NCBI RefSeq assembly: GCF_009914755.1
Contig: NC_060927.1
Direction: 5' to 3' (one strand)
DNA length: 64,000 nucleotides
Source: the human T2T-CHM13v2.0 reference genome, Homo sapiens
Part shown: in pieces, positions 1 through 64,000 of the stretch
How positions within the stretch are numbered: the stretch's first letter is position 1
How the letters are laid out: each line of letters starts with the position of its first letter
Program-made: the position numbers and the translations under genes
The notes under the pieces: model-generated
Told to the model about the DNA's origin: nothing
Seen by the model: only the letters and a program-made list of their open reading frames with translations
Databases searched by the model: none

Positions 1-224
1 TTAGCCAACTTTTTTTCTTAATGAGACTGCTACACTAAATATCACTTAAGTCTGGCTTGTGTGTGACTGTGGAGGTCGTAAATAGTGTCTCCCATTTATT
101 GCTGATTTGCTTTTTTGGCATATGATAATACTTGTGCTTCTTTACCCTTTTGAAGTTTATGAGTGGCTGGATGGCTTGCTTTGGTCACTAGTCTCAGAAC
201 AAATTAACTATTTGCCATTTCTCT

Positions 225-410
225 TCAGCTGACTGATGTTATCCTTGTGAAATAAACCTTGGGAAAAAAATCTCCTGATTGATGGAATGGAACATAGCCC
301 CCAGGAAACCTACAAGGACATATAATGTGAGCAAGAAATATCCTATGGTTGTTTGAAGTTACTGAGCTATAGGGACTCTTTTTTACTGCAGCATAATGCC
401 ACCTATCATG
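225..410 (+). mobile_element. Old MaLR (MLT1-type) LTR 3' fragment
   Basis: gtgagcaagaaata...ggttgtttgaagttactgag...ttactgcagcataat resembles the MLT1 LTR 3' end; heavily diverged. Confidence 0.5.
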
Positions 411-889
411 ATGAATAACATAAACCCAAAGTTTTCCGTGTTTTAGGGTCATCTTTGTTATATTATTTCCATGTAAAGATCATTGACATGATAGCTCTAG
501 ACAATTATGTATAAACACCACAATCTAATATGGAAAAAATCTTAACAATAATCCATAATTCAGTCTGTATCATATTTTCTGCCTCTCTTTCATATCTCAT
601 GTAACTTATAAAAATGTACACCTATGTACCCATAAAAAATAAAATATAAAATAAAAGTAGTTAATTGGAAAAATTAAAGAAAATATATGTGTAAGACTTT
701 GGTTTTTTGAATGTTGACCAATATGTATTTTGCTATAATCTTATTTAAGTTTGATGAGCTAAGTGTATATTATTTAAGTGAATTAAGATCATTACCTGAG
801 GTAAAGTTGATCAAATCTACTATTGATGTAATGTATATAGAATTCAGAAATTAGACAAATATTCAAGAATTGTTTTTGGGGAAGCTATT

Positions 890-1022
890 TTATCTAGCCC
901 TTTCATTTTATAGATGAAGATAAAGGAAACAATATGATTTTTAAAAAATCACTTAGAAAGTGTGTGACAGAATTGAGGTTAGAAGCCAGTTCCCTTGACT
1001 TTTGGTTCAATTTCTTTCCATT
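890..1022 (-). mobile_element. MIR fragment
   Basis: cattttatagatga...cagaattgaggttagaagccag is the reverse complement of the MIR core. Confidence 0.55.
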
Positions 1023-1251
1023 ATTGTTTCTAACATATGTTAGACATTTTACCATACAGTCAAAGATTGTATGGTTCAGTATAATGTAAATTCACAAGTT
1101 ATTTTTCTTATTTAGGGATTTGATTAAGTCACTTCTAGTATATTAGTTATTTTTTTTTCCTGATTGTTTACAAAGGCAATGGACATAGTTTGCTTTAAAA
1201 ACTATCATCAAATAAAAATGTGAACTCAGATACATTTTTTAAAAGCACCAT

Positions 1252-1453
1252 AAAGGGGAACAGCACACACTGGGGCCTTTGAGGAGAGAGGGTGGGAACG
1301 GGGAGAAGATCGGGAAAACTAACTAATGGGTACTGGGCTTAATACCTGGGTGAGGAAACAGTCTGTACTACAAACCGCCATGACAGAAGTTTACCTATGT
1401 AACAAACCTGCACTTGTACCTTGAACTTAAAATCAAAGTTAAAAAAAAAAAAA
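1252..1453 (+). mobile_element. 5'-truncated L1 3' end (older L1PA, ~L1PA13-16) with poly(A)
   Basis: L1 3'UTR (actaatgggtac...tgtaacaaacctgcac...gaacttaaaa) plus A tail; possible TSD aaaagca(c/g)ca. Confidence 0.85.
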
Positions 1454-2661
1454 GCAGCAGAAGTGTTTCCAGTTTTGCATACCATCTAGTATAGGCAGAA
1501 CTAAATTTCCTTGTACAGAGGAAAATGTCTTGCAAAGAAAAAGGCTTCCTGGAAGTCAAATAGTTTTGCACAACAAGTTTCATGAGCTAAGTGTACATTA
1601 ATCAGAAACATCTGAATTAAATTTTCCTTGAAATATACATAAAATGAAGAGGAACTGTGGTTTGCAGATTGTGTTTCAGGTTCTATTCTAACATTTTTCC
1701 AGCCTCAAATAGTACCAGTTTTTTCATTCCTACTTGGGAGTTTATAAAAATGCTTAGTAGACCACAGAATAAAACCGAATTCATCAGAAATCCAGTACAA
1801 ATATGAGATAGATAATAACATAACCTTACCTAACTCTTCCTCTTCATATAAAGTATTAGAGCTGAGATTTTTAAAAGGTTGTTATGAAGACTAACTCTTA
1901 ACTATTTGAGGGACAAGAAACAATCATCATGAGGGTAAATATCAGAAGTTATTTTCGTAGTCTGATATGCTAACTTTCATTATATGGAACTCAGAGCTGG
2001 ATGCCCTGCATTATTTCGCAGATTTTAAATATATACCATTATAACTTGTTTGTGTGATGTAGCTCTGATATCCAGGGTGGGTTCCCTTCTGTCACTTAGT
2101 GACAGATAATAAGCCCTAATTCCAGTGTTATATAAAAAAATCATTTGAAAACAATGTTGTCTATATTTGAATTTGCAACCGTTTCCCAGCAGTGAAATTT
2201 GACCTTTTCCTGCAAAATGGCATGAGGTTTTAAAGAAATAATGAAAACAAACTTATGATCCCAGGAAAAATACATTTCAATTAAAAAGAGGACCTATCAT
2301 CCATGATTTCTTTCACTGTATTAGAAGTGTTTCTTTGCATATTTCTCTTATTCTGTCATTACTTTAATACACTAACAGGTATATTTCATGGGCAATTTAC
2401 AGTAGTCTGAAATTGAGCCTTTGCTGAAAAGACTATCAGTATAAAATAATTTAACATAATCTGATAAGTATATGCCTTAGTTCATTTCTAATAACTATAG
2501 TGGCAGTTGAATTACATTGCCAAGGGATTTAGACATGTAAATCTGCCTGCTGAAAACATTACTAAGTTTTATAAGGGCAAAAATTTGCCTTTGTATAACT
2601 AAACATAATAGTTACGGGTTCTGTGGTCTCATTTTGTATTCTCTAGTGATAGGGTTTACAA

Positions 2662-2796
2662 TTATATATATATAAATATATATAATTTATATATACATAA
2701 TTTATATATATAAATTCTGACATATATGTGTGTGTGTATACACATATATATACCAGAAGATTAATACTGTATATATATACCAGAAGATTAATACTG
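2662..2796. repeat. (TA)n/(TG)n tract with a 26-bp tandem duplication
   Basis: atatatataccagaagattaatactg at 2744-2769 and 2771-2796. Confidence 0.9.
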
Positions 2797-3289
2797 GCAC
2801 TTGAAATATTCAAATATAAAATAAATTAGAACAGTGAATAAATGTCTGATTGCTGCTATAAAAAAACAAGATCCATAGCTTTCATGAATAAATGAATGAA
2901 GGCACCTTAGCGCAGCATGAAAAACTGAACTAGAGGTGAATTTCACTGGCTTTCCTGGAAAAATCTCATATGCAAAACCAGACCAGTTCAGAAAATTTCC
3001 CTAGCTGATTACTGGAGGCACTAAGAATACAGTGCTGGAGTTTAGGCACACTGGATATGTCATGCTGGGTTATGTGTGGGATTTGAAGATTCATATGCAT
3101 GTTTGCTAGTTCCTTGTTATAAGAAATTAAAATTTATTTGATCCTTGTATTGTTCTTCATTTGTTTCAATTAAACCTGCCAGTTTTCATAATTTCCCTAC
3201 ATAAAAAATACTGCTTTGCTCTCAGAATACATAAGTTGAAACTGTAAGTGACATCAATAATTATTATTTTTGAATATATTTTAGGTGCT

Positions 3290-6200
3290 TTACTTTATTT
3301 CATTTTTTCCATAAGTTATTGGGGTACAGGTGGTATTTGGTTACATAAGTAAGTTATTTAGTGGTGATTTTTGAAATTTTGGTGCACCCATTACCAGAGC
3401 AGTATATACTGCACCATATTTGTAGTCTTTTATCCCTCGCCCTGCTCCTACTCTTCCCTCCAACTCCCCAAAGTCTATTGTATCATTCTTATCCTTTTGC
3501 ATCCTCATAGCTTAGCTCTCACATATCAGTGAGAACATATGATGTTTGGTTTTCCATTCCTGAGTTACATCACTTAGAATAATACTCTCCAATCTCATCT
3601 AGGTCACTGCAAATGCTGCTAATTCATTCTTTTTATGGCTGTGTAGTATTCCATCATATATATATTTTTTCCCATCATATATATATATTTTCCATCACCT
3701 ATATATTCCATCATATATATGTGTATATACACGCACATATATACACACACACACACATATATATATACACATACATATATATATGTGTGTGTGTGTGAGT
3801 ATATATATTTATACAGTTTCTTTATCCACTCGTTGATTGATGGGCATTTGTGTTGGTTCCATCATTTTGCAATTGTGAATCATGCTGCTATAAATGTTCA
3901 TGTGCAAGTATCTTTTACGAATAATGACTTCTTTCCTCTGGGTAGGTACCTAATAGTGGGATTGCTGGATCAAATGATAGTTCTACTTTTAGTTTTTTAA
4001 TGAGTCTCCACACTGTTTTCCATTGTGGCTGTACTAGTTGACATTCCCACTAGCAGTGGGGTGCACTGTTCACCGCATCCACACCAACATGTACTGTTTT
4101 TTGATTTTTTGATTATGACCAATCTTGCAGGAATAAGGTAGTATCACATTGTGGCTTTGATATGCATTTCCCTGATCATTAGTGATGCTGAGCATCTTTT
4201 CATATGATTTTTGGCCATTTGCATATCTTCTTTTGAGAATTGTCTATTCATGTCCTTAGCTCAGTTTTTGATGGGATTATTTTTTTTTCTTACTGATTTG
4301 CTTGAGTTCTTTGTAGGTTCTGGATATTCGTCCTTTGTCAGATGTATAGATTGTGAAGATATTCTCCCATTCTGTGGGTTGTCTGTTTACTCTGCTGACT
4401 GTTCCTTTTGCAGTGCAAAAGATCTTTAGTTTAATTAGGTCTCAGATATTTATCTTTGTTTTTATTGCATTTGCTTTTGGGTTCTTGGTCATGAAATCTT
4501 TTCCTAAGCCAATGTTTAGAAGGGTTTATCCAATGTTATCTTTTAGAATTCTTATAGTTTCAGGTCTTAGGTTTAGTGCCTTAATCCATCTTGAGTTGAT
4601 TTTTGTATAAGGTGAGAGAGGAGGACCCAGTTTCATTCTCCTAGGTGTGGCTAGCCAATTATCCCAACACCATCTGTTGAAAACGATGTCCTTTCTCCAC
4701 CTTATGTTTCCGTTTGCTGTGTCGAAGATTATTTAGCTGTAAGTTTTGAGTTCATTTCTGGGTTGTCTACTCTGTTCCATTGGTCTACGTGCCTATTTTT
4801 ATACAAGTACCACACTGTTTTGGTGACTATGGCCTTATAGTATAGTTTGAAATCAGGTAGTGTGATGCCTCCAGATTTGTTGTTTTTGCTTAGTCTTCCT
4901 TTGTCTATGCAGGCTCTTTTTTGGTTCCATATAGATTTTAGAATTTCTTTTTCTAATTCTGTGAAGAATGATGGTGGTATTCTGATGGGGATTGCATTGA
5001 ATTTGTAGATTGCTTTTGGTGGTATGGTCATTTTCACAATATTGATTCTACCCATCTATGAGCATGGGATGTGTTTCCATTTGTTTGTGTCATCTATGAT
5101 TTCTATCAGCAGTGTTTTGTAGTTTTCCTTGTAGAGATCTTTCGACTTTCTTGTTAGGTATATTCCTAAGTATTTTATTTTTTTTTTGTGCAGCTATTGT
5201 AAAAGGGGTTGAGTTCTTAATTTGATTATCTGCTTGGTCGCTGTTAGTGTATAGAAGAGCTACTGATTTGTCTATATAAATATTGTATCTGGAAACTTTG
5301 CTGAATTCTTTCACCAGTTCTAGGCACTTTTTAGAGGAGTCTTAGGGTTTTCAAGGTAAATGATCATATTATCAGCAAACAGTGACAGTTTGACTTCCTC
5401 TTTACCAATTTGGATGCCCTTCATTTCTTTCTCTTGTCTGATTGCTCTGGCTAGGACTTCCAGTACTATGTTGAAGAGGAGTGGTGAGAGTGGGCATCCT
5501 TGTCTTGTTCCAGTTCTCAGAGGAAATGCTTTCAACTTTTCCTCATTTAGTATTATGTTGGCTGTAGGTTTGTCATAGAAGGTTTTTATTACATTAAGGT
5601 ATGTCTTTTGTATATGCCAGTTTTGCTTAGAGTTTTAATCATAAAGTGATGCTGGATTTTGTTGAATGCTTTTTCTTTATCTATTGAGATGATCATGTGA
5701 TTTTGTTTTTAATTCTGTTTATGTGGTGTATCACATTCATTGACTTGCATATGTCAAACCATCCCTGCATCCCTTGTATAAAACCCACCTGATTATGGTG
5801 GATTATCTTTTTGATACGTTGTTGGATTCAGTTAGCTAGTATTTTGTTAAGGATTTTAGCATCTATACTCGTGAAGGTTATCGGTCTGTAGTTTTCTTTT
5901 TTTGGTTACGTCCTTTTCCTGGTTTTGGTATTTTAAGGTGATTCTGGCTTCATAGAATGAATTAGGGAGGGTTCCTCCTTTCTCTATCTTGTGGAATAGT
6001 GTCAAAAGGATTGGTACCAATTCTTCTTTTAATGTCTGATAGAATTCTGCTGTGAATTCATCTGGTCCTGAACTTTTTGTTGGTAATTTTTTAATTAGCA
6101 TTTCAATCTTGCTGCTTGTTATTAGTCTGTTCAGGGTATCTAATTCTTCCTGATTTAAGCTAGAAGGGTTGTATTTTTCCAGGAATGTATCCATCTCTTC

Positions 6201-8892
6201 TAGGTTTTCTAGTTTTGCATAAAGGTGTTGATAGTAGCATTGAATGACATTTTATATTTCAGTGGTGTCAGTTGTAATATCTCCTGTTTCATTTCTTAGT
6301 GAGGTTATTTGGATTTTCTCTCTTTTTTTCTTGGTTAACCTTGCTAATGGTCTGTCAATTTTATTTATCTTTTCAAAGAACCAGCTTTTTGTTTCATGTA
6401 TCTTTTGTAATTTTTTTGTTTCTATTTCACTTAGTTCTGCTTTGATCTAGGCTATTTCCTTTCTTCCCCTGGGTTTGGGTTTAGTTTGTTCTTGTTTCTC
6501 TAGTTCCTTGAGGTGTGACTTTAGATTGTCTGTTTGTGCTCCTTTAGACTTTTTGATGTAAGAGTTTAGGGCTATGAACTTTTTTTTTAGCATTGCCTTT
6601 TCTGTGTCCCAGAGGTTTTGATAAGCTGTGTCATTATTGTCATTCAGTTTGATGAATTTTTAAATTTCCATCTCTATTTCATTTTTGACCTAATGCTCAT
6701 TCAGGAGCAGTTTATTTAAATACCATGTATTTGCATGGTTTTGAAGGATCTTTTTGGAGTTGATTTCCAGTTTTATTCCACTGTGGTCTGAGACAGTGCT
6801 TGATATAATTTCAATTTTCTTAAATTTATTGAAGCTTGTTTTATGGCCTATCATATGATCTATCTTGGAGAAAGTTCCATGCGCTCTTGAATACAATGTG
6901 TATTCTGTGATTGTTGTATGAAATGTTCTGTATATATTTGTTAAGTCCATTTGTTCCAAGGTATAGTATAAATCCATTGTATCTTTGTTGACTTTCTTTC
7001 TTGATGACCCATCTAATGCTGTCAGTGGAGTATTGAAGTCCCCCACTATTATTATATTGCTGTCTATCTCATTTCTTAGGTCTACTAGTAATTGTTTTAT
7101 AAATTTGGAACCTCCAGTGTTAGGTGCATTTATGTTTAGGATTGTGATATTTTCCTGTTGGACAAGGCCTTTTACCATTATATCCAGTCTCTCTTTGTCT
7201 CTTTTAACCACTGTTGCTTTAAAGTTTGTATATAAGAATAGCTACCCCTGTTTGCTTTTGGTGTCCATTTGCATGAAATGTCTTTTTCCACCCCTTTAAG
7301 TTTATATGAGTCCTTATATGTTAGGTGAGTCTCCTGAAGGCAGCAGAGTGTTGATTGATGAGTTCTTATCCATTCTGCGGTTCTGTATATTTTAAGTGGA
7401 GCTTTTATGCTATTTACAGTCAATGTTAGTATTGAAATGTGAGGTACCATTGCTTTCATCGTGCTCTCTGTTGCCTGTGTACTTTTGGTTTTTGTTTTTG
7501 CTTTTTTAACTTCTATTTTTGTTTTATAGATCTTGTGTGATTTATGCTTTAAAGAGTTTCTGTTTGGATGTGTTTCCAGGATTTGTTTCAAGATTTAGAG
7601 TTCCTTTTAGCAGTTTTGTAGGGGTGACTTGCTAATAGCGAATTCTCTCAGCATTTGTTTGTCTGAAAATGACTGTATCTTACCTTCATATATGATGCTT
7701 AGTTTCACTCATACAAAATTCTTGACTGATAATTTTTTTGTCTGAGGAGGCTGAAGATAGGTACCCAAGCTCTTCTCGACTGTAGGGTTTCTGCTGAGAA
7801 ATCCGCTGTTAATCTAACTGGTTTTCCTTTGTAAGTTACCTGGTGCTTCTGTCCCACAGCTCTTAAGATTCTTTCCTTCATCTTGACTTTGGATAACCTG
7901 ATGACAATGTGCCTAGGTGAAGGTCTTTTTGTCATGTATTTCCCAGATAGTCTTTGTGCTTCTTGTATTAGGATGTCTAGGTCTTTAGCAAGGCCAGGGA
8001 AGTTTTCCTTGATTATTCCCCCAAATATGTTTTCCAGGCTTTTAGAATTCTCTTCTTCCTCAGGAACACCAATTATTCTTAGGTTTGGTCATTTACCATA
8101 ATCCCAGATGCCTTGGAGGCTTTGTTCATATTTTCTTATTCCTTTTTATTTGTCTTTGTTGGATTGGTTTAACTCGAAGGCCTTTTTTTCGAGCTCTGAA
8201 TTTCTTTGTTCTACTTGTTCAATTCTATTGCTGAGACTTTCCAGAGCATTTCACATTTGTAAAAGCGTGTTCACAGTTTTCTGAAATTTTGATCATTTTT
8301 TCATTAAGCTATCTGTATCCACAAATATTTCTCACTTCACTTCTTGTATCATGTTTTAGATTTCCTTACATTGGGCTTCACCTTTCTCTGGTTCCTCCCT
8401 GATTAGCTTAATAATTAACCTCCTGAATTCTTTTTTCAGGTAAATCAAGGATTTCTTCTTAGTTTGGACCAATTGCTGGTGAACTAGTGTGATTTTGGGG
8501 GGTGCTGAAGAGCCTTGTTTTGACATATTACCAGGGTTGGTTTTCTGGTTCCTTCTCATTTGGGTAGGCTCCGTCAGAGAGAAGGTCTGAGGATGAAGGC
8601 TGTGGTTCAGATTCTTTTGTCCCATGGGGTGTTCCCTTGATGTAGTACTCTCCCCCTTTTTCTATAGATGTGGCTTCCTGCGAGCCAAACTGCATTGATT
8701 GTTGTCTCTCTTCTGGGTGTAGCCACCCAGTGAGTCTGTCCAGCTCCGGTCTAGTACTGGGGTTGTCTGCACAGAGTCCTGTAATGTGAACCTCCCATGG
8801 ATCTCTCGGCCACGGATTCCAGCGCCTGTTCTGGTGGATGTAGAAGAGGGTGCAATGGGCTCCGTGAGGGTCCTAAGCTCTGGTGGTTTAAT
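3290..8892 (-). mobile_element. Near full-length L1PB (L1PB1-like), degenerate, truncated within the 5'UTR
   Basis: L1PB1-type 3' end (ccataagttattggggtacaggtgg); minus-strand ORF2 fragments (EN 6690-7211, RT 5320-5535 FADN, 4729-5055) and ORF1 fragments (7705-7935; MRRNQKTNPGNM ~8559); (TA/CA)n expansion at 3655-3810. Confidence 0.93.
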
Positions 8893-9869
8893 TGACATTT
8901 ATTAAAGAAGGTATTTTAGCAAGAAGAATAAATGATTCCGTTAACTTAACTTATGATAGACATCTGATCTTTCCCTATCTTCCTTAAAACTCAGAATATG
9001 TTCTTGAGAAATTGACTCAGTCAAGTTTGTCAAATAGTGTTTGTCAGTCTCACTCTGTTTCTCTTTTCTGTGCTACACGCTACCAGATAAGTAAGTTCCT
9101 ATGGGAAACTAAAAATAAGTGTTCTTGCATTGGCCTTGGTAAAAAGGAAATTTTTATTCCAGAAGATTCAGTGATTCCTGATTCTTCCAGAACACAATGC
9201 CTGTAATTCTATCTACATTTTATCCATGTAGATGAAATGTTTTGACTTTATTAAAGTAGAAATGAACAGAGCCTTGAATGTGGGAAGGATAACACATTAT
9301 ATTCCTGCTCAAACGGATCCAGAAGCAGAATCAGAAGAAAACTGAAGTTAGATTTTCCTGATAAATAAGATATTCTAAATTTATCAGGATTTAGCACTTC
9401 TGACACAGAATGAGAAAGTAAAAAACAAATATTCCAATAAAAATAAAAAAATTTGGGAAAAAACATGAATTTAATTTAAAAACTTGAATTTAATTTTTAA
9501 AAACTTAAAAATTTGAATATTTTTAATACAAGCATTTTCCTGTTGTAGAAATAGTTTTAATTGTAGTTACAACAAGGTACTAGATTGAAATTGAATTTTA
9601 AGGCATGTGGAAAGAACCGTGTTGTAGCCTCTGTACATATTCTTCCTTGTCTTTTACAATCACTAGAGCTTGGTTTCTACAATTTAAGTTTTGATTTTTG
9701 ACAGAACACAAATTCCTCTAGATAGGTTATTTTGAGACTTTATCAATCACATACTTTTAATTTAGTCACATCTGGTTCTAAAGACTTTCTTATTCTCTTG
9801 ACACCTTTCCAACACTCATTCTCATTTCTTCCTTCCACTGCCAAAATCACCATATTTTCTCACTGCCTT

Positions 9870-10579
9870 TAGTTTATTCTACCATAATACTTGTTATGAA
9901 ATGGACATGTTTTCCAATAAGATTGATATATTAAGGAACTCTTTGAGCAAAATCAGATTTTGTGTTTTCTTATGCATGATTTTGTTCATAGTAAATACTA
10001 AAAACATGCAGAAAATTGCATCTAGCTAAACCTAGCCACATAATATGCAAAGCACACACATACATCTCAAAAATCTGCAGGTGTCTCCGTCTACCATGTG
10101 TGTTATGAACATATTCATCTACATATGATGTTACAACTTTCTATCCAATTTCAGATAACCTTCCTTCCACCACCTCACAATAACACTCAAGCTGCTAAAA
10201 CCCTTCTAAAGCCCACTTCCACGAGCAAACTTCAGGTATTTTTCAAGATTGAATGCTGTATTTATTGCAGTATATGCTATATATTGTTCATTTCTTAACT
10301 ATTTATACATTGTATATGTATTTATGTATATATTTTTACATTTTATGTATTTCTGGACTATTTACTAGTTTTAAAAGTGTAATACAACTTTTATTACATT
10401 CATATGGTTTTGCTTTTCTTTGATTTTTTTTGGTTTAACATATCATTGACAATTTTTGCCTCTTGTGTCCTTAACTCCATTTCTCTATAAGTGCTGTGAA
10501 ATTACTGTGAATTATAAGTGCATTTTGTATCGTGTAGTTAATTTTAGAATGAAGAATCAGATCATAACAGAACTGACTT
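9870..10579. mobile_element. TcMar-Tigger DNA transposon (Tigger13a-like)
   Basis: Terminus ataacagaactgact at ~10565-10578; internal ccaataagattgatatattaaggaac and cccttctaaagcccacttccac match my recollection of the Tigger13a consensus. Confidence 0.65.
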
Positions 10580-11774
10580 AATTTTGTCTTTAGTTTTTTA
10601 GTCAGGTACAATGTGCCTGCCATTGTATTGAAATTGATAATGGACACACAAATTAATACTTTTAATTGTAGTTATAGCAGGGTGCTAGATTAAAATGGGA
10701 TTGTAGAGCACCTTGATATTGTCTTTGAACCTTGATGTAATGTTATGTCTACATTCTTGGTTTTCATACTTTTCAACATTATTTGAAACTGCTGGTGCTT
10801 CCTCAAGTTTTTTTAAACAAAATATTACTGGATATCTTTTATGTAGACAGCATTTCTTTAAATTTACATGGGATAGAAAAATTAAGCATATAGTTTGCCT
10901 GATAGAAAAGGATAAGTCAAAGAGTTAACCAGTTCTACTGCTGACAGAATCAGTGGTATAAAGTGATATGAATACAGCAGGCTTCAGATCTGCATGTGGA
11001 TATGAAGATGTCACAGAAGATGAAGTATTTAGAGATAGTAACAACACTGACTTACATAGGCTTTGTGTTTTCACTTACTGTTTTCTATGAGACAAGTTCC
11101 TTGAGGACAGATTTTTCTCATCATCATCCTTATATGCCTTTGAATACATATCAAATTAAAGGAATCTGCATAGCATTTAACTCTTTTTAACTTATTATGC
11201 CCTTGCCCAGAAGGTTGACTGCCACAACAAGTGTTTACTTAATGATGAAGTAATCCTTGGCTTTAGCATATATGGCAGGAATTGAAAGACAAAGAAGGAA
11301 GAAAAGAATTTCAGTGTGTCACATTAAATTGACAAAGGTTTAGAGGTAGTAGTAAGTATTCTGGTATGTTCAGGCAGTAGCTGGAAGAGTGGAGGACAGG
11401 AGGCAGTCATAAGTAGAAGTTTTCTCAGTAGCAAGTTAATGAATCTGTACTTGAAGCTCTCTTTTCTCTTGCCTTTGACACAATTTTTTAAACTCTTCAC
11501 CAACTTGTTTAGCTTTTCCGTTTACTCTTCCAACTGATGGTTTTAGTCATCTTTTTGCATCCTTAAATACAGAAAATGCCTTTTCCCCATACAGATTTGT
11601 CCCATTCCCATTTAAATTCCAAAGACCAGCTTAAATGCTGCATTTTCAGTGAAATTTTACTGACCACGCCAGCTGGAACTAATCTTTCTCCAAATGCAAG
11701 GTTTATGCAGCATGACAAAATATTTAATTTACTTATTTACTATTAAAACACTTACAGAAATACTTTTTGCTTGG

Positions 11775-12145
11775 TGTAATAGTCTGTTTTCACATTGCTA
11801 TAAAGAACTGTCAGAGACTGTGTAATTTATAAAGAAAAAGGGTTTAAAGACTCATAGTTCTGCATGACTGGGGAGGCCTCAGGAAACTTGCAATCATGGC
11901 AGAAGGGGAAGCTGACATGCCTTACCTAGCGGCAGGCAAGAGAGAGCAAGTGTGAAGGAGGAACTGTCAAACATTTAAAAAAAAAATCAGATCTCGTGAG
12001 AACTCACTATCTCAAGAAAGGCATGAGGGAAACCACACCCATTAGCCAATCGTCTCCCACCAGGTCCCTCCTTTGACACATGAGGATTACAGGAGTTACA
12101 ATTTGAGATGATATTTGGGTGGAGATACAGAGTCAAACCGTATCA
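11775..12145 (-). mobile_element. THE1 (THE1C/D-like) solo LTR, ERVL-MaLR
   Basis: tgtaatagtctgttttcac...gaggcctcaggaaactt...caaaccgtatca; TG...CA termini, ~370 bp. Confidence 0.9.
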
Positions 12146-12621
12146 TTTTGCTTCTTACTAAAGAAAATATTTTTCCTCAAGCACAAGATGGAACTTTATA
12201 TACTGGTTACAAATTTACTTAATAAAAGTAAAATCACAAACCTTTTAATATATGTGCTATGGCGCTACACATTTATTATGTCTAACTATTAGAAGAGTTT
12301 TCACCTTCCTTATAAAAATAAAAATCTTATTTGAATTTATGGATTTCAAAGAAAATTTTATTTGATTTTTCATTAAACGTGAAAGTCAACATACAGTGGG
12401 TGATTTTGTTCTTGCTGCAATTTTTTTTCAGAAATATATATACAATATTCATAGAGTTTAACTACTTGATTGACCAAGTCTAAATCCAAATGTTTCTGAG
12501 TTTGCTAGAGTTTAAGCAGTCATTAGGCTAAGGTGGGGATTGAGTGTTCACACTGACAGATAATTTATTATAGGAAAATTTAAAAATCATATATTTGAAT
12601 TTCTCATTGATAGCCCAGAAC

Positions 12622-12858
12622 GCTCAGGCACGGTGGCTTACGCCTGTAATCCCAGCACTCTGGGAGGCCGAGGAGGGCGGATCACGAGGTCAGGAGATCA
12701 AGACCATCCTGGCTAACACAGTGAAACCTCATCTCTACTAAAAAATACAAAAAATTAGCCAGGCATGGTGGTGGGTGCCTGTAATCCCAGCTACCCGGGA
12801 GACTGAGGCAGGAGAATCTCTTGAACCTGGGAGGCGGAGCAAAAAAAAAAAAAAAAAG
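12622..12858 (+). mobile_element. Alu (AluSc8/Y-like) lacking the last ~60 nt of the right arm
   Basis: gatcacgaggtcaggagatcaagaccatcctggctaac diagnostics; ends ggcggagc directly followed by A17. Confidence 0.93.
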
Positions 12859-13461
12859 AAATAATAACAGGAAGATCAGAACTGGAAGGAAAAGGGACAT
12901 GGCTAGATGAGGAAAAGTTGAATTTCAAGAGCCCATAACATCCTACTGAGTAAATTATAAAGATTATTAGAAATAAAAGACAGGAGCTTAAGATTTAGGT
13001 CCCAAAGACCTTGTCATTTGGATGGTTGAAATAATGTACCTAGGTGGGATCATGTCATTGGTATTCAGTAGCCAGAAGAAGCAGGGAAGAATTGAGCTCC
13101 TAGAGGCCAAACAATGAACTAATTATATAATAATAAAATTGCACACTTCCAGAGTGAAAAGTTCCAGCATTTTGATATGCCTTAACATATTTGAAGGAAG
13201 GTTAGGAAAAACTTTGGCTAAGCCATAGCACTCGAGCATCCAAGAGATTTGACATTCAGGGAAGTTCCTAAGAGGATAGCAAGCCTGGAGTACAGTAAAA
13301 TTGATTTGCTTATCCTCAAAATATTTGAAGAAGATAAACTTAGGTCAAAAACAGATTAAGTGTAAAAAAGAGCACAACTAAAAATAAAACCTGATAATTG
13401 AATGGAGGAAGATAAACACTTTTTATTTTGATCTGCACTGGTAAAGATGAGAGAGGTATGT

Positions 13462-13622
13462 TTGTGTGTGTGAGAGTGTACACACACAAACATATACATA
13501 TATAAACATAAGTGTGTATATATACACATAAGTGTGTCATACACATAAGTGTGTATCTATGTATACATACATACACATAAGTGTGTATCTATATGTATGT
13601 GTTTTTGTGTTTACAAACAGCA

Positions 13623-13654
<32 letters not shown>
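13462..13654. repeat. Compound (TG)/(CA)/(TA) microsatellite with four acataagtgtgt units
   Basis: Directly visible in sequence. Confidence 0.9.
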
Positions 13655-15307
13655 GCTTGTATATGGATATTCAGTCGATTATAACATCAGGACGCAGAAG
13701 AAGCTTTATCTCTCATTAGTTGCTTCTTTAAATCATTGTTTAGCAGAAATGCCTTATATCTCCCAAAGCAATTATTCTGATTTACTCCTCACTGAATATA
13801 CGTCTAGTAACATTAAATAAATATGATATTTACAATAAAGTAGCTCTTGTACAATTACTTGGACCCCAAATATTTGAAGATTATAAAGATAATTACTGTG
13901 CTAAACATTCTACTCTTTATAGTTCCGTTTAATAAGTACATGGCTGATTTTTAAACCTAATGCATTTGCCATTTTCTAGTGGTAATATAAGTTTTAGGCA
14001 TATTAAAAATGTGTATTAGCATGTTCTGTATGTTAAAAAATATACTCTCCTAGAAAAAAAATTATGTTAAACTAATTCTAGTTTAAAATGTATGGAATAA
14101 AGTAAATTTTAGTTCTGAGTAAATACTTCAAAATGTTCACAATGCCAGAAAATTTAGGTGTTGAGGATTATTATTATTGTTTTATTAAATAAACCACCTA
14201 TAAATCAAAAGCTTTATTTTCCAATCTTTTTAAGTGAAGCAATTTCCCACTTATCACATTTGCTTACATTACTTGTACTTCTTAAGATTTATGTAGAAAT
14301 AATTCTAATGAATCTAGAAAACTTCAATTATAGAATGACTGACATACTTGTATTTATGAAACAAACCATTACATTATGTGCATGATTGCTATTTTTGCTA
14401 TGACCTACTTAGATTATATAGTTGCAACTCTGATAGTAAGTTTTAAAGTTTAACACAACATTGAATGTAAAATAATTAAAACACTCATTATCAAAAGATT
14501 GATGGTTATAAATTTGAGTCACTGGCAAACCTACGAAACCTCAACAATCATATTATTTCTGGCAGTGTCTCATTAACTGTAAACATGGATGAAATCAATA
14601 GATTTAATAGAAAAATAGCATGAAGAAACACATTCAGTTATTCTATGTGATTCATAGTAGAAAACTTTCAGATGTATTTTATTACATTTATGCTTACCAC
14701 TACCAATTGAATTTGTAGTGTTGCTATTCTGATAACTGAATTCAACCTTAACATTACAATATTGACTGAACATTGTATAATTTGAACAAAGGTATTGTAG
14801 TATACAAATTTTCTTATCTATAATTGTTCATGTTTATATTTACTTTTTGACAAGTTGACCTTGAAACAAAAGCAGAGCCGAGAGAAAGAGAGAAAGGAAG
14901 AAGAAAAAAAGAAAACCTGCTTCCTTATTTATAGGCATGCTCGATTGAATACCCATATAACCCTATAGTGATAATACAACCTGTTTCTCATTATTAAGAA
15001 TTTCATCCATTGCTTCCATAGGTTTGGATAGTATGCTAAGTTTGGTAGTAGAAAGCGTTCTCCATTTTCCCTACCAGCGATCTTCAAATGATTAACTAAT
15101 AGTCTCACAATGATTTCCAGATGTTTTTCTCAATACAAGGAGTGCCAACTTATCTTCCACACAGGATGATGTGGGAAATGATATTCTCTTGTAGCTGTAA
15201 GATAAAGATCACAGTGGAAAATACTTCCCACCCAGAATCTGAACTTCTAAACATGGGAAAAATTGCTCTTAATACCAGCCTGTTGATAAATTCAATAGAT
15301 AAATTCA

Positions 15308-18235
15308 AGTTCAGGTTTGGTACATAGGCAAACTTGTGTCATGGTGGTTTTTTGTACAGATTATTTTATTTCCCAGTTATTAAGCCTAGTACCCATTAGT
15401 TACTTTTCCTTGTTGTCTACCTCCTTCTAACCTTCACACTCTGAAAGGCCCCATTGTGTGTTATTCCCCTCTATGTGTTCATGTGTTCTCATCATTTAGC
15501 TTCCACTTATAAGTGAGAACATGTGATATTTGGTTTTTCTGTTCCTGTGTTAGTTTGCTAAGGATAATGGTCCCCAGCTCCATCCATGTCCTTGCAAAGG
15601 ACATGATCTTATTCTCTTTTATGACTGCATAGTATTCTATGGTGTGTATTTTCTTTATCCAGTCTATCCTTGGTGGACATTTAGGTTGATTCCATGTCTT
15701 TGTAATTGTGAATAGTGCTGTAATGAACATATGTGTGCATGTGTTTTTATAATAGAATACTTTATATTCCTTTGGGTATATACCCAGGATTGGGATTCTT
15801 GGGTCAAATGTTATTTCTGTCTTTACATCTTTGAGGAATCACCACACCATCTTCCACAATGACTGAACTAATTTACACTCCCCCCAACAGTGTATAAGTG
15901 TTCCTTTTTCTCCACAACCTCACCAGCACCTGCTATTTTTTACTTTTATAATAGCCATTCTGATTGGTGTGAGATGATATCTCATTGAAGTTTTGACTTG
16001 AACTTCTCTAATGATTAATGACGTTGAGCCTTTTTATATGCTTGTTGGCCATGTGTATGTCTTATTTAGAGAAGTGTCTGTTCATGTCCTATGCCCATTT
16101 TCAAATGGTGGTGTTTCTTTTTTGCTTGTGAATTTGTTTAAGTTTGTTATACATTCTGGATAGTAGACTTTTGTCAGATACATAGTTTACAAATATTTTC
16201 TTCCATTCTGTAGGTTGTTTGCTTAGTCTGTTGATATCTTATTTTTCTGTGCAGAAACTCTTTAGTTTAATTAAGCCCCTTTTGTCTATTTTGATTTTGT
16301 TGCTATTGCCTTAGGAGACTTGGTCGTGAAATCTTTGCTAAGGCCTATGTCCAGAATGGCTAAGTTTTCTTCTAGGATTTTTTATAATTTTCTGTCTTAC
16401 ATTTAAATCTTTAATCTATTTTGAGTTATTTTTTGGAGAAAGAAAGGGATCCAGTTGCATTCTAATGCATATAATTAACCAGTTACTCCAGCACTATTTA
16501 TTGGATAGCGAGTCCTTTTCTTCATTGCTTGTTATTACTGAATTTGTCAAAAATCAGATGATTGTAGGAGTGCAGATTTATTTCTGAGTTCTCTTACTTG
16601 TTGGTCTATGTGTCTGTTTTTGTACCAGTATGCTGTTTTGGTTACTGTAGCTCTGTAATACGGCCTGAAGTCAGGTAGCGTGATGCCTTAGGTTTTGTTC
16701 TTTTTGCTTAGGATTGCCTTGGCTATTCAGTCTCTTTTTTGGCTCCAAGTGAATTTTAGAATACTTTTTTCTAATTCTGTGAAAAATGATGTTGACAGTT
16801 TGATAGGGATAACATTGAATTCATAAATTGCTTTGGGAAGTATAGCCATTTTAATAATATTGATTGTTCCTATTCATGAGTATGGAATATTTTTCCCATT
16901 TGTCTGTGTCATCTCTGATTTCTTTCAGCAGCGTTTTGAAATTCTCATTGTAGAGCTCTTTTACCTTTCCAGATAGCTGTGTTCTTAGGTATTTCATTGT
17001 TTTTGTGGCTATTGTGAATGGGGTTGAATTCTTGATTTGGCTCTCAGCTTGGATGTTCTTGGTATATGGAAATGGTTCTTCAAAAGAATTAACAAGATTG
17101 AGAGACCACTAACTAGATTAACAAATATAAAAAGAGAGAAGATCCAAATAAACACAATTAGAAATGGCAAAGGGGTTATTACTACCAACCCCACAGAAAT
17201 ACAAAAACTTTCAGAGACTATTATTAACTCTTCTGTGAACACAAACTAGCAAACCTAGAAGAAATGAAAAAATTCCTGAAACATACAACCTCCTAAGATT
17301 GAACCAGGAATAAATTGAAATACTGAACAGATAAATAATCAGTTCTGAAACTGAATAAGCAGTTAAAAAAACCAACCAGAAAAATCCCTGGAGCAGATGG
17401 ATTCACAGGCAAATTCAACCAGATATAGAATAACTAATACCAATCCTACTAAAACTATTCCAAAAATCGAGGAGGGACTCCTCCCTAACTCATACTATGA
17501 GGCCAGCATCATTCTGATATCCAAACCTAGCAGAGGAACGATAAAAAAGAAAAAGAAAAAGAAAACTTGGCTAGGTGCGGTGGCTCACGCCTGCAATCCC
17601 AGCACTTTGGGAGACTGAGGGGGGTGTATCACCTGAGGTCAGGAGTTTGAGACCAGCCTGGCTAATGTGGTGAAACCCTGTTTCTACTAAAAATACAAAA
17701 ACTAGCCGGGCATGGTGTTGGACACCTGTGATCCCAGCTACTCAGGAGGCTGAGGCGGGAGAATCGCTTGAACCCAGGGGGCGGAGGTTGCAGTAAGCCG
17801 AGATTGGAACATGGCACTCCAGCCTGGGTGACAGAGCGAGACTCCTCCGAAAAAAAGAAAAAAAAACCTTCAACAAACTATGCATTCCTCAAAATAACAA
17901 GAACCATTTATGACAAGCCCATAGGCAACATCATACTGAATGGGCAAAAGCAGAAAGCATTTCCCATGAGAACCAGAACAAGACAAGGATGCCCACTCTC
18001 ACCATTCCTATTTAATAAGATACTCGAAGTCCTAGGCAAAGAAATCAGGCAACAGAAAAAAATAATAGACATCCAAGTATGAAAACAGGAAGTCAAACTA
18101 TCTCTATTTGCCAACTATGTGATTCTATACCTAGAAAAACCCTATAGTCTCTCCCCAAAGGCTCCTAGAACTGATAAATAAATTCAGCAAAGTTTCTGGA
18201 TACAAAATCAATATAAAAAATTGGTAGCATTTCTA
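15308..18235 (-). mobile_element. L1 (L1PA15/16-like) with 5' inversion: minus segment 15308-~17073, plus segment ~17073-18235
   Basis: Minus-strand 3'UTR/ORF2 C-terminus; plus-strand ORF2 from WFFKRINKI to gtagcatttcta, which abuts the point where the minus segment starts. Confidence 0.9.
17569..17866 (+). mobile_element. AluS (Sx/Sz-like) inside the inverted L1 segment
   Basis: Full dimer, cacctgaggtcaggagtttgagacc, A tail. Confidence 0.95.
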
Positions 18236-18487
18236 AATTCTTGACATACTATTAATAAAAGAGAAATTGGGGGTGCTCAACAAAAACATCAGAGGAAAAC
18301 AAATAAATATTTGAAAATAATTTTGATTTTCTCAAAATAAAGAGAAGATTTTGTAATTAAAAGGCCGTGAGAGTTAGGAGAAAAAAATTAAAGGAGGAGG
18401 TAGAAGAAGCAGGCTCCAACTTTGAGAATTTAATCTAATCTCTACAATCCCTTCCAGCTATAAATTATAGCCACTCTTTGTTTAGGC

Positions 18488-18516
18488 TTATTTATTTATT
18501 TATTTATTTATTTATT
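18488..18516. repeat. (TTTA)n microsatellite
   Basis: Directly visible. Confidence 0.9.
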
Positions 18517-19467
18517 GGAATTAAGAAGAGATCATTTCAAAGGGACTCCAAAAATTATATGGTTTAATTTAGTCAGGTTTAATTAGTAATGATAGTCAAA
18601 CCTAATAATTCAAGCCATTGGTAATTCTTTAATTAGTAATGATGATCAAAGCAAATAGTTCAGTTCACTAGTTATTTGAGTCATTGTCAAGTCAAATGTT
18701 CTCTTATTTCTGTATCTTGTAGCTCTTGCTTTCAAACCCTATTGATGTACTGTGGTTGTTGTATCATCAAAGACCTGATGAAAAAAGAGACACAAGCAGG
18801 TAAACAGGCATTTTTCATTTCTCTCCTTAAGAAATTTAGCAGAGGAAATAAGAAAAAGATGAATGAAATCAAAGGTACTCGTTCTCTTTTATAAATGTCT
18901 GAGCTTACTAAAGACCTTGTTTGGACATTTGATAGGAGGAGCAACAACAATGCTCTGTGTGTGCTAGGAAAGGGATGTGAAAGATCAGAGTTAGAGGTCT
19001 GCTTAGGGAATCCCAGAAGGGACTCTTCCACTAAAGAGCCCCAGGGAAGTAGAAATACCTGAAAGGAGATGGCAAGACCCAGACAAACTAGACCCTAAGT
19101 CCAGGGTATCTCAGCCTCACCCAAGATTGTTGTAACTCAAATAACATCACACAGCATCAGATCCAGAGAATCATAAGATTCAGATCATAAGATTCAGTTC
19201 CAGATCCAAAGAATCATAAGATTTCAGAGATCAGATATTTCAGCACTATATCCTAAGGCTAGAGTTATTTCTCCATTGCTTGTCTTTGAGCAAAATCTTG
19301 GGACATGAGCACAACACTGTAGAGTTACTCTGATTATATTTAAAATTCAATAGTTTTGCTTCCATCACAACAAAATTCTTATTCAGAATCAGATTTAGGC
19401 TAATCGTGGAAAATAATAAATCTTTCCACCTCTGAGTTTGATTGGAAGGACTTACCTGTTACATAAG

Positions 19468-19770
19468 TTTTGTTTGTTTGTTTGTTTTGAGCTGGAATCT
19501 CACTCTGGCACCCAAACTGGAATGCAGTGGCACTATCTCGGCTCACAACAACCTCCACCTCCTGGGCTCCAGCGACTCTCCTGCCTCAGCCTCCTGAGTA
19601 GCTGGGATTACAGGCTCCTGCCACCGCGCTCAGCTAATTTTTATATTTTTAGTAGAGACGGGGTTTCACCATGTTGGCCAGGCTGGTCTTGAACTCCTGA
19701 CCTGAGGCGACCCACCCCCCTCGGCCTCCCAAAGTACTGGGGTTACAGGCATAAGCCACCGTGCCTGGCC
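19468..19770 (-). mobile_element. AluS with (TTTG)n tail
   Basis: Reverse-complement Alu dimer ending gtgcctggcc. Confidence 0.95.
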
Positions 19771-20874
19771 CTACACAGGTATTTTTACATAGATGCTTTA
19801 AATACATATTGATGGTTGGTTTTTGTTGTATATTACTTTTATGTCTATAATGTGGCCGCCAAGATTAATGACAATATATTCACTAACATATACGTGTGTT
19901 AATAATTGTGTTTAATTCTGGAGATAGCATAAAATAATCTTTGTAGAGCTCACAGTTAAATGAATTGGTTCCAACTCAAGGACTATCTTCTATCTGTTGA
20001 TGGTGATTCCTGAGCTCTGTGTTGTTGTGAATTCTGGGCCTGTGCCTAGTAATTTTACCAGTACTTAAATTCATGCTAAGTTATTGATTAGTGATTTCTG
20101 TATGGATGGGAAAAGGAACACTAGCAGAATATGTTTTATTATAATTTATTTCCAGGCTAGCAGGTTCATGTTTCAGGTAGGAGGACAAATTATATTTATT
20201 ATCAGTGTCCATCAAAATTCAAGATACGGTATCAAGCTTAGTAAACAGGTTGAAATATCAAATTCAGCATATAAGAACATGTAACTTGGAGCTTGATTTA
20301 TGCATGCCTCAATTTCTTTATTTATAAGTGGGTCATGACAATGTACTAACTGGATAGTATGTGGGTTAAAGGTGATGATAAATTGCTTGTTCAATTCTTG
20401 ATACATAGAAAGTGCTCAATAAATTATTATAATTCTATAAATAATTTGAAGATATATTGCTTTGACCTCCTTTCAGCCCTTTTTCTAAATCAGATGCAAG
20501 TGGTATTAGAAAATATTTGTTAATGTTTTACAAATGCCTCTTCAATATAGGCATATCCTTTATTTAAAAGCCCAAACTGCAACATATTCAGCCATTCAAA
20601 ACAATAATTATCGTAAGCACAGATTAGTAAACTAAGTTAACTGTATGATTAATTTCTTTCTTTTTTGTATTAATTATGTAATTATTTCTTCTGTGTGTAC
20701 ATGTAGCTCAATAGTAGTGCCTATGGTATGAATATTTGATTTCTAAAACGTACAGAAACCTTCTAGTCTTAGAGTTCACCTTCACTTTCCCTATTTTACA
20801 GAAGTTCACTCTTCAGCTCACATACATTGCTTTTTTTGTTGACCTTGTCGATTTATATTAAATACTGTTTTAAG

Positions 20875-20883
20875 TAGCATTTT

Positions 20884-20916
<33 letters not shown>

Positions 20917-20966
20917 CTAAACCTACTTAAACTGCTTATAGGTTTAACTAGCATTTGTGCGTATGT

Positions 20967-21000
<34 letters not shown>

Positions 21001-21030
21001 CTAAACCTACTTAAATTGCTTATAGGTTAA
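20875..21030. repeat. Tandem duplication of a ~75-bp unit containing a (TG)n microsatellite
   Basis: tagcattt-(TG)n-ctaaacctacttaaa(c/t)tgcttataggtt twice. Confidence 0.92.
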
Positions 21031-22293
21031 TCCCTGCTTTAGAACTTCAATTCTTGACATCTCATTTCTGAATTAGTTACTGTCATTTTGTCTGACCTTT
21101 TCAATCTCAGCAGTGTCCTTCCTATAAATACAGCAACAAGAATTAAACACAGTAGTCAGAATGCAGTCTTCCCACAAAGCACTGGTAGAATGACTATAGT
21201 CATTTTGCACTTTGAAGTAAGAATATCAAGTCCTTTTTACTCTATCCTTGACTTGTTTGTTTCCATTTTCTATATGCCTGGAACTAAGAAAGCCCTGTTT
21301 AAAATAAAACCATTTAAAAAGCATTGAAAATATTATGAATAGGGATAAGGGACCCTAATATTCAAGAATAGAAATTAGTTTAAGTTAGTATAAACTTAAT
21401 TTTAAAACTCTCTGTTCCATTGCGCTCACATCATGGTGCTACATCACTGTCCCTCTCCTCATTAATCTCATATACCAAATCTTGTTTATTCCACATCAAT
21501 CAGTGAAAACTTTCACTTTTTTATTAGACCCCCTGTTCACATCTGCTATTGGTAAAATCGGCAACCATCATGAAAACCTATCCATCATCTTTGCCTCTTG
21601 ATTTCCTTATTCCGATGATGTCTCACTTTACTACATCTAATTCACCCACTTCTACAATCATGCTTTTTTATTACCAGAAACTCTACCATCTCTAAAATAA
21701 TTAATTAAAACATTCCATTCTCTGCTGAAAACTCTCTTATGTTTGTTCCAGTACTTGAATCAAATGGTTCTTTAAACTTATTAAGACTTTATTCATTGGT
21801 CTTTTTAAATTCTTTCAATCAATGTGTCACTTTCTTTCAACACTTCCCTCTGTATGCAGGTTAGATTCTATAATTAACCAGTGTAATTATTCCCATACAG
21901 TACTTTAAACTGACTCCTTTCCTTCTGTTTTTCCAACTTGTGAAATAGCCTTTTGGGAATGCAACTGATTTCTGAAGAAAAATCATATATCCAAATAAAT
22001 TAGCATCATCATGAATTCATGATTCATATCTTCAAAATAAAAATCTTTCAAGAATATCATTTCTGTACTAAAATTACCTTCCCACTTTCTGCTATATGTG
22101 TTTCCATTTTCTTTAAAGCCCCCACATTTCATACTTCATTGATAAAATAGAACATATACTCAAACAATTATTTCATAAACTTACCTCCCCCTACAAAGGT
22201 CTTCTCTTTCTTCCTACCTTTCAAAACAGAATAAATTTCCTTTATTGCACAGCTTAATCCCACCATATGCCTTCTTGTCATCTTAGAACCCTA

Positions 22294-23534
22294 TCACAAG
22301 ACAATTCTCCATGGATTTCTTATGTTTCTGCACATGGCAAATAGGGACATTGACACCATTTATTCTCTTTTATCTTTCTAAGATTATTTGTATAGTGAAC
22401 ATCCTTGAAAGATAGAATGGTGTCTGCTTTTGGGGCAGAGGGCAGATATTTTTGCCATCCAGTATAATAAAGATATCTTCCACTGTGACAAAGATTGGGC
22501 AGATTTACTTACTGCCTATTATAAAAGATTCAGGTTTCCTAAGCTAAATTTTCCTCACATGTGAGTTAAACTCATTGCATTCAGGATCAATCTGGGCCAA
22601 CTTTCTTTTTTTTTTTAATTTTTGTATTTTTTTTATTATTATTATACTTTAAGTTTTAGGGTACATGGGCACAACGTGCAGGTTTGTTACATATGTATAC
22701 ATGTGCCATGTTGGTGTGCGGCACCCATTAACTCGTCATTTAGCATTAGGTATATCTCCTAATGCTGTCCCTCCACCCTCCCCCCACCCCACAACAGTCC
22801 CCGGTATGTGATGTTCTCCTTCCTGTGTCCATGTGTTCTCATTGTTCAATTCCCACCTATGAGTGAGAACATGTGGTGTTTGGTTTTTTTTGTCCTTGCG
22901 AAAGTTTGCTGAGAATGATGGTTTCCAGCTTCATCCATGTCCCTACAAAGGACATGAACTCATCATTTTTTATGGCCGCATAGTATTCCATGGTGTATAT
23001 GTGCCATATTTTCTTAATCCAGTCTATCGTTGTTGGACATTTAGGTTGGTTCCAAGTCTTTGCTACTGTGAATAGTGCCGCAATAAACATACGTGTGCAT
23101 GTGTCTTTATAGCAGCATGATTTATAATCCTTTGGGTATATACCCAGTAATGGGATGGCTGGGTCAAATGGTATTTCTAGTTCTAGTTCCCTGAGGAATC
23201 GCCACACTGACTTCCACAATGGTTGAACTAGTTTACAGTCCCACCAAGAGTGTAAAAGTGTTCCTATTTCTCCACATCCTCTCCAGCACCTGTTGTTTCC
23301 TGACTTTTTAATGATTGCCATTCTAACTGGGCCAATTTTCTTAACCCTCTAGAATTTTGTAGGAAAGAGGAATTGACATGAGTCTAAAGTTCAAACTTTC
23401 TGTTCCTGTGTTGTAAAGTCTTGTTTTTCTGATCTAATAGTCTGATATCTTTTCCAGCATCCATGAAACTGTGTCAGGCTAACATGTTGGCTTGCAAGGA
23501 AGTTAAAAATTATAGCCCTTCAATATTCTTGATA
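22294..23534 (+). mobile_element. LTR40-like ERVL LTR interrupted by an L1PA
   Basis: agacaattctccatgg...ccttgaaagataga at start; ccatgaaactgtgtcaggctaac...ttcttgata at end. Confidence 0.75.
22608..23326 (-). mobile_element. 5'-truncated L1PA4-like element
   Basis: ORF2 C-terminus 22857-23321, 3'UTR, poly(T); TSD ctgggccaa(c/t)tttctt at ~22592 and ~23327; TTTCTT/AA endonuclease-type site. Confidence 0.95.
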
Positions 23535-23647
23535 AGTTCTTGCTGTACTTTTCACTATCTTTTTATGACTATTTACCTTCTTTTCCATGAGATCATTTTC
23601 TTATATGTTTAACATGCTCTAGATTCATCTTTAAAATAGTTAAAATA

Positions 23648-25970
<2,323 letters not shown>

Positions 25971-26468
25971 GGGACTTCTAAAAAAATTAAAAAATTAGCC
26001 AAAATAAGACTAAAATCTTCCTTGACAACAAATTTTCTTCCAGCTCTTTTCCTATCTTTCAATTCCTTGTTAAAGATAGACTCTCTCTGTGCACTTCTCA
26101 TGCATTTTTTCTTTCACAACACTGGTTTTGAATTATGCTCCTTTCAGGAAACATCCTGTAAAAATGGTAAGACACATCAATATTGTCTAAATATTGTGGA
26201 AGGCAAAGCCTTATAATTCTACCTCTCCTTGTAGCAATGAACATAGTTTTTAGAACTCCTTCTTTAAAATATTCTGTTTCTTGGCTCTCTTGATGCCATG
26301 CTTTCTTATTTCCCTTGTCTGACTCTTGGTGGTTATTTGCAGACTTCATTACTAAGTTTTCTACTCAATAGGACCTCCACACATCATGTTTTCTTAGGCT
26401 GTAGCCCTAAGTCTCTTTTTTGTCTCACCCTAAAATATGTACATAGATTATCTTTTTTGGTCACATAA

Positions 26469-27046
26469 TGTGATGGTTAATTTTAGGGGTCAAATTGACT
26501 GGATTAAGGGATACCTACATAGCTGAAAAAGCATTATTTCTGGGTACATCTGTGAGGCTATTTCCACAGGAGATTGGCTTGTGAATCAGAGGCCTTCATG
26601 GGAAAGACCCACCTTTAATATGGGAATGGATCCAATCAGCTGGAGCCCCAGATAGAATAAAAAGGCAGAAAAAATCTAAATTTACTCTCTCTGTCTCCCC
26701 TGGAGCTGGGACATCCTTCTACTCCTTTGCTTGGACTTTAGAAATCCAGATTCTCTGGACCTTGGATTCAAGGACATGTACCAGACTTCACAACCCCACC
26801 AGGTTCTCAGGCCCTTGCCCTCAAGCTGAGAGTTACATCATCAGCTTCCCTGGTTCTGAGGTCTTGAGACTTGGAATAAGCCACAATACTGGCTTCCCTC
26901 GTTCTGCAGCTTGTAGACAGTGTATGGCAGGAAATTTCAGCTTTCTTAATTTTTTGAGTCAATTCCCGTAATAAATCACCTCGCATGTATCTATATAGAT
27001 TTATATCCCATTGATTCTATCTTTCTGGAGAATCCTGACTAATACA
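26469..27046 (+). mobile_element. MLT2B-like (HERV-L) solo LTR
   Basis: tgtgatggttaatttta...ctggagaatcctgactaataca; 5-bp TSD cataa/catag. Confidence 0.9.
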
Positions 27047-27095
27047 CATAGCTTTAATTGGCACAGGAAGTCCTCAACATCATCAGAACTACATA

Positions 27096-27245
27096 TAGCA
27101 GGTCCTCAAATAACATAATTTTCTCCAACATCATCATTTCCTTAAACCCTTGATCAGAGAAAAAAAAACGATTTTGTTATACATTGTTTTCCTTAAGGTC
27201 ACAGTTGCCAAGAACTAATCAATGACATTAAGTGAGGACTTACTA
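27096..27245. mobile_element. MER6-type Tigger MITE
   Basis: TIR-like ends agcaggtcctcaaataac / attaagtgaggacttact; TA flanks. Confidence 0.75.
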
Positions 27246-29318
27246 TATTTCTATGTTAAGAAATATCAATGTCTCCCTTGAATTCCAGGCTAATATTTTA
27301 TACTTTTTCTCACGTGCATCAAATAATTGACATGACCTGGCCCACCACTGCTTGGTAACCACCCACCATCATTTTTCACATTTCAGTAAATGACATCGAC
27401 TCAAGCTAACTCACATGTTTGGGAGTTTTCTTTATGCCTCTGTTTGCCTGCTCGTATGCAATGCATTACCAAGCTCATCAGTTTTGCCTAAAAAATGTAT
27501 CACCATCTGTCCATTATCATCCCATCACCATCTTAGTCTATACCGTCATATTTTTGTCTGTTATACTAAATACTGATCTCTTGCTTCTTAATTGGTCTTT
27601 ACACTTGTGATCTAGCTATAATCTTTTCATTCCTTAAAATGTCACAATAATCTGGAAATATAAAAATATAAGTCACATAATCTGTCTTAAAAATGAAGGA
27701 AAAAACTGTAATAAACACCTATTGTGCTTTGGGCAGGGTTGCAAATTATAATCAGATCTGCAGTACCTGATACGATGTGACAATTGCATATCTTTACACC
27801 ATTTCCTTCTAGGCCCTTTTTCTCTTCAGTTAGTGATGACAGCTTATTTAAGTTCTTTGAGATGTACAAACTCCTCTGCTATAGAAGTATTTTGATCTTT
27901 CTTCTTCTCTCTGCCTGAAATGCCCTTAACCTCATTCTTTACTTGGATAAATTCTTGTCCTTAAGATATCAGTTAAATTTCAGTAATAGCATGTTTATTT
28001 TAATTTCTTTCATAGTTCTTAGCACAATTTGCAATTGTATTCTATTTCTGTCTGTTTACTATATTGGTCATCTATTAAATTCTAACTTCAAAGCATGACC
28101 ATTCATTCTTTGTCACCTCTTAAATCTAGAAGAATGCTTGGAACATAGTAGGTACTTAGTATGTTTAATATGTTTTGAAAATAAATGAATACATCTTTAG
28201 AAAGCTCAAGGTGCAAATAGATTTTTAATATTTAGAAGTTTACCATATTGTATTAAAACTAAAATTTTCCCAATTTATTATAATAAGATTTCAATTAACT
28301 TCCTAGGAAATTTTTCATCGATGCCAGCATAGAATGTTACTGAATAGTACCCTCAAAGGTAATTTGGTTTTGCTGAGGTTACTCAATTTTCTTAACTAAA
28401 GTGGTAGAATGATACTAGAATTGATTTTACTGTGTAGACATGGCTCAAGTTGATTACTAAGCAAGTTATATAATACTGTGAATTCCATCTATTCAGAGTT
28501 CAATCTAATCAAGCCACTTTCAACTTTTATTACTCAGTACATGAAGGTGAAATAATATTGTAAACATGGTAGACCAGAGAATCAGATGGAATCCTAGATG
28601 AAATAAATCATAGAAGATACAGAGCAAATAGGATCAGTTAAGATATAGTTCTATTCTGAGGCTCCACATGTCTTTCTTTTTACATAAACACTGAAAGTAA
28701 ACATATATGTATGAAATTTAGTAACTAACATATCATAAATATAAATTTCAAAATGTTTCTGTACTAATTTCTATTAAGGCATTCAAGTTCATATTGAAGT
28801 AAAATATATACATGAAATAAAGACTATATCTTCATTAGAGGATAATTATTTTCTAAATAGAAGAAAATTGATTCCTATTTTTAATTTAAGGAAAAAGGGT
28901 AACTCTTTTCACTACTTAAATGCATTGTTTTGAATTATATATTTTAGTTTTAAATTTTGTATGAATTATATGAAATATCCCAATCATCACTTATTATAAA
29001 TATAAGGAATCAAAATGCAATTTCTAAAACATTTTAGAATATTTCTATACAACTAAGAATCAGGTATGAGATGGCCAATTAAAACTAAGGAGATTTACTT
29101 ACTGTAGCTGTCATTCATCAATAAGAATGGTATTAGGAATAGGAACACTCTTTTGGCTCATGTTTTTGTATTATTTTAAGATTCCTTGTTCTAAGCATAA
29201 GTTGGATTTGAGAATATATTTTTTGGCAGCCAATAAGGATGCTATCAGAGAAACATATAATCTAGTCATTACAAAAGTTTTGGAAAATAAATTGATAGGG
29301 ATTAAAAGTGTAGGTAGA

Positions 29319-29633
29319 TGGATGAGATTGGAGACTATTACTCTAAGTGAAGTAACTCAGGAATGGAAAACCAAACATCGTATGTTCTCACGGATATGTC
29401 GGAGGTAAGCTATGAGGTTGCAAAAGCATAAGAATGATGTAATGGACTTTGGGGACTTGGGAGGAAGAGTGGGAGGAGGGCAAAAGATAGAAGACTACAA
29501 ATAGGGTGCAATGTATACTGCTTTGGTGATGGGTGCACCAACATCTCACAAATCACCACTAAAGAACTTACTCATGCAACCAAATACCACCTGTACCCCA
29601 TTAACTTATGGAAAAATAAAAATGAAAATAAAA
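29319..29633 (+). mobile_element. L1PB1-like 3' fragment
   Basis: MRLETITLSEVTQEWKTKHRMFS and L1PB1 3'UTR; degenerate TSD taaaa...gtaga. Confidence 0.9.
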
Positions 29634-29773
29634 TATATGTAGAAATTGGCTATTGAGTTTTTACTATGTAAAATTTTGGTTTTTATGGATTAAATATAAT
29701 TAAAATGCAATTTTACTTTAAAAAATTAGACCACCACCACCCATCAACTACCAATTCCCCACCCCCCCAACTC

Positions 29774-30064
29774 TTTTTTTGAGACAGGGTCTTGCTCTGT
29801 CACCCATGCTGTAGTGCAGGAGCATGATCATGGCTCACTGCAGCCTCAACCTCCTGGGCTTTAGCGATCCTCCTACCTCAGCCTGAAGAGTAGGTAGGGC
29901 TACAGGTGTATGCCACCAGGCCCAGCTAGTTTTTAAAATGTTTTTGTAGAGACAGGGTCTTGCTATATTGTCCAGGCTGGTCTTGAACTCCTGGGCTTAG
30001 GTAATTCTCCCACTTTGGTCTCCCAAAGTGCTGAGATTACAGGTATGAGCCATGATGCCTGGCC
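29774..30064 (-). mobile_element. AluJ
   Basis: gagacagggtcttgctctgtcacc, tgcagcctcaacctcctgggct diagnostics. Confidence 0.92.
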
Positions 30065-30429
30065 AACCAATTCACTTTTCTTCCTCAAACTAAAGTTGCT
30101 GTTGTTTATAACATGTCCTGACACTATGGCCTATATCGGGACTTGTTCTCAGTTTCCATATCTAAAATCAGACAAAATTCTGGGATCAAATCCATGAATT
30201 GGACATGAGTTGAATAATGTTGAATGAGATGTTGTAGGGAATATAGCAATTGAAGATCTTGTGGTGTGGATACACATCACACACATAGACATACACATGT
30301 GTACACATACACACACACAACAGCATACATATATTAATTCACCATTGGTATTGACAAGTTCTTGATGTGTGGCTTCTCTTCTTCCTTTTTCTGAATAGAA
30401 ATTTTTATTTAACTTACTCTGCCCCCATT

Positions 30430-31030
30430 CTATCAGTGTTTATTAAGATGTGTTGGGCAGTGGGCAGAGAGCTTTTATCCCATAAAGAAGAACATCTGGA
30501 CCTTATTGAGAACACTCAGCTGAGACTGCATATGCTGGGTTGGGCACAGCATCTGGATGGGGCTTTGGGTTATCTCCCATGGGGAAGGGTGAGGATGTAT
30601 TGTTTGTATGTGAAGAAACATGTAGCACAAGTTCAGACTATGGCAGAAAATATTAGTTATTTCATGGTTGCACAGAAAGATTACATATCCTACTTTCTAT
30701 TTAATTAGATATGTTTACTGATTCTTGCTATGGAATGTGAATGAAGTTAATATGCACCTTTTCCAGCCTGAGATATAAAGTCTCCCCAAGCACTTTTTTC
30801 CCTTGTAGATAGAACACCCAACACCCAGCAATATCTAGAAGTTACATGTTGAGGACAGTAGAATATCTACCAGTCTTGAATTCCTGGATAAGTGCACAGA
30901 GCCGCCTCACCTGACTGAATTGTAAACCCATTCAGCACTTTTACAGAAGCAAGCAATAAAATCCTATTGTGTTTAAGCCTTCATATATCTTAAATATATT
31001 TGAAATAACAGCTGGCATTATCCTCACTGT
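30430..31030. mobile_element. Old LTR fragments (LTR33-like ~30430-30625; MLT1-like ~30640-31030)
   Basis: ggctttgggttatctcccatggggaagggtgag; gcaataaaatcctattgtgtttaagcc; very diverged. Confidence 0.45.
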
Positions 31031-31323
31031 CTAGTTACTGATAACGAGAGAGAAAATTCAAGTAACTAATTAAATGAGTAGAATATATCAAACAATTTTA
31101 AATTCCTAAGAGTTGTTTTAACATAATTAATAAAGAAGCTCATATTAAGCACTATGATCAAGGAAAATTACCAAATATTACATACATTGTTCTTTTACCT
31201 TGAAGATACACATTTACAGATATAAATTCATATAATCATTCACAACCAGAATTATCTAGTAGGATAAAGAAAAACAAGAAATTCACATAATTGTCAATAA
31301 TGTAATGAATTGTTTTTCTACAT

Positions 31324-31462
31324 CATTGGTTTTCAACCTTGTCTTTTCATTAGAACCATGTGGAAAACTTTTAGACACACCGATTCCTAATAACAGGTTG
31401 TTATAATGCTTTAAAAGCTTCTAAAGAGAATCTGCTGTGCAGCCAGATTTGAGAACTATTGG
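31324..31462. mobile_element. MER5-type hAT MITE
   Basis: cattggttttcaacctt...gcagccagatttgagaactattg termini. Confidence 0.65.
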
Positions 31463-33054
31463 ACTCCACATCAAAAAACTCAGCAAGTTACAAGTTGTAT
31501 GTCTTATTTTCATTCCTAAAATACGTTAACTACATGAATATTATGCAGTTTACTCATCACTCTCTTAGAGCTTCTTAAACAGAAGAATGAGTCAGGGTCT
31601 GCAACTTCTTATAAAAATATATATGTCTGATTTCATCTGTGAAAATTCTGATTCAATGGGTTCAGAATAGGGAGAGCTATAGCTAAGACTGTCTATCTTT
31701 TAATTTGCACCCATCCAGCGATGTGCTCTTTGATTCTAGTACATATTGATCAGTGTTTGAAATCATATAGAAAAAAATTTTTTAAAAAGAAAGATCTGCA
31801 CTTTAAGCATTTGTCAATATGCCTTATACTCTTTTTCAATTTTCTTCTTCATATTCTCATACATCCTGCATGTTATGTCTGAAACTTCTCGAATCTGGAA
31901 ACATCAAAAGCAGCAGCAGCAACTAGTCTAAAATGAAAATGTTAATGAAGCAGCACATGAATTGAAAAATAATTCTAACTACCATTTCTTCAGTTAAACC
32001 ACTACTCTGACTGTATCAGAACCTTTCCTGCTTTGAAGAAAGAAGGAGTTAGAAGGATGCCTGAAAGTAATTACAAGAATAAGCTCTTTCCCAAAGAGAG
32101 AGAGCTTACCTCTGACAGATGAAAAGAAACCAGACTTCATGAAAGTCAATATTTTTATCATTGTTATACTTATTGTTCTGTTTTTTTTTGGGGGGGGGAA
32201 TAGATCTGTTCCATATGTAACTTGGTTTTTCTAATTGCTAATTCAAAAAATTCAAAAATTTCTGAATTTCCATAATATAATTCATCTTTCTAAACAACCT
32301 GAGGTACTACTCTATTTTATTGTTACTTATATAAAAGGAGAAAAACACGTGTTGTTTTCAAGATATACAAAATATTCAAGATGAATATTTAAAACTATTT
32401 TTAGAATCCCAACAACTATCTTACTCAATTTCTACCCACTGTAGAAAACCTTTTCATCTAACCATTGTGTACGTGGAACTTCTATTTGATTTAAACTCAT
32501 TGTGGATCACTCAGGCCAATACTTTAAAAAAGTTCAGTTTCTCTACTTCCCAAGTTTTCTAGAAGTGACTAAATTTCACTGAATTAATAAGTGTCTCTCA
32601 TTTATGGTCACCACCAATTATTATAAAACTATTGTAAATTATCTCTGCTTATTCTGAACCCAGAGCTAAAATGTTGTATCTGAAAATAAAATCCCTTGGA
32701 ATTTATAACTGAAAATGATCAGATTTTTAAAATGGTGTTAAATTACATAATTGGGTTATAAAGCTTGAATATTATTCTAAGTGATATAATATTGACTTCA
32801 ATATTTTGAGAATAGAATTTTAAATTTCTTCTAATTAATATTATGGTTATACTTAAATTACAAAGCACAGCCAAGTCTTCTGTTGGAGCTAAATGACTCC
32901 AAAGTAGGAAATAAGTTATCTTGAAGCTGAGGAAAAGGCAAGGTCTTATTGTGCGGGCCTATAATTACACATGTGCATATCTCTGTAAATTCAATCCCCA
33001 AACTTCCAAGGAAGATCATAAAGGAAGCATATCATTTTAAAAATAATTTATTGT

Positions 33055-33245
33055 AATTTTATTTATTTTTTATCCTGTATTTTAGAATCAGGGGTACATG
33101 TGCATGTTTGTTAAAAGTACAGTGCATGATGCTGAGGTTTGGAGCATGAATGAATCTGTCACCTAAGTGGTGAGCATAGTACCCAACAGGAGGTTTTTTC
33201 AACTTTTGCTCTTCTCCCTTCCTCCCACCTCTCACATCCCCAGAG
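33055..33245 (-). mobile_element. Old L1P 3' end fragment
   Basis: ggggtacatgtgcatgtttgtt...gtgagcatagtacccaac. Confidence 0.8.
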
Positions 33246-33360
33246 CAAATTCAATGTAAGTATACAATTTCTTCTTTCTTTTTACAAAATATTTTGTTAA
33301 GACTTACATGAGGTCCTTGAAAATTGGTCTAATATTTGCTTTTAAAAACTAGATAACAGA

Positions 33361-33685
<325 letters not shown>

Positions 33686-34276
33686 CTAGATAACAGAAAG
33701 AACGTAAGCCACAAGAAAATATTTCTTGGGTGAACAGCCATTCTTCCTTAGTTTGTGCCCCCAATTCTTTATATCCATTTATAGAGAGAAAATTTGAAGA
33801 TTATCTTACAAGCATCACTAGGCAAAGATCTCATTCCTCCTCTGAAGTAATACAACTCATGATCAAAATATACTTGCTTCATAATGTAACTAAATTGATC
33901 CATCATTAACAACAAATAGCAAGAGTCAGAAATCAAATTACATTTATTTTAATTCAGTAATCATTATGCGATGTAGTGCTCTAGATGTGGGGAAGTCTTC
34001 AGAGAGATATGAATATATATCCCTGTCCTTAAAGCTAAACAAATTTCCATGGTCAATGTCTGGTTTAACTCTTGATCTCAATTAACTCTCAATCTTGTTA
34101 TGATTGCAACAAGCATGATCATTCAATTAATATATTTGTCAAAGAACAATAGTAGGTATGTTAAAAGGTTTCCTAGGCTGTGATGTTTGTGTTTTGTTTC
34201 GTTTTAAAGGGGGGTATTTTCTATTTTTTATCTCTACAATTTAAAGCCATGTGCTTTGCATATATTAGAAACTTAA

Positions 34277-34648
34277 TGACATGGTTTGACTCTGTGTCCC
34301 AAGACAAATCTCATGTTGAATTGTAATCCCCACAATACCCACCTGTTGAGGGAAGGGCCAGGTGGGAGATGATTGGATCATGAGGGCACCTACCCCCATG
34401 ATTTTCTCATGATAATGAGTGAGTTCTTATGAGATCTGATGGTTTTATAAGGCAGATTTCCCTGCTCTTCCTCGCTGTCTCTCAGCTGCCACCATGTAAG
34501 ATGTGCCTCTTCCCCTTTGGCCATGATTGTAAGTTTCCTGAGGCCTCCCCATTGACATGCAGAACTGTGAGTCAATTAAACCTCTTTTATTTATAAATTA
34601 TCAGTCTCAGCTACTATCTTTACAGCAGTGTGACACCAGACTAATACA
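34277..34648 (+). mobile_element. THE1 (C/D-like) solo LTR
   Basis: tgacatggtttg...gactaataca; perfect TSD CTTAA; TATA-like ttttataagg; attaaa signal. Confidence 0.92.
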
Positions 34649-34821
34649 CTTAATATGTGTTTTGTGAGTAATTTTTGAACACTATTGAGAATTATTTATG
34701 AGTAATATTAGGAATAAGTTCAAGGGAAAGAGATATTGCTACAAGCCAGAGCATGAAAGAGACGTTTAAAGAGTTCAAAATGTATTTATTTTCATGATGC
34801 TTTTAAGCTAATTTTAGTGAG

Positions 34822-35201
34822 TGTATTTAGTTCATCCTCACATTGCTATAAAGAAATACTTGAGACTGCATACTTTATAAAGAAAAGAGGCTTAATTGAC
34901 TCAGTTCCACAGGCTGTATAGAAAACATGGCTGGGAAGGCCACAGAAAACTTACAATCATGGTGGAACGTGAAGGGAAAGCAGACAAGTCTTAGGTGGCT
35001 AGATAATGAGAAACAGAGAGAGCATGGGAAATTGCTGCACATTTTTAAAAACCAGAACTCATGAGAACTCAGTAACGTGAGAACAGCAAAAGGGAAATCT
35101 GGTCCCATGATCCAATCACCTCCCACCAGGCCCCTACTCCAACATTGGGGATTACAATTTGACATGAGATTTGGGTGGGGACACAAATCTCAACCATTTC
35201 A
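34822..35201 (-). mobile_element. MSTA-like solo LTR
   Basis: tgtatttag...accatttca; perfect TSD GTGAG. Confidence 0.92.
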
Positions 35202-35976
35202 GTGAGTTTGAAATTTTACAGGATCAGAGGCATTAATGATATTCTGATGGAAGTTATTAATACTTTTGTCTGAAAAATACACATGTATATTCCCATGATA
35301 CTTTTGTGTATAATTTCAGGGCCTCTTCTGAGAGCTGTAATTTCCTCCATGGATGCCTTCCTTGGATCCATGGGTTCTAGATGAAAAGGTCCTGGATCTT
35401 TTATCTGATATTTTTTAACCTCACCAGGTAAGAATACATATTCTCATCCTATACATGCATACATTTCCCTGTTAAAACCAATTGCAGTTGTTATATGGGT
35501 ATCTATATTTGCTAAAATTCTTAAAACTGTATCCTCAAAGTTGGTGCCTTTTACTTAAAAGTTACATCAATAAAATTTATTAAAACTAGTTTTTAAACTC
35601 TATAAACATATCACAGAAAGTACTGCTCCCATACAAAATAAAAAACATTTTCACTGATCTTGCATGTGACATCATGGCAAACTTTTAATTTCTATTAATA
35701 AAAAGTGGCACAGATTAACATGAAGGCATCCATATATCCCTGGCACTGAACTGAGAAGTGAAGACAATTTTGTACTTTACAAATATTTTGTATTACTCAG
35801 GGAGAAAAGTAGTCACAGAATGGCTTACATTATGTAATCTATAACCAGAGTCACATGAAAGAAAACTTGATATCTCTGGTCAAAAATCTTCTTTGTTATA
35901 TTTTTGTGGAGAATTCCTCCAAATCCCCAATACTTTCCTTTTTCATGTGTAGACAAATTGTATCAAAATCTGGCAA

Positions 35977-36357
35977 ACATTCTATTGTGTATATGTACTA
36001 CATTTTCTTTATCCATTCTGCCAGTGATGGACACTTAGGTTGTTTCCATATCTTGGCTACTGTGAATAACACGGAAATGAACACGGGAGTGCAGTTATCT
36101 CTTTGACATACTGATATCTTCTGTGGATATATACCCAGCAATGGGGTTATTAGATTTGTGTTATAATTCTATTTTTATTTTTGTAGAACCTCCAAGAATA
36201 GATGTTTAACATATTAACCACAAAAAATAGGTTGGTGAGATGACAGATATATTAATTAGTTTAATTGACTCTTCTACATTGTATACATAGACAAAATATG
36301 TTGTACCCCATAAACCATACACAATTGTTATTCGTCAATTAAAAATAAATTTACTTT
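35977..36357 (+). mobile_element. Short L1MA-type element, probably 5'-inverted (minus 35977-36194, plus 36195-36357)
   Basis: Antisense ORF2 C-terminal piece fused to a sense L1MA 3' end ending gtcaattaaaaataaa. Confidence 0.7.
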
Positions 36358-37226
36358 AAAAGTCCAGTGAAAATTATTATGACTTTTCATTGTCATGTGA
36401 CCAACATGATCTATATAGTTGGCCAAGCTCCATTAAAAAAATGATATCAGCTTTTGTCTTGAACAGTTTGGATAATGTTTCTTTAAAAAACAAAAGAAGA
36501 AGCCAGGGAGGTTCAGTTACCCTAAGGAAACTGCGGTGAGTACCTACTCATCTTTACTTAAAATGCATACATGCCATCTATCAACCAACACCTTTTTCTC
36601 CAAATCTATGTTGACATACTGTAGTTCAAATATCAGTCATGTGGTAATATAGCTCTTGTGCTGCTCATGGTATGTGCGTGCTAGGACAATGTCAGGAATG
36701 GGGTAAGTAATGACACTGCAAATTGAAGGCATCTGCTTATTTTCCGTATGCCTGCACAGAGCAAGCATCTGCAAAAGAATTTTCCTCATGTTGCTTTGCC
36801 CATGACCTTGATCCAAAGAAACCCATCCTTCAAAGAGAAATGCAGAGTCATTTTATAGAATAACTATATGACTAGTTAATCTATCTTTTAGTCCTTTATA
36901 AATAATAGTATACTTTTGGAGTCCAGTATCTATCTATTAGCTCACAGGTGTTTTTAAATGCATTTTCTACATTGGTCAAGAGAAGATATGAAAGAACAAC
37001 ACATTAGTTCCCTATTTTATAGACACACTTAGTACCATATAAATCAAAGGGAATTTTGTGCATATATCTTAGAACAAACAAGATAAGCATATTGGTATTT
37101 CATAAATACTTGAGAAATTAAAGACATTGCCACTCTTTAGTGTACTGTAAATATCACAGGCAGAAATAAATATAGCTTATATCACCCAATCTTCACCCTT
37201 ACATAGTCTTTTTAATATAAGAGTTC

Positions 37227-37589
37227 TGTGTTAGTCCATTCTCACACTGTTAATAAAGACATACCCAAGACTGGGTGATTTATAAAGGAAAGAGGTTTAA
37301 TTGACTCACAGTTCAGCATGACTAGGGATGCCTCAGGAAACTTACAATCATAGTGGATGGGAAAGCAAACACGTTCTTCACATGGCAGCAAGAAGAAGTG
37401 CAGAGCAAAAGGGGGTAAAGCCCCTTACAAAACCATCAGATCTCATGAGAACTCACTATCATGAGAACAGGATAGGGGAACCATCCCCCAAGATACAATT
37501 ATCTCCACCTGGTCCTTCCCATGACATGGGGATTATGGAAACTACAATTCAAGATAAGATTTGGGTGGGGACACAGCTAAACCATATAA
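37227..37589 (-). mobile_element. THE1D-like solo LTR
   Basis: tgtgttagtccattctcac...gacacagctaaaccatat. Confidence 0.9.
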
Positions 37590-37957
37590 GGCTCCAAATA
37601 ATAACTAGTAGATAAACACCTAATTGTTGATCTGTGCACTTGTGTAACCAAATTGCTACCCCTATACTTATCCATACATTCTTTAACTAAAAACGAAGGA
37701 TTACTCTATTTGTAAGTCACCGGAGCAGGGTAGGACCTTTGCATCAAGTACTTAGCTACATATTCTCATTGAATCTGTTCCAAAATGTATATGTATTATT
37801 TATTTTTGGAATAATAAACAATTTAAATGAGTAGTTTTGTGTTAATCACAGCATTTCTTACATTCCTAAATGAACAAAAACATTTTACCACCTTGAAAAT
37901 TGTTTGGCATATTGTAGTATAAAAGGAAACACCAAACTAACTAAAAACAAATACACA

Positions 37958-38864
37958 GGGGGGAGGAGCCAAGATGGCTGAATAGGAACAGCTCTGGTCT
38001 ACAGCTCCCAGCATGAGCGACGCAGAAGACGGGTGATTTCTGCATTTCCATCTGAGGTACCGGGTTCATCTCACTAGGGAGTGCCAGACAGTGGGCGCAG
38101 GCCAGTGGGTGTGCGCACCGTGCGCGAGCCAAAGCAGGGAGAGGCATTGCCTCACCTGGGAAGCGCAAGGGGTCAGGGAGTTCCCTTTCCGAGTCAAAGA
38201 AAGGGGTGACGGACGCACCTGGAAAATCGGGTCACTCCCACCCGAATATTGCGCTTTTCAGACCGGCTTAAAAAACGGCGCACCATGAGACTATATCCCA
38301 CACCTGGTTCGGAGGGTCCTACACCCACGGAATCTCGCTGATTGCTAGCACAGCAGTCTGAGATCAAACTGCAAGGCGGCAGTGAGGCTGGGGGAGGGGC
38401 GCCCGCCATTGCCCAGGCTTGCTTAGGTAAACAAAGCAGCCGGGAAGCTCGAACTTGGTGGAGCCCACCACAGCTCAAGGAGGCCTGCCTGCCTCTGTAG
38501 GCTCCACCTCTGGGGGCAGGGCACAGACAAACAAAAAGACAGCAGTAACCTCTGCAGACTTAAATGTCCCTGTCTGACAGCTTTGAAGAGAGCAGTGGTT
38601 CTCCCAGCACGCAGCTGGAGATCTGAGAACAGGCAGACTGCCTCCTCAAGTGGGTCCCTGACCCCTGACCCATGAGCAGCCTAACTGGGAGGCACCTCCC
38701 AGCAGCGGCACACTAACACCTCACATGGCAGGGTATTCCAACAGACCTGCAGCTCAGGGTCCTGTCTGTTAGAAGGAAAACTAACAAACAGAAAGGACAT
38801 CCACACCGAAAACCCATCTGTACATCACCATCATCAAAGACCAAAAGTAGATAAAACCACAAAG
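37958..38864 (+). promoter_or_regulatory. L1 5'UTR: sense promoter and antisense promoter; YY1 core AAGATGGC at 37971-37978
   Basis: CpG-rich, colinear with the young L1 5'UTR; junction gggtattccaacagacc indicates absence of the 129-bp ZNF93-binding segment. Confidence 0.88.
38194..38409 (-). CDS. L1 ORF0, intact 71 aa
   Basis: MAGAPPPASLPPCSLISDCCASNQRDSVGVGPSEPGVGYSLMVRRFLSRSEKRNIRVGVTRFSRCVRHPFL*, 216 nt, antisense in the 5'UTR. Confidence 0.88.
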   Translation of the reverse strand: MAGAPPPASLPPCSLISDCCASNQRDSVGVGPSEPGVGYSLMVRRFLSRSEKRNIRVGVTRFSRCVRHPFL

Positions 38865-39879
38865 ATGGGGAAAAAACAGAACAGAAAAATTGGAAACTCT
38901 AAAACGCAGAGCACCTCTCCTCCTCCAAAGGAACACAGTTCCTCACCAGCAACGGAACAAAGCTGGATGGAGAATGACTTTGACGAGCTGAGAAGGAGGC
39001 TTCAGACGATCAAATTACTCTGAGCTACGGGAGGACATTCAAACCAAAGGCAAAGAAGTTGAAAATTTTGAAAAAAATTTAGAAGAATGTATAACTAGAA
39101 TAACCAATACAGAGAAGTGCTTAAAGGAGCTGATGGAGCTGAAAACCAAGGCTCAAGAATTACATGAAGAATGCAGAAGCCTCAGGAGATGATGCGATCA
39201 ACTGGAAGAAAGGGTATCAGCAATGGAAGATGAAATGAATGAAATGAAGTGAGAAGGGAAGTTTAGAGAAAAAAGAATAAAAAGAAATGAGCAAAGCCTC
39301 CAAGAAATATGGGACTATGTGAAAAGACCAAATCTACGTCTGATTGGTGTACCTGAAAGTGATGGGGAGAATGGAACCAAGTTGGAAAACACTCTGCAGG
39401 GTATTATCCAGGAGAACTTCCCCAATCTAGCAAGGCAGGCCAACGTTCACATTCAGGAAATACAGAGAACACCACAAAGATACTCCTTGAGAAGAGCAAC
39501 TCCAAGACACATAATTGTCAGATTCACCAAAGTTGAAATGAAGGAAAAAATGTTGAGGGCAGCCAGAGAGAAAGGTCGGGTTACCCTCAAAGGGAAGCCC
39601 GTCAGACTAACAGCGGATCTCTCGGCAGAAACCCTACAAGCCAGAAGAGAGAGGGGGCCAATATTCAACATTCTTAAAGAAAAGAATTTTCAACCCAGAA
39701 TTTCATATCCAGCCAAACTAAGCTTCATAAGTGAAGGAGAAATAAAATACTTTACAGACAAGCAAATGCTGAGAGATTTTGTCACCACCAGGCCTGCCCT
39801 AAAAGAGCTCCTGAAGGAAGCGCTAAACATGGAAAGGAACAACCGGTACCAGCCGCTGCAAACTCATGCCAAAATGTAA
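38865..39879 (+). pseudogene. L1 ORF1p, disrupted
   Basis: ATG GGG AAA AAA CAG start; ~2-nt deletion near 38991; CGA>TGA stops near 39190 and 39250; C-terminal part open 39319-39879. Confidence 0.93.
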
Positions 39880-39942
39880 AGACCATGAAGACTAGGAAGA
39901 AACTGCATCAACTAACGAGCAAAATCACCAGCTAACATCATA

Positions 39943-43770
<3,828 letters not shown>

Positions 43771-46154
43771 ACAATGAGATCACATGGACACAGGAAGGGG
43801 AATATCACACTCTGGGGACTGTGGTGGGGTGGGGGGAGGGGGGAGGGATAGCATTGGGAGATATACCTAATGCTAGATGATGAGTTAGTGGGTGCAGCGC
43901 ACCAGCATGGCACATGTATACATATGTAACTAACCTGCACAATGTGCACATGTACCCTAAAACTTAAAGTATAATAATAATAAAAAAAATACACAAACAA
44001 AAAATAAAACACAGCTGTTCTCTTCTCCCATCTGTAAAGATCTATGTGATGACCTTGAGCAAGTCACTTGATCTCTTTAACTTTCATTTTTTTCCCTAGC
44101 TCACAAATGAAGATCTGGTCATTCCTAAGGTCATTTATAATGAAAAACTTGTTATCTATGATACATCACTATAGAGCTATAAATATTTATTTTCCAGTCA
44201 TGGAGAATGAAAGCAGAGGTTATGCTGTCCAATTTTCATGACAATATTTGAAGTGATTTTTTTTACTTGCTTATGGAAGCATCTAAAGGGTACTAACAAC
44301 ATATTTGGTCCTTTCTAGATGAATACCATCACTAGTATTATATCATCATCTTTTGACATTTTGACTTTGGAAGATTTCTTTCCAGAATGATTTGACAGTT
44401 CAACAGGAAGTATATAGTTTCTTGGTATTTGAATATATGCTTGATACACTGAATACACACACACATACACACAAATATCTTTATTACATTGCAGTGTTTT
44501 CACTTGACATATCAACTCTTATTTTTTGTATTATGTCCCCTTAACCTTCAGTAACTGGGAATGTCTGACCTCCACAAAATGTAAGAAGTTGCCTTGTTGC
44601 TAATCCTCTGGCCAGTTTTTGAAATTAGATAGAAATGATGCCTACCTCCTAAGTTTTAAAGCGGCACAATTTCCGGTAACCATCATAAATACTAGGTGGA
44701 ATTGTCCATCCTTGTGGATTCCAAGTATACATAGATATTTCTCAAAGGATCAGGAGATTCTTATCTTACTGGTATTTAAAGCACCCATACCCTGTCAAGA
44801 AAAAAAAAAGATTACAGACATGAGGATACTACTCTAGCATTTCTACCTTGTCAGCTTCGCCTATCAAATAACCAAATAAACTCACCACTTATGATTTCTT
44901 TATAGCTATTAATTTTCCTGGAAGTGCATCATACTGGAAATACACTAAAAACATGTAGAATAGACCAATTCAGCATTGTTCTGCCTAGTGACATGATTCC
45001 TTTAAGTATCTCCGTCAGGGCTTGGTACGCAGTCCTTCACGTAGGAGTGGTTCTGTGTATGCCATTCCTACATGACATGACATGCCAGAACACCATGTCA
45101 TTTGTTCCCACTTACTCTGACTATACTGTATTATAATCCTTTTTCATATAAGTTCCCTCAGAGGAAATTTTTTATTGCTCTCAGATATTTCAGCAACCTG
45201 GAGCATTTCCCTGCCTTTAGTCTACCACTGATCAGTGGATGCTAGTTTTTGAAGAGATGTACACAAATAGACCTCATAATTAGCTACATCATAAGACTGA
45301 TTTATTTAAACTGTAAGACAAGCTTCTTTTTTAAAGTTTTCATTTACTTGACAAATATTGGAAATTCTTCACCAGAAGGAAAAAAGTAATAAAAATTTAT
45401 GAAGGAAAATCTATCACTTACTGAAATCATTCATTCTAGAATCAGCTCACTAATAAATGAAGGAGACAGGAAATATCTCAACACTTTACATCCCAAGAAT
45501 TGTCATTTGTAAGGGACACTGATGAGAAATTCTTCCTGCAATAAACTATTGATCTCACTGGTCATAATGATATAAAGAACATGATGTTAGAACAAGAACA
45601 TCTAAGTGTCTGCATCTAAGTGTCTGTTTTTTTCTGCTAATGCAGTCACATCGATTATGTTTGTTTCTAGGAGAGGGAAAAGGACATTATCCTAAGTCTT
45701 TTCCAATAGCCTTTATATCCACATAATGTTCAACTTGCTAAAATATAGGATAAGTGAAATAAAAATCAGAAACATACTAAGAGTGTTGCAAACAGCAACA
45801 CACTATCAGAAGCCTTAAACTCCAACAAGTATTTAATTTAAAACCAATTTCCAATCTAAACTGATCTTAAAAGTAAAAACCAATGCATGTCAGTGATTTC
45901 CTAGGTTTCTCTTTCATGAAGTGGAAAGCTTGCCAGAAAAAAATGGCTTTTTTCCTCAGATAATTGGCTTAATAATTTTAAGTACCTATATATTTTTCTA
46001 GTCAATCGACCTGTATTTTTAATACTAATATTTCATCTTTAAAGTTTGTTTTCCTCTGATTTTTTAATATTTGAGCATTCTTTGTTGGTTCTACTTTAAG
46101 TTTTCCAGATTCGTCCCCTTGGTAGGAAATTACAAGAAAAAGTTGAATTAAAAA

Positions 46155-46167
46155 TCTCTCTCTCTCA

Positions 46168-46218
<51 letters not shown>
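46155..46218. repeat. (CT)n(CA)n compound microsatellite
   Basis: Directly visible. Confidence 0.95.
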
Positions 46219-46222
<4 letters not shown>

Positions 46223-46929
46223 GAGGGAAAGGAGGGGAAGGGAGAGAAGTAAAATACATAAAGAGAAACAAAGAGAGAGAAAGAAAATGAGAAACTACTA
46301 TGTGCTTACTAAGTGACAGACGTATGTGGTTATTTTTGAAAACCTGAAGAACTGCTCTACTCTAGTAAGTGGGTGAGAGAATTAATTCTAAAATGAAAAA
46401 AACTTCAAATGAAACTTTGCCCCAGCTACTTACTGGCTTTCTTATTTTAGGCTTATGAATTTTAGATTTGATAGTACTTACCTCATAGCTAGTGTCATTG
46501 GTAGAATTATTTGAGTTTATTAAAGTGTTTAACATAACATGTGGCCCAATAAAAGCCTTAATAAATGTTGGCTCTCATGAAGACATCATGACTCCCCCTA
46601 AAAGAATTCATAGTCAAAAGAGGGACAGACAAATGAACAGAAAACACTAATAAAATCTGTTCAAAGCTAAATTAGGCTTATGCCCAGGATGCTGTGCAAA
46701 GTAGCCCAGGGGGCTCAGCTGTGCAGAGAAGTGGCTTGCAGAAACAACCAAGCTGATTTTTATAGAATAGCAGTGTGAAACACCTTGTGGTGTGTGCCAC
46801 AATTCACAAGCAAGTTAAAGCATATTGTGCTTCTAAAAGGTTTTCCCAAAGTAGAAGTGTTTTTATATTCCCTCAAAGTCTTCAAGCATAATTGGAAAAC
46901 ACAAAATTTCTTTAAAAGAGTCTATATAG

Positions 46930-47150
46930 TGCAGTAATGAGGAGAGTGTGTCTGGTTTCAAACACACCTATACCCAAGCCTGTCTCTGCCATGTAGTAAC
47001 CACTGGTAAATAACTTGTCCTTTCTCACCTCAGGATCTTCATCAGAAACAAGGACATTATATAAGCATTCTTTGGGATAGTAGGAATTAAATAAGTTAAT
47101 GCTCGCAGAGTCCTTAGTAGTGCCTATCATATAGTATGTGCTCAATACAT
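46930..47150 (+). mobile_element. MIR
   Basis: tctggtttcaaa...ctctgccatgtagtaac...agtgcctatcatatagtatgtgctcaata; further MIR relics near 44040-44150, 46410-46575 and 49910-50090. Confidence 0.65.
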
Positions 47151-47319
47151 ATGAAACCTGTTATATGTCTTTGCAGTTTGGTATACAGTCTTAACATTTA
47201 TATCCATTTTCTACTATTATATTCTCATGTACTTTTAATTCCCATTTCAGTTACTTAGAATTGAGAAAAATTGAGTTTTAAGATGCTACACTGTTTAATC
47301 ATACTTCCTAGAAAGAAAC

Positions 47320-49250
47320 ATTGTTCATTTATCCTTTTATTTAATACTTACTTATTATATGCCTCCTTTAGGACAGATACTGAGATAAATGTTGTGAATA
47401 CAATGAGGATAAAAAGATGAACTTATAGCCCAGTAGGGAAAGTAGGCATTAATCAAATAATCACACTAATAAATGCATAATTTCAAACTGAGGCAAATTA
47501 TCTGAAAGCAATCATGTTAATGGATGTGTAAATGCTTATTAGGAAAGTTGGAAGAACAAAATAAAGAAGACTGACTTAGATGAGGGAAAAATGGTGATCA
47601 GAGCAGGTCTGAATAGGAGAACTGTATGAAAAATGAGTGAACTGCCCCAAATCAGTGGGAGAAATTAGTGGTCCGGCAAAGGGAATAGAAAATGTACAGG
47701 ATTTTGTCAGCTAAGTAAAAGCACAATATCTTCACAGAACAAAAGAAGGGCAGGTTAGTTGAAACAGGGTAATTAAGAAGGAGAGGAACATGAGATGGAG
47801 TTTAGGCATGGACAGCAAGCACCACCATACTGAGCATTGGATGCCCTTTTATGGACTTGAATTTATATCTGAAGAGCAACAGAATGAAACTACAGGATTC
47901 TAAGTAGCAGTGGTAACATAAGATTTTCATTGTGGGAAATAAAGGATGAAAAGAAGGACCAGAGAGAAGGTAGGGGGAAACTCAAATATGATGTCTTAGT
48001 CCAGGCCCTCAGAGAAGCAGAGATTAGATATGCAGGAAAATGTGGAGAAGCCTGGGAGTCATTGGATCACCACACAGGTCTGACCTTTGTGAGGGAGAGA
48101 GGGAAGGAAAAAATCTGAGTGGAAAAGTCTTAGGTGGCATTTCGACATGAATAATGGGAAGCTCTGGAGTTTACTTTCAGGTGAATCCGTTGTCTTTCAG
48201 GAACGGGCCTACACATGCAGTCCCTGTAGTACTTAGTCACTGCCTGGCAGCAGTCCCTGGGATGTTTAGCCTAAGTATGGATGGGGTAATAGATTTTGGG
48301 GTGCAGCAACTGGGACTGTGGTAGGTTGTGTTCTTTGTACTTAGTAATAGGAGTGCTGAAAGATTCAATTTCATGGAGGCTATGTACTGTGTTGACTCTG
48401 AAGACAGAAAGTAGACCAAAATGATCAAGATTTAAGAATAAAAGTCAACATCAATATATAATTTCTTAAGAAAGGTTGATAATTTATCAGAGCAGTCTTC
48501 CCTGGCAACCCAAATTATAAAGCACTCTCTTCTCATATATATTCCTATTCTCTTATTGAGTTTTATTTAAGGAACTGGCATTTACCAACTGATCACATTA
48601 TATTTTTGTTTTAATTCTTTAAGTCTGTCTGTCTATACTCCCCTACTATAATATAAACCTAATAATTGCAAGGAACTTCCTTGGATTGAACTGCTGTTTT
48701 TCCAGCAACTCAAACAGTGTTGCCATTTAAGATATATGTGTTGGAAAATTAATGGCAGTGGGGAAGGTGTTAAGGATGACAGAATATATTGTTGAAGAAG
48801 ACTTCCAGGTTTAAGGCATGTGAAGCTTGATGGATGGTGGTTAGTTACTGTTGAAATGCACACTGGAAATCTCGGGCAGGTGGGACAGAAAACAACAAGT
48901 TTTTATTTGTACCTGTTGAGTATGGAATTCCTCTAAGACATCCAAATGGAGCTTGTAAATTCCCTAATAAACAAAATGTTATAGTACAAAAATTTTTTTG
49001 TGGGTAATGTAAGAGTGCAAGTGTAAGTACAGGTTAGATCCGGTTGTGAAGACCATTCTATAATAGACTAAAGAGTTGAAATCTGAGAATTGTACTTCAA
49101 AATCAACATATATTCATCAAGACTCTGTTAAGAGATGATTGAAGAGATTAACATATCGGAAAGATAATATTTGAAGAGAGATAGGTCAGTCATGAAAACA
49201 GAGAAAATATGGAAGTATAGAAGTAAAAGGCCCCAATATCCATTTGAACA
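47320..49250. mobile_element. L2 fragments in both orientations with an old MLT1-type LTR at ~47990-48390
   Basis: Antisense L2 3' end from 47320; purine-rich L2 body; tgtcttagtccaggccctcagagaagcaga LTR start. Confidence 0.5.
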
Positions 49251-50314
49251 CACAGGGAAGGCACTGGGTCTTTAAAATCATGTTTCCTTGGTAGGCTCTT
49301 CCTTCTATGAAATAGTTAAATAAATTTATGCCAACAAATAATATTAAATATTGGATTCATCAAACTCCCTTAATTCTGATTTCATGATTATTAAGTTGTC
49401 TTCTGACATTTTTCACATTGGTCTGCCTGTCAGAAAAATAAAGTCATTTAATAGCAATATCTCATTATAAATCAATAATCTGGGATTGTGGTTTCACATA
49501 AAAATCTCTTGGACTCAGTGTATGCCTCTTGCCCACCCATTCCTGATAAAGGTATTAACTCAGTTCAGATTACATTAACAAAGCCCAGTTCCTGAGCATC
49601 CAAGGCTCAAGGGCAGATCCAGGACTGGACAAATTTATCAAAGTACCAAAATGCCACCCTGAGCATTCTTTGGAGTCAGCCTACTAGCCACAGTTTATGG
49701 TGACAAAATCTGGACATTGTTGGTGCCTTTGGGGGAAAAAAACTTCAAATATGATGCCAGATTAAATAGCAGTTGACTTGTCTCCAAAGTTGACTTGTCT
49801 TGTTTTTACCCTAAGAAGTGAAATAATTTTGTCCCTTTAGGAACAAAAAGGAGTGCAAGGCAATTGTTGTTTAATTGTGGGCTATGAAATGAATATGAAC
49901 ATGAATTCAATCATGGACCATCCATTTTACAGGCATGTGACATCAGGCAACTTGCTTTATGTCTCTGTCTCCAAATGTTCGTGTTGTTAAGATGGAGGTA
50001 ACAATACTTACTATACAAGACTGCTATGAAAAACATATGACCTAATGTAATGTGAAATGCATTAGCAGATAGTAAATGCACCACAAAGAGTATTAGGACA
50101 TTATGAATGTATAGAAATCCTGGAATGGAAAAAAAATACAAAAATGTACTCTTCCTTATTTCCCACTTGATTTTGGTAGGGAAATACATACTTCCTGTCC
50201 ACTAGTTAACCTCCCTTTGGCAAGTTATGTTATGTTGTTAATTAATTAAAAGGCTATATATATATATGTATATATACCAAAAAATGTCTGTAATTGCTGT
50301 AATGTACCCTTATA

Positions 50315-50446
50315 CAGGCAGACCTCACTTTTCACGGTGCTGTGTTAAGAGAGATTCATGCACATCAGAGCCATGCAAAGCAAAGTCATTGCTACTCTAT
50401 GTAGAAGTTTCAGTTACCATGGTTAAGTGATCATGAGGACTGCCTA
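50315..50446. mobile_element. Short Tigger-type MITE
   Basis: TIRs caggcagacctca / tgaggactgccta; TA on the left flank. Confidence 0.65.
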
Positions 50447-50516
50447 CAACATAGTAGCCCATGAATCATTAACAGCTGTGACCATAATTACTCTTTTGCT
50501 CTTTCATATACTTTAA

Positions 50517-50780
50517 GAACAGAAAACCAAACACTGCATGTTCTCACTCATAAGTAGGAGGTGAACAATGTGAACACATGGACACAGGGAGGGGAATATC
50601 GCACACTGGGGCCTGTTGGAGGATCAGAACTAGGGGAGGGATATCGTTAGGAGAAATATCTGATGTTAATGACGAGTTGACGGGTGCAGGAAACAACCAT
50701 GGCACATGTATACCTATGTAACAAACCTGCACATTCTCCACATGTATCCCAGAACTTAAAGTATAATAATAATAATAAAA
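50517..50780 (+). mobile_element. L1PA7-like 3' end
   Basis: 3'UTR ending cagaacttaaagtataataataat. Confidence 0.9.
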
Positions 50781-50844
50781 TCATCATACATATGAGTAAG
50801 GTCTGAAATAAAATAATGGCAAATTGTTGGTATTTGTCAAAAAA

Positions 50845-51100
50845 ATCAGCTAGAAAAAATGAATAAAACCTAGTATTTGTTAGCACAATAATGTGCTATA
50901 GTCAATAATGATTTAATTGTACATTTTGAAGTAACTAAAAGAGTATAATTGGGCTGTCTGTAACATAAAGGATGCTTGAGGGGATACCCCATTTTCAATG
51001 ATGTGATTATTACACATTTCATGTCTATATCAAAACATGTCATGTACCCCATAAATATACACACGTACTATGTACCCACACAAATCAAAATAAAAAAATA
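50845..51100 (+). mobile_element. L1MA2/3-like 3' end
   Basis: gaggggataccccatttt...ctatgtacccaca...aaaataaaaaa. Confidence 0.85.
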
Positions 51101-51209
51101 CTTCAAAACTCATGGAATCAAGCATTCTAATATACCAGTAACTGGAATCTTAGAAGAAGAGGAGAGAGAGAAAAAGGAACCCAATTTTTTTAATTAAGAA
51201 AAAGAGTTT

Positions 51210-51620
51210 TATGCAGCCATAAAAAAGAATGAGCTCATGTCGTATTATGCGGCCATAAAAAAGAATGAGTTCACGTCCTTTATAGGGACATGGATGAAGC
51301 TGGAAGCCATCATTCTTAGCAAAGTAACACAGCAACAGAAAACCAAACACTGTATGTTCTCACTCATAAGTGGGAGTTGAACAATGAGAACACATGGACA
51401 CAGGGAGAGGAACATCACACAATGGGGCCTGTCAGGGTGTGGAGGGCAAGGTGAAGGAAAGCATTAGGACAAATACCTAATGCATGTAGGGTTAAAACCT
51501 AGATGACAGGTTGATAGGTGCAGCAAACCACCATGGCACATGTATACCTATGTAACAAACCTGCACATTCTGCACATGTATCCCAGAACTTAAAGTAAAA
51601 ATTGAAACAATTTAAAAAAG
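51210..51620 (+). mobile_element. L1PA8/10-like 3' end with a duplicated 5' segment
   Basis: gcattaggacaaatacctaatgcatg...cagaacttaaagtaaaa. Confidence 0.9.
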
Positions 51621-52326
51621 GAAATAACAAGTAATATCAATTGCATAGCTCTTAACCTTCAGTAATTATGTCATTTGTAATTAAATGCCTTTTTCATTAG
51701 TCATATTATTATATTCTGTAGCTGGTTTCTATTACATAATTGTTTATCTTCAATAAATATATTTTAATAAAAAGAATATGACATTAATAAATATAATATT
51801 GTTCAGTTTTCTATTTATACGTGGTGGTTGCTGTTTGGCAGAGAAAATGCATGGAGACGATGTTCTCCAAAGTGAATCCATCATTTTTTTCCCCAAACTT
51901 GCTCTTCTTTCTTTATTCATTATTAAATAACTTAATGTCCTCCTCATTATAAGATGTAAATCCTTGCAATTATCTTTACCTTTTTTCTTTGTTAGCCTCA
52001 TATCCAGTGGGTGGTTAAGCACCTAAATTTCTGGCATTGTGCTGTCTGTCACAGCTGTTCTTTTTCCTTTATTTTTATTGTTTCACAAGAGATTAGACTA
52101 TCATTAATTTTCCCCTGGATGACTGCATAGTTTTCTACCTAGTCTGCTCTTTTTTTCCTCAAATAACATAAGCGCTATGCTTACTAATTAATTTTCTTAA
52201 TACACAACTGTAATCATGCCATTTCTCTGCTCACAAGACCAAAACCAGACAATATTTGCATTCAAGTTCCTCCCCAGACCAGGCCTCAAATTACCTTTTC
52301 TATCCCCACAGTTTACATCATTTCTC

Positions 52327-52436
52327 TAACTCTATATTCATCATAAATTTAAGCAACATGGATTAACTGTATATTGACCTTAAATTTAAGGAACATGTTT
52401 TAACTCTATATTCACCCTAAATTTAAGCAATATGGA
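52327..52436. repeat. Three-copy ~36-bp minisatellite in an L2-like region
   Basis: taact(c/g)tatatt...taaatttaag(c/g)aa(c/t)atg x3. Confidence 0.85.
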
Positions 52437-54054
52437 ACAATTGACTTTTGTACTTTTGTTTCATCTAAGAGAAATAGCTACCTTCATTTTCCCCACTTTC
52501 GTTCCTCACACTCATGTCCCATATTCTACACAATCTCTAAATGCTAACATTTTCTCTACTTTTCAAGACCAAATGACAATGTCACTCACTCCACAAACTA
52601 TCCAACTCATAAAGCTAGATGTTCTCTCTCCTCCCTCAGCATCCCGCCTCTCTTGATTTTTAAACTTCTTATGACAGGCATATTTTCCATTTCCTATAGT
52701 TATTTGTGAATGCAGTAGGCCTCCAACTATCCTAGAATATTCACAAATAGGGAATCTGTATCTGTTTTGCTTGTGCTCTCCTTTTGTATTGTACACTCAG
52801 TTACTTGTATAGAAAAATTACACACCAAACACTTTTATTGTAGCAAGATAAATTGACAATAGATGTGTTCATCCTTTAAACATTTTAAGGATCCGTATAA
52901 GTGCAGCTACATAAGCTCAATACTGTTTGTTATGAATGCTCATTGGTATAATTAGGCCCTCTAAGAAAAATAAATGAAATCGTAGTAACATTTTCATAAA
53001 AAAAGAAACAATTACAAGGGATATGATCCTCAAAGGACTGTCTAATTGTGCCTATTTCTATTTCTTTTACTCTTCATGCCGAGAAGGAGTTTTTAAAATT
53101 TCAACTCAGTCTTATTCTTTAGAGGAAAGATACTAGAACAAAATCCACTTAAACTCTCAGTTGCTATCGAGTTTAAAATCATTTCATTTAAATATACTTA
53201 GAATTTCACATAGCAAACACATTAAGAGGATTATGTTTTCCTTCAAAGTAAGCTCATCTCCTTCAGGGCAGAACCAATAATCAACTACCATGGCATTTGA
53301 GCTTACTAAATTTAGACCTTATTAAGGAGGTCCATTTAATTTTTTTGAAGATTTACTTTCTGTGAGGAAATCACATATGCCATTTTATGTCATTTGGGAA
53401 TTATAGCATCAAGAATACCATTGCAGACTAACAGAGAAAACTTTCCATTTCTTTTTTTTTTCAAACTGTGAAGCACATAGTCCAAGTTGTATTACACTCC
53501 TTTGATGTAAAACTTTAATACTTGCATTTGGGATTCTGATGATGTGTCAGGAAACTTTTTTACTCTCAGTAACCAACGTTGGTCAAGAATAATGGGGAGA
53601 GTTATTTAGACAACATTCCTTACCGAAGTCTGGCCCAGGGAGACATAAATGTAAGAGGATATAGGACAGAGTTTGCCGTTGATTTCGTGGAACCAGCAGA
53701 GAATTCCACATGGTTTTAGAAAGAGAAATTATCTTTATCAATTTAAACCAAGTACAGTACATTCATATCCAAATAATATTTTTTGCCAAGCAAAGTTGAA
53801 TATTGTAATCAAATCAATAGAATATATCAAACTAACCAAAAAAGACCTTTGAACATTTGAATAATAACCTCCAGGATAAATTAATATTTTGGAGAAAACT
53901 TGATATTGTATTTTAAACCTAAGCAATATTTTCCAAAGGAATGTAAAATCATTTTATTTATTTGATTTCATCTTTTTTTTTTTTTTGCAGTTGCAAGATT
54001 TAATAGAGTGAAAACAGAGCTCCCATACAAAGGGAGGGGACCCAAAGGGGGTTG

Positions 54055-54299
54055 CCGTTGCCGGCTTAAATGCCTGGGTTTATATCCAGATCCTTGTCCC
54101 TCCCGCTGTGCTCTCAGGCAATAGATTGGCTATTTCTTTACCTCCTGTTTTTGCCTAATTAGCATTTTAGTGAGCTCTCTGATTGGTTGGGTGTGAGCTA
54201 AGTTGCAAGCCCCCTGTTTAAAGGTGAATGCGGTCACCTTCCCAGCTAGGCTTAGGGATTCTTAGAGTGCCTAGGAAATCCAGCTAGTCCCGTCTCTCA
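54055..54299 (-). promoter_or_regulatory. LTR17 U3 promoter region
   Basis: Starts TGAGAGAC at 54299; CCAAT boxes; GATATAAA at 54079-54086; ATTAAA poly(A) signal downstream at 53999-54004. Confidence 0.8.
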
Positions 54300-54357
54300 G
54301 TCCCCCCCGTCAACAGGAAAACCCAAGTGCTGTTGGGGAGGTTCACCGACGACCGCT

Positions 54358-54564
54358 CTAACTGCTTCTTGCTGAACTGGGGTGTAGTAGAGGTTGTGCA
54401 GTTGAGATTTCCTCAGGAGGGGCGCCTTTGATGTCATTAACATCAGAGCATGGGCTAGCAGGCCAGTCCAGGGGTCCGCGGTAGATCTTAGTCATAGACT
54501 GCATCTGGGGCTCCGTTGGAAGAATGATTGGTAGTTTTGCAGCTTTGATTCTGGAAGAGACAAA
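54358..54564 (-). pseudogene. HERV-W env cytoplasmic-tail remnant, 68 open codons
   Basis: FVSSRIKAAKLPIILPTEPQMQSMTKIYRGPLDWPASPCSDVNDIKGAPPEEISTAQPLLHPSSARSS*, homologous to the syncytin-1/MSRV env C-terminus. Confidence 0.9.
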
Positions 54565-54574
54565 TGCTTTGGAG

Positions 54575-54592
54575 GTCCCTTCGTGGTCACCA
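54575..54592 (-). other. Primer-binding site TGGTGACCACGAAGGGAC
   Basis: 18-mer beginning TGG, 3 nt after the U5 end (taaca). Confidence 0.85.
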
Positions 54593-55504
54593 AAATGTTA
54601 CTGGAGGTCCTTGTTCACAGAGCTTCCAAGATGGTGGCGAGCCGCTTCCAAGATGGTGGCAAGCCTCCTGTTCTCTGGCCTGGGCTTCTTGGCCTCACAG
54701 ATTCCAAGGAATGGAATCTTGGGCCATGCAGTGAGTGTTATAGCTCTATTAGAAGCTGTGGGTCACGGAAGAGAACTGTGGAACCCAGTGACTAGTGTTC
54801 AGCTTGATTAAGAGGAACCCGGGCACTTTGCCATGCAGGAACAATGGCAAGCTTTTAGCCCAATCGGGAGTGGCAATGGGCGCCTCACTGGATCAGGAGC
54901 ACAGCAGACACCCTGCCGGATCCAGAGGGGTGGAAGTCAGCAGCAAGTCTGCTGCGGCGCGTCCGCCACGGCGGCAAACAGCAATGGTGGACTGCAAGCG
55001 ACAGCTCAGCTCCAGCAGTAACAAACATGGATCAGAAGAGTGCAGTTGCAAGATTTAATAGAGTGAAATAGAGTGAAAATGGAGCTCTCACACAAAGGGA
55101 GGGGATCCAAAGGGGTTTGCCCTATTTGATTTCATTTTATGCATTTGTCATTGATTATTTTGTGCAGAAAAGTGATGTAACACAGTGGACTTTGAATTTA
55201 GAATACCTGAGTGTACTTGTTTCTCCACTAATTGTGTGCACTTTGGGCAAGCTTCTATGACTCTATGCACCTCTGTTTTCACTCTGAAGCCTTCTATAAA
55301 TATTGCTTTTTTTTTTAGGCAATTCTTATTAACCTACTTTTATGTGTTTGTCAAATTATTAGAAAATAAGATGAATCTCAACTCTTGAGATTTTAAAAAC
55401 AGTACTGAGATGCATCAGTTTATCTTTGTGTAGTATGAAAATGTTATAACCTAAATTGTCTCCCCACAAAATTCATGGTAAAGTCCTAAGCCTGAATTTT
55501 GCTA

Positions 55505-57860
55505 CAGGCATACTTGTTTTATTCAGCATCACTTAACTGCATTTTGCAGATATTGCATTTTTTTTGTAATTGAAGTTATGTGGTAACTCTGGATACAACA
55601 AGTCTGTCCAACAGCATGTGGTCTCTGTGATACATTTTGGTAATTCTTGGAATATTTCAAACTATTTATTTATTATTTTATGTGTTATAGTGATCTTGAT
55701 GTTACTATTGTAATTATTTGAAGGTGTCATGAATCATGTCCATATAAGATGACAAATTTAATCAATAAATATGTGTACTCTGAATGCTTCACCATGTTCC
55801 ATTTCTCCATATTTGAGCCTCCACATTTGCTGAGATGCAATGTTGAAATTAGGACAATTAATAACTCTATGATTACCTGTAAAGTGTTCAAATCAAATGA
55901 AAAGTCACACATTTCTCATTTTAAATCAAAAGCTAGACATGATTCAGCTTAGTGAAGAAGGCACGTGAAAAGTTGAGATAGGATGAAAGGAGGACTCTTG
56001 TACCAGTTAGCCAAGTTGTGAATGTAAAGGAAAGGTTCTAGAAGGAAATTAAATTTGCACAAAGCTTCATTAAGTTCTGGAAGGAAAAACAAGTAAATGA
56101 TAAGTGAACAGCCTTATTGATGATATTAAGAAAGTTTTAATATTCTCAATGGACGATCAAACCAGCCACAACATACTCTTAAGCCAAAGCCTAATCCAGA
56201 ACAAAATTCTAACTCTCTTCAACTCTATGAAGACTGAGAGTGGTGAGGAAGCTGCAGAAAAATATGTTTGAAGCTAACAGAGGTTTAAGGAAAGAAGCTG
56301 TCTCTGTAACATTAAAAGTGCAAGGTGATGTCCCAAGTGCTGTTGTGGAAGCTGCAGCAAGTTTTCCAGAAGATCTAGCTAACATATTTCATGAAAGTGA
56401 CTACACCAAAAAATAGATTTTTAATGTGGGTGATACAGTCTTACACTGGAAGAAGATTCCATCTAGGGCTTTTATAGCTAGAGAGATAAATCAATGTCTG
56501 ACTTCAAAGCTTCAAAGCACAGGCTGATTCTGTTGTTAGGGGCTAATGCAGCTGGTGACATTAAGTTGAAACCAATGCTCATTTACTATTCTGAAAATCT
56601 TAATGCCCTTCACAATTATGCTAAATCTATTCAGTCTGTGCTCTATAAATGGAACAACAAAGCCCAGGTAACAATGCGTCTGTTTAAAACACGGTTTACT
56701 GAATATTTTAAGTCCATGGTTGAGACCTACTGCTCAGACAAAAGAGGTTTCTTTCATAAAACTACATAATACTGCTGCGCACAGTGTACCTGGGCACCCA
56801 AGTGTTATGATGGAGATTAATGTTTTCATTACTGATAACACAACATCCATTCTCCAGCTTGTGAATCAATTAGTAATTCTGACTTTCAAGTCTTATTATT
56901 CATAAAACACATTTTGTGGGGTATAGCTGCCATAGATATTTATTCTTCTGATAGATCTGATCAAAGTAAACTGAAAACCTTATGGAAATAATTTACCATT
57001 CTAGATGCCATTAAGAACAATTGTGATTTAGGAAAGGAGGTCAAAATATTAACATTAACAGGAATTTGAAATATATTTATTTCAGCCCTCATGGATGACT
57101 TTTAGGGGTTCAAGAATTCAGTGAAGGAAGTCTGCAGATATGGTAGAAATAACAAGAGAACTGGTATTGAAAGTGGAGCCTGGAGATGTGACTAAATTGG
57201 TGCAATCTCACAAAAAAAAAAAAAAACTAGAACAGGCAAGGAGTTGCTTTTTATAGACAAGCAAAGAAAGTGGTTTCTCAAGATGAAACCTACTCCTGGT
57301 GAAGATGCTGTGAACATCATTGAAATTACAATGAAGGGCTTAGAATATTACCTAAACATCCTTGATAAAGCAGGGGCAGGGTTTAAGAGGACTGACTAAT
57401 TTTGAAAAAAAAAGACTTACTGTGGGTAAAATGCTGTCAAAGAGCATTGCATGACGTGGAGAAATTTTTCATGAAAGGAAAAGTCAAATGATGGGGCAAA
57501 CTATGCATTTGTCTTATTTTTAAGAAATTGCCACAGCCATCCCAATCTTTACCAACCACCACCGTCATACATTAACAGCCATCAGCATTGAGGCAAGACC
57601 CTGCACAAGCAAAAAGATTACAACTCACTGAAGGCTCAAATGATTGTTAGCATTTTTAAGCAATACCTTAATTTTTCACTAAGGTATGTACATTTTTTGG
57701 ATATAATGCTAGTGAACACTTAGACTAGAGTATAGTGCAAATATAGCTTTTATAGGCACTGACTGAGAAACCAAAAAATTTGCGTGACTTTATTTGTTGA
57801 AATATTCACTTAATTGTGGTGGTCTGGAAATGAACCCACAGTGTCTTTCAGGTATACCTG
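55505..57860 (+). mobile_element. Near full-length Tigger1 with degenerate transposase, inserted in an MLT1 LTR fragment
   Basis: TIRs caggcatac...gtatacctg with TA TSDs; [19 protein letters not shown] transposase fragment 56494-56769; MLT1-like flanks ~55428-55504 and ~57861-57900. Confidence 0.93.
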
Positions 57861-58199
57861 TATTTGGAGATACGGTTTCCTGGGGGTAATTTAAGTTAAA
57901 CTTACTAGTATAATTATTAGCAAGTAACATATGCAGTGGATACTCTCATCATGTATCTGTCTTTCACTCTATCCTTACTCTCCAACCCATCCTTTTCTTA
58001 GCTTTATCACCATTATAGAGAAGACTGAATATTTTCCCTCGATATGATGTGCTAAATCATTTGGTGCTTAAATATTCTGACTATGGCCATATTAGAGTGA
58101 GATATAGGTAAGGAAGTGCCATGATCTTCCTCTTTAAAATAAATTCAGGACAGTTATTCAGGTGAGTGTCAAGATACTGTGGAAGTCAAGGGTGGGGAA

Positions 58200-62683
<4,484 letters not shown>

Positions 62684-62821
62684 TTAATTACATTATATTA
62701 TATATAATATAATATATAATTATATTAATTATATTAAAGTATAATAATAAAATTTTAAAAAAACCCGCAATATCACCATCATATCTAAGAAATAAGGATT
62801 TTTTTTTTTTTAGGAAAGTGA

Positions 62822-63400
<579 letters not shown>

Positions 63401-64000
63401 AGCATCATCAAATATCCTGCCAGCATTTAAGTTCCAGCTTACCTTATAAAGGTGTCTGTTAGAATTGGGATTTAAATAAAGTTTGTATATTGCACAATTG
63501 AAAAAAAAAAAGAAAACTAGTCCTCTAGTTGATCAATTGCATTAAAATGTCCTCGAGGTGGGGGATGGGACATCAGAATGCTTTTAATGATTGACTCAAG
63601 TCAGTCTTGTGATCAGACACTTTGAAAATTTTTGTCTTAAATGAAGAGTGCCAACATTAGCCACCAGAAAAGTGGTACCTTAGTAGGTGCAAATATATCT
63701 TAACCCTAAAACTCAGATAAATTTGTTCACTCTGATTCTGTCCCAGGAGCATTTATACAAATCAGAATTTTCCATTTAAATTAAGTTGCTCCATGATTTC
63801 CTGGAGCTTATATTCTAGAGAAGCAAGTGAGATAATAAATTATTAAACAAAAGGGACATCAGTTCCTATCATAAAGTTAAAATGACATTAAACAGCAAAT
63901 AAAAAACACCATGACAAGTCAAGAAAGAAACTGCAGAAGAAAGAAAAACTTTTTTCTTCCTTTGTGAACAAAGGACTTAGCATGTTCCTTTTGCAATGGG

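What the first reader, a model, noticed from the sequence alone, without database searches (positions are those of the whole stretch)
53959..55135. L1-retroposed copy of a fully spliced HERV-W RNA (leader joined to env tail)
Seen: the minus strand reads R-U5-PBS-ctccaaagca|tttgtctcttccagaatc-env tail-PPT-U3-R-A14 with a 13-bp TSD. All of gag, pol and most of env are absent. Established: HERV-W forms L1-mediated processed pseudogenes and a short fully spliced transcript has been described. From recalled consensus, the junction at 54565/54564 falls at the leader donor (aaagcg|GTGAGT) and an AG in env (ttaag|tttgtc). Inference: this is a germline fossil of that splice form rather than a random deletion. 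The extra 5' G may derive from the cap.
Basis: partly seen in the sequence, partly recalled or inferred. Interest (0 to 1): 0.75.

Follow-up and report, generated by a model that had tools for sequence, protein, structure and literature searches.

The report
Retroposed copy of spliced HERV-W RNA
This 1.15-kb stretch is an ancient DNA copy, made by the LINE-1 machinery, of a short spliced RNA of the endogenous retrovirus HERV-W; it is one of at least seven such copies in the human genome, a neat but unsurprising fossil.

Summary
On the minus strand, 55135-53959 reads: 13-bp target-site duplication, one untemplated G, R-U5-PBS, 10 nt of leader, then directly the last 207 nt of env, PPT, U3-R and A14. 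In unspliced HERV-W copies of the same genome the leader continues with GTGAGT, and the env piece is preceded by a pyrimidine-rich tract ending in AG. The missing gag-pol-env segment is therefore a GT..AG intron, with at most 1 nt of microhomology.

Six further loci (chr14, chr8, chr10, chr12, chr5, chr2) carry the same 1.15-kb form. Each starts at R and has its own poly(A) tail and its own 9-17-bp duplication. Two of them use the same donor but an AG 14 nt further downstream. Trees of both halves place the window copy with the chr8 and chr14 copies and a 7.8-kb chr2 provirus. They do not support a single origin for all seven.

A local deletion or one deleted master copy is thus very unlikely; recurrent splicing followed by LINE-1 retroposition fits. 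The kind is known (HERV-W pre-gag-spliced pseudogenes, a rec-like HML-2 pseudogene, a short ERVWE1 transcript). This isoform class was not found described in the papers I could read.

The parts
55123..55135 (-). 5' copy of the target-site duplication (13 bp; 16 bp with one mismatch if extended to 55138)
   Evidence: family D4
55122..55122 (-). One untemplated G before the first templated base of R. U3-bearing copies have C or T at this position.
55041..55121 (-). 5' R, from the transcription start to the poly(A) site sequence. No U3 lies upstream.
   Evidence: (families D1, D2)
54596..55040 (-). U5, including a 22-nt tandem duplication at 54622-54665
   Evidence: (family D3)
54575..54592 (-). 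Primer-binding site, 18 nt
   Evidence: position after U5 read directly from the sequence
54565..54574 (-). Last 10 nt of exon 1 (leader), ending at the 5' splice site. The last base is A here and G (a CpG) in other copies.
54358..54564 (-). Start of exon 2: the last 68 codons of env (cytoplasmic tail) plus the stop codon. It begins right after the acceptor AG of unspliced copies.
54300..54357 (-). Untranslated spacer and G-rich polypurine tract (54310-54300)
54057..54299 (-). U3 of the 3' LTR
   Evidence: (U3 matched in proviral loci)
53987..54056 (-). 3' R with the ATTAAA signal. It lacks one 10-nt repeat unit that the 5' R has.
53973..53986 (-). Poly(A) tail, 14 A
53959..53971 (-). 3' copy of the target-site duplication

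Best explanation
A HERV-W provirus was transcribed in the primate germ line or early embryo, from the start of R in its 5' LTR. It was not ERVWE1, because the env tail here keeps the 12 nt that the chr7 copy lacks.

The RNA was spliced from the leader 5' splice site, 10 nt after the PBS, to a 3' splice site inside the part of env that codes for the cytoplasmic tail. This removed pre-gag, gag, pol and nearly all of env. The RNA was polyadenylated at the end of the 3' R.

LINE-1 proteins then copied this roughly 1.14-kb mRNA into an A-rich target by target-primed reverse transcription. That left a full-length cDNA with one extra 5' G, an A14 tail and a 13-bp duplication.

Shown: the anatomy, the GT..AG edges, the recurrence at independent loci, and the lack of a single origin.

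Inferred: the cell type, the LINE-1 enzyme, the cap origin of the G, and an age of tens of millions of years.

The copy has no promoter at its 5' end and no start codon in frame across the junction, so it is most likely inert.
For: - Anatomy, duplication and poly(A) tail.
- Donor: the 31 unspliced rows continue past the junction point into intron-like sequence, most reading GTGAGT or a one-base variant by eye.
- Acceptor: AG precedes the env piece in 23 of 25 unspliced copies, after a pyrimidine-rich tract with a branch-site-like CTTTAAC 13 nt upstream.
- Intron content: Gag_p30 (E 1.4e-10) and RVT_1 (E 3.4e-21) lie between the two sites in provirus L051.
- Recurrence: six more loci carry the whole form. 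All start at R, and each has its own flanks, poly(A) tail and 9-17-bp duplication.
- Second acceptor: two of the six use a downstream CAG that is itself present in 23 of 25 unspliced copies.
- 5'-half tree: one clade of all 7 is rejected (AU p 1.9e-05), as is one clade of the 5 copies with the same acceptor (p 6.9e-04).
- Grouping: both half-trees put the window copy with the chr8 and chr14 copies and the chr2 provirus L007/L051 (96/88 and 95/88).
- Exon lengths of 557 + 578 nt plus a tail fit a short transcript of the size reported for ERVWE1. PMC2853125 says 1.5 kb (passage read); 1.3 kb is my recollection of Blond 1999, which I could not read.
Against: - The 3'-half tree rejects a single origin only weakly: AU p 0.052 for all 7 copies and 0.039 for the 5.
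- The bootstraps of both trees had not settled.
- The trees use only 31 of about 128 leader-bearing candidates and 24 of about 440 tail-bearing candidates, so the true source provirus may be unsampled.
- I could not show that the junction equals the one in the published placental cDNA, because Blond 1999 is not held.
- The window copy has about twice the private divergence of its two nearest sisters, which is unexplained.
Confidence: 0.92

Rival explanations
1. All short copies, or at least the window copy and its chr8 and chr14 sisters, descend from one internally deleted master element that was transcribed repeatedly. The window copy would then record a deletion carried by its source, or a provirus made from a spliced RNA, rather than a splice of a full-length RNA.
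For: The window, chr8 and chr14 copies form one supported group in both half-trees. The 3'-half tree does not clearly reject one clade for all 7 (p 0.052). HERV-W does have inherited recurrent deletions: 22 of 25 copies share the env deletion.
Against: - None of the 7 copies has a U3 at its 5' end.
- The nearest sampled relative of the window group is a 7.8-kb provirus that still holds the intron.
- The 5' half rejects one clade (p 1.9e-05).
- Two copies use another AG with the same donor.
- The edges are exactly GT and AG, unlike the 3' edge of the inherited env deletion.
Confidence: 0.05
2. A full-length processed pseudogene was inserted here and later lost its interior by a DNA deletion at this locus.
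For: Large deletions are common in old HERV-W copies (PMC5016936, section 6 read).
Against: The identical junction occurs at four other loci with different flanks. The edges are GT..AG with at most 1 nt of microhomology.
Confidence: 0.01
3. The LINE-1 reverse transcriptase jumped from the env tail to the leader on an unspliced RNA while making the cDNA.
For: Template switching by LINE-1 reverse transcriptase is known from my own recollection; no call tested it.
Against: A jump would not land on GT and AG. It would also not recur at the same base in 5 copies, nor at a second AG in 2 copies.
Confidence: 0.01

Closest known systems
HERV-W processed pseudogenes made by LINE-1 (Pavlicek 2002, as summarised in Grandi 2016, PMC5016936)
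   Same: 5' end at R without U3, 3' end at R without U5, poly(A) tail, short duplication at an A-rich target.
   Different: The usual members copy the unspliced RNA (with or without inherited deletions) and run to several kb. This one copies a spliced RNA of 1.14 kb.
HERV-W processed pseudogenes that lack pre-gag (Grandi 2020, PMC6995185, section 10 read)
   Same: Same family and the same leader donor. GT..AG edges, found only in processed pseudogenes, and read by the authors as splicing. I saw three such loci (L015, L062, L072).
   Different: There the acceptor lies just before gag and only about 2 kb is removed. Here the acceptor lies in the env tail, and gag, pol and most of env are removed.
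Short, largely spliced ERVWE1 transcript of placenta (Blond 1999, as cited in PMC2853125 and PMC3203578; the original could not be read)
   Same: A short HERV-W RNA made with the leader donor and a distal acceptor. The size fits the 557 + 578 nt seen here.
   Different: I could not check that its junction is the same base. The window copy does not derive from ERVWE1, because it keeps the 12 nt that the chr7 copy lacks.
Retroposed rec-like spliced HERV-K(HML-2) mRNA at 2q32.1 (Schmitt 2013, PMC3590776, passages read)
   Same: A spliced subgenomic ERV mRNA copied by LINE-1, with a poly(A) tail and a 13-nt duplication.
   Different: A different virus family (a betaretrovirus-like one with an accessory gene). 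That is a single locus with a predicted 136-aa reading frame. Here there are seven loci and no reading frame with a start codon across the junction.

Membership tests
HERV-W processed pseudogene (criteria as listed in PMC5016936, section 5) | 5' LTR reduced to R-U5 (no U3) | tested here: met
   The element starts at the R start, right after the duplication and one G. U3-bearing copies have U3 sequence there.
HERV-W processed pseudogene (criteria as listed in PMC5016936, section 5) | 3' LTR reduced to U3-R (no U5) | tested here: met
   R ends at the site used in all 7 copies and is followed by A14, not U5.
HERV-W processed pseudogene (criteria as listed in PMC5016936, section 5) | Poly(A) tail | tested here: met
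   14 A at 53986-53973, 12 nt after the ATTAAA signal.
HERV-W processed pseudogene (criteria as listed in PMC5016936, section 5) | Target-site duplication of 5-15 bp at a TT/AAAA-like site | tested here: met
   13 bp exact. If extended to 16 bp with one mismatch, the site reads AT/AAAA.
HERV-W (LTR17/HERV17) as a family | Sequence similarity of LTR, leader and env tail to catalogued HERV-W loci | tested here: met
   78-96% identity to dozens of loci. These include a chr7:93.71 Mb copy with a tail 12 nt shorter. They also include loci that fit catalogue entries 2p12a, 14q12, 2q31.2b and 5q14.3a by band and size. No RepeatMasker or Dfam run was possible.
Copy of a spliced RNA | Missing segment bounded by GT and AG in unspliced relatives | tested here: met
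   Donor: the 31 unspliced rows continue past the junction into intron-like sequence, most reading GTGAGT or a one-base variant by eye. Acceptor AG is present in 23 of 25 copies.
Copy of a spliced RNA | Same junction at independent insertions, not explained by one deleted ancestor | tested here: met
   5 loci share this junction and 2 use an alternative AG, each with its own duplication. A single clade is rejected on the 5' half and only borderline on the 3' half.
Copy of a spliced RNA | Junction identical to one seen in real transcripts | not testable with these tools
   No transcript data are held. Blond 1999 and Mallet 2004 are not held.

The most novel reading that the evidence does not exclude
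The leader-to-env-tail splice was a regular third mRNA of replicating ERV-W, made by several proviral lineages 20-35 million years ago. It was abundant or well suited enough in the germ line to be retroposed at least seven times. No copy of the env mRNA was seen among 43 sampled leader-bearing loci. Part of what HERV-W catalogues call 'huge recurrent deletions' would then be a fossil transcriptome, and it would record competing use of two AGs 14 nt apart.
Probability: 0.3. Interest if true: 0.45.

Novelty: new member of a known kind. Interest (0 to 1): 0.3.

Why it matters
It shows that the short splice form of HERV-W is old. Proviruses other than the syncytin-1 locus made it, and it left at least seven germ-line copies.

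Practically, these seven loci carry the exon-exon junction in genomic DNA. RT-PCR or short-read evidence for 'spliced HERV-W RNA' across this junction can therefore be mimicked by DNA contamination or mis-mapping.

It also suggests re-reading some catalogued 'deleted' HERV-W loci as spliced copies. For retrovirology at large it is a modest addition to a known phenomenon.

Tried and rejected
- **Reading frames.** I looked for a reading frame created by the junction. In all 7 copies the env frame is open for only 33 nt or less upstream of the junction, with no start codon in exon 1. The two acceptors would need different exon-1 frames. A fusion protein is therefore rejected.
- **Pfam on the env tail.** The 67-aa env tail gave no Pfam family.
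- **chr22 match.** The chr22 match to the junction word (2 mismatches) has no other similarity to the element, so it is chance.
- **Further short copies.** A search with the second junction form found the same seven loci and no more among the 40 scored of 439 candidates.
- **Literature.** Searches found no description of this isoform as a pseudogene. The passages matching 'splic' in PMC5016936 (2 occurrences), PMC5537654 (2 occurrences) and PMC5775608 (1 occurrence) do not concern spliced pseudogenes.
- **Papers not held.** Pavlicek 2002, Costas 2002, Blond 1999 and Mallet 2004 are not held and may contain it.
- **Supplements.** The supplement of Grandi 2016 with human coordinates is not held.
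- **ERVWE1 splice sites.** They could not be read.

Full report
**What is there**

Read on the minus strand, window 55135-53959 is a compact retroelement. Its parts, in order:

- A 13-bp direct repeat (55135-55123, repeated at 53971-53959).
- One G at 55122.
- HERV-W R (55121-55041) and U5 (55040-54596).
- An 18-nt primer-binding site (54592-54575).
- Ten more leader bases ending at 54565.
- From 54564, with nothing in between, the last 68 codons and the stop codon of env (to 54358).
- A short spacer with a G-rich polypurine tract.
- U3 (54299-54057) and R (54056-53987) with an ATTAAA signal.
- Fourteen A (53986-53973).

There is no U3 at the 5' end and no U5 at the 3' end.

**Is the missing interior an intron?**

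I took real copies from the same genome rather than a recalled consensus.

- A search with 141 nt across the junction and one with the leader alone (40 scored of 128 candidates), plus ten fetched places, gave 42 distinct leader-bearing loci besides the window.
- I dropped two 5'-truncated rows (L065, L069) before classifying. That left 41 rows, the window included: 31 unspliced, 5 with this junction, 2 with a second junction and 3 without pre-gag.
- In the 31 unspliced rows the leader runs on past the junction point into intron-like sequence. By eye most read GTGAGT or a one-base variant. A few have a small deletion there, and L014 has a foreign insert.
- On the other side, 25 unspliced copies were examined. 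In 23 the env piece is preceded by AG, behind a pyrimidine-rich tract and a CTTTAAC that fits the branch-site pattern.
- The exon ends share at most one base with the intron ends, so there is no deletion-type microhomology.
- In the 7.8-kb provirus L051 (chr2:75.88 Mb) the two sites lie about 6 kb apart. The stretch between them encodes Gag_p30 and RVT_1 domains.
- On the reference numbering quoted in PMC5016936 (env 7720-9348), my arithmetic puts the acceptor near 9142. The full intron would then be near 8.3 kb.

**Recurrence**

Six more loci hold the whole 1.15-kb form:

| Locus | Place | Acceptor |
|---|---|---|
| L002 | chr14:30.73 Mb | same junction as the window |
| L003 | chr8:124.54 Mb | same junction as the window |
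| L004 | chr10:98.17 Mb | same junction as the window |
| L005 | chr12:32.15 Mb | same junction as the window |
| L008 | chr5:88.66 Mb | CAG 14 nt downstream, same donor |
| L012 | chr2:178.95 Mb | CAG 14 nt downstream, same donor |

- That downstream CAG is itself present in 23 of 25 unspliced copies.
- All seven copies start at R. Each has unrelated flanks, its own poly(A) tail and its own duplication of 9-17 bp at an A-rich site.
- An exhaustive scan with the 23-nt junction word found the five loci of the first type at 2 mismatches or fewer, plus one unrelated chr22 site.
- A search with the second junction found no further copy among the 40 scored of 439 candidates.
- Seven is therefore a lower bound.

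**One origin or several?**

- A maximum-likelihood tree of the R-U5-leader half has 41 rows, after the two truncated rows were dropped. It scatters the short copies among long ones.
- On that tree the best topology with all seven held together is 76 log-likelihood units worse (AU p 1.9e-05). With the five of the first type held together it is 48 units worse (p 6.9e-04).
- The tree of the env-tail-U3-R half has 31 rows (L091 dropped as truncated, and the 14 nt that differ by splice form left out). It is poorly resolved and rejects the same groupings only weakly (p 0.052 and 0.039).
- Both trees had unsettled bootstraps.
- Both agree on one supported group: the window copy, L003, L002 and the chr2 provirus (L007 and L051 are its two ends), at 96/88 and 95/88.
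- So at least two source lineages made the first splice, and the second acceptor is a separate event by definition.
- The window copy's nearest sampled relative is a provirus that still holds the intron. By band and size this provirus fits catalogue entry 2p12a; that is an inference.

**Mechanism**

The simplest account has four steps:

1. Transcription of a HERV-W provirus from the R start.
2. Splicing from the leader donor to one of two competing AGs in the env tail. The branch-like CTTTAAC lies 13 nt before the first AG and 27 nt before the second.
3. Polyadenylation in R.
4. Target-primed reverse transcription by LINE-1.

The anatomy and the splice-site evidence are shown. The enzyme, the cell type and the branch site are inferred.

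The extra G at 55122 is not templated: U3-bearing copies have C or T at that position in 10 of 12. At least one such G is present in 20 of 29 R-start copies. That count comes after I corrected the window row, which I had entered one base out of register. It fits copying of the cap, which I know from recollection to be described for LINE-1 products.

No reading frame with a start codon crosses the junction in any copy, and the copy lacks a 5' promoter. I take it to be inert.

**Age**

- Without CpG sites, the window copy differs from L003 and L002 by K2P 0.055 and 0.064. Those two differ from each other by 0.033.
- This gives about 0.043 private change for the window copy, against 0.012 and 0.021 for the other two.
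- At the 0.13 % per million years used in PMC5016936, that is roughly 30 million years for the window copy.
- The excess over its sisters is unexplained. It could reflect an older insertion or a faster-evolving pericentromeric site.
- Catalogue entries that fit L012, L008 and L002 by band and size (2q31.2b, 5q14.3a, 14q12) are present from chimpanzee to gibbon and absent in rhesus (PMC5775608, supplement 1).

**Comparison with print**

- PMC5016936 (sections 5, 6 and 11 read) defines HERV-W processed pseudogenes by the four hallmarks met here. It speaks of 'huge and recurrent deletions' without mention of splicing.
- PMC6995185 (section 10 and discussion passages read) reports pseudogenes that lack pre-gag with GT..AG edges and reads them as spliced. 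I saw three of these (L015, L062, L072).
- PMC3590776 (passages read) reports one retroposed rec-like HML-2 mRNA.
- PMC2853125 and PMC3203578 (passages read) cite Blond 1999 for a short, largely spliced ERVWE1 RNA, and for two 5' and three 3' splice signals.
- None of my searches found the leader-to-env-tail form described as a pseudogene class.
- Pavlicek 2002, Costas 2002, Blond 1999 and Mallet 2004 could not be read and may bear on this.
- The only 3p11 entry in the 2018 locus table is 5.5 kb long, so the window copy seems not to be catalogued there. This is an inference without human coordinates.

**Open points**

- I could not inspect the splice sites of ERVWE1 itself.
- No transcript data or primate genomes were available.

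**Verdict**

It is a further splice isoform within a known phenomenon. It is useful for annotation and for reading HERV-W expression data, but not surprising to a specialist.

Noticed in passing
L015 (chr6:145.31 Mb), L062 (chr4:113.59 Mb), L072 (chr3:181.86 Mb): Three R-start HERV-W copies join the same leader donor directly to the gag start, so the pre-gag intron is removed. This is the class described in PMC6995185. None of the 43 sampled leader-bearing loci shows a leader-to-env-start junction of the env mRNA type.
   Followed up: partly
window 55122; 5' ends of 29 R-start loci: An untemplated G before the first base of R is the rule in full-length HERV-W pseudogenes. It occurs in 20 of 29 copies, while U3-bearing copies have C or T at that position in 10 of 12.
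   Followed up: partly
L021-L025, L051, L079-L098, just upstream of the acceptor: 22 of 25 unspliced copies carry the known large env deletion. Its 3' edge lies 27 nt before the acceptor. Intact copies (L086, L092, L094) read ...TTTGGA before that edge, so this recurrent deletion is not bounded by AG and looks inherited rather than spliced.
   Followed up: partly
window 54622-54665 and the matching U5 region of L002-L012: A 22-nt unit in U5 varies in copy number among the short copies: one in L002, two in the window, L003 and L008, and three in L004, L005 and L012.
   Followed up: no
window 54002-54013 versus 55058-55078: The 3' R of the window copy has one copy of a 10-nt unit that is doubled in its 5' R. 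Both R regions carry it doubled in most other short copies.
   Followed up: no
L014 (chr7:65.17 Mb), just after the leader donor: An Alu-like sequence interrupts this copy two to four bases into the intron.
   Followed up: no
G000 chr7:93710213-93710341: This is the only copy whose env tail is 12 nt shorter than the query. The place and the signature fit the syncytin-1 locus; the signature is recalled from memory. Its splice sites could not be read.
   Followed up: no
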